Notes under the pieces: model-generated
What the model was told of the DNA's origin: nothing
What the model saw: the letters and a program-made list of their open reading frames with translations, nothing else
Database searches by the model: none
Sequence record: SRR20825019_1354
Strand: one strand, 5' to 3'
DNA: 61,832 nt
Translations under genes and position numbers: made by a program
Shown: one piece after another, positions 1 through 61,832 of the stretch
How positions within the stretch are numbered: position 1 is the first letter of the stretch
How the letters are laid out: the number at the start of each line of letters is the position of its first letter

Positions 1-25
1 TGGCGGCATCACCTACCGCTTTTAA
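1..25 (+). CDS. 3' end of an upstream gene, probably an outer-membrane beta-barrel / TonB-dependent receptor (partial)
   Basis: Frame from nt 2 reads GGITYRF-stop. A terminal Phe with Tyr at -3 is the typical beta-signal. It lies 12 nt upstream of the YcnI gene. Confidence 0.5.
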
Positions 26-37
26 GGGAGAGACAGG

Positions 38-571
38 ATGAAAAAGATGATTACCGCCCTTGTGCTCAGTGCCGCAGCGCTCGCGTCGCCCGTGAAAGCG
101 CATGTTGTGCTGAGCGAAACAGAGGCCAAACCGGGTGCCTATCATTTCACTTTCCTGCGGGTTGGCCACGGCTGCGACGGGCAGGCAACAGAAAGCCTGA
201 CGGTAGAAATTCCCGCCGGGGTTTATAGCGCAAAACCGCAACCAAAAACAGGTTGGAAGGTTGAGATTATACGGGAAGACCTGCCCGCCCCGGTGGTTGG
301 CCCGCACGGCAAAGCGCTGACCGACCGCGTCGCGCGCATTCGCTGGAGTGGTGGTGCGCTCCCTGACAATATGGTCGACCAGTTCGGCCTTTTGGTGAAG
401 CTGCCAACGAGTTCAGGCCCGCTTTATTTCCCGACCGTGCAATCCTGCGCGCTTGGTGAAAAAAGCTGGACCATGATCCCGCCCGAGGGAGCCGCATGGG
501 GCAGTGTGCCCACGCCCGCGCCGGTCGTATACCTGAAAAGCGATGAGGATACACAAGCGCCGCATCACTAG
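38..571 (+). CDS. YcnI (DUF1775) family periplasmic copper-binding protein
   Basis: Signal peptide ending VKA-HV gives an N-terminal His. RVGHGC, PKTGW and YFPTVQSC motifs match YcnI. Confidence 0.85.
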   Translation: MKKMITALVLSAAALASPVKAHVVLSETEAKPGAYHFTFLRVGHGCDGQATESLTVEIPAGVYSAKPQPKTGWKVEIIREDLPAPVVGPHGKALTDRVARIRWSGGALPDNMVDQFGLLVKLPTSSGPLYFPTVQSCALGEKSWTMIPPEGAAWGSVPTPAPVVYLKSDEDTQAPHH

Positions 572-583
572 GCGTTAGCGCTC

Positions 584-615
584 GCTGCCATGCTGGAGAT
601 GTCCGGCATGGCAGC
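584..615. repeat. 14-bp inverted repeat between convergent genes (hairpin, no U-tract)
   Basis: GCTGCCATGCTGGA-GATG-TCCGGCATGGCAGC, with one T:G pair. Confidence 0.7.
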
Positions 616-619
616 ATCT

Positions 620-1240
620 TCAATAAGCGGGCTCCAGCGTCCAGCCAAACTCGCGGGCCATATCAAACGAGCTGTAGCTGTCTTCCACATCGGGTTCGCT
701 TTCGAGCGCCCTGCCGAAGCGGCTTTCCACCGTGTAGTAGGAGCCTTCATGCGTGCGCTGGCTTGAGAACAGCGTGAAATGCTGCACGGTTTCAACCGGT
801 GTGTGCAACATCTCCCCGTGCAGCAACCAGTCCCCGACCCTCGCCTGGGCACCGCGCCTAAAGCGTGCCAGCGTGACATGCGGTTTATACTTCCGCCGCT
901 CCACCTCAACATCAACACGGTCCAGTGCGTTCAGCACTTTTTCATGCAGGTGCATCAGCGGTGCTTTGTCTTCAACACCGGCCCACAGGCATTTGGGCTG
1001 TTTGGGTTTACCAAAAAGACCCACGCTTTTGAGCGCGAGGTCAAACGGCGTGAAAGAGATACGCGAAAGTTCGCCTTCAATTTCACGGAAGGTCTTCTTC
1101 GGCACGTCGCCGATAAATGCAAGGGTTAGGTGAAGCTGGTCATCCCGTTGCCAGTGTGCGCCTTCAACGCCGCCGCGTACGTGAGAAAGCGCGTCCCTGA
1201 TATTTTCCGGAATTTCCAGGCCGACGAATAAACGCACCAT
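620..1240 (-). CDS. thpR: RNA 2',3'-cyclic phosphodiesterase (2H superfamily, LigT/ThpR)
   Basis: MVRLFVGL start and two HxT motifs (LHLTLAF, PHVTLAR). Confidence 0.92.
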   Translation of the reverse strand: MVRLFVGLEIPENIRDALSHVRGGVEGAHWQRDDQLHLTLAFIGDVPKKTFREIEGELSRISFTPFDLALKSVGLFGKPKQPKCLWAGVEDKAPLMHLHEKVLNALDRVDVEVERRKYKPHVTLARFRRGAQARVGDWLLHGEMLHTPVETVQHFTLFSSQRTHEGSYYTVESRFGRALESEPDVEDSYSSFDMAREFGWTLEPAY

Positions 1241-1405
1241 GGCCTGCCTCCTTCGATCAAGATATCGGGCTCAAAATGGCCCGACATACTAATGCTAGCG
1301 TAAAAATCGCCGGAGGGGAATCGTCAACCTTGCTGAAATTTTTGTGACAATGGGGAAAAACCGTTAAAATGTTCAGATAGGGGCCAAAATTTGGGGGTGG
1401 AAAAA

Positions 1406-2029
1406 ATGAATCATATCAACATATGGGTACGTGTTTTTGTCAGCGGAATGGGCGCTATCTATCTAGTGTCAATGTATCTGATCCCTGCATTACAAGCAGT
1501 AGTTGGACATGCGACCGTACTGGATGCATGGGAGTACTATCAAGGCGTTCTCCATGACTGGCAAACTCTCAATGGCAGCTTGATAGCGTTGGCAGGGGCC
1601 GGATTTGCTTTAGTTGCAACTAAAATGTCCCTGCATAATGACTTTATCAAAAACCAAGTTGATAGGGAGAGAAAAAAAGAAGAACAACTACTCAAAGCGA
1701 GCGCCATATTATTGGCGATGGTTGATCAATATGAGTTCCTACTCGACAAACGTTCAAACGCAGGTAATCGGGTACCCTTAGAACCGCTGTATATATGGCG
1801 AGAAAATACGGGACTGTTCATTGATGCGTTTGGTGTTCAGAATTACAGTTCAATTCGAGCCGGTGTGAAGGACATAGAAACAGCTCTAAATCCCGATGCG
1901 GGGAACAAGATTACATATGCGGCCGCCTTGGAAATAACCAAGCTCTTCCAAAACTATGCACAACAGACCTCATCTACACGACGAGCGGGAGTTTTTCATC
2001 TAAGTTGGCGAGATCCGAGTTTTTCATAG
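1406..2029 (+). CDS. Hypothetical membrane protein (orphan, AT-richer than flanks)
   Basis: About 207-aa ORF filling the thpR-tesA gap, with two N-terminal hydrophobic segments. Start chosen at ATG 1406 (TTG 1391 is possible). Confidence 0.6.
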   Translation: MNHINIWVRVFVSGMGAIYLVSMYLIPALQAVVGHATVLDAWEYYQGVLHDWQTLNGSLIALAGAGFALVATKMSLHNDFIKNQVDRERKKEEQLLKASAILLAMVDQYEFLLDKRSNAGNRVPLEPLYIWRENTGLFIDAFGVQNYSSIRAGVKDIETALNPDAGNKITYAAALEITKLFQNYAQQTSSTRRAGVFHLSWRDPSFS

Positions 2030-2716
2030 ACCGAGGGCTTCAAGAACCACCGGGCCAATCTTTTCCACAATGATTTTAACACCTTCTGCCGTTGGGTGCA
2101 TGCCGTCAGACTGGTTGAGGCTGGCGTCTGCCGCTACACCATCAAGGAAAAAGGGATAGAGCGGAAAACCGTATTTTTCTGCCGTATCGGGGAAAATCGG
2201 GTTGAAAACAGCCGCATAATCGGGCCCGAGGTTGGGCGGTGCCATCATGCCGGCGATCAGCACCGGGATATCCCGTTCCGCCAGCGTAGCCGCCATGGCG
2301 TCGATATTTTCAGCTGTGATATGCGGGTCAATACCACGCAGGCCGTCGTTGGCACCCAGTTCCAGAATAACGAGGTCGGGCTTGCCGTCTTTCACCGGCG
2401 CGAGGCCCCATTCAAGCCGGGCACGACCACCAGACGATGTATCACCCGACACCCCCGCATTGATCACTTCAATCGCCACCTCAGCGTTTTCATTGAGCCA
2501 AACCTCGAGCTGCTCGGTGAACCCTTCACCGGGTGCGAGGCCATAGCCCGCCGTCAAGCTGTCCCCGAATGCGAGAATTTGCACCACATCCCCCTCATCT
2601 GCCTTCGCGCCGGCCACAGAGACATGCAGGCCAAAACCAAATATTGTCAGTAAAGCTAAACAGCGCGCAAAAAATGCGCTAAAAACTTTATTTATGGGGC
2701 GACGATTGACCATCAT
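2024..2716 (-). CDS. tesA: SGNH/GDSL arylesterase / acyl-CoA thioesterase I
   Basis: FGDSLTAG, NAGVSGDT, ELGAND and DGMHP blocks; divergent from ybbAP. Confidence 0.92.
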   Translation of the reverse strand: MMVNRRPINKVFSAFFARCLALLTIFGFGLHVSVAGAKADEGDVVQILAFGDSLTAGYGLAPGEGFTEQLEVWLNENAEVAIEVINAGVSGDTSSGGRARLEWGLAPVKDGKPDLVILELGANDGLRGIDPHITAENIDAMAATLAERDIPVLIAGMMAPPNLGPDYAAVFNPIFPDTAEKYGFPLYPFFLDGVAADASLNQSDGMHPTAEGVKIIVEKIGPVVLEALGL

Positions 2717-2818
2717 AGGTCCAGCTCCTAGCTATAAACGTACAAAACACGGCAAACCGTGTGTATAAACAACAAAATACCGGATAAAAATATCTGGCAG
2801 CGAAGGAAGACTATTTCA

Positions 2819-3562
2819 ATGGCTGATAACAAAGCAATCATCCAGCTTGAGAATGTTGCGCTCACGCTTGAAAGCGGCGCGGGCCCTGTAAACATCCTTA
2901 AATCTATCTCATTTGGCATTAAAGCAGGCGAAAGTGTCGGCATTGTGGGCCCATCGGGCAGCGGCAAGTCATCACTGATGAGCCTGATGACCGGGCTTGA
3001 GCAGGCCACCGGCGGCAGCGTGACCGTTGACGGCCTCAAGCTTGAAGGGGCGGACGAAGACACGCTTGCGCGCCACAGGCTCAGCCGCGTAGGCATTGTG
3101 ATGCAGGCGTTTCACCTGATCCCGACCATGACTGCGCTTGAAAATGTGGCGGTACCGCTCGAGCTTGCTGGCGTGAACGATGCGTTTGACCGCGCCGCGC
3201 GGGAGCTGGAGGCCGTTGGCCTCGCCCACCGTATGGAACACTACCCGGCCCAGCTTTCTGGTGGCGAGCAGCAACGCGTGGCGCTTGCCCGCGCATTAGC
3301 GCCTGAACCGGCGATCCTGTTTGGGGATGAACCCACCGGTAACCTGGACGGCAAAACCGGCCGTGCGATTATCGACCTGATTTTCGACCTTTCCGAGCAA
3401 CGCGGCTCAACCCTTGTGCTTGTGACCCACGACCCGGCGCTCGCGGACCGCTGCGACCGTGTGATCTCTATGTCTGACGGTAATATCGTGGACGATACCG
3501 GCGACACCAAATCTGTGCAGATCGAAGAGAGGCCCACAAGCAAAGTGAAGGGCGGCAAATGA
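2819..3562 (+). CDS. ybbA: ABC transporter ATP-binding protein (YbbA/LolD-like)
   Basis: Walker A GPSGSGKS, LSGGEQQRV, DEPTGNLD; synteny with tesA and ybbP. Confidence 0.9.
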   Translation: MADNKAIIQLENVALTLESGAGPVNILKSISFGIKAGESVGIVGPSGSGKSSLMSLMTGLEQATGGSVTVDGLKLEGADEDTLARHRLSRVGIVMQAFHLIPTMTALENVAVPLELAGVNDAFDRAARELEAVGLAHRMEHYPAQLSGGEQQRVALARALAPEPAILFGDEPTGNLDGKTGRAIIDLIFDLSEQRGSTLVLVTHDPALADRCDRVISMSDGNIVDDTGDTKSVQIEERPTSKVKGGK

Positions 3563-6093
3563 TCACGCGCAGCCCGGCCCTGCCAGTGGCCTTAAGGCTG
3601 GCGCTGAGGGAGCTGCGCGGCGGCCTCTCGGGTTTCAGAATTTTTATGGCATGTCTGATTTTGGGCGTGACGGCGATCGCAGCCATTGGCTCGCTTACCC
3701 GCGCCATCACCGAAGGTATGGAACGCGAAGGTCAATCCATCCTCGGCGGCGACATGGAGATCAATATCTTCCAGCGCCAGGCAGGGCCCGAGCTTCTGGA
3801 ATGGGTGGACGGCAAAGGCACATTATCCGTATCCGCGCGCCTGCGTACCATGGCGCGATTTGAGGATGGTGGCACCTCTACCCTTGTGGAACTGCGCGCT
3901 GTTGACGGGCTTTACCCGCTTTACGGCGAGTTCAAGACCACACCCCAGCTTGACAACAACGCGCTGTTTGAAGAACGCGCGGGCCGCTGGGGCGCAGCCA
4001 TTGACCCGATGCTGGCTGAACGGCTTGGCGTCAAACTGGGTGACACGCTCACCTTTGGCGGCGTGAAGGCTGATATCCGCGCCTTTATCGACCGGGAGCC
4101 AGACAAAGCCAACCTTGGTTTCCAGCTCGGGCCATCGGTGATGATCCGCCACAAGGCGCTTGACGCCACCGGGCTTGTGACCACCGGCAGCCTGATCAAT
4201 CACTACTATAAAATCCGCCTTAATGAAGGCCTGGATATCAAAACCATGCGCGAGAACCTCAAGGAAGCGTTCCCCGATGAGAACTGGCGGGTACGTGACC
4301 GGTCCACCAGCGCGCCCGGCCTCCGTCGCTTCATTGACCAGATGGGCATGTTCCTCACCCTCGTTGGGGTGTCTGCGCTGGTGGTTGGCGGTGTTGGTGT
4401 TGGCAACGCGGTGAAAGGTTATATGGACCGCAAGACCCGCACCATCGCAACGCTGAAAATTTTGGGGGCTGACGGTTCCATCATCTTCAAGACCTATTTC
4501 TTCCAGGTGCTGCTTATGGGGCTTGTGGCGATTGTGATCGGCATGGGTGTTGGCGCAATGCTGCCAAGCGTGCTGGCGCTGTTTTTGCCAGACACCCTGC
4601 CCGTAAAACCGGACGGCGGCGTTTACCCGCTCGCGCTCTTTCTCTCCGCCTTGTATGGCCTGATGATCACTGTGGCTTTCACCGTATGGCCACTTGGCAA
4701 AGCGCGGGACCTGCCTGCGGTGCGCCTCTTCCGTGCGCTTGTGGCACCTGAGAACCGCTGGCCGCGTATGATTTACCTCGCTACCATTTTTGGTGCAGGT
4801 ATGATTGTGGTGCTTCTGGCCGTTGGCATGTCTGACAACCGCATTTTGGCCGCTGGTTTCATGGTGGGTGCAGGCGTCACGCTCTTTATCCTGCGTGGCA
4901 TCAGCTGGCTTATTGAACGGGGAGCCGCCAAAGCGCCACGGTCGAAAAACGCGCTTCGGCGTATGGCAATCGCAAACCTGCACCGGCCGGGCGCTGCCAC
5001 CGGTGCCGTTGTGTTGTCCCTTGGGCTTGGCCTCACACTTTTTGCCTCCCTCGCGCTGATTGAGGGCAACCTTGAAGCCCGGTTAACGGAACAGGTGCCT
5101 GATGAAGCACCAGCCTTCTTCATGCTCGATATTCAGGCAGCACAGCTTGATGATTTTGAGACCACCGCGCGCGGCGTAAGCGGCGTTGAAGAACTGGTGA
5201 CAGTGCCTAACCTGCGTGGCCGCGTAACCAAACTGAACGGCGTCGATGCGGCGGATGTGGAAATTGACTCTGAAGTGCGCTGGGTTCTGCGCGGTGACCG
5301 GGGCCTCAGCTACATGCCAGACCTCAACAAAGGCAGCCGGGTGGTTGAGGGTGAGTGGTGGCCCACTGACTATAGCGGCGAACCTGAAGTAAGCCTCGGC
5401 AAGGAGGTGGCCGATGGCCTTGGCCTCAAGATCGGGGACAACATCAGCGTTTCCGTGCTGGGCCGGGAGATCACCGCAACGGTGCGCAGCTTGCGGGAGA
5501 TTGACTGGGGCACCTTTGGCTTCAACTTCGTTATTCTTTTTGACCCCTATACGCTCAAGGCAGCACCGCACACCTATATGGCAACGCTGAAAGCTGGCGG
5601 TGATGCGGAAGGGGAAGCCCACAAGGTGATCACCAACAAGTTCCCCGGTGTGACAGCTGTGCGCATGAAAGAAGTGCTTTCAAGCGTGAATGTGATGATG
5701 GAACAGATCGGCATTGCCGTGCGGGCGACCGCAGCGGTTGCGATCATCGCGGGCATTCTTGTGCTTGCGGGTGCGATTGCAGCGGGTTTCCGCCAGCGGG
5801 TTTACGAATCGGTGATCCTCAAGGTGGTGGGGGCTGTAAGGCGCCAGATACTGGGGGCTTACCTGCTGGAATACGCCCTTATCGGCCTGATCACGGCGAC
5901 GGTCGCGCTTGCGCTCGGCTCGCTGGCCGGGTGGCTAGTAGTGGAGTTTGTGATGGAAATGGAATTTACCTTCCTGCCATGGCCGATGGTCTTCACGGTT
6001 ACAGCCAGCCTGCTTATTACAGTGCTGTTTGGGCTTGGCTCCAGCTTCCGGGCATTGGCGGCAAAACCCAATCAGGTGCTGAGAACCGAATAG
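3559..6093 (+). CDS. ybbP: ABC transporter permease, FtsX/MacB-like (YbbP)
   Basis: 844 aa with duplicated FtsX-type topology; ALRELRGG start; ATGA overlap with ybbA. Confidence 0.9.
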   Translation: MITRSPALPVALRLALRELRGGLSGFRIFMACLILGVTAIAAIGSLTRAITEGMEREGQSILGGDMEINIFQRQAGPELLEWVDGKGTLSVSARLRTMARFEDGGTSTLVELRAVDGLYPLYGEFKTTPQLDNNALFEERAGRWGAAIDPMLAERLGVKLGDTLTFGGVKADIRAFIDREPDKANLGFQLGPSVMIRHKALDATGLVTTGSLINHYYKIRLNEGLDIKTMRENLKEAFPDENWRVRDRSTSAPGLRRFIDQMGMFLTLVGVSALVVGGVGVGNAVKGYMDRKTRTIATLKILGADGSIIFKTYFFQVLLMGLVAIVIGMGVGAMLPSVLALFLPDTLPVKPDGGVYPLALFLSALYGLMITVAFTVWPLGKARDLPAVRLFRALVAPENRWPRMIYLATIFGAGMIVVLLAVGMSDNRILAAGFMVGAGVTLFILRGISWLIERGAAKAPRSKNALRRMAIANLHRPGAATGAVVLSLGLGLTLFASLALIEGNLEARLTEQVPDEAPAFFMLDIQAAQLDDFETTARGVSGVEELVTVPNLRGRVTKLNGVDAADVEIDSEVRWVLRGDRGLSYMPDLNKGSRVVEGEWWPTDYSGEPEVSLGKEVADGLGLKIGDNISVSVLGREITATVRSLREIDWGTFGFNFVILFDPYTLKAAPHTYMATLKAGGDAEGEAHKVITNKFPGVTAVRMKEVLSSVNVMMEQIGIAVRATAAVAIIAGILVLAGAIAAGFRQRVYESVILKVVGAVRRQILGAYLLEYALIGLITATVALALGSLAGWLVVEFVMEMEFTFLPWPMVFTVTASLLITVLFGLGSSFRALAAKPNQVLRTE

Positions 6094-6131
6094 CCGCACA
6101 TAAAATCGGCGTTATACCCTACCGATTGCAG

Positions 6132-6159
6132 TTGAAAGCGCGGGGTATAATCGCCATAT
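6132..6159 (+). promoter_or_regulatory. Putative RpoH (sigma32) promoter of yccA
   Basis: TTGAAA-N14-CGCCATAT versus consensus CTTGAAA-N13-17-CCCCATNT. Confidence 0.6.
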
Positions 6160-6197
6160 TAGGCTCAAAGTAACAACCAAGCTCATGAGGAGCAAAA

Positions 6198-6911
6198 ATG
6201 GTACAACGTAATTATTCAACTTATGGCGCTTCGACCACGCAGACTGCGGAGTTTGACGAGGGCCTACGCGCTTACATGCTCAAGGTCTATAACTACATGG
6301 CCTCTGGCGTGCTGCTGACCGGCATCGTAGCGATGTTTGTTGGCAACAGCCCAGCCATGCTCAACGCAATTTACGGCACCGGCCTACACTGGATTGTAAT
6401 GCTGGCACCACTCGCGTTCATTATGGTGATGAGCTTTGGCATCAATAAGCTTTCATCCGGCGCGCTACAGATGATCTTCTGGGCGTTCGCAGCCACGATG
6501 GGCGTATCGATGGCATGGATATTCACGGCCTACACGGGCACCAGCATCGCGCGTACCTTCTTCATCACAGCGGCTACTTTTGGTGCGCTGAGCCTCTATG
6601 GCTACACCACGAAGAAGAGCCTGTCTGGCATGGGTACCTTCCTGTTCATGGGCCTCATTGGCTTGATCATCGCCAGTATCGTGAACATCTTCCTTGGCTC
6701 CACAATGTTGCAGTTCGTGATTTCTGTGGTTGGTGTTCTGGTGTTTGCGGGCCTCACCGCCTATGACACGCAGCGCATCAAGGAAAGCTATTACATGATG
6801 GCGACAGGTGAAGCCGTAGCCAAGGGTGCGATTATGGGTGCAGTTGCCCTGTATCTTGATTTCGTGAACCTGTTCATGATGTTACTGCAATTCCTTGGCA
6901 ATCGCGAATAA
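6198..6911 (+). CDS. yccA: Bax inhibitor-1/YccA family membrane protein
   Basis: DEGLRAYMLKVYNYM, YDTQRIK and ALYLDFVNLF motifs; about 7 TM segments. Confidence 0.93.
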   Translation: MVQRNYSTYGASTTQTAEFDEGLRAYMLKVYNYMASGVLLTGIVAMFVGNSPAMLNAIYGTGLHWIVMLAPLAFIMVMSFGINKLSSGALQMIFWAFAATMGVSMAWIFTAYTGTSIARTFFITAATFGALSLYGYTTKKSLSGMGTFLFMGLIGLIIASIVNIFLGSTMLQFVISVVGVLVFAGLTAYDTQRIKESYYMMATGEAVAKGAIMGAVALYLDFVNLFMMLLQFLGNRE

Positions 6912-6933
6912 ACGAAGCCATAATAAACAGTTG

Positions 6934-6966
6934 AAAAGCCCGGCCTGAGTGCCGGGCTTTTTGTTT
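6934..6966 (+). terminator. Rho-independent terminator
   Basis: AAAAGCCCGGC-CTGAGT-GCCGGGCTTTTT. Confidence 0.9.
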
Positions 6967-7071
6967 GCATCAACAGCCCAAGCCAACGACTATTGCAAAA
7001 GCTGCAGTTTTGCCTATTTTGTCTAACGTTGTCATTTTCGGCATACGTGTGCCAACGAGGAGAAAAGACAA

Positions 7072-8169
7072 ATGGCCAAAGAGCGCCTCCTGTCGCTTGA
7101 TGTATTTCGCGGGCTTGCCGTTATTGGCATGATCTTCGTGAACAGTGTTGCAGTGTTTCATTACGGCGCCGATGTGCCAGCTTACGGCATTTTCCTGCAC
7201 GCACCGTGGGCGGGCCTGACGATTGCCGACCTTGTTTTCCCTTTCTTTATTTTCATGGTGGGCGTGTCCCTGCCCTTCGCGCTTTCCGGCGTGAAAGACA
7301 CAGCCCCCACGCGCAGCCTTATTCTCAAGCTTATCAAGCGCGCTGGTCTCTTGTTCCTCATCGGTCTCGCGCTCACACTGTCCTTTGCGAACTGGTCTGA
7401 GCCCATACGCCTTCTGGGTGTTTTGCAGCGCATCGGCATTACCTTCCTTGGTGCGGCGATCTTCTTCATTGGCTATGGCTGGCGTGGGCAACTGGGTCTT
7501 ATCGTCATCATCCTTGTTGGCTATCACTTCCTGCAGATGATTCCGATCCCGGACGGTGAGGTCAACCTCTTGGAGCCCGGGCTCAACTATTCAAGCTGGT
7601 TTGATCGTTATTTCCTTGGCGACCATGTATACGCCAGAAATGAACCTGTGCCTTTTGAACCTGAAGGTCTTCTCGGTACCCTGCCAAGCATTGCGCAGGC
7701 GCTGATGGGCGCACTCACGGGCATGTATATTCGCAAGAAGGGTGCAGGCATGGGGCTGCTGCGCAACATGTGCCTCACTGGTCTTATACTGGTGTGCCTT
7801 GGTTTTGCGCTGGCGGACATTCACCCTATCGTCAAAGCCACATGGTCATCCACCTTTGTACTCACCACCTCAGGCCTCGCGCTTCTTGTCTTTGCCATTC
7901 TCATATGGATGCTGGATATCAAAGGCTGGCGTGGGCCGCTAGCAAGCTTTGGCCAGGCTTTTGGTATCAACGCCATCACGGCTTATGTGATCCACACCTA
8001 TCTGATGGGGCCGGTGCTTTTGAACGGCGTTACCGCCAGCCTGCAGCAAACACTTTCCACTTCATTGCCAGCGGAGCTGGCCATGCTGCTGCCCGTTATC
8101 ATCGTAGTGCTCCTGTGCTGGGTGCCCGTGGCGGTGATGCAAAAGCGCGGCCTCATATTGAAGGTGTAA
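7072..8169 (+). CDS. HGSNAT/NagX-like transmembrane acyltransferase
   Basis: RLLSLDVFRG, HAPWAGLTIADLVFPFF, GVLQRI, FEPEGLL and KATWSSTF motifs. Confidence 0.85.
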   Translation: MAKERLLSLDVFRGLAVIGMIFVNSVAVFHYGADVPAYGIFLHAPWAGLTIADLVFPFFIFMVGVSLPFALSGVKDTAPTRSLILKLIKRAGLLFLIGLALTLSFANWSEPIRLLGVLQRIGITFLGAAIFFIGYGWRGQLGLIVIILVGYHFLQMIPIPDGEVNLLEPGLNYSSWFDRYFLGDHVYARNEPVPFEPEGLLGTLPSIAQALMGALTGMYIRKKGAGMGLLRNMCLTGLILVCLGFALADIHPIVKATWSSTFVLTTSGLALLVFAILIWMLDIKGWRGPLASFGQAFGINAITAYVIHTYLMGPVLLNGVTASLQQTLSTSLPAELAMLLPVIIVVLLCWVPVAVMQKRGLILKV

Positions 8170-8293
8170 GCGCCGCGCGGTGTCATCACGAAAACGGATG
8201 ACTTAGGGTTTCATTTCCGTAACAATGTGGCCGAACGCTACAGCGCAAAACAAAACGACCCCAGCGCCCACGGGCAGGAGCGACCTTCAGGCT

Positions 8294-9304
8294 ATGTCTA
8301 TCACATCCGAATTTTTTCACCCCCGGACGATCCTGGCGAGGGTTCTGATTGTTGGTGCACTCGGGGCGCTTGTTTGGGCCGGATATAATGGCCACTTGGT
8401 GCCGGTGCGTGAATTCCTGAATGACGAACGGCTGACGCTGGAGTTCATGGAGTATAAAATCTCCCCCTACACAGTGCTCAAGGGGCTGTTGATCATCTTT
8501 GGTTTCTTCTGGGTGTCGTCGCTCGTTTCAGCTCAGATTGAAAAGCGTATTGCAGGCATTGCCCGTATGCGGGTCAGCAACCGGGAACTGCTCTCAAAAG
8601 CGGCGACGCTGATCATTTATTTCATCTTTTTTGTCGCCGCGCTCGATATGATCGGGATCGACCTCAAGGCGCTAACTGTGCTTGGAGGTGCGGTTGGTAT
8701 CGGCATCGGTTTTGGCTTGCAGAAAATCACCTCCAACTTCATCAGCGGTATCATTCTGCTGGCTGAAAAGTCTGTCGAGGTGGATGACCTGATTGAGCTT
8801 TCCGACGGCACACAGGGGTTTGTGCGCCACACCGGCGCGCGCTATAGCCTTGTTGAAACCTTCGACGGCAAAGAGGTCATGGTGCCCAATGAGGACTTCA
8901 TCACCGCGCGGGTGATCAACTGGACACTGACCAACAAACATGGCCGGGTAGAGATTGTGGTTGGAGTCTCTTATGGCGCGGACCTTGATCTGGTGCACAA
9001 ATTACTGCTTGAGGCTGCGCACGAACATGAACGCTGCGCCGAATTTCCCGAACCCGTGTGTTATCTGGATGGTTTTGGCGACAGCTCAATAAATTTCACG
9101 CTTCATTTCTGGGTCGCCGACGTTACCGAAGGCAGGCGTGGCCCGAAAAGCGATGTGCAGTTCACCATATGGCGGAAGTTTGCTGAAAACGATATTGAAA
9201 TACCGTTCCCGCAGCGCGATCTGCATATCAAATCAGCCCCGAAGGGTTTGCTGAGGGAGCCGCGTGATGATGCGTCCGATGCCAAGGCGGAAGATAAGCC
9301 ATGA
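8294..9304 (+). CDS. Small-conductance mechanosensitive channel (MscS family)
   Basis: GAVGIGIGFGLQKITSNFISG, VPNEDF and IEIPFPQRDL; start uncertain (8225 or 8294). Confidence 0.9.
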   Translation: MSITSEFFHPRTILARVLIVGALGALVWAGYNGHLVPVREFLNDERLTLEFMEYKISPYTVLKGLLIIFGFFWVSSLVSAQIEKRIAGIARMRVSNRELLSKAATLIIYFIFFVAALDMIGIDLKALTVLGGAVGIGIGFGLQKITSNFISGIILLAEKSVEVDDLIELSDGTQGFVRHTGARYSLVETFDGKEVMVPNEDFITARVINWTLTNKHGRVEIVVGVSYGADLDLVHKLLLEAAHEHERCAEFPEPVCYLDGFGDSSINFTLHFWVADVTEGRRGPKSDVQFTIWRKFAENDIEIPFPQRDLHIKSAPKGLLREPRDDASDAKAEDKP

Positions 9305-10266
9305 CAGATAAAGCCCTTCTCAGCGCCATATATCTTCGCGATGGTGCAGACACCGGCAGGCACGCCCAGAAAGGCGCGGATGATATTGATGAACCGATCT
9401 GGCTGCATTTCAACGTGGCCGGGCCAGACGCAAAGGCAGAACTAAAAAAGGCCGCCCCCTATATTGATGAGGCGATGATTGATGCGCTATGCGCGACCGA
9501 CACCCGTCCCCGGGTTGAAGAGTTTGAACATGAATATCTGGTGATTTTGCGCGGTGTGAACCTTAACCCGGATGAAGACCCGGAAGATATGGTTTCCCTG
9601 CGCATCTGGAGCGACGGCAGCCATGTGATCAGCGCTCAACGGCGCTCGGTTTATGCTGCACGAAAGCTTGCAGCCAAGCTGGAGGCGTCAGAAACACCGG
9701 CGAGCTCATCGGAAGTGATTGTGGGCCTCACCGTCAATATCATTGAAAACATGGCGACCCCCATCGCGGATTTGATGGAAGAGATTGACGAGCTGGAGCT
9801 TGAAATGATTGATGGCGGCAAGCCGGAGCACCGCCTCAAGCTGGCTGACCTCAGGCACAAGGTCTTGTTGCTGAGACGCTATTTTAACCCGCTCCGCGCT
9901 GCGGTTGGCCTTCTCAAGGACCTCGCCACCACTTGGCTTGGGGAGAAATACACCAGACGGCTACGGAACGCACACGACGACCTGACCCGGCACCTTGAGG
10001 ACCTGGATGCCGCTCGTGACCGCCTGCAATTTCAACAGGAAGAGCTGGTCACCGTGCTGTCTGACAGGCTCAACCGCAATATGTATACGCTGTCTATCGT
10101 GGCGGCGATTTTCCTGCCGCTTGGTTTCCTCACCGGCCTGTTTGGTATCAATGTTGGCGGCATGCCGGGGGTTGAAAGCGACATCGCCTTCTGGATTGTG
10201 ACTGGGGGCTGCACAGCCATCGCGGGTGCGCTGGCGCTCTTCTTCCGGCGGAGCGGCTGGTTCTAG
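9301..10266 (+). CDS. zntB: CorA-family zinc transporter ZntB
   Basis: LRGVNLNP..PEDMVSLR; FLPLGFLTGLFGINVGGMPG (GIN variant typical of ZntB). Confidence 0.85.
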   Translation: MTDKALLSAIYLRDGADTGRHAQKGADDIDEPIWLHFNVAGPDAKAELKKAAPYIDEAMIDALCATDTRPRVEEFEHEYLVILRGVNLNPDEDPEDMVSLRIWSDGSHVISAQRRSVYAARKLAAKLEASETPASSSEVIVGLTVNIIENMATPIADLMEEIDELELEMIDGGKPEHRLKLADLRHKVLLLRRYFNPLRAAVGLLKDLATTWLGEKYTRRLRNAHDDLTRHLEDLDAARDRLQFQQEELVTVLSDRLNRNMYTLSIVAAIFLPLGFLTGLFGINVGGMPGVESDIAFWIVTGGCTAIAGALALFFRRSGWF

Positions 10267-11526
10267 TCAGGCGCCAAGAACGTCGCGAATAGCGCCAGTG
10301 AGGGTGCCAAGATCATCCTCACTGATGGTAAGCGGCGGCGTCAGATAAACAATGTCGCGGAAGGGGCGTATCCACACCCCGCGCTCAACAAACTTGGGCT
10401 TCAATGCCTCAAGCCCGGATGCATCATGAAGCTGCACCACGCCAATGGCGCCTTTTACGCGCACGCTTTTCACGTTTGGCGCAAAACCGCAGGGTGCCAA
10501 GTCGGCCATCAACTGTCCTTCAATGGCATGCGCCTTTGCGGCATAGTCTTCTCGTTCGAACAGATCGAGCGACGCGTTGGCAGCTGCACAGCCAAGCGCA
10601 TGGCCCATATAGGTCGGGCCGTGCATCAGGGCTTTCATAGGGTCGTCGTCATAGAAGGCATCAAACACACCCTCGCGCGCCACACACACCGAAAGCGGCG
10701 AAACCCCGCCTGACAGCGCCTTGGAGAGTGTGACCATATCCGGCACAATACCGGCCTGTTCAATCGCGAACCGTGTGCCGGTGCGGTAAAAGCCAGTGAA
10801 AATCTCATCCACAATCAGCAACACACCTGCCGCGTCGCATGCCTCACGCAACCACTTCAGGGTCTCTGGCTGGTGGAACACCATGCCGCCAGCACCCTGC
10901 ACTAATGGCTCCGTAACTACCGCCGCAACATCAGATGCATGTTTCTTAAGGAAATCAGCAAACAGTGAAGCTTCTTCCGGTGTGCGCGGCAGGTCGGCAA
11001 GCAGGTTTCTCGCCAGCACATCACCAAAAAGACCGTGCATACCTTCTTCCGGGTCGCATACCGCCATGGTGCCGAGCGTATCCCCGTGGTAGGTGCCACG
11101 GAAATGCACGAACTTCGTACGCTTTTCCCCGCGGTTGAAATAATACTGCAGCGCCATTTTCATCGCGACTTCAACGGAGACCGAGCCTGATTCCGCAATG
11201 AACGCGCGGTTCAGGTCACCCGGCAACATTGCCGCCAGGCGCTTGGCAAGCTTCAGCGCAGGCTCGTTTACCATACCGCCAAACATGGCATGCGGCATGG
11301 CTTCAAGCTGCTGCTTCATGGCATCGAGAATATGCGGGTGATTGTAGCCGTGAGCCGCAGCCCACCAGCTTGAGATGCCGTCAATAAGCTCACGCCCGTC
11401 AGCAAGCGTGATGCGAACACCGTTTGTGGAGGCCACAGGCAACGGCGGTACAGCCGTTTTCATCTGGGTATAGGGCAGCCAGATATGGCCTATGCCCTCA
11501 TCATACCAATTTGGTGTCTCTGGCAT
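10267..11526 (-). CDS. bioA: Adenosylmethionine-8-amino-7-oxononanoate aminotransferase
   Basis: HIWLPYTQM, DGISSWW, YHGDT, DEIFTG and MHGPTYMG. Confidence 0.96.
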   Translation of the reverse strand: MPETPNWYDEGIGHIWLPYTQMKTAVPPLPVASTNGVRITLADGRELIDGISSWWAAAHGYNHPHILDAMKQQLEAMPHAMFGGMVNEPALKLAKRLAAMLPGDLNRAFIAESGSVSVEVAMKMALQYYFNRGEKRTKFVHFRGTYHGDTLGTMAVCDPEEGMHGLFGDVLARNLLADLPRTPEEASLFADFLKKHASDVAAVVTEPLVQGAGGMVFHQPETLKWLREACDAAGVLLIVDEIFTGFYRTGTRFAIEQAGIVPDMVTLSKALSGGVSPLSVCVAREGVFDAFYDDDPMKALMHGPTYMGHALGCAAANASLDLFEREDYAAKAHAIEGQLMADLAPCGFAPNVKSVRVKGAIGVVQLHDASGLEALKPKFVERGVWIRPFRDIVYLTPPLTISEDDLGTLTGAIRDVLGA

Positions 11527-11527
11527 A

Positions 11528-12508
11528 TCAGGCGGGGCTGAGGCCCAGCTTGGAGAAGAGAGCCATGTCTTTGTTGTTTTCAGGGTTTGGCGTGGTCAGA
11601 AGCTGCTCACCGTAAAAGATGCTGCTGGCGCCCGCGAGGAAACAGAACGCCTGAGTTTCCTCAGACATTTCCTGCCGGCCAGCGGAGAGGCGCACTTCAG
11701 CCTTCGGCATCATGATACGTGCGACTGCAATGGTGCGGACAAATTCAAACGGGTCAAGCTTTTCAACGTGCTCAAGCGGTGTGCCCGGCACGGCCACCAG
11801 CATATTGATCGGAACACTGTCCGGGTGTTCATCAAGATTCGCGAGTGTCATCAGCATTCCTGCACGGTCTTCAGGTTTTTCACCCATACCAACGATACCG
11901 CCAGAGCATACATTGATGCCTGCGTCGCGCACCCGATTCAATGTGTCGATCCGCTCCTGATAGCTGCGCGTGGTGATGATCTCTTTATAGTATTCTTCAG
12001 AGGTATCCACATTGTGGTTATAATAGTCGAGGCCAGCGTCCTTGAGCTGTTTGGTCTGGCAGTCATCCAGCATACCAAGGGTCATGCAGGTTTGCATGCC
12101 AAGCGCTTTCACGCCTTCCACCATGGCAAGGATGCTGTCCATATCCCGGTCTTTCGGGCTGGTCCATGCAGCGCCCATGCAGTAACGCGATGCGCCGCCT
12201 TCCTTGGCCCGCTTTGCGGCGTCAATCACGCGCTCAACTTCCATCAGCTTGGTCGCTGTCAGGCCGGTTGTTTTGGCGTGCTTCGCAGACTGGGAACAAT
12301 AGCCACAGTCTTCTGCGCACCCGCCGGTCTTGATCGAGATCAGTTGGCTGAGTTGTACCTTGTTGGGGTCGTGATACAGGCGGTGAACGCGTTGTGCTTC
12401 GAACACAAGGTCCATGAACGGCATGGCAAACAACGCCATGATCTCATCCCGGCTCCAGTCGTGACGGATGGGAGCATCTTTTGGCGTGATGGCGACAGGT
12501 GCGTTCAT
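11528..12508 (-). CDS. bioB: Biotin synthase (radical SAM)
   Basis: [15 protein letters not shown] and VRLSAGR. Confidence 0.97.
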
Positions 12509-12638
12509 GAAAAACTCCTTGGGGCTATTTGCCCCGGAAAATCGCGGCTGCGCGGGGTCAAGTCAAGTAAAATTACCTAACCGCAAGAGTGTGCATGCTT
12601 GCTTGACGGCTGGCTCACAAGCGCCTAAGCCAGCATCC

Positions 12639-13823
12639 ATGACCAGATTTGACCATAACGGCTCAAGCCTTAACGCGTTTGCGCAAAACAAACTGGCGCA
12701 GCTGGAAGCCAAAAACCAGCGCAGGCGCCTTGTTGAAAGCAGCCGTGCGGGCGCCATGAGCATGCACGTGGACGGCGGGCCGGAGCTTATCAGCTTTACC
12801 GACAATGACTATCTGGGCCTTTCCACGCACCCGAGCGTGATCGCGGCCGCACAAGCCGCAACAGCTGAGTTTGGTGCAGGAGCGGGCGCGAGCCGCCTGG
12901 TGACCGGCAACCACCCGCTATACAGCAAACTCGAGCAAACACTCGCACGCATCAAAGGCACGGAAGATGCTGTTGTTTACGGTTCCGGCTATCTTGCGAA
13001 CGTGGGCATTATCCCGACAATCATCGGCAAGAATGATCTGATTATCGCGGATGAGCTTATCCACACCAGCATCCACGGTGGTATTCAGCTCTCCAGAGCA
13101 ACCATCCGGTTTTGCCGCCACAATGATGTGGCGCACATATCCGAGATACTTGAAGCTGAGCGAGCCAATTTTGGCCGCGCCCTTATTGTGGTGGACGGTG
13201 TGTATTCAATGGATGGCGACATCGCACCGCTTAAGGAATTGGGCGAGCTTGCGAAGGTGTACGACGCCTGGCTTATGAACGATGACGCCCACGCGCTTGG
13301 CACCATCGGTGGAGGGCGTGGCAGCCTGCATGAGACCGGCGCGCACGGCCTTGTGCCATTGCAGATGGGCACGCTTTCCAAAGCCGCAGGGGCTTACGGC
13401 GGCTATCTGGCTGCATCAAAATCAGTGTGTGATTTGATGCGCACCCGCTCCCGCTCTTTTATCTATACCACCGGACTTCCGCCCGCCGCTGTTGGCGCGG
13501 CACTCAAGGCCCTGGAGCTGATAGAAGCAGACCCAAACCTTGTGGCGCGCCCAACCAAGCTTGCCCAGCACTTCGCAAAAGAGCTTGGCCTCAATAAGCC
13601 CGTCACACCAATTGTACCGCTTGTTATTGGCAGTGAAGCTGACGCCCTTAAAGCCTCGGCAGACCTTGCCGATCTAGGCTTCAAGGTCATAGCCTTTCGC
13701 CCACCAACCGTGCCCGAAGGCACATCCCGTCTCCGCTTCTGTTTTTCTGCAAGTCACCGGGATCATGACGTTGAACGGCTTATTGCCGCATGCAAAAAAC
13801 TAAGGCTGGGAGGTGTAGCGTGA
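12639..13823 (+). CDS. bioF: 8-amino-7-oxononanoate synthase
   Basis: NDYLGL, GAGASRLVTG, YSMDGD, DDAHA, GTLSKA and RPPTVP; start moved to ATG 12639 to avoid overlap with bioB. Confidence 0.95.
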   Translation: MTRFDHNGSSLNAFAQNKLAQLEAKNQRRRLVESSRAGAMSMHVDGGPELISFTDNDYLGLSTHPSVIAAAQAATAEFGAGAGASRLVTGNHPLYSKLEQTLARIKGTEDAVVYGSGYLANVGIIPTIIGKNDLIIADELIHTSIHGGIQLSRATIRFCRHNDVAHISEILEAERANFGRALIVVDGVYSMDGDIAPLKELGELAKVYDAWLMNDDAHALGTIGGGRGSLHETGAHGLVPLQMGTLSKAAGAYGGYLAASKSVCDLMRTRSRSFIYTTGLPPAAVGAALKALELIEADPNLVARPTKLAQHFAKELGLNKPVTPIVPLVIGSEADALKASADLADLGFKVIAFRPPTVPEGTSRLRFCFSASHRDHDVERLIAACKKLRLGGVA

Positions 13824-14491
13824 AGGGGCTTTTCATCACATCAACCGGGACCGAGATTGGCAAAACCCTGGTTACCGCCACCTTGTGCCACCAGTTGAAA
13901 TCAGCAGGCAAACCGGTTGCTGCGATCAAACCCATCATCAGTGGTGTGACAGATAACACCATGGACGGGAGCGACACAGCGCTGATTGCAGCAAGCCTTG
14001 GACTGCCAATGACGTCCAACGTTGTAGAGCGTATTTCACCTTTCCGGTATAAGGCACCGCTCGCGCCCACGATGGCTGCAGTGCTTGAAGGCCGCGCACT
14101 TGATTACGAAGACCTTATCCGCACCTGCCGCATCGCGATGGCTGAAAACCAGTTTACCCTGGTTGAAGGTGTGGGTGGCTCGTTTGTACCTCTTACTGGT
14201 GATCGGTTGGTGGCTGACTGGATCAAAGACCTCGGGCTTGAAAGCCTGCTGGTAGTTGGCAGTTACCTCGGCACCATATCGCACACTATCGCAACGCTTG
14301 AAGCCATGCGCGCTCGCGGGCTTGTTATAAGGGCAATTGTGATCAGTGAAAGCGCAGGCGACAACCCTGACCTCATTAAAACCGCCAATGAAATACGCCA
14401 GCTTACAGGGCTTGAAGTTTCTACTATCCCGCGCCTACCGATTATCCCTGAGCCGTGGACAGTGGCCCCCGATCTTACGCACCTTCTCTAG
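13820..14491 (+). CDS. bioD: Dethiobiotin synthetase
   Basis: FITSTGTEIGKT, VEGVGG and YLGTISHT; GTG start overlaps the bioF stop. Confidence 0.95.
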   Translation: MKGLFITSTGTEIGKTLVTATLCHQLKSAGKPVAAIKPIISGVTDNTMDGSDTALIAASLGLPMTSNVVERISPFRYKAPLAPTMAAVLEGRALDYEDLIRTCRIAMAENQFTLVEGVGGSFVPLTGDRLVADWIKDLGLESLLVVGSYLGTISHTIATLEAMRARGLVIRAIVISESAGDNPDLIKTANEIRQLTGLEVSTIPRLPIIPEPWTVAPDLTHLL

Positions 14492-14639
14492 AAGTCTCTG
14501 TAGGCGGCAAGCCTTACCGAGCATTGACGCCTTCTGCCCGGCATCTTTGTCCGCACCAAATATTCCAGTCGGACCGACCAACCGCACACGAACCCCAAAG
14601 CTATTGAAATGCTTCGCCTCTCCTACGCTGAGTAGAAAC

Positions 14640-14655
14640 TGGCACGCCTGTTGCT
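14640..14655 (+). promoter_or_regulatory. Sigma54 (RpoN) -24/-12 promoter
   Basis: TGGCACG-CCTG-TTGCT, an exact match to TGGCACG-N4-TTGCW, 45 nt upstream of ATG 14701. Confidence 0.85.
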
Positions 14656-14700
14656 CTTAATGCTGGCAAGTTTCACTCGCTACCTTGAGGAAGAAAGATC

Positions 14701-14925
14701 ATGCAACAGTCTTTGCCATTTGACCCAAACTTTTACTTCGGCCTTGTGGCCGACAATCTGCTTAAAAATCTGGGTCCAAAAGCATTGACCTACGCTGACG
14801 AAGCTCTTTCCAAGATGAAAGCAATCGGCGACGAAGAAGGTTTCGACCTCTGGCTTGCGATCCATGAGCAGCTGACCACTAAAGCGGCTGGTTGTTTCCG
14901 CAACGAGACCGCGGTCATCCACTAA
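14701..14925 (+). CDS. Small hypothetical protein (74 aa)
   Basis: GAGGA Shine-Dalgarno, own sigma54 promoter, downstream terminator and amphipathic helical pattern. Confidence 0.75.
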   Translation: MQQSLPFDPNFYFGLVADNLLKNLGPKALTYADEALSKMKAIGDEEGFDLWLAIHEQLTTKAAGCFRNETAVIH

Positions 14926-14940
14926 TTTTGTTTTGAGTTT

Positions 14941-15050
14941 GGACGGGTCATCTCTCAGCACCCGGCACCTAACCGGCCCGTCCTTCGACCGGGATATACC
15001 CAGTCCCGGTCACCAGCCCGCCCCTCACCCAAGGGGCGGGCTTTACTTTG
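14941..15050 (+). ncRNA. Candidate structured 3'UTR / sRNA with three stem-loops, the last acting as terminator
   Basis: CCGG-CACCTAA-CCGG (14962-14976); GACCGGGAT-ATACCCA-GTCCCGGTC (14987-15011); AGCCCGCCCCT-CACCCA-AGGGGCGGGCT (15015-15042) then TTACTTT. Confidence 0.4.
15015..15049 (+). terminator. Rho-independent terminator
   Basis: Perfect 11-bp GC-rich stem followed by a T-rich tail. Confidence 0.8.
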
Positions 15051-15201
15051 CCTGACATGTCATTTGTGCTCAAACATTGGGAAAGTTTCCCACTAATTTG
15101 AGCTGCGCCGAATTTTTCATCTATCTTTCACTTGCTTGAAACTTTCTCACGTGCAGTAATTCAACCTATAAAAAGAACCGATCACCAGTTGGAGACTGTT
15201 A

Positions 15202-15984
15202 GTGAACAGTGTCAGCACGCTCATAGGCCAACTTGAGAATGCCGCGACAAGCCATGATGTTTGGCAATACTTCCTCGATTTCATCGAGGGACGCAGCTTC
15301 AAGTGCGCCACATACGGCTATTCATACGCCCCTATCAACACGGCAATTGAAACTGAAAACGGTAAAGAGACCCATGTGCGTGTTTCTCTGGCGGGCCGTA
15401 CCTGGATCACCAGCATGCCCAAGGAAGGCGTGGAAGAATACCAAAGCCGCCGCTATGAAAAAGTGGACCCTATGATCCACCAGATCGAGAAACGCTCCAT
15501 GCAACCGCTTTATATGGCACGGGAACTTCTCGACCCAAATGACCCCAACTTCAAGGGCTTTGATTTTATTCTGCAGCGCGCCGAACATTACGGTATTTTC
15601 TCCGCTGTCGGCTTTCCACTACGCCATGCTTTTGGACGCGGCCACGGGGAAGTGACCCTGCACGCTGCCCACCGTATCGGCAAGCTGCAGGAGATCATGA
15701 AAATGCACGGTGACGAAGTTCATCTGGCAAGCATCTACATGCACACCTTCTATCAGCCGCTGGAACGGAAGGAACGCGCCGAGCGCCTAGGCATCAAAGG
15801 TCGCCCCCATGAGGTGTTGCAGCAGCTCAATGCAGGCCTCACCAACGGGCAGATTGCCATACGCCTCGGTGTAAGCGCCCCAACCGTATCGTTCCATATC
15901 AAGGAGTTGAAAGAGGCCCTTGCCTGTACATCAACGCGGGAAATACTACCCAGCGCCCTTAAACTCGGCATTCTTGACGACTAG
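15202..15984 (+). CDS. LuxR-family regulator with autoinducer-binding-type domain (LuxR solo)
   Basis: Y-x8-DP motif (EYQSRRYEKVDP) and C-terminal HTH (GLTNGQIAIRLGVSAPTVSFH); no luxI in the window. Confidence 0.8.
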   Translation: MNSVSTLIGQLENAATSHDVWQYFLDFIEGRSFKCATYGYSYAPINTAIETENGKETHVRVSLAGRTWITSMPKEGVEEYQSRRYEKVDPMIHQIEKRSMQPLYMARELLDPNDPNFKGFDFILQRAEHYGIFSAVGFPLRHAFGRGHGEVTLHAAHRIGKLQEIMKMHGDEVHLASIYMHTFYQPLERKERAERLGIKGRPHEVLQQLNAGLTNGQIAIRLGVSAPTVSFHIKELKEALACTSTREILPSALKLGILDD

Positions 15985-16110
15985 TCCCGACCCGCAAACA
16001 AAAAACGCACGCCGCTGTTAACGCGCTATTGAGAAATAGCGCCTAATCTGAAATGTATCTGCGCGCACAGGCATGATTGGGTTGGTTGGAAACCGTCAGG
16101 GCAGTATGTA

Positions 16111-16359
16111 ATGGAACCTTCTGAACACGAGTTTGACGCGACGCTGGACGCCACAGGCCTCGCCTGCCCGATGCCGGTACTGAGGGCAAGACGCACGCTT
16201 GATGACCTTGAAGCTGGCCAGCTGTTGCTCGTGATTGCATCAGACCCCGCATCGATGCACGACATGCCCGCCTTCTGCTCCATGGCGGGGCACACGCTTT
16301 TGATGGCGCATTCGAAAGACGGTAAATTTTACTATGAAATTCGCAAGGGCAAGGCCTGA
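16111..16359 (+). CDS. tusA: TusA/SirA-family sulfur carrier
   Basis: LDATGLACPMPVL (CPxP) and SDPAS..D. Confidence 0.88.
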   Translation: MEPSEHEFDATLDATGLACPMPVLRARRTLDDLEAGQLLLVIASDPASMHDMPAFCSMAGHTLLMAHSKDGKFYYEIRKGKA

Positions 16360-16387
16360 ACATCTGCGATCGTGGGCGATTGATTGC

Positions 16388-17140
16388 TTACTTCTTGCCT
16401 AGCACACCTGCAAGCCAACCAGCCCCCAACGCCACAAACACCGCCATCAGGCCGTATAGAAATGGCATATCGTGCGCAAAACTATAGGCGGCGCGCTCAA
16501 ACCCTTCTTTGTCCACATGCAGGCTGATCCGGTGGCGCGCTTTCATACTGCCCTTCTGGAACACAAATGTTTCAACCAGAAACTCGCCAATCGGTACGTT
16601 TGCAGGCAAATGTATGTCGGTACGAAACAGCCCTTCATCCACCACGCTGACCGTATCAATCTCCTGTCGGTACAGCCCCTCACCTGCCCGCAGGCGAAAC
16701 AGTGCGTCCCTGAACTCAGGCGGCGGGCGCATCAGACCTCGTCCGCTATCCGCCACAAGCGGCAGGTTCTTGAAACCAATGCCGTAGCTTGCAAAAGCAA
16801 TCGGGCTCGCAATTTCTTCAAGCGGCCGCGTGGCAGCAACGGCGTAATAACCCGGCGCTGCCGGGAAGCGGATGTTATCCGCATTGACCCATATACCGCC
16901 GACCCGTTCCTTACGCCGGACGATGGTCGGCGTCTCTGGGCCCCGCACCACAATCACCACATCATATTTGTCATAAAGTGTATTGATCGCCGTGGCGCCA
17001 ACCGCTCCGAACAGGATGAGTTCTGCACCATCAAAGCTATACCGGATTTCAATACGCTTGTTTGAGAGATCTGTGACAATTGCCCGCGCAGGAGCCGTAG
17101 CGGCAATCATCAGCAGCAGTATGCAAAGGAGCCGGCGCAT
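16388..17140 (-). CDS. TIGR02186-family conserved protein (signal peptide, C-terminal TM)
   Basis: FDGAELILFG and VRRKERVGGIWVN motifs; typical partner of the alphaproteobacterial TauE gene. Confidence 0.8.
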   Translation of the reverse strand: MRRLLCILLLMIAATAPARAIVTDLSNKRIEIRYSFDGAELILFGAVGATAINTLYDKYDVVIVVRGPETPTIVRRKERVGGIWVNADNIRFPAAPGYYAVAATRPLEEIASPIAFASYGIGFKNLPLVADSGRGLMRPPPEFRDALFRLRAGEGLYRQEIDTVSVVDEGLFRTDIHLPANVPIGEFLVETFVFQKGSMKARHRISLHVDKEGFERAAYSFAHDMPFLYGLMAVFVALGAGWLAGVLGKK

Positions 17141-18081
17141 CAGTGCTTCTCCCCTAGGTCCGCGGCATCAGTCACGCTATAAAGCTCACTAGGCTCAACA
17201 ACGAGCCCAAGGCCCATTTTCATGCAAACCAGCAGCACCATAAGCCCCAAAAGCGCACGCAACTGCTCGGCCTTGAGTTTAAGCCCGATCGACGCCCCGA
17301 TCTGTGCGCCAATTACCGCGCCTGGCAGAAGGAGGATTGCAAGGAAGATATCCACCGTTTGAGTATTCACGGAATGGAAGATTGTGGTGAGCGCCGTAAC
17401 AAAGATGATCTGAAACAGCGACGTGCCAATCACAACATTCGTGCGCATGCCGAGGATATAGATCATGGCTGGCACCATCACAAAACCACCGCCTACACCC
17501 ATGATCGCAGACAGAAGCCCGACGAACATGCCAATGGTCAGCGGCAAGAGCGCCGAGATATAGAGATGCGATTTACGGAAGCGCATTTTAAAGGGGAGCG
17601 CATGAATCCAGGCTTTATGCCTTTCCTCTCGCGGCTTCCGGGGCGGAACATAGCCGCGGCGCTGCCGGAGAATTGCCCGCAGGCTTTCCCATAACATCAA
17701 GCCACCAACGGAACCGAGGAACACGACATACGCCAGCGAGATCATGAGGTCGACCTGCCCGAGCGAGCGCAGATAAGTAAACACCTGCGCGCCAAAGTAG
17801 GCACCAACCGCGCCGCCCGCAATCAGCACCATGCCCATCTTGATATCTACGCCCTGACGACGCCAATGGGCGAGCGCGCCGGACACGGACGCGGCAGTGA
17901 TCTGGTTGGATTGGGTCGCAACCGCAACGGCAGGTGGCACACCGGCAAAAATTAGAAGCGGGGTCATCAGAAAACCACCACCAACACCAAATACGCCAGA
18001 TAGAAAGCCGACAATCGCACCCATACCGATGACGAGGAAAATATTCATCGAAAGTTCGGCGATGGGTAGGTAAAGCGGCAT
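17140..18081 (-). CDS. TauE/SafE (TSUP) family sulfite exporter-like permease
   Basis: LYLPIAEL start, duplicated GVGGGF motifs and GTSLFQI. Confidence 0.9.
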   Translation of the reverse strand: MPLYLPIAELSMNIFLVIGMGAIVGFLSGVFGVGGGFLMTPLLIFAGVPPAVAVATQSNQITAASVSGALAHWRRQGVDIKMGMVLIAGGAVGAYFGAQVFTYLRSLGQVDLMISLAYVVFLGSVGGLMLWESLRAILRQRRGYVPPRKPREERHKAWIHALPFKMRFRKSHLYISALLPLTIGMFVGLLSAIMGVGGGFVMVPAMIYILGMRTNVVIGTSLFQIIFVTALTTIFHSVNTQTVDIFLAILLLPGAVIGAQIGASIGLKLKAEQLRALLGLMVLLVCMKMGLGLVVEPSELYSVTDAADLGEKH

Positions 18082-18232
18082 ATGTGGACTGATCCCAAAA
18101 GGACAGCAATTGGTTTATAGTTCTGTCCTACCTAAAGTGGCGGCTGAATGCAAACAGATAGCCGCTTTACTCCCAGAAATATGGGGTTTAACGCGCCTTA
18201 CGGGTTCGCTGACCCGCATGGGCTCATTTGTC

Positions 18233-19069
18233 TCAGCCACGGACACCAATGGCCTTTATATAGGCCCTCAGTGCGTTATTTATAAAATATCGAAGTGAAC
18301 CACCCATTCTTGGGTTTAACTCGAATATGGCCGGCTGTCCGTCCGCATCCAGTTTATAGTCAATGCAACAGAAACCCTGATAACCAACCGCTTCCAATAT
18401 ACTTTGGAAAAGCGGATAGAATCTGCTGTGGTTGATCTCCTTGAGGAGATCCGGTTCAGCCCATTTTCCAAAAACAAAGCGGTCATGGGGAAATTCAAAC
18501 TCGATTGCGCGCGCAAAGGTAATCCTCCCATCAAGCATGAGCAGATGGCATGCATACTCATACTTGCTACTGACATACACCTGTTTGAAAAACAGCGATG
18601 ACCTCAGTTTTGCAGCATGTTTCGCTTCATCGGCCTCATTCTCTATCAGAACCGATGACCTACCCCATTCGTCAATCGAGGTTTTTAGAATGTAGGGAAA
18701 GCCTATGTTTTTACCGGTTTCTGGCACATGGCCAGCGAAGCCGCTATTCCGCAGAAACCGGTTAAAGGCGACCTTATCATTACATAAGGCTATGGTTTCT
18801 CTTTTCGGTAGCAAGCACGGAATAGGTTCCCCCGCGTCCCGCTTGATATGGAGACGCGCGGCCGCCGCCAACGTGAGTGGGAACACCGCGGCATACCCGC
18901 TACAGTCGGTGTGCGGATCTGAAAAGTCCCTGAAGTCAGCCTCAAAGTCGCGCAGCCGGGCGCGGATATGGGGCTCCCAATCATCCTTGGTGGAGAAAAG
19001 TATTCTGGGGTGCACATTCCCACCTGTCGAGGCGGCACCCTCATCAGGCTGCCGTATAGGGTTACTCAT
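18233..19069 (-). CDS. ATP-grasp fold protein of unknown specificity
   Basis: CNDK, PYILK and FCCIDYK...FELNPRMGGS (E-x-N-x-R). Confidence 0.7.
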   Translation of the reverse strand: MSNPIRQPDEGAASTGGNVHPRILFSTKDDWEPHIRARLRDFEADFRDFSDPHTDCSGYAAVFPLTLAAAARLHIKRDAGEPIPCLLPKRETIALCNDKVAFNRFLRNSGFAGHVPETGKNIGFPYILKTSIDEWGRSSVLIENEADEAKHAAKLRSSLFFKQVYVSSKYEYACHLLMLDGRITFARAIEFEFPHDRFVFGKWAEPDLLKEINHSRFYPLFQSILEAVGYQGFCCIDYKLDADGQPAIFELNPRMGGSLRYFINNALRAYIKAIGVRG

Positions 19070-19126
19070 AACTGACCTTTTGCTCCTTCCGGGCGGGAAC
19101 CGACGCCGAGCATTTCTATCAAAGCG

Positions 19127-19495
19127 TTATACCGTGCCGGAAACGCCTTTACTATTCCTGCGGCCAAAACGCGCGAGGGCGTCTTCCATCGCAGGCGCCA
19201 GCCTACCCGTAAGCCAAAGCGATAGCATTTTATAATCTCCAAGAAGCGACCACCACGCATAATCAAATGTCGCGGGCCGGTTTTTCTCAAACACATAATG
19301 CCCTGCCCAGGCGAACCCGTACCCGATCACAGGGTAGACCAGCAGCAGCCACCAGGTCTGGCTATAGAGCGCATAGATAAAAACAGCCGTCGCCAACATG
19401 GTCCCGGTATAGTGTAGGCCTCGGCAAACCGGGTCGGAATGCTCCGCCAGATAATATGGGAAAAACTCCCGGAAACTCTCAAATTTTGGTGCCAT
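19127..19495 (-). CDS. DUF962 / Mpo1-like membrane protein
   Basis: FFPYYLAEHS..CRGLHY and AWAGHYVFEKNRPATF His motifs. Confidence 0.85.
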   Translation of the reverse strand: MAPKFESFREFFPYYLAEHSDPVCRGLHYTGTMLATAVFIYALYSQTWWLLLVYPVIGYGFAWAGHYVFEKNRPATFDYAWWSLLGDYKMLSLWLTGRLAPAMEDALARFGRRNSKGVSGTV

Positions 19496-19626
19496 TTTAT
19501 CCTCCCTCTGATCCGAGTCGTGTCGTATTCAGCCGTCTCCCGCGGCACGGCGCCAAAAAATCATACTGGTCCGTCTAGAAAATATAGTGCGAAACCAGCA
19601 ATCTAGCAAATATCATACGCGCACCT

Positions 19627-19658
19627 GTTGACGTTAACGTAAACGTCAACTAGATAAT
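19627..19658 (+). promoter_or_regulatory. LiuR-type MerR operator overlapping a long-spacer promoter
   Basis: Near-perfect 24-bp palindrome GTTGACGTTAACGTAAACGTCAAC; TTGACG-N19-GATAAT. Confidence 0.8.
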
Positions 19659-19683
19659 GGAGAGCATTAATGGGAAGGATGCA

Positions 19684-20136
19684 ATGCAAACGGAAGATTT
19701 AACCGTCACTTATTCCATCAAGGAATTGGCGTGCGATTTTGGTGTTACGTCTCGCACGCTCAGACACTATGAGGACCAAGGCTTGCTCACACCCGAGCGC
19801 CAGGGCCAAAATCGTATCTATCATGCGCACGACCGCGTACGCCTTGCCTGGATACTGCGCGGCAAGCGTGTTGGCTTCTCCTTGCAGGAAATTGGCGAAA
19901 TGCTCGATCTATATGATCTGGGCGACGGCCGGGAAACCCAACGCTCCGTGACCGTAGACAAATGCCGTGAACGTATCCGCGCACTTGAGGAACAACGTGA
20001 CGACATCAATGCCACCATCGACGAGCTGCACGACTTCTGCTCGCTGATCGCGAATCTTGTTCGGTGCAAAAAAACCGGGCGTTGGCTCAGGCGGGATACC
20101 GGCGAGCCACTCAGCCACTACGCACCAAAAAAATGA
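19684..20136 (+). CDS. MerR-family regulator (LiuR-like)
   Basis: YSIKELA..FGVTSRTLRHYEDQGLL.P.R and ILRGKRVGFSL; ACGT-repeat operator upstream; start at ATG 19684 after GGAAGGA. Confidence 0.9.
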   Translation: MQTEDLTVTYSIKELACDFGVTSRTLRHYEDQGLLTPERQGQNRIYHAHDRVRLAWILRGKRVGFSLQEIGEMLDLYDLGDGRETQRSVTVDKCRERIRALEEQRDDINATIDELHDFCSLIANLVRCKKTGRWLRRDTGEPLSHYAPKK

Positions 20137-20183
20137 CATTAAAATCCCCTACACACATAAACAGACATAGTTGAGGTATAAAA

Positions 20184-21977
20184 ATGCCAACCTATCGCGC
20201 TCCCGTAAAAGACATGAGCTTCGTGCTCAATGACGTTCTGAACATTGGCCAGTATCATAACCTGCCAGGGTATTCCGAGGTCAGCCCTGACCTTGTCTCC
20301 GCCATTCTGGAAGAAGGCGCGAAGTTTTGCGAAAACGAACTTCAGCCGCTCAACTATTCAGGGGACCGCGAGGGCTGTACGCGCCACGACGATGGCAGCG
20401 TAACCACACCAAAAGGCTTCAAGGAAGCGTACGCCAAGTATGTTGAGGGCGGTTGGGCCGGCCTCACGCAGCACGAAGACTTTGGCGGGCAAGGGCTGCC
20501 GCACGTTCTTGGTTTCTGTTTTGAAGAGATGATGATCTCATCCAACCACGCGTTTGCCATGTATCCGGGTCTGTCTGCGGGTGCGATGGCCGCGATTTCA
20601 ATCGACGGTACAGACGAGCAGAAGCAGAAGTATCTGCCCAAAATGGTTGAAGGCAGCTGGACCGGAACCATGAACCTGACGGAACCACACTGCGGGACCG
20701 ACCTTGGCATGCTGCGTACCAAAGCTGAACCTCAGGATGACGGCAGCTACAAGATCTCAGGCACGAAAATCTTCATCTCCGCGGGCGATCATGACCTGGC
20801 TGAAAACATCATCCATCTGGTGCTTGCGCGCCTGCCAGATGCGCCAAAAGGCGTGAAAGGCATCTCGCTCTTCATCGTGCCTAAATACAAGGTTGGTGAA
20901 GACGGCAGCGTTGGTGAATTCAACAATGTGAACACAGCGTCCATTGAAGAGAAAATGGGCATTCACGGCAACTCAACCTGCGTCTTGAACTACGACGGAG
21001 CCACAGGCTACCTGATTGGTGAAGCGCACAAGGGCCTCCGTTCCATGTTCATCATGATGAACGCAGCGCGAATTGGCGTTGGCATGCAGGGCCTTGGCAA
21101 CTCTGAGGTTGCTTACCAAAACGCCGCTGGGTATGCGCGTGACCGGCTGCAAGGCCGCTCCATCGCCGGGCCTAAAAACCCCGAAGGCCCGGCAGACCCA
21201 ATCATCGTGCACCCGGATGTACGCCGTATGCTGATGAACGCTAAGGCGTTCAACGAAGCATCCCGCGCGGCAAGCTTGTGGTGTGGTGTACTTATTGACC
21301 TTGCACACAATGCGGAAACCGAGGAAGAACGTCAGTGGGCAGACGATATGGTGAGCTTGATCACCCCCATCATCAAAGGCGTGTTCACGGATCGCGGCTT
21401 TGAATATTGCGTCTCGAGCCAGCAGATTTTTGGCGGCCATGGCTATATTGCCGAGCATGGCATGGAACAATTTGTGCGCGACGTGCGTATCACTCAGATC
21501 TATGAAGGCGCCAACGGCATTCAGGCGCTTGACCTCGTGGGCCGTAAGCTTGGCGCAAACGGCGGACGCGGCATTCAGGCGTTCTTCAAATATGCCGGGG
21601 AAATCCGGGAAGCAGCCAAGGGCGATGACCGCCTGCGCCCGTTCACTGATGCACTCGGTTCAGGCCTGAAAGACCTTCAAGCCGCCACCATGTGGTTGAT
21701 GCAAAACGGCATGCAGAACCCTGACAACGCTGGCGCGGGTTCAACGCCTTACATGCACCTCTTTGGCCATGTGCTTCTGGGCCTGATGTGGACCCAGATG
21801 GCAAAAGTTGCAGCTGATGCACTGGACGCGGGCACATCCGACCCTAGTTTCTACGAGAACAAACTGATCACAGGTCGCTACTACATGAAACGCCGCATGC
21901 CGGAGATTAAAGCCATGCTTGCGGAGCTGGAAGCGGGCGCAGATGAAGTGATGGCGCTTGACGCTGCCAACTTCTAA
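20184..21977 (+). CDS. Acyl-CoA dehydrogenase (about 600-aa FadE5/DmdC-like class)
   Basis: TMNLTEPHCGTDL, KMGIHGNST, QIFGGHGY and IYEGANGIQALDL. Confidence 0.93.
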   Translation: MPTYRAPVKDMSFVLNDVLNIGQYHNLPGYSEVSPDLVSAILEEGAKFCENELQPLNYSGDREGCTRHDDGSVTTPKGFKEAYAKYVEGGWAGLTQHEDFGGQGLPHVLGFCFEEMMISSNHAFAMYPGLSAGAMAAISIDGTDEQKQKYLPKMVEGSWTGTMNLTEPHCGTDLGMLRTKAEPQDDGSYKISGTKIFISAGDHDLAENIIHLVLARLPDAPKGVKGISLFIVPKYKVGEDGSVGEFNNVNTASIEEKMGIHGNSTCVLNYDGATGYLIGEAHKGLRSMFIMMNAARIGVGMQGLGNSEVAYQNAAGYARDRLQGRSIAGPKNPEGPADPIIVHPDVRRMLMNAKAFNEASRAASLWCGVLIDLAHNAETEEERQWADDMVSLITPIIKGVFTDRGFEYCVSSQQIFGGHGYIAEHGMEQFVRDVRITQIYEGANGIQALDLVGRKLGANGGRGIQAFFKYAGEIREAAKGDDRLRPFTDALGSGLKDLQAATMWLMQNGMQNPDNAGAGSTPYMHLFGHVLLGLMWTQMAKVAADALDAGTSDPSFYENKLITGRYYMKRRMPEIKAMLAELEAGADEVMALDAANF

Positions 21978-21995
21978 TTCAAAAGGGAATTCAAA

Positions 21996-23201
21996 ATGAC
22001 CGAAGCTTATATTTATGATGCTGTCAGAACTCCTCGCGGCCGCGGCCGGGCGGATGGCAGCCTGCACGAAATTACACCGGTACAGTTGGCAACTCAGGTT
22101 CTGCAAGCTGTGCGTGACCGCACCAATGTTGACACCGAGAATGTGGACGACGTGGTGCTGGGCTGCGTGTCACCGGTGGGTGAACAGGGCGCCAACATCG
22201 CCCGCGTCGCAGCCATCAACGCTGGCTACGCAGAAACCACCGCAGGCTTTCAGGTAAACCGTTTTTGTGCTTCCGGCCTTGAGGCCGTGAATATCGCAGC
22301 GGCCAAGGTTATGTCAGGTGAAGCAGACATGGCCATCGGCGGCGGTGTTGAAAGCATGAGCCGTATCCCCATGGGGTCAGACGGCGGAGCATGGCCATCA
22401 GACCCATCTGTGGCGTTTGACAGCTATTTCGTACCGCAAGGCGTGTCAGCCGACCTGATAGCAACCAAATACGGCCACAGCCGTGACGATGTAGACGCCT
22501 ACGCTGTTGAAAGCCAGAAGCGGGCGAAAGCCGCATGGGATGACAAGCGTTTCTCAAAATCCATCGTGCCCGTGAAGGACGTTGTTGGCATGAATGTGCT
22601 GGACCATGACGAGTTCATGCGCCCTGAAACCACCATGCAGTCCCTCGGTGCGCTGAAGCCTTCTTTCATTCAAATGGGCGAGTTTGGCTTCGATAACGTC
22701 GCGATCCAGAAATACCCTGAGATTGAGCGTATCAACCATGTGCACCACGCAGGCAACTCGTCCGGCATCGTGGACGGTGCGGCGGCTGTGCTAGTCGGCA
22801 CTAAAGAGATGGGCGAAAAATTTGGCCTGACACCGCGGGCACGCATTCGCTCAATGGCGTCGGTGGGCTCCGAGCCGACCATCATGCTCACTGGCCCAAG
22901 CTTCGCCGCAGAAAAAGCACTGAAGCGCGCGGGCATGGGCAAATCAGACATCGACGTCTGGGAGCTGAACGAAGCCTTCGCCTCTGTTGTGCTTCGCTTC
23001 ATGCAGGCGCTGGATATCGACCATTCAGACATCAACGTGAACGGCGGCGCCATCGCCATGGGTCACCCGCTGGGTGCAACCGGCGCCATGATCCTTGGCA
23101 CTGTGCTTGATGAGCTGGAACGTTCCGGCAAATCCACAGCCCTGGCCACGCTTTGCATTGGTGCAGGCATGGGCACCGCCACCATCATCGAACGCGTATA
23201 A
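21996..23201 (+). CDS. fadA: Acetyl-CoA C-acyltransferase (thiolase)
   Basis: [20 protein letters not shown] and LCIGAG. Confidence 0.93.
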
Positions 23202-23222
23202 GAAGCGAGAGGGAGAGATATT

Positions 23223-25442
23223 ATGACCGAGACCATTCGTTTTGAGGTTGACGGCGACGGCATCGCGCTTCTGACCATCGACCTGCCAAACACTGGCATG
23301 AACGTATTTAACGCACAGCTGATTGAGGACCTCGACACCTGCGTTGACAAGGTGCTGGCTGATGAGGCCATCAAGGGCGCGGTTATCACATCGGGCAAGG
23401 ATGCCTTCCTTGCAGGCGCTGACCTCAATATGCTGGGCAGCCAGTCAGGCGGCGACGCAACTCCAGAGGAAGCCTTTGAAAGCGCCTTCCGCCTGAACAA
23501 GATCCTGCGCAAGATCGAAACCGGTGACAAACCCCGGAAAGAACTGGCGCTTCAAGGCACCAAACCTTTTGCGGCGGCTGTTAATGGCCTTGCACTTGGC
23601 GGCGGGTTTGAGCTTGTGCTCGCGTGTCACTACCGGGTGATTTCAGACACCCCTAAAATGCAGCTTGGCTTCCCTGAAGTTATGGTTGGCCTGCTGCCTG
23701 GTGCTGGCGGCACACAGCGCCTGCCGCGTATTGTTGGCATTCAAGCTGCGGCCCAAGCCATCACCACCGGCAAGCCATACAATGGCCAGATCGCCCTTGG
23801 TCTTGGCATCGCCAACGAGATGGCACCAACCGCAGATGTGGTTGAAAAAGCCAAAGCATGGGTGAAAAAATCACCAAGCGCGCTCGCGCCTTGGGACAAA
23901 AAAGGCTTCAAATATCCGGGCGGCGCAGGAGCCATGAACCCGGCGGCTGTTCAAACCTTCATTGGCGCAAACGCCATGGCGCAAAAGCAAACGCAGCACA
24001 ACTACCCCGCCGTTCAGGCGATCCTGTCCTGCCTTTATGAAGGTGGTATCGTTGATTTCGACACGGCCATCCGTATCGAAAGCAAATATTTCATGAAGCT
24101 GCTTGCGGGCCCTGTGGCTGGCAACATGATCCGCAGCCTGTTCATCAACAAACAAGCTGTTGAAAAGGGCTCACTCCGGCCGGATGGATTTGAGCGTAAA
24201 ACCGTCAAGCGCCTTGGCATGCTGGGCGCGGGCCTTATGGGTGCTGGCGTAGCATACGTATCCGCCAAAGCGGGCATGGAAGTTGTGCTTCTGGACCGTG
24301 AGATGGCGGCCGCCGAAAAAGGCAAGGACTATAGCCGCAATCTCGTCAAAAAGGGTGTTGAGCGCGGCAAGGTCAGCCAGGATAAGGGCGACGCCCTACT
24401 CGACCTCATCACGCCAACAGACAATTATGATGACCTGAAGGATTGTGACCTGATCATCGAAGCGGTGTTTGAAGCAGAAGACATCAAGAAGGACGTGACG
24501 GAGAAGACTGAAGCAGTGATTGGCAAGGACATTGTATTCGCTTCCAACACCTCAACGCTGCCGATTACGGGCCTGGCCAAGAACTTCAGCCGCCCGCACC
24601 AGTTTATCGGCATTCACTTCTTCTCACCGGTGGACAAGATGCCGCTTGTAGAAATCATCATGGGTGAGAAAACCGATGATGCCACGCTTGCACTGGCGCT
24701 TGATTATGTGAGCCAGATCAAGAAAACCCCGATTGTCGTGAACGACAGCCGTGGTTTCTACACCAGCCGCTGCTTCGGCACTTATGTGCAGGAAGGTTAC
24801 GCCATGGTGAAAGAAGGCGTGAACCCTGCACTGATTGAAAACGCAGGCAAAATGGCTGGTATGCCGGTCGGCCCGCTAGCTGTGGGTGACGAAGTGGCAA
24901 TCGACCTTTCCTATAAGGTTGGCATGGCAACCAGAAAGGCGCTGGGCGACAAATATGTACCCTCTCCCGCCGATGGTTTTGTTGAAAAAATGGTGGTTGA
25001 ACTTGAGCGTTTTGGCCGCAAAAACGGCAAGGGTGCTTATGTATATCCTGAGGACGGCAGCCCAAAACACCTCTGGCCGGGCCTTGAGGAACATTTCCCG
25101 CTGGCAGATGACCAGCCAAGTGTGGATGATGTAAAATCACGCCTGATGGTTCGCATGGCAGTTGAGTGCGCGCGGTGTTTTGAGGAAGGTGTGCTTCGCG
25201 ACACAGCCTCAGGCGACATCGGCGCCATTTTTGGTTGGGGCTTCGCACCGTTCACCGGTGGGCCGTTCAGCTTTATCGACACCATGGGCGTGGACGAATT
25301 TGTCATGGCGGCTGACCGCCTTGCCCAAGCCTACGGCGAGCGTTTTACACCGCCAAAGCTTCTCAGGGACATGGCTGAAAAAGGTGAGACCTTCTATACA
25401 AAAGGCGACACCCGCGGCCGCATCCCTGCCAAGGCTGCATAA
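23223..25442 (+). CDS. fadJ: Fatty-acid oxidation multifunctional enzyme (enoyl-CoA hydratase / 3-hydroxyacyl-CoA dehydrogenase)
   Basis: [30 protein letters not shown] and HFFSPV. Confidence 0.93.
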
Positions 25443-25464
25443 CTAGGCACAACATATACCGAAA

Positions 25465-25502
25465 GGGGCTGCCTCGATATTTGCTCGGGGTGGCCTTTTT
25501 TT
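25465..25502 (+). terminator. Rho-independent terminator
   Basis: GGCTGCCTCGA...TCGGGGTGGCC (G:U pairs) followed by T7. Confidence 0.65.
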
Positions 25503-25511
25503 GCGCAAGAG

Positions 25512-25578
25512 ATGTAAATAATACTTTACATTGAGTTAAGTAATGCGTACATAAAGAAATGTAAAAAATATTAGACAT
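25512..25578. promoter_or_regulatory. Paired palindromic operators upstream of the membrane protein-XRE cassette
   Basis: ATGTAAA-N6-TTTACAT (25512-25531) and ATGTAAA-N6-TAGACAT (25559-25578). Confidence 0.7.
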
Positions 25579-25597
25579 CTAGAAAAAGGAATTTTAC

Positions 25598-26044
25598 ATG
25601 TCTTTTCACGAAAAGAGCACAGCAGCGATGCTCGCAGGGATCATCATTGTATACAGTTGGTATTTCAGCAAGATGCGAGCGGTTGCTTCCACCACACATG
25701 TGGAAGAAGGCGTTGTTGCCATCGCCACCATTGCCAGCTTGCTTGCAATTACCGTGGCTATGCTAGTGGCCATCGCTATTGTTGCACATATCGCTATTGC
25801 CATTTACGAACAAACCACCACCGGTGATGTGGACGACACAATGGATGAACGTGACCAATTGATAGAGCTGAAGAGTGAACACCGCTCCAGTACTGTACTG
25901 AGCGTCGGTGTGCTAGCGGTGCTGACTCTCATGTTGATGAATTATAGTATGTTCTGGACAGCCAACGCATTGCTCGGCGCATTGGTTTTATCAAGTATCA
26001 CCAAATGCGCATTCAAACTTTACTACTATCGCTTCAAGGGTTGA
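25598..26044 (+). CDS. 4-TM hypothetical membrane protein (DUF2178-like DERD motif)
   Basis: Four hydrophobic segments, MDERDQLIE and C-terminal YYYR; adjacent to an XRE gene. Confidence 0.75.
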   Translation: MSFHEKSTAAMLAGIIIVYSWYFSKMRAVASTTHVEEGVVAIATIASLLAITVAMLVAIAIVAHIAIAIYEQTTTGDVDDTMDERDQLIELKSEHRSSTVLSVGVLAVLTLMLMNYSMFWTANALLGALVLSSITKCAFKLYYYRFKG

Positions 26045-26048
26045 AGCC

Positions 26049-26285
26049 ATGGGTAAAAAAACACGCATCACCAACAACATCCGCACGCTCAGGTTCATGG
26101 CTAGCGAGATGACACAGGCCGAGCTGGCGAAGCGCATCGGCATGACCCGCCAGACCATTATTGCCATTGAACAGGAGCGATACTCACCCTCCCTTGAGGC
26201 GGCCTTCCAGATAGCCCACGCCCTCAACACACCGCTTGAAGAGGTGTTCCAATTTGCCGATGACACATCGGCTGCAAAGGACTAA
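26049..26285 (+). CDS. XRE/HTH_3 transcriptional regulator
   Basis: MTQAELAKRIGMTRQTIIAIEQERYSPSLE. Confidence 0.92.
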   Translation: MGKKTRITNNIRTLRFMASEMTQAELAKRIGMTRQTIIAIEQERYSPSLEAAFQIAHALNTPLEEVFQFADDTSAAKD

Positions 26286-26339
26286 GTACCCTTGCCCTCA
26301 AGCCTCAGTGAGGTAAGCTTGGTGGCAAGGAGATGTATT

Positions 26340-26981
26340 TTGACGTTCACGATCGACCCCCAATTTCAGGATCTTGGCTTTGCCGTCCATCTGGGTATGC
26401 TGGACTTTACCGTAGGGGTCAGGCCAAGCGATGATGAGCTTCAAGGTACCATGAAAAATGGGGCGGAGCTGCGGCTTGAGGAACTGATGGGTGAGGCTGC
26501 GTCTACCGACCCGGTGATTGCGAACGTCCGCGCAGCCTTCAAGGTCTGCGGCAAGGACCCGAGCCGATACCGGCCGTCATCCGAAGCGCTCACCCGCCGC
26601 GTGATCGCTGGCAAGGGGCTTTATCTCGTCAATAACGTAGTGGATTGCGGCAATCTGGTCTCGCTGATGACTGGTATCCCGGTCGGCTGTTATGACGCCG
26701 CCAAAATCGAGGGCGATATCCGCCTGACCATTGGCGAAGCAGGTGAGGAATACGCAGGCATCGGGCGAGGCAAGATCAACCTTGAAGGCCTGCCCGTCAT
26801 GCACGACGGCATTGGCCCGTTCGGCACGCCCTTTTCCGATAGCGCCCGCACCAATATCGATGAGGCCACCACAAAAATCACCTTCGTGCTTTATGGCTTG
26901 AATATCGATATTGCCCATGTTGAAGCAGCAGCCGAGATCGCCGATACGCTGATCACCAGTTTTTGCGCCCCTGCTCACTAG
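26340..26981 (+). CDS. Stand-alone B3/4 (PheRS-beta editing-like) domain protein
   Basis: GKDPSRYRPSSEAL.RR, NNVVD..N..S, GCYD and GTPFSDS.RT; TTG start after AGGAG. Confidence 0.85.
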   Translation: MTFTIDPQFQDLGFAVHLGMLDFTVGVRPSDDELQGTMKNGAELRLEELMGEAASTDPVIANVRAAFKVCGKDPSRYRPSSEALTRRVIAGKGLYLVNNVVDCGNLVSLMTGIPVGCYDAAKIEGDIRLTIGEAGEEYAGIGRGKINLEGLPVMHDGIGPFGTPFSDSARTNIDEATTKITFVLYGLNIDIAHVEAAAEIADTLITSFCAPAH

Positions 26982-27056
26982 GGTCGCTTGACCAGCCGCT
27001 AAAATGCCACTTATAGTGAATGTTACTATATTACACATCCAACTCGGGGGACATGG

Positions 27057-28469
27057 ATGACACGGCTGTTTTTTCTCTGCTGCATTCTGCTTTTCAATTC
27101 ATTTCCTGCACGCGCCAACCAGACTGATGGAATAGAGCTTCTCAACGCCACGCTTGTCGCACGCCTGCATCTGTCGCACAGGGCGGAAGATGGCCAGATG
27201 GTCGGGGCCTATCAGGTAAGCTTCCGTGCGGTTACGGATACACCCGTGACGAAGGTGAGCGTCCTCCTAAACCCTGGGCTTGATGTCCTGAAGGTTGTGG
27301 GTGCAGGCAATAAATCCCTGCAGGTGAACAGACGCACAACCAGCATCACGGGCGCAAATGGGCTCAGCCTGAACGCAACCACCGTCACCCTCCCGAAGGC
27401 GCTTAAAAAAAACAAGGGCCGGGCCGAAATTGTCATCCACTATAAAGGCCACTTGAAAGACCTTTCCGCACAAGGCTTGGATGGCGTGCCGGAAACACTG
27501 GACCCCGATTTCACGATGATCCGCGCCCAAGGCTTCGCTTTCCCCGTATTTGCGGCGCCAAACATGGCTTCTATTGATCGCGCATGGAACCGGAACCCTT
27601 TTCATCAGGTCGCCTTTCTTGACGTGCCTGGAAACAATGCCGTTGTTGGCAACCTGAGCATCGCACAGAGAACCACCAGTGGTGACATCACCAAATTTGA
27701 GATGAAAAGCAGCCGCCCCACGGGGCCAATGGCGCTGGCGATTGCACCATATAGGGTGACCACCTCAGGCCCGATAACCACAGCAACATTGCCCCAAGAT
27801 GCAGCGGCGGGCTCAACCTTTTCTGGGTATGTAGAGCAAGCCACGGCGGCACTTGAAGATATGTTTGGTGCGCCAGCAAGTAACGCCCGTATGACAATCG
27901 CCGCCCTCCCGCCGGGTTACCGTGTGCCCGAAGGCCGCGGGGCCTATTTCGTAAATGGGAGCGACCTTGCCGACACACTCGTCTTAAGAGCAGCGTTGTT
28001 TGACATGTGGCGCATGAGCCCGAATGGTCGCACCGGTCACTGGGCGACAGGTTTTGACACGGTGTTAGAAACGGTCATTCAAGGTGAACAGGCGCTAACG
28101 ACCCTGCGCGCCAGCCTTTTTGCTCAAAGCAAAATACTGATGGCGAATGACAGGGCCTTGGGCAAAACCGCCCTCGCCGATTATGTCATTGAGGGCTATT
28201 CCAACGAAAGCGACACGGTCAGCGCCTTGGCCTTTACCGCTCTCCGCGACCTTATGGGAGAAGAAGACTTTTCCATGCTTGTCATGAAGATCCGGCGTAA
28301 CCTCGGCGCGGGTTATACGGATATGGCATCGGTGGCGGAATTTCTTGAGCAAAGCGTTGAGCACAAGCATGCCAAAAAACTTGTGAAAAACTGGTTCGCT
28401 GGCGGTAAGGCTGGGAAGGATATCAGCCGCGCCGACAGCTATGATGAACTGCTCTCACGCTACCGGTAG
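27057..28469 (+). CDS. Secreted hypothetical protein, M1 aminopeptidase/gluzincin-like architecture without HEXXH
   Basis: Signal peptide, beta-rich N-half and ALRDLMGEEDF helix; no HExxH anywhere. Confidence 0.65.
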   Translation: MTRLFFLCCILLFNSFPARANQTDGIELLNATLVARLHLSHRAEDGQMVGAYQVSFRAVTDTPVTKVSVLLNPGLDVLKVVGAGNKSLQVNRRTTSITGANGLSLNATTVTLPKALKKNKGRAEIVIHYKGHLKDLSAQGLDGVPETLDPDFTMIRAQGFAFPVFAAPNMASIDRAWNRNPFHQVAFLDVPGNNAVVGNLSIAQRTTSGDITKFEMKSSRPTGPMALAIAPYRVTTSGPITTATLPQDAAAGSTFSGYVEQATAALEDMFGAPASNARMTIAALPPGYRVPEGRGAYFVNGSDLADTLVLRAALFDMWRMSPNGRTGHWATGFDTVLETVIQGEQALTTLRASLFAQSKILMANDRALGKTALADYVIEGYSNESDTVSALAFTALRDLMGEEDFSMLVMKIRRNLGAGYTDMASVAEFLEQSVEHKHAKKLVKNWFAGGKAGKDISRADSYDELLSRYR

Positions 28470-28565
28470 CTTCTTTTTGGTCGAATAGCTGGTCCTCTCC
28501 GCAATCAGCCCAATATCACACATAAAGACTGGGAGACTGGGAGGCTGAACGGGAAGGAACCACCA

Positions 28566-29399
28566 ATGACCTATGAAACGCTTGAGGTAAGCATCAAGGA
28601 CCACATCGCCCATGTGGCGATGAACCGGCCGAAAAAGCTGAATGCCATGAATGGCACCTTTTTCTCGGAAATCGGGAAGGCCTTCAAGGCACTTGATGCT
28701 GACCCGGACGTGCGGGCGGTTGTGCTTTCCGGCAACGGCAAACATTTCACTGCGGGCCTCGACCTTAAGGAAAGCGCCAGCGTTTTGGGTGCGGCGGAAG
28801 GTGACCCGGCCCGCGTGCGCGACAAGCTTCGCCGCCATATCCTTTGGCTGCAGGATAGTTTCAGCGAAATCGACACCTGCCGCGTGCCTGTGATTGCCGC
28901 GATCCACGGCGCGTGCGTTGGTGGCGGCATCGACCTGATCGCCGCCGCCGATATGCGCATTGCATCAGAAGACGCGTGGTTTTCTGTGCAGGAGATTAAC
29001 GTCGCTATCGTGGCAGACCTGGGCACGCTGCAGCGCGCGCCTTACCTACTGCCGCTCGGCATCCTCAAGGAATTGGCCTTCACGGGCCGCAAAATGAAGA
29101 CGACTGAGGCCAAATCACTCGGTTTCATCAATCACATCCATCCAGACAAGGACGCCGCACTGGAGGCAGCTTTTGAGCTGGCAGGGGTCATTGCAAGCAA
29201 AAGTCCTCTTGCGGTTGTGGGCACAAAAGCGGTACTCAATCATGCACGGGACCACAGTATCGCCGATGGGCTGGACTATGTTGCAACATGGAACAGCGGC
29301 ATGCTTCTAGGGGAAGACCTTATGAAAGCAGCCACGGCGGCATTGACGAGGCAGGAACCAACTTTTGCGGACCTGCTTGAGAGTGACGACCCGGCCTGA
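28566..29399 (+). CDS. Crotonase / enoyl-CoA hydratase-isomerase (dienoyl-CoA isomerase-like)
   Basis: FTAGLDL, HGACVGGGIDL, ADLGTLQR and YVATWNS. Confidence 0.9.
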   Translation: MTYETLEVSIKDHIAHVAMNRPKKLNAMNGTFFSEIGKAFKALDADPDVRAVVLSGNGKHFTAGLDLKESASVLGAAEGDPARVRDKLRRHILWLQDSFSEIDTCRVPVIAAIHGACVGGGIDLIAAADMRIASEDAWFSVQEINVAIVADLGTLQRAPYLLPLGILKELAFTGRKMKTTEAKSLGFINHIHPDKDAALEAAFELAGVIASKSPLAVVGTKAVLNHARDHSIADGLDYVATWNSGMLLGEDLMKAATAALTRQEPTFADLLESDDPA

Positions 29400-29440
29400 G
29401 GCCAACGACGCCCCAGGCCAGACCAGAGGACAGTTGGGGC

Positions 29441-30352
29441 ATGCTAGACCAAGCCATCATATGGATTGAAGCCAACGCAGATTTGCTGGGCGGTATCGGT
29501 ACGCTCTCTGCGCTCACCATGTTTATCGTCACACACACGCGCAACATCATGCTGCGCCGCGCCGCTGCAAAAAATGCAGTCGGCAGCAGCGCCATCACTG
29601 TTTCTGACTTTGGCGCGCATGATGCCGCTGCACCCTCACCCGAGTATGGTGGCAAAATTGCCATTGCAGTGCTGCCGTTTGGCGAATTGGGTACCGTACC
29701 TGACCATTTTGCCGATGGCCTGATGGAAGACCTGATCACGGACCTGCAAGCACTCGGCTTTGCCACTCCCGCAAAACGCACCACTCGCCAGCTCGCAGAA
29801 AGCAGCGCCGCTTCTCACCAGATCGCGCGCGACCTCGGTACTTCCTATGTGCTTGAAGGCAGCATCAGAATTCAGGACGATCGCTACCGCATCGCCGTGC
29901 AATTGATAGACCAGACAGCAGCAACGCTTTGGTCAGAGCGTTTCAATTTCGCAGGCGACGACCTGATGGCCATGCAGGAAGCCATGGCGCAGAAGATAGC
30001 AAACGGCGTCGCCCAGCAGTTGTCTCCCGAGGCGGAAGAAGCACCCGTCGGGCAAGCTATATCAACCATGGCCTCGGGCACCAGCTATCGCACCCAAAGC
30101 GAAATGCTGCGCGCGTACCGGTCACCCAAAAGCAGACTGGTGGCGCTGCTGCTTTGCCTGTTCATCGGCTGGTTCGGTATCCACCGCTTTTACGTTGGCC
30201 GCTGGATAACCGGCACCCTTTACGCCCTGACCTTTGGGCTGTTTTCCATTGGCTGGATACTCGACCTCCTGCTTATTCTTTTTGGCTCCATGGCCGACAG
30301 CCGCGGACGCCCCATTCGGGCATGGCGGCCAGACCCCTTTCTGGATGAGTGA
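29441..30352 (+). CDS. Membrane protein: TolB-N-like domain fused to a C-terminal TM2 domain
   Basis: IAVLPF..FADGLMEDLITDL..YVLEGSIR..LWSERF, then KSRLVALLLCLFIGWFGIHRFYVG. Confidence 0.8.
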   Translation: MLDQAIIWIEANADLLGGIGTLSALTMFIVTHTRNIMLRRAAAKNAVGSSAITVSDFGAHDAAAPSPEYGGKIAIAVLPFGELGTVPDHFADGLMEDLITDLQALGFATPAKRTTRQLAESSAASHQIARDLGTSYVLEGSIRIQDDRYRIAVQLIDQTAATLWSERFNFAGDDLMAMQEAMAQKIANGVAQQLSPEAEEAPVGQAISTMASGTSYRTQSEMLRAYRSPKSRLVALLLCLFIGWFGIHRFYVGRWITGTLYALTFGLFSIGWILDLLLILFGSMADSRGRPIRAWRPDPFLDE

Positions 30353-31005
30353 AACACACCGTGGCGATCTCCACCAAAATCTGCGGCCTGACGACCGCTG
30401 AGCACGCCAACCTCGCCGCCTTTTATGGTGCGCGCTGGCTCGGTTTTGTGTTTTTTGAGCGCTCCCCCCGGAACCTGACGTTGGACGCCGCTGCAAACCT
30501 GAGACCCCAACTGCCCAAGCGCGGTGAGCGTGTTGGTGTATTCGTGAACGCTGAGCATAATTTCATTGAAGCTGCCGTCGATGCGCTCGACCTCGACTGG
30601 GTACAGCTGCACGGGGATGAATACCCGCACGAAGCACAACTCCTCAAGGCGCGGCTTGGTGTATCTGTCATCAAGGCCCTCGGCGTCAGCTCAAAGGAAG
30701 ACCTCAGGCAGGCCGACCTGTTTGCACCGCATGTGGACGCCATTCTATTTGACGCCAAACCACCCAAGGGCGCTATCCTACCCGGTGGCAATGCGGTTAG
30801 CTTTCCGTGGCATATCCTCAACGGTGAAAAGCTGCCGTACCCATGGTTGCTGGCAGGTGGGTTAACGGCTGAGAACCTGCCGCACGCTGTGGCCGAAAGC
30901 AATGCCCATGCGGTTGACATTTCCTCCGGCGTTGAAAGCGCCCCCGGTCAAAAGTCTGGCGAGAAAATTGAAGCCTTCCTTCGCGCCGCAAAAGCCGTTA
31001 GGTAA
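30349..31005 (+). CDS. trpF: Phosphoribosylanthranilate isomerase
   Basis: KICGL, VQLHGDE, LAGGL and DISSGVE. Confidence 0.96.
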   Translation: MKHTVAISTKICGLTTAEHANLAAFYGARWLGFVFFERSPRNLTLDAAANLRPQLPKRGERVGVFVNAEHNFIEAAVDALDLDWVQLHGDEYPHEAQLLKARLGVSVIKALGVSSKEDLRQADLFAPHVDAILFDAKPPKGAILPGGNAVSFPWHILNGEKLPYPWLLAGGLTAENLPHAVAESNAHAVDISSGVESAPGQKSGEKIEAFLRAAKAVR

Positions 31006-31059
31006 TGTGGCTCGTATAGAAGCAGTATCCCGTGTTTTATTGAGTGTTAGGTAATTCTT

Positions 31060-32268
31060 ATGACCCTTAACAGCTATCGCACCGGCCCTGATGAGAAAGG
31101 CCATTTTGGCAAATTTGGTGGACGATACGTTTCCGAAACACTGATGCCGCTTGTACATAAAGTGGAAGCAGCATACCGGAGCGCCATCAAGGATCCGGAA
31201 TACCTGCGGGAACTGGATGAGCTGAACCGGGTTTATATCGGCAGGCCAAGCCCGCTTTATTATGCTGAGCGCTTCACTGAAGAGCTGGGCGGCGCAAAGG
31301 TCTACTTCAAACGTGAAGAATTGAACCACACCGGCGCCCACAAGATCAACCACGCCATTGGCCAGGTACTGCTTGCCAAGCGTATGGGAAAAACCCGTGT
31401 GATTGCGGAAACAGGCGCGGGCCAGCACGGCGTTGCCACCGCAACCGTTGCGGCGCGCTTTGGCCTTAAATGCACCGTGTTCATGGGTGCCGTGGATATT
31501 GAGCGGCAAAAGCCAAATGTTTTCCGCATGAAACTGTTGGGTGCTGAGGTAAAGCCGGTGACATCCGGCTCAGCCACGCTGAAGGATGCCATGAACGACG
31601 CTCTTCGCGACTGGGTCACCAATGTGCACGACACATTCTATATCATCGGCACTGTCGCAGGGCCGCACCCCTACCCCATGATGGTGCGGGATTTCCAATC
31701 CATTATCGGCCGCGAAACACGTGAGCAAATCATGGCATCGGAAGGTCGCCTGCCCGACAGCCTCGTGGCATGCGTGGGTGGTGGCTCAAACGCCATTGGG
31801 CTTTTCCACCCATTCCTTGATGACCCGGATATTGATATTTTTGCTGTTGAAGCCGCCGGGCACGGGGTGGATACCGACAAACACGCGGCCTCCATCGCGG
31901 GCGGCGCACCTGGCGTGTTGCACGGCAACCGCACCTATCTGCTCCAGAACGCAGATGGCCAGATCACCGAAGCCCATTCCATATCCGCCGGGCTTGACTA
32001 TCCCGGCATTGGGCCAGAGCATGTATGGCTTCATGAACAGAAGCGCGTGACCTATGTGTCCGCGACCGACAAGGAAGCGCTTGATGCCTTCCAGATGTGT
32101 TGCCGCACAGAAGGCATCATCCCCGCGTTAGAGTCCAGCCACGCGCTTGCCCATGTCATTCGTATGGCACCAACACTGCCCAAGGATCATATCTGTGTGA
32201 TGAATATGTCTGGCCGGGGCGACAAAGACATCTTCACGGTTGCCGATGCCCTCGGCGCAGAAATCTAG
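31060..32268 (+). CDS. trpB: Tryptophan synthase beta chain
   Basis: [22 protein letters not shown] and SGRGDKD. Confidence 0.98.
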
Positions 32269-32284
32269 AACAGGAAAGAGTGTT

Positions 32285-33109
32285 ATGAGCAGACTGAAGT
32301 CCTGTTTTGAAACGCTGGCAGCAGACAAACGCGCCGCTTTTGTAACTTTTGTGACCGCAAACGACCCGGATTTTGACACGTCGCTTGAGATTGTGTGCGG
32401 CCTGCCCGGTGCGGGCGCGGATATTATCGAGCTTGGCATGCCATTCACGGATCCATCCGCCGATGGTCCGTCAATCGACCGGGCAGCCCAGCGCGCGCTC
32501 AAGGCTGGCGGATCAATGGCTAACACGCTTGAAATGGTACGCCGGTTTCGCGCAGGAAATGATGAAACGCCTATCGTATTGATGGGGTATTTCAACCCGA
32601 TTTACGCCTACGGCATTGACCGCTTCTCATCAGATGCCGCCGCTGCGGGCGTTGATGGCTTAATCATTGTCGACCTGCCGCCCGAAGAAGATGAAGAGCT
32701 TCGTGTGCCTGCCAACGCTGTTGGTATTGATGTTATTCGTCTGGCAACGCCAACCTCGGACGACGCCCGCCTTCCTACAGTGCTGGATGGAGCGAGCGGT
32801 TTCGTCTATTATGTAGCTGTCGCGGGTGTGACGGGCGGCAGGTCCGCCACGGCGGATGACATCGGCACAGCGGTCAGGCGTATAAAATCGCATACAGACT
32901 TGCCAGTTGCCGTAGGATTCGGTATCCGCACGCCAAAGCAGGCGGCAGACGTCGCGGCGGTTGCCGACGGGGCCGTTGTTGGATCAGCGATTGTATCACT
33001 GATTGAAAACGGGCTTGATGAAGATCATAAGCCTAAAGAAGGCATGAGCAAAGAGGTGCTCCATTTCGTAAAAACCCTCGCCGATGGCGTACGGTCGTTA
33101 CGTAAATAG
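32285..33109 (+). CDS. trpA: Tryptophan synthase alpha chain
   Basis: [18 protein letters not shown] and VVGSA. Confidence 0.97.
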
Positions 33110-33136
33110 GCACTACAACAGAAGGGGTTGAGGCGC

Positions 33137-34009
33137 ATGAGCTGGCTCACCAATTATGTCAAACCGAAACTCAGGAAAGTCCTGAATCCTAAAGAAACGC
33201 CAGACAATCTTTGGCACAAATGCAAAAGCTGCGGGCAGATGATCTTCCAGAAGGAATTTATCGCCAACCAGTATGTTTGTGCACACTGCGATCATCATGA
33301 CCGTGTGCCCCCCAAAGACCGTTTCGATGCATTGTTTGACAATCAGAGCTATGAGCTGATCGACCTGCCCGCTGTAAATCAGGACCCCCTGAAGTTCCGC
33401 GACACCAAAAGATATACCGACCGGCTTAAAGCTGCACGCAACAACACTGGCGACGAAGACGCCATCAAGGTTGCCGTGGGTAAAATTGGCGGCGTAACCA
33501 CGGTTGTTGCTGTGCAGAACTTCTTCTTCATGGGTGGCTCCATGGGCATGGCCGTTGGTGAAGGCATTATCGCTGGCGCCCGCCATGCGCTCAAAATCAA
33601 AGCGCCGATGATCATGATGACAGCGTCAGGCGGTGCCCGCATGCAGGAAGGTATCCTGTCATTGATGCAAATGCCGCGCACAACCGTTGCTGTGCAAATG
33701 CTGCGCGACGCTGGCCTGCCGTATATTGTGGTGCTGACAGACCCCACAACCGGCGGTGTTTCTGCGAGCTACGCGATGCTTGGCGATCTTCATATTTCCG
33801 AACCGGGCGCGATGATTGGTTTTGCAGGCCAACGTGTTATTGAACAAACCATCCGCGAAAAATTGCCGGATAGGTTCCAAACCGCTGAATATCTGCAAGA
33901 GCACGGTATGGTCGACATGGTTATCCATCGTCACGAAATGCCGGAAAAGCTTGGCTCCGTACTTGCGATGTTGATGAGCGGTAGCCACCGCAAAAAAGCG
34001 GCTGAATAA
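33137..34009 (+). CDS. accD: Acetyl-CoA carboxylase carboxyltransferase beta subunit
   Basis: Zn finger CKSC..CAHC, GGSMG and SGGARMQEG. Confidence 0.97.
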
Positions 34010-34041
34010 GCCCCAAAATCTCTTGCGCACGAGGCAGCCTG

Positions 34042-35361
34042 ATGGACACCACGGCCAGTGACAAAGTGCTCGCGCGCCTTAAAAAACTCCACCCGGTTGA
34101 GATAGACCTCTCTCTCGACCGGCTGTATCGGTTGCTTGAAAAGCTCGACAACCCCCATCTCAAATTGCCGCCCGTTATTCATGTGGCGGGTACCAACGGC
34201 AAAGGCTCAACGGTCGCAACACTGCGCGCGATTGCAGAAGCCGCCGGGCACCGGGTGCACGTCTATACCAGCCCCCACCTTGTACGCTTTGCCGAGCGCA
34301 TCCGTGTTGCTGGCCAGATCATTGATGAAGATGATTTCACCAAAATTCTGGAAGAATGCGAACGCGTCAACGCGGGCGACGACATTACATTTTTCGAGGT
34401 CACAACCGCCGCTGCCTTTCTTGCATTTTCCCGCACAGCCGCAGACCTTTGCATTCTGGAAGTGGGACTTGGAGGACGGCTTGACGCCACCAATGTTATC
34501 GACCGTCCTGCCGCTGTGGGCATAACGCCTGTCAGCATTGACCATGAGCAGTTTCTCGGCTCCACCCTTGGTGAAATTGCGTTCGAGAAGGCTGGCATAT
34601 TAAAGGCCGACGTGCCAACGGTCATTGGCCCACAGATGGGCGAGGCCATGGGCGTGATCCGCACTCAGGCATCCAAAGTTGGGGCCAACCCGCTGGTATT
34701 TGATGAAGACTGGTACGCTATCCTGAACCCCGGTGGCGGCAGCTTTCGCTATCAGGACCGGCAGGCGGAACTGGACCTGCCACTCCCCAGCCTGACAGGC
34801 GAGCATCAGGTTATGAACGCAGGCATGGCTATTGCGCTGGCGCGTGCCCAAAAGGCTGTGAATATTCCAGAGGCTGCGATCCGCGCCGGCCTTGGTTGGG
34901 TGCGATGGCCTGCTCGGCTGCAGGAGTTGATCGGCACGTCGCTTAACAAGCTATTGCCTGTTGGTGCGAACCTGTATCTCGACGGCGGCCACAATCCGGC
35001 GGCGGGCCATGTGGTGCGCAGCTTCCTTTCTGACGTGGACCCGGTGGAACGCTCAGTAACGCTTATTCTAGGCATGCTGAACCGTAAGGATGCCAAAGGA
35101 TACCTGAAGCCGCTTTCAGGCGTGGTGAACAAGGTGATTGCCGTACCGATTGTGTGTGATGAAGACCCGGCCGAACCGGGCTTTCTGGCGGCCGCTGCCA
35201 CGGATGCGGGTATCAACGGCGTGATCGCAAAAGACGTGGCTTCCGCGCTTAAAATGGTAGCGGAAAAATCGCACCCAGAACGGCCACCTTTTGTACTGAT
35301 TGCAGGCTCACTTTACCTCGCGGGCAATGTGCTCAAGGAAACCGAACTATTCCCGAACTAA
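34042..35361 (+). CDS. folC: Folylpolyglutamate / dihydrofolate synthase
   Basis: HVAGTNGKGS, YTSPHL, EVGLGGRLDATN and DGGHN. Confidence 0.97.
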   Translation: MDTTASDKVLARLKKLHPVEIDLSLDRLYRLLEKLDNPHLKLPPVIHVAGTNGKGSTVATLRAIAEAAGHRVHVYTSPHLVRFAERIRVAGQIIDEDDFTKILEECERVNAGDDITFFEVTTAAAFLAFSRTAADLCILEVGLGGRLDATNVIDRPAAVGITPVSIDHEQFLGSTLGEIAFEKAGILKADVPTVIGPQMGEAMGVIRTQASKVGANPLVFDEDWYAILNPGGGSFRYQDRQAELDLPLPSLTGEHQVMNAGMAIALARAQKAVNIPEAAIRAGLGWVRWPARLQELIGTSLNKLLPVGANLYLDGGHNPAAGHVVRSFLSDVDPVERSVTLILGMLNRKDAKGYLKPLSGVVNKVIAVPIVCDEDPAEPGFLAAAATDAGINGVIAKDVASALKMVAEKSHPERPPFVLIAGSLYLAGNVLKETELFPN

Positions 35362-35393
35362 GCTCCATAGGAAGCCGCTTCCTGATACAAAAG

Positions 35394-35420
35394 AAAAAGG
35401 CGCCCGATTGGACGCCTTTT
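35394..35420. terminator. Bidirectional terminator between folC and trxA
   Basis: AAAAAGGCGCCC-GATT-GGACGCCTTTT. Confidence 0.7.
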
Positions 35421-35444
35421 AAACTCAATTAGTCTACGGCGGGC

Positions 35445-35762
35445 TTAAACAGAACCGTTGATCCAGGCTTCAAGCTGCGCGCGCGGCTGCGCACCCATTT
35501 TGGTAGCAACAGCTTCGCCGTCCTTGAAGATCAGCATGGTCGGAATCGAACGCACACCAAACTGGGTTGGTGTTTCAGGGTTTTCATCAATATCCATTTT
35601 GGCAATGATGATATCGTCACGCTCACCGGAGATTTGCTCCAGAACCGGGCCGATCATCTTACAAGGGCCACACCATGGCGCCCAAAAGTCCAGAAGCACT
35701 GGCTTGCCTGCCTTGAGGACTTCAGCTTCGAAATTTTCATCCGTTACGGTGATGGTTGCCAT
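35445..35762 (-). CDS. trxA: Thioredoxin
   Basis: WCGPC; start at MATITV (35762). Confidence 0.97.
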   Translation of the reverse strand: MATITVTDENFEAEVLKAGKPVLLDFWAPWCGPCKMIGPVLEQISGERDDIIIAKMDIDENPETPTQFGVRSIPTMLIFKDGEAVATKMGAQPRAQLEAWINGSV

Positions 35763-35850
35763 TTCAATATTACTTTCTTTGCTGGCCGCCCGGCGCCTCG
35801 GCCAGTGCGGGGCCCAATTGGAAGGGCCTATTCTCTCGTCACAACCCGTA

Positions 35851-35879
35851 AAGTAGGAAGGCACCCCTTGATGGTCAAG
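35851..35879 (-). promoter_or_regulatory. Putative RpoH-type promoter of trxA
   Basis: Minus strand CTTGAC-N16-CCTACTT resembles the alphaproteobacterial RpoH consensus. Confidence 0.45.
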
Positions 35880-35917
35880 GTTTAGTAACACGCGTGTGAT
35901 ACCTACCGCGACAGATA

Positions 35918-38900
35918 CTAAAGACCAATCCGTTTAAGTGTCTCATCCATCTGGGTTTTACCCAGTTCCATCAGAAGAGAAATATCTGTCCACAAGAGCG
36001 CAGCGCGTATCTTATGGTTCGGGTATATGCCTTGAAGCGCGCGGGCATAAAGGCCCATCTGCTTCAGATAAACCTCCGGCACATTTGCCGCATCTCTTGG
36101 TGGTGGCCGGTTGGTTTTATAGTCAACAATCAACACATCTGATTCGGTGACCACAAGCCTGTCGACCTGGCCGGAAATAGCCCGTGTGCCCACGAGCCCG
36201 GCAATGGGCACTTCTGCCCGGCTGTTCGGCCCAAAGATGGGTGCAAACTCAGCATCCTCAAGAATGCCATGCACTTCCTGCCAGAAACCATTGGCGGTTT
36301 TTTCATCCAGCCCGGCGCGCAACAGAAAGCGTTTTGCCGTGGCTTGCTGAGCATGCTTCTCGATCTCAGGCAACCATTCCAGCATGCTGTGGATTAGCCG
36401 CCCCCGTTCAAACCGTGCAGCCGACGAGCGGGCCAGCGGGCTTGTGGCTGCTGGCTCGTCTTCATCCGGCTTTGACGGTGCCAGCGGTTTGGGCGGGTTA
36501 GGTTCATCCGGCATTGGCGCCCGCGCCCAGGCGGGCAACGGCGGCAAGGCTTGCCCCTCACTCGCGGTTGCTTCGCGCGGTACAACAGGCGCCGTTTGCG
36601 GCACTATAAAGCGCCTTACACTGTAACCTGCGAAAGCTTCCACATCCTCAGCACCGATACGGTCAAAGCCGCTTTCAATCGCCTTGTACCAGCAATTGGG
36701 GTCCGGCTCTCGTTCCGTCTGCCATCCGGCGATATAGAGCCTGTCTTCCGCCCGTGTGAGCGCGACATATAAAAGCCGCCTGTATTCATGAAGCGCCTTG
36801 TCTTTCAGCTCGGCTTTCTTCTCCTCCGCGAGCGCGAGGCCGGGTGCTGCAGACGTCCACAACAATAAGGGTGGTTTGCCCGGGTCGGCGGCATCAATGG
36901 GCACAAGCCGCCCTTCCCGGCGGATATCAGGGATGCTGACGAGGTCGGAGAGGAACACGATTGGCGCCTGCAACCCTTTGGAGCTGTGCGCTGTCATGAT
37001 ACGCACCTGCCCGCCTGCGGCTTCCATGTCCCGCTTGATTTGCGTACCGCCATGCTCCACCCGGTGGATGAAAGCCTGCAGCGACGCCGTGCCTGTATGC
37101 TCAAACCGGAGCGCTTCCTCCATCAACTCATCGATGGGGTCGTGCACTTCCTCACCCAGCCGGGCCGCGAGCTGTGCGCGACCACCAAGTTCCGTGAGCA
37201 CATGTGAGAAAAACTCAAATGGTGTCAGCAGGTCAGCGCCCCGGATCACGCTTTGCAAAAAGCCAAGCGCGCGCGCAAATGCGGGCTCATCCTTCGCTTT
37301 CGCTTGCAGTGCGTGCCAAAGCGCACCTTTACGGCCGTACGCGAGGCTGAAAAGCTGCTCGTCATCTAGGCCCACGAACGGGCTTTTCAGCACGGTCGCG
37401 AGCGTAAGATCATCTGTTGGCAACAGTGCCGCGTGCGCAAGCGCCAGAAGGTCCATCACCGGCAGCTCATCGGTCAACACCATACGGTCGCGCCCGGCAA
37501 CCGGCACACCCAAGTATTTCAGCGCGCGCACAAGATGGTCAACAAAGGCCGTGCGCCGGCGCACCAGCACAAGAATGTCGCCGGGGGTAATAGCACGGGC
37601 CTGCGCCTCCAGCATTTCACCGCTGGTGATCATTGCCTTGATGCGGCGGGCGATACGCCACGCTGTGCGCCCCTCTGCATCATCCGCATTTTCCTGAATA
37701 AGTGGCGGAACCCAGCCGTCTTCAGCGCTTTCATCCTCCGCCACACTTGGGGCTTCAAGTGGCCACAGTTCCACCATGCCGCCATGGCCCTTGCGCACAA
37801 ATTCGTGCTTCACATGCTCAAGGTCAGCTGACAGCCCATGCCATGCGTCAGCCCCCTTATCAAACACCGCATCCACAAGCGAAAGCACCGCGCCACCTGA
37901 GCGGAAAGAAAGGTTCAGCGGCACCGGTTCGGCCTTCAGTTCCGCCTGCCATGCCCTGTGGAACACCCGGTCGCGGGCCGCCACAAACTCTTTCGGGTCT
38001 GCATGCTGGAAGGAGAAGATCGATTGCTTGGCATCCCCCACGGCAAAAACCGTGCGGACCTTCTCGCTCGCACCCTCGCCTGAGAAAAACTCGGCCGTCA
38101 AAGCCTCCACCACCCGCCATTGTTCCCGGTTGGTGTCCTGTGCTTCGTCAATCAGGATATGATCAACCTGTGCATCAAGCTTGAACAATACCCACGGCGC
38201 CACATCAAGCCGTGCCAGAAGGCCAACTGTACGGCCAATCATGTCGTCAAAGTCAACCATACCGCGCTCGGTTTTGAGCGCGCGATACCGGTCAAGCTGC
38301 GCAAGACCGAGGGTCAGAAGCGCGACTGTTGCTTCCGCAGCCGCTATACGGTTGAGCCGGTCGGCAATCCGTATCAGGCGGGTTTGCTCCTTCTCGATGA
38401 TCGCTTCAAATTCCGGATAGGCGGTCAGCGTTTTTTTGACCGCCACCGTCTTGCGTGGTGTGCCTTCTTTGGTGAGAAACGCGAGCATGTAGCCTTCAAA
38501 CAGCGCCTTGCGCTTATCGCCCTCAGCCGCCGTATAGGCCGTGACCGCCTCGCCCACTTTGGTTTCGGTTTTACTACCTGCAAGCAACACCGGGCCCATG
38601 GCACGCAAGCCGGTGATATCAAAAGCGGCGTCGGCTGTAACCTGATCGAACAGCACGTCGCGCGTCTCACCTGGCGTAAGATCAAGCGCGCGGTAAAGCG
38701 CGGGCGCGAGGCCGAGTTTGCCGTAAGCCTTATCAGCAGCCGCAAGCGTTGAAGTCTCAAACGAAAGCCGTTCGATCACTTCATCAAAAGTCAGCTCAGT
38801 CACAAGTCCGGCCACATGATCAAGCGCCCGGCGCACATGCGCACCCTCTGGACGTCGGGTCATGGCCAGCATCTCATCCTTGGCACCTGCCATCATTTCC

Positions 38901-39355
38901 TGCGCGACTGTCTCGTCGATGCCTTCAAAACCAGGGGCCATGCCCGCCTCAAGCGGGAAACGACCGAGAAGCGCCTGACAAAAACTGTGGAAGGTCTGGA
39001 TCTGCAAACCGCCAGATAGATCAAGAACATAGGCAAACAACTGACGTGCACGAACTAGCATATCGGTGTCCGCAATCTCTTCGGTGCGGCGCGCGATCTC
39101 AGCAATCAGGGCCTCGTCCGGCATCATGGCCCAACGCCCAAGCTCCGCGAAGATGCGATTCTTCATTTCCGCGGCAGCGGCCTTGGTGAAAGTGAGACAG
39201 ACAATATTCTCAGGATCCGTGCCGGTCAGCATCAGCCTAAGTACGCGCGCTGTCAGGACGTGGGTTTTGCCTGTGCCCGCAGACGCCCCCACCCATGCCG
39301 TTAAATCAGGATGGGTAGCGCGCGCTTGCGCGTCTGTCATGCGGGGTTTGCTCAC
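35918..39355 (-). CDS. addA: DSB repair helicase-nuclease AddA
   Basis: ASAGTGKT, DEAQDT, YVALTRA and C-terminal PD-(D/E)xK (IVDYKT). Confidence 0.96.
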   Translation of the reverse strand: MSKPRMTDAQARATHPDLTAWVGASAGTGKTHVLTARVLRLMLTGTDPENIVCLTFTKAAAAEMKNRIFAELGRWAMMPDEALIAEIARRTEEIADTDMLVRARQLFAYVLDLSGGLQIQTFHSFCQALLGRFPLEAGMAPGFEGIDETVAQEMMAGAKDEMLAMTRRPEGAHVRRALDHVAGLVTELTFDEVIERLSFETSTLAAADKAYGKLGLAPALYRALDLTPGETRDVLFDQVTADAAFDITGLRAMGPVLLAGSKTETKVGEAVTAYTAAEGDKRKALFEGYMLAFLTKEGTPRKTVAVKKTLTAYPEFEAIIEKEQTRLIRIADRLNRIAAAEATVALLTLGLAQLDRYRALKTERGMVDFDDMIGRTVGLLARLDVAPWVLFKLDAQVDHILIDEAQDTNREQWRVVEALTAEFFSGEGASEKVRTVFAVGDAKQSIFSFQHADPKEFVAARDRVFHRAWQAELKAEPVPLNLSFRSGGAVLSLVDAVFDKGADAWHGLSADLEHVKHEFVRKGHGGMVELWPLEAPSVAEDESAEDGWVPPLIQENADDAEGRTAWRIARRIKAMITSGEMLEAQARAITPGDILVLVRRRTAFVDHLVRALKYLGVPVAGRDRMVLTDELPVMDLLALAHAALLPTDDLTLATVLKSPFVGLDDEQLFSLAYGRKGALWHALQAKAKDEPAFARALGFLQSVIRGADLLTPFEFFSHVLTELGGRAQLAARLGEEVHDPIDELMEEALRFEHTGTASLQAFIHRVEHGGTQIKRDMEAAGGQVRIMTAHSSKGLQAPIVFLSDLVSIPDIRREGRLVPIDAADPGKPPLLLWTSAAPGLALAEEKKAELKDKALHEYRRLLYVALTRAEDRLYIAGWQTEREPDPNCWYKAIESGFDRIGAEDVEAFAGYSVRRFIVPQTAPVVPREATASEGQALPPLPAWARAPMPDEPNPPKPLAPSKPDEDEPAATSPLARSSAARFERGRLIHSMLEWLPEIEKHAQQATAKRFLLRAGLDEKTANGFWQEVHGILEDAEFAPIFGPNSRAEVPIAGLVGTRAISGQVDRLVVTESDVLIVDYKTNRPPPRDAANVPEVYLKQMGLYARALQGIYPNHKIRAALLWTDISLLMELGKTQMDETLKRIGL

Positions 39356-42300
39356 GTATCCCCCTCCCCGCCATCGCCATCGCCATCGCCATCGCCATCA
39401 TCAAACGGATCATCTGCATTTCGCCACTCCTTCACCCGCGCCAGATGGTCATAGTCGCCATAACCAGTGTTTTTGGGGCGTGGGTTCGAAAGATAAGCTG
39501 TCTTCTCGTCAGAAAATGCCTCTACAAGCCCTCGAAGACCTTGTTCCGCTTCCGTAACAGATAAGTTCACGTCTTTGATTGGACGCTTTGGCTCATGCAC
39601 AGGATTGCCACCAGTGATGCGCCAGAAGATGAGATCAGAAACAGAGCTCGCGGGCACTCCTTCAAAGGCACCGCGTTCCGCGAGCCACGCTTCAAGCGGT
39701 AATTGTGGAGCAAAGCCAGCCGTTATCTGCCGTTCGGTCGGGATTGTACCTGTTTTATAATCGATAATGGTAAGCGAGCCATCTTCCCGGTTTCGGTCGA
39801 TCCTGTCCGCTTTGGCAAAAAGCGAGAAACCCGTGCCTGAAAGCTCGGCTTCGGCCCACTTTTCAATGGCCGCCACCTCAAACCTCTCGGCCCGCTCCTG
39901 CTCATTGGCGATAAACCATTCTGCGATGCGCTCAAACCTTGGCCACCAGAAGGCATAAACCGCTGGCTGGGTTAGCACAGGCTCAAAAACACGCCGCCCA
40001 ACGTCAAGCAGGCGCTCGTATCCCGCATCCCTTTTTGATGGTCCCTCTTCACTGAGGAACAGTTCAAGCGCCTCATGGAGCAATGTGCCTTTGGTCGAAG
40101 CGTTCGGCTTGTCGTCCAGCGGATCAAGTGGCTTAAGCCCCAGCACCTTCGCTGCATAAAGCGCGTATGGGTCTCGCATCCATGTTTCAACTTGCGTCAC
40201 TGACAAGCGCTTGGGCCGTGCTTCAAGGGGAGGCTTGGGTGCGGGCGGCAGAAGCGGTGCGGTTCGGGCAGATGCGTCTATCTGATGTGCCCAAGCAAGA
40301 TACTCGTCCGCCCGTGGCACCTCGCCGCCTGCAAGCGCCTCGATACGGAACAACCAACGGCTTGGTACCGTTGGTGCGCCGTCCACCTTCAGAGCCCGGG
40401 TCAGGATAACCTCGCCGCCGCTGGCGGCCTGAATAAAGTCATGCGCGGCCTGGCCTGTGCGTCGCTCAAGTGGTGGCAGGCCAAAGGTTTGCCGCATGGG
40501 TCGGTTCATCCATGGGTCGGGCTTGATCTCGCCCGGCCATGTGCCTTCGTTCATACCGCCAAGCACCATCACATCCGCACGCTGCAGCCGGGCTTCAAGC
40601 GTTCCCCATATAAAGAGCCGTGGGTGTTTGCGCCACACAGGGCGCACCGCAATACCTGCAAAAAGCTCCTCGAACAGCGCTGAATACCCTTCTGCCGACA
40701 CGCCCGAGATAGTGCCCGTTTCGCGCACCAGCTCAGCCAATGCGTCAGCAAGCGTCTGGCCTTCGTCACCTTTCCAAAGGACGCTAGCGCCTGCGGCCTC
40801 ATCTGACGCCGCCAGTGTTTCAGCCACCTCAACATGAACCTTCAGGAGGACATCCAAAAGCGTATCCTGCGCGAAAGCCGCCTCAAGGGGCTTTAGGCAT
40901 TTGATTGCGGCTTCGAGAACAGAGAGGTCACCGTCCCCAAAACCAGCCATTTTGTCAGCCGCAACAGCTTTCGCGCGTTTGAGCAAACCATCCAACCCGC
41001 CTGATGGCCGTACCCCGCGCAAGACAAACGTATCCAGCCTGCGCAGTGACGCGAGATACCCACGCCGGTCATGCCCGACCGAGACAAGCGGGTGCTGCAA
41101 AAGTGCGAGGAAACTGACAGGCGCGAACCTTTCGCTCAGCGCATTGGCGATCAAACCAAGGAAGCGCCCCGGCACAGTATTGAGCGCACGGTCACCACCC
41201 GAATCGTCCACCTCAATGCCCCAGCGTGCGAGCGCCGCGCGAACATGCCGCCCCAAGGCCCTATCAGGTGTTACGAGTGCCGCCGTGCGCCCCGGTGTCT
41301 CAAGCACCTCTCGCATCACAAGGGCAATTGCCGCCGCTTCTTCCCGCCTGGTAGGGGCGACGATTTTTCTGAGACCCTTGAACAGCTGGGTTTTATCTTG
41401 CGTTTGATACCCGAGCGAGAGCCAGCGCTCTGTCACCTCAGCTGGTAACAAGGCGTCACGAAACAGGGCGGCACGTTTAGGAGGTACGTGGTTGAGGCTT
41501 GGCCAGTCTCGCACCTCATGCCGGTTGGCACCAATGGTTTCCAACAAGTTTTTGAGCACACCATGGCTATGGGTGGCGTCTATCGCCTGCCACGCATCAT
41601 CCGGCATATTTCGGTCAAGTCCCGGCAACACAACTGCCCCCCCCGGCAACCGTGCCACAACAGACAGAAGCCGGGCTGTCGCCGGGATCGAACCAGTTGA
41701 ACCGGCGGCAATTACACGGCCCTTTGGCGGTTTATGTTCCCACAAATCTGCAAGGCTGCGCAGCATCTGGTCTCGTTTGGCGGCAGGGTTCATGACACCT
41801 TCAGCGTCAAGAATGGCAGGCCAATGCTGGGAAACGATGGTCAGGAACTCAAGGGTAATGTCCCAGTGATGGGCCAAGCCTTCCGGCACCAGATCTTTCA
41901 GGTCGTCAAAAGCAAGGCCTTCTGTCTCCAACTGGTCCATCAGCCGCGCAAGCTCTCCCGCCAGCCGCCAGCCTTGCGCCGGAGCAATGGCCCCGCCCAT
42001 CTCGGCCGCCTGCAACTGGCCCCACTTCATTACCTGCTGCATCAAGAGCGCTTGCCGACGCGTGGACGAAATTGCAGGCAAGGTATCTGACGGATCAAGC
42101 CCAAGCCCTGCACCGAGGAAGGTGATCTCTTCTTCATCAACCTCGCCAATGGGCCGCATAAACGGTAACACCATCGGCTTTTTGCCAACCAGCCGCAGAA
42201 ACGCCTCTCGCAGCGAGCGCTGCGCCCGCCGGTTTGGGACAAGGATGGTAGTGTCTGCAAGCTTAACCGGATCACCCTCTGCGTCGCGCAACAACACAGA

Positions 42301-42363
42301 AGCCAAGGCATCAACAAACGAGCGACTGGCATCGATCGTGTAAATTGTTGGCGCGCGAGACAT
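39352..42363 (-). CDS. addB: DSB repair protein AddB
   Basis: AAGSTGSIPATA, RDPYALYA, KADRID, IIDYKTG and DYDHLARVKEW. Confidence 0.96.
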   Translation of the reverse strand: MSRAPTIYTIDASRSFVDALASVLLRDAEGDPVKLADTTILVPNRRAQRSLREAFLRLVGKKPMVLPFMRPIGEVDEEEITFLGAGLGLDPSDTLPAISSTRRQALLMQQVMKWGQLQAAEMGGAIAPAQGWRLAGELARLMDQLETEGLAFDDLKDLVPEGLAHHWDITLEFLTIVSQHWPAILDAEGVMNPAAKRDQMLRSLADLWEHKPPKGRVIAAGSTGSIPATARLLSVVARLPGGAVVLPGLDRNMPDDAWQAIDATHSHGVLKNLLETIGANRHEVRDWPSLNHVPPKRAALFRDALLPAEVTERWLSLGYQTQDKTQLFKGLRKIVAPTRREEAAAIALVMREVLETPGRTAALVTPDRALGRHVRAALARWGIEVDDSGGDRALNTVPGRFLGLIANALSERFAPVSFLALLQHPLVSVGHDRRGYLASLRRLDTFVLRGVRPSGGLDGLLKRAKAVAADKMAGFGDGDLSVLEAAIKCLKPLEAAFAQDTLLDVLLKVHVEVAETLAASDEAAGASVLWKGDEGQTLADALAELVRETGTISGVSAEGYSALFEELFAGIAVRPVWRKHPRLFIWGTLEARLQRADVMVLGGMNEGTWPGEIKPDPWMNRPMRQTFGLPPLERRTGQAAHDFIQAASGGEVILTRALKVDGAPTVPSRWLFRIEALAGGEVPRADEYLAWAHQIDASARTAPLLPPAPKPPLEARPKRLSVTQVETWMRDPYALYAAKVLGLKPLDPLDDKPNASTKGTLLHEALELFLSEEGPSKRDAGYERLLDVGRRVFEPVLTQPAVYAFWWPRFERIAEWFIANEQERAERFEVAAIEKWAEAELSGTGFSLFAKADRIDRNREDGSLTIIDYKTGTIPTERQITAGFAPQLPLEAWLAERGAFEGVPASSVSDLIFWRITGGNPVHEPKRPIKDVNLSVTEAEQGLRGLVEAFSDEKTAYLSNPRPKNTGYGDYDHLARVKEWRNADDPFDDGDGDGDGDGGEGDT
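39370..39399. repeat. In-frame hexanucleotide tandem repeat (GCCATC)5 in the addB 3' end
   Basis: Encodes DGDGDGDGDG on the minus strand. Confidence 0.95.
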
Positions 42364-42364
42364 A

Positions 42365-43090
42365 TTAGCGAGCACCCACTTTGTTCATTTGGGTCTCCGC
42401 CTGAAGCACAGCATCAGGGGTGCCTACGTGAAACCATCGGCCGTCATGCACCAAGCCATACAATCGACCGCGCGCGGCAGCCTTGCGAAAAATTTCGCGG
42501 TTCGACCATGCGCCTTCAGGCATGTCGTCGTACATCGAGGGCGCCACAATCTGGATACCGCCAAACATGACGGGGGCACTTGGTGCGTCTCCCCTGAAGT
42601 CGATCGGCGTTAGCACCTTACCTTCGTGGGCAGGAATGAAATCACCAGGCCCGTCATAACCAAGCGCGTCTTCCGTGCGCACCAGAAGGAGCAGTACATC
42701 CATCACCCTTGGCTCAAAAGCCTGCCGTAAGCGTGTGAGCGCTGGCACGGCACCGTCAAGCCATAGCGCATCGCTATTGATCGCAAAAAAGGGCTGCTTA
42801 CCCAACAGCGGCAGTGCTTTTTTGACGCCGCCGCCTGTATCCAGCAAAGCATCACGCTCATTAGAGATACGCACCCTGCCATCTGCGATGCGAGGACTGA
42901 GGTGTGCCTCTATCTGGCCCGCCAGATGATGCACGTTCACGACCACAGGGCCGATGTCAGCCGCATCAAGTTTCTCAAAGGTATGATCAAGCAGTGGTTT
43001 GCCAGCAACGGGCACCAAAGGTTTTGGCGTTATTTGAGACATTGGCCCCATACGGGTGCCGAGCCCTGCTGACAGCACAATCGCCCTCAT
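42365..43090 (-). CDS. murU: MurU-like N-acetylmuramate-1-phosphate uridylyltransferase
   Basis: LSAGLGTRM..TPKPL, LDTGGG and WFHVGTP; synteny with addBA. Confidence 0.82.
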   Translation of the reverse strand: MRAIVLSAGLGTRMGPMSQITPKPLVPVAGKPLLDHTFEKLDAADIGPVVVNVHHLAGQIEAHLSPRIADGRVRISNERDALLDTGGGVKKALPLLGKQPFFAINSDALWLDGAVPALTRLRQAFEPRVMDVLLLLVRTEDALGYDGPGDFIPAHEGKVLTPIDFRGDAPSAPVMFGGIQIVAPSMYDDMPEGAWSNREIFRKAAARGRLYGLVHDGRWFHVGTPDAVLQAETQMNKVGAR

Positions 43091-43566
43091 GAACCGAGCT
43101 CCGCTTCCAGCGCTTGCCAACGCGCGGGATCGCCGCGGAAGGTAATATGGCGCGCACCGTCTGTTGTTATGTCGATTTCAAGCTCTAGGGCATCCGCCCA
43201 CCATTCCTCTGGCATTCTGTCTGGCCACTCAATCAGGCAGATAGCGGATGCTAGCGCTTCTTCAATGCCAAGCTCAAACACATCTTCCGGGTCGCTGAGG
43301 CGGTAAAGGTCCGCGTGCCAGATCTCCCCTCCGCCTGCGAGGTCATACGTCTGGACAAGTGTGAACGTGGGGCTGGGCACCTCCGCTGTCTCATCCGACA
43401 ATGCGGCCCGGATAAAGGCCCGCGCGAAGGTCGATTTCCCGGCACCCAAATCGCCCGTAAGCGCCACCAGCGTACCAGACCGAAGCGTGGCCGCAAGCGC
43501 GGCGGCCAGCGCCTTGGTGTCGGCTTCTGTCTTGCAGCTTCGTTCAAAAATTGGGGTGTGACGCAT
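43087..43566 (-). CDS. tsaE: tRNA threonylcarbamoyladenosine biosynthesis ATPase
   Basis: GDLGAGKS, VPSPTFTL, HADLYRL and IEWP. Confidence 0.96.
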   Translation of the reverse strand: MRHTPIFERSCKTEADTKALAAALAATLRSGTLVALTGDLGAGKSTFARAFIRAALSDETAEVPSPTFTLVQTYDLAGGGEIWHADLYRLSDPEDVFELGIEEALASAICLIEWPDRMPEEWWADALELEIDITTDGARHITFRGDPARWQALEAELGS

Positions 43567-43616
43567 AGGGTATTATTCTCTACTGCCCGCGCATTACGCC
43601 AGCGGTTTGATGGCTG

Positions 43617-45983
43617 TTAAACCTTTTTAGGCACCGGTTGCTTTCTCGGCAAAGTACAGCTCAGCGCCAACCCTTCGCCGCCATGGGGCTCCAGCTGAAT
43701 ACTGCCGTGATGGAGGCCCACAATACTGCGCACAAGCGCCAGATCAAGGCCTGTCGCGCGTCGCCCACCGGGCGAAGCCCCCATGGCCACGGTCGCCACC
43801 AATCGGTCACGTTCCCGCGGGGTCAAGCCGGAGTCCGAGTTATAGATTGCTGCGGTTACCGTTTCTTCACCCGCCTTGAGCTGTAGGGACAACTCCCCAC
43901 CGTAACGTGCGAAATTCAGCATGGAAGAGACCATGTTGTAGAAGATCTGTTTAAGGCGGCGCCTGTCTGCCTCTATCACCCCAACAGCTTCACAGGCATC
44001 GAGGTTAAGCGTGATATCAATCTTGCGGGCGATGTCTGCCGCAAGTGTGGACGCTTCCTCAAGTGCATCTGTAACGTCGGTATCTTCAAGTTCGAGCTTG
44101 GCTTCGCCAGCGTCGAGCACCGCGAGATCAAGAACGTCCGCAATCAGCACCTTCAAATCGTCAGACGCGCTGAGGATGTTTTTAACGTAATCAGCCTGAT
44201 GGTTATTGAGGTCACCAAACATCTTCTGGTCGAGCATTTCGGCAAAACCAATGATAGAGTTAAGCGGCGTCCTGAGCTCGTAGGACATATTGGTGATGAA
44301 CTCACTTTTCAGCCTGTCTGCCGCTTCCAGTGCGCTTGAGCGCTCACGGAGTGCTTGTTCCACCTTGAAACTATCCGTCACATCGCTTTGCGTCAGCATA
44401 ACGCCGCCATCCGGCAGTGGCACAAGTGCATAATCCACCACAAGGCCGTCCGCGCGATACCAACGACCCGACCGGTGGCAGCGTTCTGACACCGATGCCG
44501 TCAGCTTTTTACCAAAATCAAGCTCACCGTCGATATGACCATGCGTGTCATCCACCTTGAGTCTCTCTATAAGGTCAGAAAGATGGGGTTTGCCCTCAAG
44601 CTGTTCATCCTGCAGCTGCCACATTTCCTGGAATGCCGGGTTTGAGAGCTGCAGGCGCGCATCTGTGCCGAACACGGCGATGCTTTCACGCATGTTATCA
44701 AGCGTTTCCTGTTGCACGGCAATGAGGGTGTTGTAGGAGCGTTCGAGCGCCAGTTTGTCTGTCACATCCTCAAAAAGGATCAAAAGCCCACCCAAGGGAT
44801 GTGGCTGAGTAACCACCCTGTGGGCTGTGCCGTCCGGCAAGTGCCACATTTCCTCGAACGGCTCCAGAAGCGAGGTATAGTGCCTGAGCACATTCTTCTT
44901 CCACTGCGGGAAATCAACCTGCTCCGGCAACCTGCGGTGTTCCCGCATTGCATCAAGAAGCTCGCTATGCCTGATCTCCGATGAAAGCAAATCCTCTGAC
45001 AAATGGGATAGCCGCGTAAAGGCACTATTATAGAACCGCAGGGTTTGCCCTGGCCCGAAAATAGCAACGGGGCTCCTCAGCCTGTTCAAGGTTTCCGACT
45101 GGCTTTCGAGAACACGGGAAAGCTCCGACAAGGCTTCCTCTTCACCGGTTACGTCTACCGCGATCCCCATGATATTGCCGTCATCGTCAAACGGCATGTT
45201 GATGACCGAGAAAGCCCGGCGCTGGCCGTCAATCACACCAAAACGACGTTCGCGGACACGTTGGCCTGTCTCCCTCGCCTTCCGGGCAGAGGAAAGGCTG
45301 CCTTTGTCGAAAAGCTCAACACCGCGCTCCACCACATCAAAAACATTCTCGCCGTCAACGGCTTCCACATAGGCATAGTTTACTTCGACAAGCGCAAAAT
45401 CAGGCCCCCGCACCCACACCGGGAACGGCAGATTATTAAACGCGCGGGTCATATCCTGCAGCCGCAACTCAAGAGCACGCACACCTTGTCGGTGACCACG
45501 TGTGGGCCGGTCCCGCGCTTCCTCAACCCACAACACACTGGCGGGCCAACGGCTGCCCGAAGACGGCAGCGTTTGCACGTCAATGATCAGGCGGGGATGG
45601 TCCTTGCCTTGATACACAACATAGGGAGACGAGATTTCCTTATTGGCGTTCAGGTCGCGTTTCAGCTCCCCCACCACGCGGGACGGGATAACCGTGCCGC
45701 GTTCAGCCAGATCATCCAGATTATGTGCTTTTCCCGAGACACCCAGAAGCGCAAGGGTTCCGACGTCTGCCTGCAGGCGTCCGTCGGGCCATAACCAGAC
45801 CGGATGGCGCCTGTCTGAGCGAATCATCGTATCAAGAAAACCCGCAAGCTCCTGCAAGCTGTGGGCGCGGTCTGTCATCCGCCCGGCACGCCAAAGCGCG
45901 CTCAGGCTAACACCAACCCACGCCAGCGCCACAAAGGCGATGATAATCCAAAGGCTTAATGGTGACAGATCAACACCGGTCAT
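43617..45983 (-). CDS. divL: DivL-type PAS pseudo-histidine kinase (Tyr at the phospho-His position)
   Basis: H-box reads NMSYELRTPL; multiple PAS domains; one N-terminal TM; degenerate N and G boxes; conserved position upstream of tsaE; start 45983-46001 uncertain. Confidence 0.88.
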   Translation of the reverse strand: MTGVDLSPLSLWIIIAFVALAWVGVSLSALWRAGRMTDRAHSLQELAGFLDTMIRSDRRHPVWLWPDGRLQADVGTLALLGVSGKAHNLDDLAERGTVIPSRVVGELKRDLNANKEISSPYVVYQGKDHPRLIIDVQTLPSSGSRWPASVLWVEEARDRPTRGHRQGVRALELRLQDMTRAFNNLPFPVWVRGPDFALVEVNYAYVEAVDGENVFDVVERGVELFDKGSLSSARKARETGQRVRERRFGVIDGQRRAFSVINMPFDDDGNIMGIAVDVTGEEEALSELSRVLESQSETLNRLRSPVAIFGPGQTLRFYNSAFTRLSHLSEDLLSSEIRHSELLDAMREHRRLPEQVDFPQWKKNVLRHYTSLLEPFEEMWHLPDGTAHRVVTQPHPLGGLLILFEDVTDKLALERSYNTLIAVQQETLDNMRESIAVFGTDARLQLSNPAFQEMWQLQDEQLEGKPHLSDLIERLKVDDTHGHIDGELDFGKKLTASVSERCHRSGRWYRADGLVVDYALVPLPDGGVMLTQSDVTDSFKVEQALRERSSALEAADRLKSEFITNMSYELRTPLNSIIGFAEMLDQKMFGDLNNHQADYVKNILSASDDLKVLIADVLDLAVLDAGEAKLELEDTDVTDALEEASTLAADIARKIDITLNLDACEAVGVIEADRRRLKQIFYNMVSSMLNFARYGGELSLQLKAGEETVTAAIYNSDSGLTPRERDRLVATVAMGASPGGRRATGLDLALVRSIVGLHHGSIQLEPHGGEGLALSCTLPRKQPVPKKV

Positions 45984-46059
45984 GGACATGCACTCCCTCA
46001 TTCCGTGACAGAGTGACAGTAGCCTCTAACCTCCCGTCAGCACAAGGCGCTGATTGAAG

Positions 46060-46410
46060 CTAGCTATGGGTAAGAACGTTTAAAATTCGCCCGGCAGGGT
46101 CTTGCATATAAAAACGACGTACGCCCCAGGGCTCATCGGCAGGGCCATAAACAATCTTATGCCCACCCTTATTGGCTCTCTCAAACACGTCATCCAGATT
46201 ATCCACCTCAATCGAGAGGTCTGGCACCTCGGTGCCGGAGCCACCTTCCGTCGCCACACTCAATTGCACGAGGGCAGACGTGGACGGGGAGAGCGTTACG
46301 AGCCAACCGTGGTCCATCACGACATCAAGATCAAATATCTCCTGATAAAAGGTCTTGATCGTATCGATATCTTTCACCGCCAGGTTGGAGACAATTCGCT
46401 TCACTGTCAT
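46060..46410 (-). CDS. VOC / glyoxalase-bleomycin resistance family protein
   Basis: VVMDHGW, PDLSIEVD and DEPWGVRRFY..DP.G. Confidence 0.9.
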   Translation of the reverse strand: MTVKRIVSNLAVKDIDTIKTFYQEIFDLDVVMDHGWLVTLSPSTSALVQLSVATEGGSGTEVPDLSIEVDNLDDVFERANKGGHKIVYGPADEPWGVRRFYMQDPAGRILNVLTHS

Positions 46411-46471
46411 GGGTCTTCTCCCTTTTTTCGAGACCCTAACCGGCCTTGATGTGCGCCACAACCCGAGCGAT

Positions 46472-46504
46472 AAAAAACCGCAGCAAACTGTGTTCGCTGC
46501 GGTT
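46472..46504 (-). terminator. Rho-independent terminator after metK
   Basis: Minus strand AACCGCAGCGAAC-ACA-GTTTGCTGCGGTTTTTT. Confidence 0.85.
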
Positions 46505-46525
46505 CAATGTTTGGAAGTCGCTTAT

Positions 46526-47695
46526 TTAAACGCCAAACTCAACTTTCAGCGCGTCAACGAGGTCCGTACGTTCCCATGAAAAACCACCATCCGCCGTTGG
46601 TTTGCGGCCAAAGTGACCATACGCCGACGTGCGAGTATAAATGGGTTTGTTCAGGCTCAGGTGTTCACGAATGCCGCGGGGGCTCAGGTTCACCATGTCC
46701 TGCAGAACGCGAGACAAACGATGCGGGTCAATACCCGCGTCGTTAGCCCAAAGGTCCACATAAACAGCGAGCGGTTTGGACACGCCAATCGCGTAAGCGA
46801 GCTGGATGGTGCAGTTGGTGGACAGACCTGCCGCTACCACGTTTTTTGCAAGGTAACGCGCCGCATATGCCGCTGACCGGTCAACCTTGGTTGGGTCTTT
46901 TCCTGAGAAAGCACCGCCACCATGAGGGGCCGCACCACCGTATGTATCAACGATAATTTTACGACCCGTAAGGCCCGCGTCACCATCAGGCCCACCAATG
47001 ACAAATTTACCTGTTGGGTTAACGTAAAACTCGTCTTCCGGGCACATCCAGCCTTCCGGCAAAACACCCTCAACATGACGACGCACTAGCGCACGCAGGT
47101 CTTCCTGGCTAACGCCTTCCTTGTGCTGGGTTGAGACAACAACGGTCGTCGCGCCAACGGGTTTGCCGTCTACATATTTGAGTGTCACCTGGCTTTTGCT
47201 ATCGGGCTCCAGCTCCGGGCTTTCACCCGAATGACGCGCAGCAGCAAGCGATTTCAAAATGCGGTGTGAATAGTCAATCGGCGCTGGCATCAGACTTTCG
47301 GTTTCGTCACACGCATAGCCAAACATGATGCCCTGGTCGCCCGCGCCTTCATCCTTGTTGCCCGCGGCATCCACACCCTGCGCAATATCGGCCGACTGCT
47401 CATGCAGGTGGTTTTCAAAAACAGCGTTTTTCCAATGGAAACCTTCTTGCTCGTACCCGATCTCGCGCACGGCGTTCCGTGCCACTTCTTCGATATCGTC
47501 CGACGTGATCGACTGCGGCCCACGCACCTCACCCGCAAGTATAATGCGGTTGGTCGTGACCATGGTTTCACACGCCACGCGCGCCTCGCTCTCCTGGCCC
47601 AGATAAAGGTCAACCACACCGTCAGAGATGCGGTCTGCTACTTTATCCGGATGCCCTTCAGAAACCGATTCACTTGTGAATACATATTCTTTCAT
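46526..47695 (-). CDS. metK: S-adenosylmethionine synthetase
   Basis: [19 protein letters not shown] and GGGAFSGKD. Confidence 0.98.
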
Positions 47696-47737
47696 CAAAT
47701 CCTCTTTTCGCGGAAGATGTCAGCAAGCGTGCTGCGC

Positions 47738-49024
47738 TTAATAGCGGTAATGTTCTGGCTTGAACGGGCCCTGAACCTTGAGACCAAGATATTTGGCCTG
47801 GTCTTCAGACAGTTTGGTCAACTTCGCACCAAGCTTCGCGAGGTGAAGTGACGCCACTTTCTCATCAAGGTGTTTCGGCAGGACATACACATCCAGGCCG
47901 TATTTGTCGGCATTGTTCCAAAGCTCAATTTGCGCCAGCACCTGGTTGGTGAAGCTGGCTGACATCACAAAGCTTGGGTGGCCGGTTGCGCAACCAAGGT
48001 TTACAAGGCGACCTTTAGCCAGAACGATCAAACGTTTGCCGTCCGGGAACACAACTTCGTCCACCTGTGGCTTCACTTCTTCCCACTTATAATTAGCGAG
48101 GCTCGCGATCTGGATTTCGCTATCGAAGTGGCCGATGTTGCACACAATGGCACGGTCTTTCATATCGCGCATGTGCTCAAGGCGGATAACGTCCTTGTTG
48201 CCTGTCGCGGTTACGAAAATATCGCCGATGGAAGCTGCGTCATCCATGGTGGTGACTTCATAACCTTCCATTGCGGCCTGCAGCGCACAAATCGGGTCAA
48301 TCTCAGTAACCATCACACGAGCACCCTGGCTGCGGAGCGATTCGGCGCTGCCTTTACCCACGTCACCATAGCCGCATACCACAGCAATCTTGCCTGCAAT
48401 CATCACATCAGTCGCACGCTTCACACCGTCCACCAGACTTTCACGGCAACCATAAAGGTTATCGAACTTGGATTTGGTCACGCTGTCATTCACGTTGATT
48501 GCTGGTACCTTGAGACGGCCTTCTTTTGCCATCTCATAAAGCCGCATAACGCCAGTTGTGGTTTCTTCAGAGATGCCGCGCACACCATCCATCAGCTCAG
48601 GATAGTCGTTATGCATGATCACTGTCAGATCACCGCCGTCATCAAGGATCATGTTCGGCACCCAGCCGTCAGGACCTTTGATAGTCTGGTGGATACACCA
48701 TTCTGCTTCCTCTTCCGTTTCACCCTTCCAGGCAAAAACAGGAATGCCCGACGCAGCCATAGCGGCAGCTGCCTGATCCTGGGTCGAGAAGATGTTACAG
48801 CTGGACCAACGCACTTCAGCGCCAAGCGCCGTCAGCGTTTCGATCAGGACAGCTGTTTGAATGGTCATATGCAGGCAGCCCGCAATGCGCGCGCCCTTAA
48901 GAGGTTTCTTTTCGCCAAATTCTTCCCGAAGCGCCATCAAGCCCGGCATCTCGGTTTCAGCAATGTTGATTTCTTTCCGCCCCCAGTCGGCAAGCGAAAT
49001 GTCGGCTACTTTATAATCTGTCAT
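47738..49024 (-). CDS. ahcY: Adenosylhomocysteinase
   Basis: [23 protein letters not shown] and GYGDVGKG. Confidence 0.98.
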
Positions 49025-49107
49025 GGGAGGTTCCTGCTACTAAAGGATACAATACGGGCCCGCGGCCACACGTCATTTGGTCGCGGTTATAGCAGGTACA
49101 CCAAAAA

Positions 49108-49127
49108 AGATAAAGATTTCTTTATAT
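49108..49127. promoter_or_regulatory. SahR-type operator upstream of ahcY-metK
   Basis: Palindrome agATAAAGA-TT-TCTTTATat about 85-100 nt upstream of ahcY. Confidence 0.75.
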
Positions 49128-49143
49128 TGAAAAGAAAGTGTAT

Positions 49144-49419
49144 TTATTCGGCTTCGCCGAAACGGTTGGACACCAGGGCAGACAATGCTTCAACAGCCGC
49201 GAAAGCCTCATCCCCATCGGCGGAGATCTCGATCTCGTCGCCTTTTGCCGCCCCCAGCATCATCAGGCCCATGATTGATGTTCCAGTAACAACGACCCCG
49301 TCTTTCGCCACAGCCACATCCGCGTTATAGCGCCCAGCCTCGGTTGCAAAACGGGCAGACGCACGAGCATGCAGCCCCCTTGCGTTTACAATCCCGACCT
49401 TTTTCAACAGTTTCTCCAT
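49144..49419 (-). CDS. ptsH: HPr/NPr phosphocarrier
   Basis: GLHARAS and SIMGLMML. Confidence 0.95.
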   Translation of the reverse strand: MEKLLKKVGIVNARGLHARASARFATEAGRYNADVAVAKDGVVVTGTSIMGLMMLGAAKGDEIEISADGDEAFAAVEALSALVSNRFGEAE

Positions 49420-49452
49420 CGCAATACTCACAACAACTCACTCCCCTAACCC

Positions 49453-49851
49453 TTAGCTACCCAGAACCTGACTGGCGACATTGATATATTTCACGCCTGC
49501 TTCTTTCGCTGCCTCAACAGAATCCTGCAGCGTTGCGCCGTGCCGAACACTCGCGAGCTTGATCAGCATCGGCAGGTTAATGCCTGCAATAACCTCTACC
49601 TTGTCTTTTTCAAGAAGCGAAATCGCCAGATTTGAGGGTGTGCCGCCAAACATGTCGGTCAACAACACCACGCCGCTACCCGTGTTCACGTCTTTCACGG
49701 CTTCCATAATTTCCTGCCGGCGCTGTTCCATATCATCATCAGGCCCGATACAGATCGCCCGGATCTGTTCCTGCGCGCCCACCACATGTTCTGTTGCCGC
49801 GATAAATTCATCCGCGAGCCGTCCATGCGTTACCAACACCATGCCTATCAT
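49453..49851 (-). CDS. manX: PTS EIIA, mannose/fructose type
   Basis: VLVTHG, TDMFGGTPSN and GINLPML. Confidence 0.93.
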   Translation of the reverse strand: MIGMVLVTHGRLADEFIAATEHVVGAQEQIRAICIGPDDDMEQRRQEIMEAVKDVNTGSGVVLLTDMFGGTPSNLAISLLEKDKVEVIAGINLPMLIKLASVRHGATLQDSVEAAKEAGVKYINVASQVLGS

Positions 49852-49884
49852 ACACACGACCTCATTAAATTTGCCTGAAAGGCT

Positions 49885-50772
49885 CTAACGGCCTTCATCA
49901 CCTGCAATTTCCCGATGGTATCGATTGACCGTCATGCCGTCGAGCGTCAAATGGCCAGCGATCCTTTCCACCACCGTTACAGACCGATGTTTGCCGCCCG
50001 TGCAGCCAATTGCAAGGGTGAGATACGATTTTCCTTCATCCCGGTATCTTGGCAACAGGAAATTAAACAGGTCCATCGTCTTCTCAATAAAGGGTTCAAA
50101 CCCGTCATCTGCCCGCACATAGCTTGAAACCGCATCCTCAAGCCCGGTTTTTGGGCGCAGTTCGTCAACATAATGCGGGTTCCGCAAAAAGCGCACATCC
50201 AGCACGATATCGGCGTCACGAGGCACGCCGTTCGCAAACCCAAACGACATGAAGGTCACCACCATGTTGGGGGCTTCATGCGCCGTAAAGCGGGAGAGAA
50301 TAACCCGGCGAGTTTCCGCGCCGGTGCGACGACTTGTATCCAGAAGCCCGTCCACAAGCTGCCGGATCGGCAACATCATGTCGCGCTCCTGCTTGATAGC
50401 GGTGCGCAGAAGCTGCCCTTCACCAAGTGGGTGGACGCGGCGTGTCTCAGAAAACCGCTTCATTAACACTTCGTCAGACGCATCCATAAACAGAATATGC
50501 AGGTTTATATCGATACGTGTCCGCAGTTCCTTAATCGCGCCTTCAAAAAGGCTGGGGGAAAAATGAAGCGTGCGCGAATCGACACCAACGGCGATAGGCG
50601 CCGTACTGGTCCCCGCTGTCGCTTCATCGATCAGGGACGACAGCATGGTCAACGGCAGGTTATCAATGGCCTGAAACCCGATGTCTTCAAAGGCATGCAG
50701 CGCAGATGATTTACCCGCACCCGAAAGTCCCGTGACGATCACCACCTGCCTTTTTATCGCACATACGCTCAC
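49885..50772 (-). CDS. rapZ: RNase adapter RapZ
   Basis: GLSGAGKS, DVRFLRNP and GCTGGKHRSV. Confidence 0.95.
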   Translation of the reverse strand: MSVCAIKRQVVIVTGLSGAGKSSALHAFEDIGFQAIDNLPLTMLSSLIDEATAGTSTAPIAVGVDSRTLHFSPSLFEGAIKELRTRIDINLHILFMDASDEVLMKRFSETRRVHPLGEGQLLRTAIKQERDMMLPIRQLVDGLLDTSRRTGAETRRVILSRFTAHEAPNMVVTFMSFGFANGVPRDADIVLDVRFLRNPHYVDELRPKTGLEDAVSSYVRADDGFEPFIEKTMDLFNFLLPRYRDEGKSYLTLAIGCTGGKHRSVTVVERIAGHLTLDGMTVNRYHREIAGDEGR

Positions 50773-51230
50773 TTGCGTTCCCTCCTTTCATCTGCGGGCC
50801 TGTCGTCACCCACCTGATCGGGATATTTGAGAGCAAGCTCGATCTTCACCGGTGTTGCAATATCAAAAGCATGCAAACTGATACGCGGCACCTGAACCCC
50901 CGCGACGGCAATCATTTCCTTCTCCGGCAGGCGAGGTATGTCGTCATGCGGGACAAGGTCCACCACAAGTTTCACGAGGCTGAACTTGGCAGCAGGGATT
51001 GAGACAATGCCGAGCCCGCGCACCTCAACAAGGCCATATATCCGGTCAGGTGCGGTTGCCACCAAACCACGGCTACCCTGCCTGAGGAGAACCTGATCAT
51101 CTGCAATAAGAACAGCGCCCCGGTCTATAAGGCGAAGCGCAAGGTCTGACTTGCCACTGCCTGAAGGGCCACGCAGCAGTACACCTGCGCCCGCCACATC
51201 TACCACCGTTCCATGGATTGGATCACTCAT
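50769..51230 (-). CDS. hprK: Short alphaproteobacterial HPr kinase/phosphorylase
   Basis: GPSGSGKSDLAL, LIADD and EVRGLGI. Confidence 0.93.
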   Translation of the reverse strand: MSDPIHGTVVDVAGAGVLLRGPSGSGKSDLALRLIDRGAVLIADDQVLLRQGSRGLVATAPDRIYGLVEVRGLGIVSIPAAKFSLVKLVVDLVPHDDIPRLPEKEMIAVAGVQVPRISLHAFDIATPVKIELALKYPDQVGDDRPADERRERK

Positions 51231-51287
51231 GCCCCAACGTGTCCCGTCTCGATTTCATAGGTTGGCGACCAAAGCGGCACCCAAACC

Positions 51288-52931
51288 TTACCGCGCGAGG
51301 GGCAACTCTACGACAAAGCGCGCGCCAGAAACAGACCCGTCTTCCGCAATTTTATTTTCCGCATGAATGCGTCCACCATGCGCCTCAACCACTTGCCGCG
51401 AGATCGCAAGTCCAAGGCCAGAATGGGAGCCAAAGGCTTCTGCGTCGGGCCGCTCGGAATAGAACCGGCTGAAGATTTTCTCTTCCGCGCCATCAGGCAT
51501 GCCTGGTCCTTCATCCTCAACTGTTACCTTCAGCTGTTTGCCGCCAAGGCTGATATCAACCTTCACCGTGCCGCCGTCAGGGCTGAAGCTGATCGCATTA
51601 TCAATCAGGTTACGCCATACTTGGCCGAGCCGCCCCTCGATGCCGCTAACAACAAAAACACCGGCTTCATAATCACCAATTGTCACCTCGACACCCGCCG
51701 GACAATTGGTGGTCATATAGGCTTCCACCAGCATGTTGAGCATGATGGCAAGGTCGAGCGTTTCCATCTCACCTCGGGTCAGCTCCGCGTCCAAACGGGA
51801 CGCATCTGAAATATCAGTGATCAACCGGTCAATACGTTTCACATCGTCGCGCAGCACATCAAACAACCGCGCCTGAATTTCCGGCTTGTGCGAGCGCTCA
51901 AGCGTCTCAAGCGCACTGCGCATGGAGGACAAAGGATTCTTTATCTCATGCGCCACATCGGCGGCGAACTGCTCCACAGCATCGATCTGGTTATAAAGCG
52001 CGCGCGTCATATCGGAGAGCGAGCGGGAAAGATCACCAATCTCGTCCATGCGCTCCGCAAATTCGGGGATATTCTCTTCCCGCCCGATGGCGCTTTTCAC
52101 CCGCTCGGCCGCACGGGCCAGAATGCGAATGGGCCGCACCAGCGTACGCCCAAGGAAAAATGACAGCAGGATCGTAACCAACAGCGCACCGGTGAAAACC
52201 TTCACGGTCAGCATCTGCTCGGACCGCACGATCCGGTCGATATCTTCCGTCTGGGCGGTCAAGAGCAGTACACCGAGCACACGACGAAAGCGCTGGATGG
52301 GGACGGCGATATTGATTACGAGCCTATCATTGGCCAATAGGCGAAGCTGGGTCATCGGCTCGCCTTCCAGGGCGGCCTGAACCTCTGTGAAGTCAGCGCC
52401 GCGCATGCCGGGGCGGTCGACACTCGGCGGTGCACTGGGGCGCGGCGACAAGCCATCCAGAAGCCGGTGCAAACCGTCTTCTATCTGGTCAGCAAAGCTT
52501 GGTTTCAGCTCAAGAGCCGGTAATTCTTCTGCCACGAGACGCTTGTCGCCCGCGAGGAAACGGCTGTCCGCGATCAGGCGGCCATCTGTCGCGAATATGC
52601 GAGCGCGATTGTCGGTTGGACCCACGAGACGGGTGATGATCTGCCGTGCGGGTGCGAGGTCAATTTCCGTTGCCTCCGGTCCGCCCGCCGCCGATTCACC
52701 CAAAGCACCTGCAATAATCTCTGCCTGCACGATAAGGGCCGACATGCGGTCGTCGATCAAATTCTGGCGAAACTGGTTGAGGTAAAGCACGCCACCCACA
52801 AGGATAAGGAGCGCCATGGCGTTGACCACCATGATACGCACCATAAGGGGAGACAAGCCGCGCGTATAGTGGCGTGGCTGGCTGTTGCGGCCGCTCCCTG
52901 CTGTCTCTCGTGAACTGGGGTGTCTTCTCAA
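51288..52931 (-). CDS. chvG: Sensor histidine kinase ChvG/ExoS
   Basis: LYLNQFR, FAADVAHEIKNPL and RFYSERP..FG.HSGLGL; start uncertain. Confidence 0.93.
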   Translation of the reverse strand: MRRHPSSRETAGSGRNSQPRHYTRGLSPLMVRIMVVNAMALLILVGGVLYLNQFRQNLIDDRMSALIVQAEIIAGALGESAAGGPEATEIDLAPARQIITRLVGPTDNRARIFATDGRLIADSRFLAGDKRLVAEELPALELKPSFADQIEDGLHRLLDGLSPRPSAPPSVDRPGMRGADFTEVQAALEGEPMTQLRLLANDRLVINIAVPIQRFRRVLGVLLLTAQTEDIDRIVRSEQMLTVKVFTGALLVTILLSFFLGRTLVRPIRILARAAERVKSAIGREENIPEFAERMDEIGDLSRSLSDMTRALYNQIDAVEQFAADVAHEIKNPLSSMRSALETLERSHKPEIQARLFDVLRDDVKRIDRLITDISDASRLDAELTRGEMETLDLAIMLNMLVEAYMTTNCPAGVEVTIGDYEAGVFVVSGIEGRLGQVWRNLIDNAISFSPDGGTVKVDISLGGKQLKVTVEDEGPGMPDGAEEKIFSRFYSERPDAEAFGSHSGLGLAISRQVVEAHGGRIHAENKIAEDGSVSGARFVVELPLAR

Positions 52932-52955
52932 AGGTCTGACTTTCGTTACCGGCCG

Positions 52956-53663
52956 TTAGGCGTCGCGGTAACGATAGCCAACCCCGTAGAGCGTTTCAAT
53001 CGCGTCAAAATCATCGGCAACAGCGCGGAACTTTTTCCGCAGACGTTTAATGTGGCTGTCGATCGTGCGGTCGTCCACATAAACATCATCTGAATAGGCC
53101 GTGTCCATCAGCTGATCCCGGCTTTTCACATGGCCAGGGTGCATGGCAAGCGCCTGTAGGATCAGGAACTCAGTCACTGTCAGCGTGACATCAAGGCCTT
53201 TCCAGGTTACGCGGTGCCGAAGCGGATCCAGCACCAGATTGCCACGGGCCATGATTTCATCGCCCTCTACCATGGTTTCACCCGGCTGGGTTTTGATCAT
53301 TTCCATACGACGCAGCAGCGCGCGGATGCGCTCAATCAACAGTCGCTGTGAAAATGGTTTGCCTATATAATCATCCGCCCCCATGCGAAGGCCCAGCACC
53401 TGATCAATCTCCTCATCTTTGGAGGTCAGGAAAATCACCGGCATATCCGTCACCTCGCGCAATTTACGCAGAAGCTCCATGCCATCAAGGCGCGGCATCT
53501 TGATATCCAGAACCGCAAGGTCTGCCGGATTCTTGGACAGAGCATCCCACGCCTTCTGGCCATCTGGGTACGTGCGCACACGAAACCCTTCTGCCTCCAG
53601 TGCAATCGTCACGGAGGTCAGGATATTACGGTCATCGTCGACGAGCGCAATTTGTGCGGTCAT
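52956..53663 (-). CDS. chvI: Response regulator ChvI
   Basis: [14 protein letters not shown] and [16 protein letters not shown]. Confidence 0.96.
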
Positions 53664-53840
53664 AATGTTTCCCTCTTCATGTACCGGCCACCCAGGCCCA
53701 ATCCTTATCCGGAAGAATATAAAAATTATATTATGTCTTCACCCGAATCCGGATCAAGGTAAACAGCTACGTAGCATTTAAGACCAAATCAAGGCGGCCA
53801 AATGGCGCTGATAAGTCAGTCTATTTTACCTTTTTAAAAT

Positions 53841-53854
53841 TGACAGCGCTATCA
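53841..53854. promoter_or_regulatory. LacI-family-type operator in the chvI/pckA intergenic region
   Basis: TGACAGCGCTATCA palindrome with a central AGCGCT. Confidence 0.55.
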
Positions 53855-54040
53855 TTTCATGTGGGGGCAGAATCAAGTTGATTTCCCCACCCAATTCCGC
53901 AAGTTTAGCCGCCTGTCTTGCGCTAGCGCGAGGCCAAAATAAGCCAGGGCAACACAAAAAACATGCCCGGCAATACGTGTTTTGCGCAGCCATAAAGTGC
54001 GGTGCAAAACGGCCCCAATAATCACTTGGAGGACAAGACG

Positions 54041-55645
54041 TTGCAAGTCTTTGGCGCCCGTCTGAGCAATGTCGGTCTTGATGCACAAGGTATCACCGGC
54101 ACTGGCAATCAATACTGGAACCTGGGTACATCCCAACTTTATGAAGAAGCAATTCGCCGCGGTGAAGGCAAACTGGCCAAGGATGGCCCGCTCGTTGTTA
54201 AAACCGGCAAACACACCGGCCGGTCAGCGAATGACAAGTTTACCGTTCGCGACGATATGACCGAAAACACCATCTGGTGGGGCGACACCAACCGCCCAAT
54301 GACCCCCGAACAGTTCGAGACTCTGCACCAAGCGTTCCTTGCCCATATGAAAGGCAAGGATCTTTTTGTTCAGGACCTATGGGGTGGTTCCGACCCTGAG
54401 CACCGCGTTGCGGTACGTACGCTTGGCGAATATGCTTGGCACAGCCTTTTCTGCCGCACCATGCTTGTGCGCCCAACCGATGAAGAACTGCCATCCATGG
54501 CACCTCAGTTCACCATCATCAACCTGCCGAGCTTCAAAGCCGACCCAGCCACCATGGGTTGCCGCTCAGAGACAGTGATTGCGGTGAACTTTTCCAAAGG
54601 TCTGGTGCTGATCGGTGGTACGGAATATGCGGGTGAGAATAAAAAATCTGTTTTCTCCATCCTCAATTACCTGTTGCCTGAAAAAGGCATCATGCCGATG
54701 CATTGCTCTGCCAACATTGGTGATGACGGTGACGTTGCCATCTTCTTCGGTCTTTCCGGCACCGGCAAAACCACGCTTTCTGCTGACAGCACACGCACGC
54801 TGATCGGTGATGATGAGCACGGCTGGTCCGACGACAGCGTGTTCAACTTTGAAGGTGGGTGTTACGCCAAGCTGATCCGGCTTTCGCCAGAGGCTGAACC
54901 AGAGATATATGCCACCACCAAACGTTTCGGCACCATTGTTGAAAACGTGGTGATGGATGAGGAAACCCGTACGCTTGATCTGGATGATAATACACTGGCG
55001 GAAAATACCCGCGCGGCCTACCCGATTAACTTCATCCCGAACACCTCGAAAGAGAACCGCGGCGGCAAACCAAAAAACATCATCATGCTGACAGCTGATG
55101 CGTTTGGCGTATTGCCTCCTATCGCGCGCCTCACGCCTGAGCAGGCCATGTATCACTTCCTTTCAGGTTACACCGCAAAGGTTGCTGGCACAGAGATTGG
55201 CGTGAAGGAACCACAGGCCACATTCTCAACCTGTTTTGGTGCACCATTCATGCCGCGCCACCCCAGCGTTTATGGCGACCTTCTGCGCAAGAAAATCGCG
55301 GAAGGCAGCGTGAATTGCTGGCTTGTGAACACGGGCTGGACCGGGGGCGTTTACGGCGTTGGTCACCGCATGCCAATCAAGGCAACACGCGCACTTCTGC
55401 ACGCAGCACTGGACGGCAGCCTGAACGCGAGCCCAATGCGCATTGATCCGAACTTCGGCTTTGAAGTGCCAGAGGAGGTCGCAGGCGTCGACAGCCTGAT
55501 CCTGAACCCGCGCGAGACATGGGCCGATAAAGCAGCCTATGACGCCAAGGCACAGTATCTGGTGGGCCTGTTCATCAAGAATTTTGAGACCTTCGCATCT
55601 CACGTGGACGCAAGCGTGATTGCTGCAGCACCAACTGCTGCGTAA
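54041..55645 (+). CDS. pckA: Phosphoenolpyruvate carboxykinase (ATP)
   Basis: [19 protein letters not shown] and [12 protein letters not shown] start after GGAGGA. Confidence 0.98.
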
Positions 55646-55670
55646 GCGAACTCGACATATCAAAACCTGA

Positions 55671-55702
55671 AAACGCGGGGCTTTGGCTCCGCGTTTTTTT
55701 TG
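55671..55702 (+). terminator. Rho-independent terminator
   Basis: AAACGCGGGGC-TTTG-GCTCCGCGTTTTTTTT. Confidence 0.9.
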
Positions 55703-55755
55703 TTGTGGCGATAATTTCCAGTTTATATCATTGAATAAATGGTTCGGGGGAACAT

Positions 55756-56472
55756 ATGCGGCAGTTAATTTTCTCATTTGTTATTTTCATTGTATGCGCA
55801 TCACATCTATTTGCAGATGAACACAACGCAGAAATTCTGTTCCAGAAATTGCAACCACTCGCCGACAGCAATAATCCAGAAGCGCAATACCATTTAGGCA
55901 TGATGTATAATAACGGCCTAGGTACGGACGCTGACTATGAAAAAGCCATGACGCTTTTTCGCGAATCTGCAGCGCTAGGAGATCCGCTGGGCGCCTATAA
56001 ACTTGGCTGCTATTATGATGGACAGTATCAGACCTCTCTTGCTGTCGACCGGGAAAAAGCTTTTCAGTCTAAACTATACGCCGCGACCAAGGGATATGCC
56101 CTCGCCCAAAATGATGTTGCAATCTATTACGCTGAAGACGGAGACTGGAAAAACGCCTTTCGCTGGTGGAAGGCTGCCGCCGACCAAGGGTTTTCCAGCT
56201 CATTGAAAAATATTGGTGCCGCCTATTGGTCAGGCTATGGAACCGAAACTAACAAGCCTGCTGGGTATGCTTATTTCCTGCTATGGCAGCGGGCCAAGGG
56301 CAAGAAATTGAGTCCCGACGCTGTGGCCAGTTTGACCGAATTGAAAGCTCAAATGACAGAATCACAGTTCGCCGAGGCCAATGCAATTGCCCTCGATTGG
56401 CATGCTGTGCCTACCGAGCTTACTTTAAAGGCCCGACAAGGGCTGAACGCTGCAGCAGCCATGATCCAATAA
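55756..56472 (+). CDS. Secreted Sel1-repeat protein
   Basis: Signal peptide and about 4 Sel1 repeats (AQYHLGMMYNNGLGT, WWKAAADQG). Confidence 0.88.
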   Translation: MRQLIFSFVIFIVCASHLFADEHNAEILFQKLQPLADSNNPEAQYHLGMMYNNGLGTDADYEKAMTLFRESAALGDPLGAYKLGCYYDGQYQTSLAVDREKAFQSKLYAATKGYALAQNDVAIYYAEDGDWKNAFRWWKAAADQGFSSSLKNIGAAYWSGYGTETNKPAGYAYFLLWQRAKGKKLSPDAVASLTELKAQMTESQFAEANAIALDWHAVPTELTLKARQGLNAAAAMIQ

Positions 56473-56534
56473 CAATCCAAGCTTTCATGCCGAAATCCGG
56501 TTGGTGGCAGGGTGAAAGCTACCGGACGCCTATT

Positions 56535-58613
56535 TTATCGCGCTGCTACCTGATCGAATCTTTTTATCACACGCTCTGGCGGGAAAGCGATTGTCACATG
56601 CGTGCCTTCACCCAACTCGCTGGATATAGTGATCTGGCCGCCATGCTGGCGCACCAGCACATCACTGAGCGGCAGCCCAATGCCGGCACCCGCATTGCGG
56701 CGGCGGCGCTCGCTATCGGCATGGCCAAACTGCGCCAATATAACCGGCAGGTTGGCTTTGGCGATGCCCAGCCCGGTATCAATGATCTCCACGGTCATGC
56801 CGCCCTCGTCAGATCGCAGCACAATACGAACACTGCCCCGGTCGACATTGAACTTGATGGCATTGGTAATGAGGTTGAGCAGAATCTGGCGTATTTTTCG
56901 TTCGTCGCCCAATAGTTCAGGCAGGCTTTTTGGGCAATCCACCCGCATGGTTACTTTATGCTGCTCCGCCAACAGCCGAAGCATACCGAGAGTTTCTTCC
57001 ACAAGGTTTTTAACATCCAGCGGTACCTCCTTCAGTTCATCCAGTCCCGTCTCAATACGGGAAAGGTCCAGAAGGTCATCAACCATCGCCAGCAGGTGGG
57101 TACCTGAGGCATGAATGTCACGCGCATAGTCTTTGTAAATACTATTGCCCAGCTTACCCAGCAGTTCCCGCGACATCATCTCCGAAAAACCAATGATCGC
57201 ATTCAGCGGTGTGCGCAGTTCATGGCTGAAGGTAGAGAGGAAATGACTTTTGGCATTTGAGGCATCTTCAGCATTTTTCACCGCCACGTCGAGCGCCAGT
57301 GCCTGGTTCTGCAGGTCACGGTTGGTATCCTGCAGGCTTGCCATCAAGGTATCACGCTCGCGCTCGGTACGGCGCGCCTGAATAACAAACGCATGCGCAT
57401 GCATCATCATCACCGCAAAGATAACAAACTGGGACCATTCCATCGACGAGGGTATAACCCCGGTTGCGGACATGATTTCATAAGCGCCATAACCCAAACC
57501 GCCCAAGGCGACCGTAACAGCTTCGCGGCGCGTTTCCGGGTTGGTGATGCTGGCATGAAACACGGCATAAACCACCATCAAAATGATCGACCCCCATACG
57601 ATCTGGATCGGTTCCCGCGTCAGGGTAATGGTTCCGGGTGGGAAGAAGGGCGCCAGAAACAGGGCAAAGAAAATCAATATCGCCATAGCCCCATAGATCA
57701 CATAATCGACCAAAAGCCGCCGGCCCGGGCGCAGCAAATGGTTGATGAAGGCGTAATAGGCGAAGGCGATAACAAAGAGCGAAAGATACTCGAAATCATA
57801 TTTCCGGGCCAAATCAAACGACGGAAAATAATCCCATATCAGATCACTAACGAAGGCCGCCCGCATGGCCGCCGCTATGGCGAGAAAAGCAAAATACCGA
57901 TGCGCGGCCGAGGAGCTTTTGCTTTCACCCAGCACCAGGGCCGCCAGCCCTACGCACAGCAGAACAATAACCAAGGCACTGGGCATGGCGGTCGCGCGGT
58001 TTTCAGCAGCAGCCAGACGCCAGCTATAGTCAAGTAGCGGCACCTCGATCATACCACCCTGTTTGTGAATGCGGTTGCTGAGCTGCATCACAAGCGTAAA
58101 TTTCCGGGTGCCATGAGGAAGCGAAATGACCGGGATGCCGGGGTTGGCGACAACCTGTTTACCCTCTTCCGTCAGGTCACCATTTTTGAACAACAGCCAA
58201 ACTCTGGGCGCATCAGCGACACTGGTGTCGACCGCATAAATCAATGATACAGACCGCAGGGTGCCCATCCTGAGAGCAAAGGCGTGCTCACTTTCCGGCA
58301 AGATGATTTCACGGCAATAGGTGGCGAAGCCGTGGCCTGAGGTGACCGTGGCGGTAAAACCCGGCCCCCAGACATCTGGCGCGCTAACCGGTTGCGCATT
58401 CTGTCCTTGTGTGCACTTCTCACCTGCCAGCCTTTCCGGCAAGACAATCTGGCTGCGGTATACGGTCCATCCGTCCTTGAGCGGCCGGGCGCCGTTAGCC
58501 TCATAAGGCCAGTTGGTGTGGGATTCAGCCTCGGTCGGTTCCTGAGCAGCAGCCGATACCCAGTGCATGGCAGCAAGGGCCAGCCAAATCAGCCGCAAGA
58601 GCACTCTCGTCAT
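56535..58613 (-). CDS. Histidine kinase with periplasmic plus 7TM (DISM-like) input and PleC/DivJ-like DHp
   Basis: Signal peptide, GFATY beta-domain, about 7 TMs, SHELRTPLNAIIGFSEMM, NAIKF and GAGIGL. Confidence 0.85.
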   Translation of the reverse strand: MTRVLLRLIWLALAAMHWVSAAAQEPTEAESHTNWPYEANGARPLKDGWTVYRSQIVLPERLAGEKCTQGQNAQPVSAPDVWGPGFTATVTSGHGFATYCREIILPESEHAFALRMGTLRSVSLIYAVDTSVADAPRVWLLFKNGDLTEEGKQVVANPGIPVISLPHGTRKFTLVMQLSNRIHKQGGMIEVPLLDYSWRLAAAENRATAMPSALVIVLLCVGLAALVLGESKSSSAAHRYFAFLAIAAAMRAAFVSDLIWDYFPSFDLARKYDFEYLSLFVIAFAYYAFINHLLRPGRRLLVDYVIYGAMAILIFFALFLAPFFPPGTITLTREPIQIVWGSIILMVVYAVFHASITNPETRREAVTVALGGLGYGAYEIMSATGVIPSSMEWSQFVIFAVMMMHAHAFVIQARRTERERDTLMASLQDTNRDLQNQALALDVAVKNAEDASNAKSHFLSTFSHELRTPLNAIIGFSEMMSRELLGKLGNSIYKDYARDIHASGTHLLAMVDDLLDLSRIETGLDELKEVPLDVKNLVEETLGMLRLLAEQHKVTMRVDCPKSLPELLGDERKIRQILLNLITNAIKFNVDRGSVRIVLRSDEGGMTVEIIDTGLGIAKANLPVILAQFGHADSERRRRNAGAGIGLPLSDVLVRQHGGQITISSELGEGTHVTIAFPPERVIKRFDQVAAR

Positions 58614-58807
58614 TGTGCGATCAGGGTCGCAACCGTGCATCAGTCACCTCGCTGGATGCCCACGGCGCGCTGACCTGAAGGTCCGCGCGCGTGCGGGTTT
58701 CATCCGCCTAAACTTTTGTCGTTCCCTTCAGCTTGCACCAGCACCGACGGTCTAGGCAAGCAGGCAATAGGGAAAAGGCAGGATTCGAGGCCGAGTTGGA
58801 GGCTGAG

Positions 58808-59491
58808 TTAGAGGGATGGCGCTACATCAATGCTTGCGGCCAGCGTGCGCGAGATATGCCCGAACGGCCGACCTGATTCTTCGGCCCACTGGTTATAAGC
58901 TGCCTGCACAGCTTTCATCGCGCCCTTGCCGGTGGGGGTTTTATCCACCACGCCTTCACGAACCAGCGCAGCCACGCCGTCGCGCCCCATCACCCAGCCA
59001 TCCTTGCCAAGGAAGCGCAGGAAATAGGTGCCGGTGTTACCCCCCAGGCGACTACCGCGCTTTTTCAGCATGTCGAGAAGCCCGATGAAATCATCCATTG
59101 GCCAATCGGCAATACATTTGGCGGCGGAGCCATATTCGTCCTCGAGATCACATAGAAGGCTCGCATTCTCGCGCACTGTTACGATCTTGGGGCCGTTCCG
59201 GACGATGCGCTTGTCTGACACGAGACTATCGAGGTCATCATCCGACATGAATTTCCAGCGCACGGGGGGGAAACCCTCAAACGCCTCTTCGAAACCGGGC
59301 CATTTGGCGTCGATCACCTTCCAGCTGAACCCCGCCTGAAAAATCGCACGTGTCATGCCGGACAGGATACGGTCGTCAGGAATAGCCGCAATCTCCGCCG
59401 CTGGCTTTGGCTGTGGCAACAGGGCCTCAAGCGCTTCCGCGCCGCCCTTGCGTTCCGCCGCAATGGCAAATATCTCGTCAAATGATCGCAT
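58808..59491 (-). CDS. 3-methyladenine DNA glycosylase I (Tag)-like protein
   Basis: FQAGFSW...KWPGFEEAF.GF, RIVRN..KI and YFLRFLGKD. Confidence 0.8.
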   Translation of the reverse strand: MRSFDEIFAIAAERKGGAEALEALLPQPKPAAEIAAIPDDRILSGMTRAIFQAGFSWKVIDAKWPGFEEAFEGFPPVRWKFMSDDDLDSLVSDKRIVRNGPKIVTVRENASLLCDLEDEYGSAAKCIADWPMDDFIGLLDMLKKRGSRLGGNTGTYFLRFLGKDGWVMGRDGVAALVREGVVDKTPTGKGAMKAVQAAYNQWAEESGRPFGHISRTLAASIDVAPSL

Positions 59492-59745
59492 GGCTGTGTC
59501 CTCCTCCAAGTGTCAGGCAACGCTAATCACACGCGGGGCAGCAACCAAGCAAAAACATGTGCACGCCACAAGGTTGCTGACAGTTTCTGTCACGCTCCTG
59601 CGGTCTGCCGCGTATTTCTTTGGTCAAAATTACCAAAAAGGGGCAAGAAACCATTGCATATCGGGCCGCATTACACCAAAGTGCCCGGCCACTTTACAGA
59701 GACAGAACACAAGACAGAAAAGCCCAAGCGGCTTATAATAAAACG

Positions 59746-60261
59746 ATGGCAAGCGACTATATTAAAAGCTTTGGATTTCCCCGTTGGGGCGAGTATGGCC
59801 GTGACAAGGACGCGGAGCCTGTACGCATGTGTGACTACTCCGGCTGTTCGGAAAAAGGCGCGCACCCGGCCCCCAAATCCCCCGGCTCGAAAGAGCGCTG
59901 GTATTTCTGCCGCCCCCACGCAGCGGAATACAACAGGAACTGGGATTTTTTCCAGGGCATGAGCGACGAGGAAGCTCGCCGCCACATGAACGATGCCGGT
60001 GAAAGCTCGGATGCGTTTGCGAGTGCAAGAACGTTTGAATGGGGCGGCGCCGTTGACGCAGACGGCTACACTGCCAACGAGAACGCAGCCTATGATGCGC
60101 TTGAACTGGACCCCGGCTCAGGCCCCGACCAGATCAAAAAGCAGTACCGCAAGCTCGCAAAAATTTACCACCCGGACGCCAACCCGGGCGACCCGGCAGC
60201 GGCCGAGCGTTTCCACCAAATTCAAACGGCTTACGACATCCTGAAAGACAAAAACGTCTGA
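59746..60261 (+). CDS. J-domain co-chaperone with N-terminal Cys/His domain
   Basis: CDYSGC..FCRPH..YNRNWDFF and a C-terminal J domain with HPD. Confidence 0.9.
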   Translation: MASDYIKSFGFPRWGEYGRDKDAEPVRMCDYSGCSEKGAHPAPKSPGSKERWYFCRPHAAEYNRNWDFFQGMSDEEARRHMNDAGESSDAFASARTFEWGGAVDADGYTANENAAYDALELDPGSGPDQIKKQYRKLAKIYHPDANPGDPAAAERFHQIQTAYDILKDKNV

Positions 60262-60270
60262 GAGCCTGCC

Positions 60271-60741
60271 TTATTCAAGGCCCAGCGGGATGTTAAACCC
60301 TTCCTTGAAGGTGTCGATCGCGACGATGGTTTCAAACCGCCCGATAGACGGGTTGGAGAAGAACCACTTGCGGGTGATACGGTCGAAATCCTTCATGTCC
60401 TTCACGGTCATAACCAGAATAAAGTCTGTTGAACCAGTGACATAGTAGCATTGCTGCACCTCTGGCACCTTGGTCATCTGCTGCTTGAAGGTCTCAATGG
60501 TAGCCTCGCCGCCGCACGAGCAAATAATCTGCACAATCAGGGTTGTACGGCCACCAAGTGCCGCCGGGCACAGGATCGCCACTTCCTTCTTGATGGTGCC
60601 GTCTTCCCTGAGTTTTTTGATCCGGCGCTGGGTTGCGGCGGGCGATAGGCCTACCTGCTCGCCGATCACTTCCGCCGTCTGGCGGCTATTTTCCTGCATG
60701 CAGTTCAAAATCTTGAGGTCAAAACTATCCAGATCGTTCAT
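60271..60741 (-). CDS. Lrp/AsnC-family regulator
   Basis: LDSFDLKIL..VGLS...QRRIKKL and CYYVTGSTDF. Confidence 0.93.
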   Translation of the reverse strand: MNDLDSFDLKILNCMQENSRQTAEVIGEQVGLSPAATQRRIKKLREDGTIKKEVAILCPAALGGRTTLIVQIICSCGGEATIETFKQQMTKVPEVQQCYYVTGSTDFILVMTVKDMKDFDRITRKWFFSNPSIGRFETIVAIDTFKEGFNIPLGLE

Positions 60742-60886
60742 TGCTAACTATTTTCCTCGCAAATTTTCAAAGGTAAGGATTTTTTTATCTCTCAATCAGA
60801 AAAAATGCGAAGAAAAAACACACGCCCCACCCTACATTTATAAAACGACGGTGCGTCAATAAAACATCGACAGCAGGATAAAGACC

Positions 60887-61810
60887 ATGACGAACCAAAC
60901 AGACCGCCAAACCACTATTGGCATAGCATGTGGGCTGGGCGCCGCCCTTATCTGGGGGGCCTGGCCCGTTGTAACTTCCATCGGCATCCAGGGCTCCATC
61001 ACCCCGGTACAGATTGTGATGCTGCGCTTTTTCATCGCCGGGCTTATTCTGGCGCCCTTCGCATTTCGCGGCCCGTCAAGCCTGCAGGATTGGGGCAAAG
61101 CCCTTGTCTTCAGCCTTTGTGCCGGTGCGCCTTATGCCATTTTGGTGTCTTCCGCATTTTATTTCGCGCCCGCCAGCCACGGCGGTGTTGTGATCCCGGG
61201 CACGGTGCTTTTCATCAGCGTACTGGCCGCGCATTTCTGGCTGGGCGACAGGCTGACCCGCACCCGCATAATGGGCGCAGGCCTTATTATCCTGGGGCTT
61301 ATAGGTCTCGCATTTGGTGCTGCAGGCGGCATCGAGACGCTGGGCGGTGACCTCATGTTCGTGGGCGGCGGAATCATGTGGGCGAGCTATACGTTCCTGC
61401 TTCGACGCTGGCCCGCGGACGGGCTCCTGATCGCCAGCCGCGTTGCGGTGCTTTCGCTCCTGATGTTTGGCTTGCTCAGCCTCTTTGGTGTTGGCGCTGG
61501 CCTCAGTGAAGTGCCACTGGAAACCATTGTTTTCCAAGGGCTCTGGCAGGGCGTCCTCTCTGGCATTGTGGCCATCATCCTGTTCAACAAGGCTGTGGGC
61601 ATCCTCGGGTCCGGCAAAGCGTCCATTGTGAACGCCATGACCCCGGCGATCGCTGTGTTACTGTCGTTCCTGGTGCTTGGGGAGATACCAACCCTGATCG
61701 AATTTACCGGCCTTGCCACCATTATGGTTGGCATTGCCGTCGCCCTTGGCCTACGCCCAAAACTGAAACGCGCACCCAAAACTTACGCCACACTGCCGGA
61801 GAAAGTGTGA
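60887..61810 (+). CDS. DMT/EamA-family exporter
   Basis: About 10 TMs, duplicated EamA pattern and VLGE motif; divergent from the Lrp gene. Confidence 0.9.
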   Translation: MTNQTDRQTTIGIACGLGAALIWGAWPVVTSIGIQGSITPVQIVMLRFFIAGLILAPFAFRGPSSLQDWGKALVFSLCAGAPYAILVSSAFYFAPASHGGVVIPGTVLFISVLAAHFWLGDRLTRTRIMGAGLIILGLIGLAFGAAGGIETLGGDLMFVGGGIMWASYTFLLRRWPADGLLIASRVAVLSLLMFGLLSLFGVGAGLSEVPLETIVFQGLWQGVLSGIVAIILFNKAVGILGSGKASIVNAMTPAIAVLLSFLVLGEIPTLIEFTGLATIMVGIAVALGLRPKLKRAPKTYATLPEKV

Positions 61811-61832
61811 CGGTTTTTGTGGCGCAGGTGTG

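Follow-up and report, generated by a model that had tools for sequence, protein, structure and literature searches.

The window analysed here is a stretch of DNA of 61,832 nucleotides (sequence record SRR20825019_1354) whose host genus is Kordiimonas, a marine bacterium; the nearest genome, G001, has 93% of the sampled words in common with it. Within the window, a gene for a protein of 74 amino acids (aa) lies between a group of biotin genes and a LuxR-type gene, preceded by a promoter word of the sigma-54 (RpoN) type and followed by three hairpins (H1 to H3). The features are listed below.

Ending at 14491 (last gene), upstream flank: bioB-like, bioF-like, and bioD-like genes (biotin)
14506..14518, plus strand: candidate upstream activator site 1, GGCAAGCCTTACC, an imperfect palindrome (GGCAAG-N-CTTGCC), 134 nt before the -24 element
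14540..14552, plus strand: candidate upstream activator site 2, GGCATCTTTGTCC, 34 nt 3' of site 1
14640..14655, plus strand: sigma-54 (RpoN) promoter, TGGCACGCCTGTTGCT, with -24 element TGGCAC and -12 element TTGCT
14687..14693, plus strand: Shine-Dalgarno sequence GAGGAAG, read in the sequence
14701..14925, plus strand: ORF of the 74-aa protein, with ATG at 14701 and TAA ending at 14925
14926..14940, plus strand: U-rich spacer from the stop codon to H1, column identity 0.44
14941..14983, plus strand: hairpin H1, 9-bp stem (14941-14949 with 14975-14983), 25-nt loop AUCUCUCAGCACCCGGCACCUAACC
14987..15011, plus strand: hairpin H2, 9-bp stem (14987-14995 with 15003-15011), loop AUACCCA at 14996-15002
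15015..15050, plus strand: hairpin H3, an intrinsic terminator, 11-bp GC-rich stem (15015-15025 with 15032-15042)
Starting at 15202, downstream flank: LuxR-type gene with autoinducer-binding and GerE domains

The promoter, the Shine-Dalgarno sequence, the ORF, and the three stem-loops had been proposed in an earlier reading of the same DNA (the original prediction), and all of them are found in the sequence at these positions, together with the loop words that it had named, CACCUAA (within the H1 loop), AUACCCA (H2), and CACCCA (the H3 loop, at 15026-15031). The H3 stem is followed by TTTACTTTG; the hairpin and its T-run were scored as terminator-like, in agreement with the proposal that the last hairpin ends the transcript.

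The promoter and its upstream sites

A sigma-54 promoter is recognised by -24 and -12 elements at a fixed spacing, by rpoN and enhancer-binding ATPases in the genome, and by a conserved upstream site, and all of these were found here. The word at 14640-14655, in the intergenic stretch after the biotin genes, is the sole exact match to TGGCAY-N5-TTGCW in the window. By itself the word is within chance (one match against 0.30 expected, and at least one match in 26 of 100 shuffles). What gives it weight is that the word is kept 52-75 nt 5' of the start codon at 29 of the 30 orthologous loci, a set that includes two near-duplicate pairs (L001 and the window, L027 and L028). The promoter that had been read from one sequence is thus a conserved one, and at the single exception (L019) the word departs in its last letter only.

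The promoter columns have an identity of 0.88 in an alignment of 29 loci, and the 30 loci all show, by eye, a GGAG or GAGGA word equally far ahead of the start codon. Among 18 further loci, five of the same family and 13 of other families, the promoter motif was found by pattern in ten, and most of the remainder, inspected by eye, have TGGCC or TGGCG variants with TTGCT at the right spacing. At more distant alphaproteobacterial loci (21, from a sample of 301 genomes) the motif with at most one mismatch precedes eight genes; all eight encode proteins that end in His, and two of the 13 proteins without the motif also do so. From the usual spacing of the -24 and -12 elements, the start site of transcription is predicted near 14666.

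The G001 genome contains rpoN (429.7 bits against a cut-off of 277) and seven strong Sigma54_activat proteins, among which FlbD, NtrC, NtrX, and PspF are above their NCBIfam cut-offs and the other three are response-regulator types without assignment. A literature search that covered few of the subscription journals found no work on RpoN in Kordiimonas.

An activator-site word (at most three mismatches to GGCAAGCCTTACC) is present 97-134 nt before the promoter in 28 of the 30 loci and in the window, against about 0.02 expected by chance per locus by our calculation. At some loci, e.g., L007 and L015, site 1 is a perfect palindrome. For site 2, words resembling CCCGGCAGCTTTGTCC were seen by eye to recur among the closer relatives. 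The two sites (14506-14518 and 14540-14552) have the usual layout of activator sites, and an activator may bind there. In G001, 13 further exact promoter words occur, and none of them has this upstream site in its vicinity. Elsewhere in the window, a perfect palindrome at 36543-36555 lies within an ORF of 1145 aa and looks like a chance occurrence.

The identity of the activator was approached through the distributions of PspF and the three unassigned proteins over 62 genomes, and none of the four tracks the small protein. PspF, above its cut-off in 52 of the 62 genomes, was rejected for a mismatched distribution, as it is missing from three genomes of family f3 and the sole f10 genome, all of which have the small protein, and is present in families that have no small protein. 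Two of the unassigned proteins, one LuxO-like and one PEP-CTERM-like, were rejected as well, since neither occurs in families f3, f9, and f10. As to the third, a relative of at least 48% identity was counted by us in 56 of the 62 genomes, but three genomes with the small protein are without it.

The small protein

Of 61 genomes of the order (Kordiimonadales), 50 have a homologue of the 74-aa protein. In the genus it is present in 30 of 32 genomes, and in the family in 35 of 37. Nine other families were sampled; homologues turned up in six of them, and none was found in f5, f7, or f8. Over 29 aligned loci, the column identities at codon positions 1, 2, and 3 are 0.83, 0.89, and 0.54, respectively; such codon-periodic conservation is the signature of a translated gene. 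Eight residues, including the final His74, are invariant in an alignment of 27 sequences. The column identity of the ORF is 0.75, and falls to 0.63 in the last 14 codons, so that the end of the ORF and the spacer behind it are the least conserved parts of the locus.

The protein is acidic; its pI in the window is 4.85, which is also the median of 29 family members. AlphaFold2 predicts three helices in a three-helix bundle (pLDDT 83.8), and a Foldseek search of the PDB with the predicted structure gave no informative neighbour (best E 2.8). Scanning the protein against Pfam and NCBIfam gave no family at cut-off, the DUF6961 family of Pfam scoring 13.7 bits (E 0.07), below its gathering cut-off of 27 bits.

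The close homologues in the databases are all unnamed or 'hypothetical' (61 of 61). Searching 1.84 billion representatives with a profile yielded 155 matches at E up to 0.001, most of them 60-100 aa in length and some of them long proteins aligned over several short stretches. When 46 of 150 listed distant homologues were compared with DUF6961, one reached the cut-off (28.2 bits) and four scored below it. The protein atlas likewise has only unnamed clusters and one DUF6961 cluster, at 0.88. Judged by these sequence comparisons, the relation of the 74-aa protein to DUF6961 would be at most remote. No literature on DUF6961 was found in a search that covered few of the subscription journals.

A small-protein family that carries a sigma-54 promoter in several alphaproteobacterial lineages offers a way into a sigma-54 regulon that is so far uncharacterised, and towards the activator of that regulon.

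The structured RNA behind the stop codon

For the 3' stretch of 135 nt the folding energy is -61.4 kcal/mol; 200 shuffled versions give -41.5 ± 3.5 (z -5.7), and not one of them folds as well as the real sequence. The first hairpin had been drawn with a short 4-bp stem. This part of the original prediction is replaced, since both the minimum-energy fold and the comparative data give a stem of 9 bp and a loop of 25 nt. The 4-bp helix (CCGG/CCGG) lies within the H1 loop, and cannot form in those relatives in which the loop reads CACCC-ACACCCAAC. The same three-hairpin fold is found in all 30 loci of the first set; homologous loci therefore retain all three hairpins, rather than a terminator alone with random loops. 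Only a short spacer separates the stop codon from H1 at the loci inspected.

Base pairing was assessed in a model-guided alignment of 36 distinct sequences with 24 modelled pairs, eight in each hairpin. Compensatory changes, i.e., changes on both sides, occur at 24 of the 24 pairs (8 of 8 in H1 and 8 of 8 in H3), and 96.5% of the cells pair. For H2 alone, both-side changes are likewise seen at 8 of 8 modelled pairs, and 99.3% of the cells pair. On each of the five measures used, all 500 shuffles fall short of the observed value, and when the partners are slid, 37-59% of the cells pair. These pair counts lean toward structure, because the alignment was fitted to the covariance model; in a structure-blind MAFFT alignment, compensatory change is seen at 20 of the 24 pairs. 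The stem covariation that had been put forward as the test of the hairpins is thus present (24 of 24 pairs compensatory, with no shuffle as good), and the 3' element is a conserved structured RNA of ~105 nt, composed of H1, H2, and the terminator H3.

The loops are conserved to a higher degree than the stems. The column identity is 0.64-0.71 in the H1 stems, 0.88 in the H1 loop, and 0.98 in the core of this loop (14952-14963, CUCAGCACCC), which is above the promoter (0.88) and the ORF (0.75). Loops that are more conserved than stems, with an H1 core above even the coding region, are what a seed would be expected to show. An exact CTCAGCACCC is present in 32 of 35 distinct full-length RNAs. The word ACCC occurs in the H1 loop of all 35, and twice there in 30, and it is present in the H2 loop of 34 (as ACCCAA in 29) and in the H3 loop of 30; by these counts the loop words that had been noticed in a single sequence are kept at the homologous loci. 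The five RNAs without ACCC in the H3 loop include three of one lineage that have ACCCA directly past the terminator stem. Loop-borne ACCC words number four in 25 of the 35 RNAs and three in nine, against a background of 0.45 per 105 nt on average on this strand of the window; the RNA of the window itself has ACCU where its relatives have the second ACCC of the H1 loop. ACCYA, which had been taken as the common loop word, is upheld in so far as ACCC is found in nearly every loop, but the highest conservation is that of CUCAGCACCC in the large H1 loop.

An overlapping ORF of 40 aa (14933-15055) was also considered for this region. A 1-nt difference in the length of the H1 loop (GG versus A) and other small indels speak against it.

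The covariance model, built from 29 sequences, was searched in 38 genomes of the Kordiimonadaceae and in 24 genomes of nine other families. A strong match, one per genome, was found in 35 of the 38 Kordiimonadaceae genomes, with E from 3.6e-9 to 5.8e-32. Every strong match adjoins the ORF, the two being on different contigs in one fragmented assembly. No match was obtained in the remaining three genomes of the family, which are G006, G032, and G037 (80%, 78%, and 93% complete, respectively); in G037 the small-protein gene is present with unrelated sequence behind it. In the 24 genomes of the other families there was no strong match. Four weak matches were obtained, at E about 0.005, and no similar RNA was seen behind the homologous genes of other families or orders. 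Judging from the genomes searched, the gene is old and the RNA a later addition confined to one family, which would make the locus a clean natural case for how a 3'UTR turns into a regulator. A second match in G001, the only weak one inspected, was rejected as a true copy, being an unrelated hairpin pair.

The possibility that this is an ordinary terminator region or a dispersed REP-like repeat, with loops alike by chance, is extremely improbable. H3 is indeed a normal intrinsic terminator, as such an explanation would have it; there is, however, strong covariation, the loop conservation extends across six genera, and the element is single-copy in each genome, the weak G001 match that was inspected being unrelated. 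A genome-wide REP repeat, which had been named as a way in which the original prediction could fail, is accordingly not what is found, and neither is a known Rfam family. A permissive Rfam scan of 14000-15800 gave nothing significant, and the best match on the element, Pseudomon-1/ErsA, scores 17.1 bits (E 2.7), where the gathering score is 50. The element therefore represents an RNA family outside Rfam, with strong covariation, a seed-like conserved loop, a single copy per genome, and a fixed genomic partner. No small-RNA study of the Kordiimonadales was found in the literature searched, in which few subscription journals were covered.

The RNA sits between the stop codon, which ends at 14925, and the mRNA's own terminator, H3, which RNA and mRNA both use. 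Some 3'UTR small RNAs have internal promoters, and an independent small-RNA gene that has a promoter of its own and merely stands behind the ORF was considered. Nothing was found at this locus in its favour. No sigma-70-like site was called anywhere in 14300-15400, the spacer from stop codon to H1 is short at the inspected loci, and conservation is lowest over the last 14 codons and the spacer. This leaves the sigma-54 promoter as the sole conserved promoter 5' of the RNA and, as the spacer is both short and unconserved, the RNA is most simply made as the 3' end of the mRNA for the small protein. A contig of a metatranscriptome run, X20, also speaks, weakly, against an independent gene, for it spans 14860-15005 and bridges the stop codon into H1 and H2. 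This contig derives from a relative, as is seen from its 13 differences and one gap. It is a weak hint of co-transcription of the ORF and the RNA, because contigs do not reveal ends and DNA may be present in an RNA library. From X14, a run whose RNA label is guessed, a single contig covers 14677-14953 and none lies on the bioD or luxR flanks, where contig gaps are uninformative; from runs X23 and X24 there were no contigs on the locus, and again such gaps prove nothing. A separate gene is, on balance, very unlikely.

Mode of action and known systems

The marks of a small RNA derived from a 3'UTR, i.e., a terminator in common with the mRNA and a conserved structure with a conserved single-stranded seed, are present in the element. 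We hold with moderate confidence that it is a trans-acting small RNA embedded in the 3'UTR of a sigma-54-controlled mRNA. This reading is favoured because of the long open loop with its near-invariant word of 10-13 nt, the conserved loops on variable stems, and the terminator at the 3' end. The dual protein/small-RNA module of the original prediction thus stands in its main part, the element being real, conserved, and small-RNA-like, with the geometry of H1 redrawn.

An enhancer-binding activator at the sites near 14506-14552 would switch on the promoter at 14640-14655, and a single sigma-54-dependent transcript, an mRNA of roughly 385 nt from about 14666 to about 15050, would give two products. 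The mRNA would encode the conserved, acidic, three-helix protein of 74 aa, and its 3'UTR would constitute the structured RNA of ~105 nt. The 3' part would act in trans by base-pairing, either after cleavage of the U-rich spacer or within the full mRNA; the spacer at 14926-14940 may be the processing site. The large open loop of H1 (UCUCUCAGCACCC...ACCCAAC) would serve as the seed, and the ACCC(A) loops of H2 and H3 may provide extra contacts for targets that are G-rich, Shine-Dalgarno-like, or contain UGGGU. The hfq gene is present.

The search for targets bears on this reading and on its rivals. The exact complement of the invariant 10-mer, GGGTGCTGAG, has seven non-self sites in G001, none of them at a translation start; five are within ORFs on the same strand and two are antisense to ORFs, by crude ORF calls, and the count is about that expected by chance. 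Self-regulation, in which the H1 loop would pair with the region of its own translation start, was rejected, as the pairing is no better than in shuffles (mean z -0.34 over 29 loci). In addition, the ACCC loops fit the usual GGAG-type ribosome-binding sites poorly, which counts against the base-pairing reading.

That no mRNA target was found in these searches would suit an RNA that binds a protein instead, the four ACCC(A) words in its loops titrating or recruiting an RNA-binding protein as a sponge or decoy under sigma-54 control. The same short word is indeed carried by every loop on unrelated, covarying stems, and in the lineage of three RNAs that lost the word from the H3 loop, ACCCA stands directly past the stem, which would fit selection on the number of motifs. 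Four sites, however, are few for a sponge, and the best conserved block is a continuous word of 10-13 nt in a large open loop, which suits a pairing seed better. The encoded protein is an unlikely partner because it is acidic (pI 4.85), and no protein that recognises ACCCA loops is known to us from bacteria. We consider protein binding unlikely, though deserving of attention. More doubtful still is the fuller version of it, in which an activator would, through one sigma-54 transcript, release two unrelated regulators, the acidic, His-ended, three-helix protein and a Kordiimonadaceae-specific ACCC(A) decoy for a protein that binds C-rich loops. If this were true, the locus would provide a new sponge/protein pair, its protein being one of a family linked with sigma-54 promoters in several orders of the alphaproteobacteria.

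Stable GC-rich hairpins at 3' ends protect mRNAs, and the element, always joined to the ORF and with a terminator common to both, might likewise be purely cis-acting. The hairpins would then set the stability, the 3'-end formation, or the translation of their own mRNA, for example by protection from exonucleases or as a landing site for another regulator, and would have no function in trans. Protection needs stems, yet here the stems vary freely and the loops are near-invariant, and the pairing with the mRNA's own 5' region was not detected at the 29 loci. Moreover, the homologous genes in other families and orders are without the element, and the gene therefore does not need it. A purely cis-acting role appears improbable, to about the same degree as protein binding.

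The trans-acting small RNA favoured above may be compared with four known systems. In the cuckoo/CcsR RNAs of alphaproteobacteria the loop motif is CCUCCUCCC and the associated small ORF encodes a DUF1127 protein. The loops in Kordiimonas are CUCAGCACCC, ACCCAA, and ACCCA, and not the CcsR motif; no DUF1127 domain was found in the 74-aa protein with Pfam, and the cuckoo/CcsR model of Rfam had no match in the permissive scan of 14000-15800. The two systems resemble each other in having conserved C-rich loop words on differing stems. In Rhodobacter sphaeroides, the CcsR RNAs of the ccaF1-CcsR1-4 locus arise by processing of the ccaF mRNA's 3'UTR, and CcaF1 (71 aa) binds RNA (PMC8034643). Both loci have an alphaproteobacterial small-protein gene (71 aa there and 74 aa here) with hairpin RNAs in its 3'UTR. 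They differ in that one RNA of three unlike hairpins is found here and four homologous RNAs there, and in that the Kordiimonas protein is acidic and its promoter of the sigma-54 type, whereas CcaF1 is described in the same source as RNA-binding.

The nearest logic is that of GlnZ, which is released from the sigma-54/NtrC-dependent glnA mRNA (PMC9731577). In both cases a 3'UTR yields, or would yield, a regulatory RNA from an mRNA under the control of sigma-54 and an enhancer-binding protein, and in such an arrangement one signal drives both the protein and the RNA. The parent gene of GlnZ encodes a large enzyme and is activated by NtrC, whereas the Kordiimonas parent encodes a protein of 74 aa, and the lineages are unrelated. 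No relation of the element to GlnZ by sequence or in Rfam was found.

NrsZ of Pseudomonas aeruginosa is induced by RpoN and NtrB/C and has three stem-loop modules with an essential conserved loop motif (PMC4253122). The likeness lies in the RpoN control, the three stem-loops, and the conserved loop motif, which in NrsZ is essential for function. NrsZ, however, is a stand-alone non-coding gene whose three similar modules are cut apart and carry the loop word ACAGGCAG. In contrast, the hairpins in Kordiimonas are mutually unlike, lie within an mRNA 3'UTR, and have no Rfam match.

CsrB and RsmZ also repeat a short word in the loops of successive hairpins. Their word is GGA, in many copies, whereas the Kordiimonas word is ACCC(A), in three to four copies, and the CsrB/RsmZ models of Rfam gave no match on the element. 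The Kordiimonas RNA is a new family of a known kind, which has a likeness of layout, and no membership, to CcsR/cuckoo and to Csr/Rsm.

The 3' region of the small gene in relatives

The 74-aa small gene is retained in G037, a family member genome of genus g6 that is 93% complete, with its promoter word weakened to TGGCACACGCCCTGCA. Downstream of the gene in this genome, where the RNA (the three hairpins H1–H3) stands in other members, there are AT-rich hairpins unrelated to it. G037 represents a natural loss or replacement of the RNA, and it may be used as a comparison strain in which the gene is present and the RNA lost or replaced.

Small-gene homologues (positions within each locus)
L081, 820-1041, in G037
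L075, 760-981, minus strand, family f3 or f10
L076, 774-992, plus strand, family f3 or f10
L079, 822-1040, minus strand, family f3 or f10

A different 3' word, ATCTGCCC(G/T)ACTGCCTCGGT(G/C)ATGC, is common to L075, L076, and L079 (three genomes from two other families, f3 and f10), in which it lies approximately 60–120 nt past each homologue and continues into a terminator (GCCGAGG...T-rich). In this gene family, the 3'UTR may have turned into a structured RNA on more than one occasion.

Start region and spacer

In these three loci and in L078, the distance from the sigma-54 motif to the aligned start codon is 87–100 nt, and an extra ATG lies in between (ATGCAAAAAGCGCCC... in L076 and L079), which suggests a leader or a longer N-terminus for these homologues.

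Some members of the genus carry the purine word GAG(A/U)U 3–6 nt ahead of H1 (window 14931-14940 and the equivalent place in relatives). Its sequence complements the (A)UCUC that opens the H1 loop, the proposed seed, in a register that varies between relatives. By this complementarity the word could mask the seed; alternatively, it could mark a cleavage site.

Neighbouring and regulatory genes

Further features of the window outside the small gene and the RNA
15202-15984, plus strand, LuxR-type 'solo' gene with autoinducer-binding and GerE domains
36543-36555, perfect palindrome GGCAAGCCTTGCC, representing the upstream site (candidate activator site) in idealised form, within a minus-strand ORF of 1145 aa

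The LuxR-type gene separates the RNA from the conserved TusA, Alph_Pro_TM, and TauE genes. Of the 24 related loci compared, 9 have a homologue in this place, which makes the gene a variable insertion. The palindrome at 36543-36555 is probably there by chance.

In G001, the genome nearest to the window, other exact sigma-54 promoter words occur ahead of plausible genes at several places in contig C1.

Examples of such genes in G001
L099, flagellin-like gene
L095, porin-like gene
L096, gene with a GGDEF-like product (by eye)
L094, TonB-dependent receptor-like gene (by eye)

In the same genome, a LuxO-like activator is encoded approximately 5 kb from rpoN, and hfq follows ntrX at approximately 3.5 kb.
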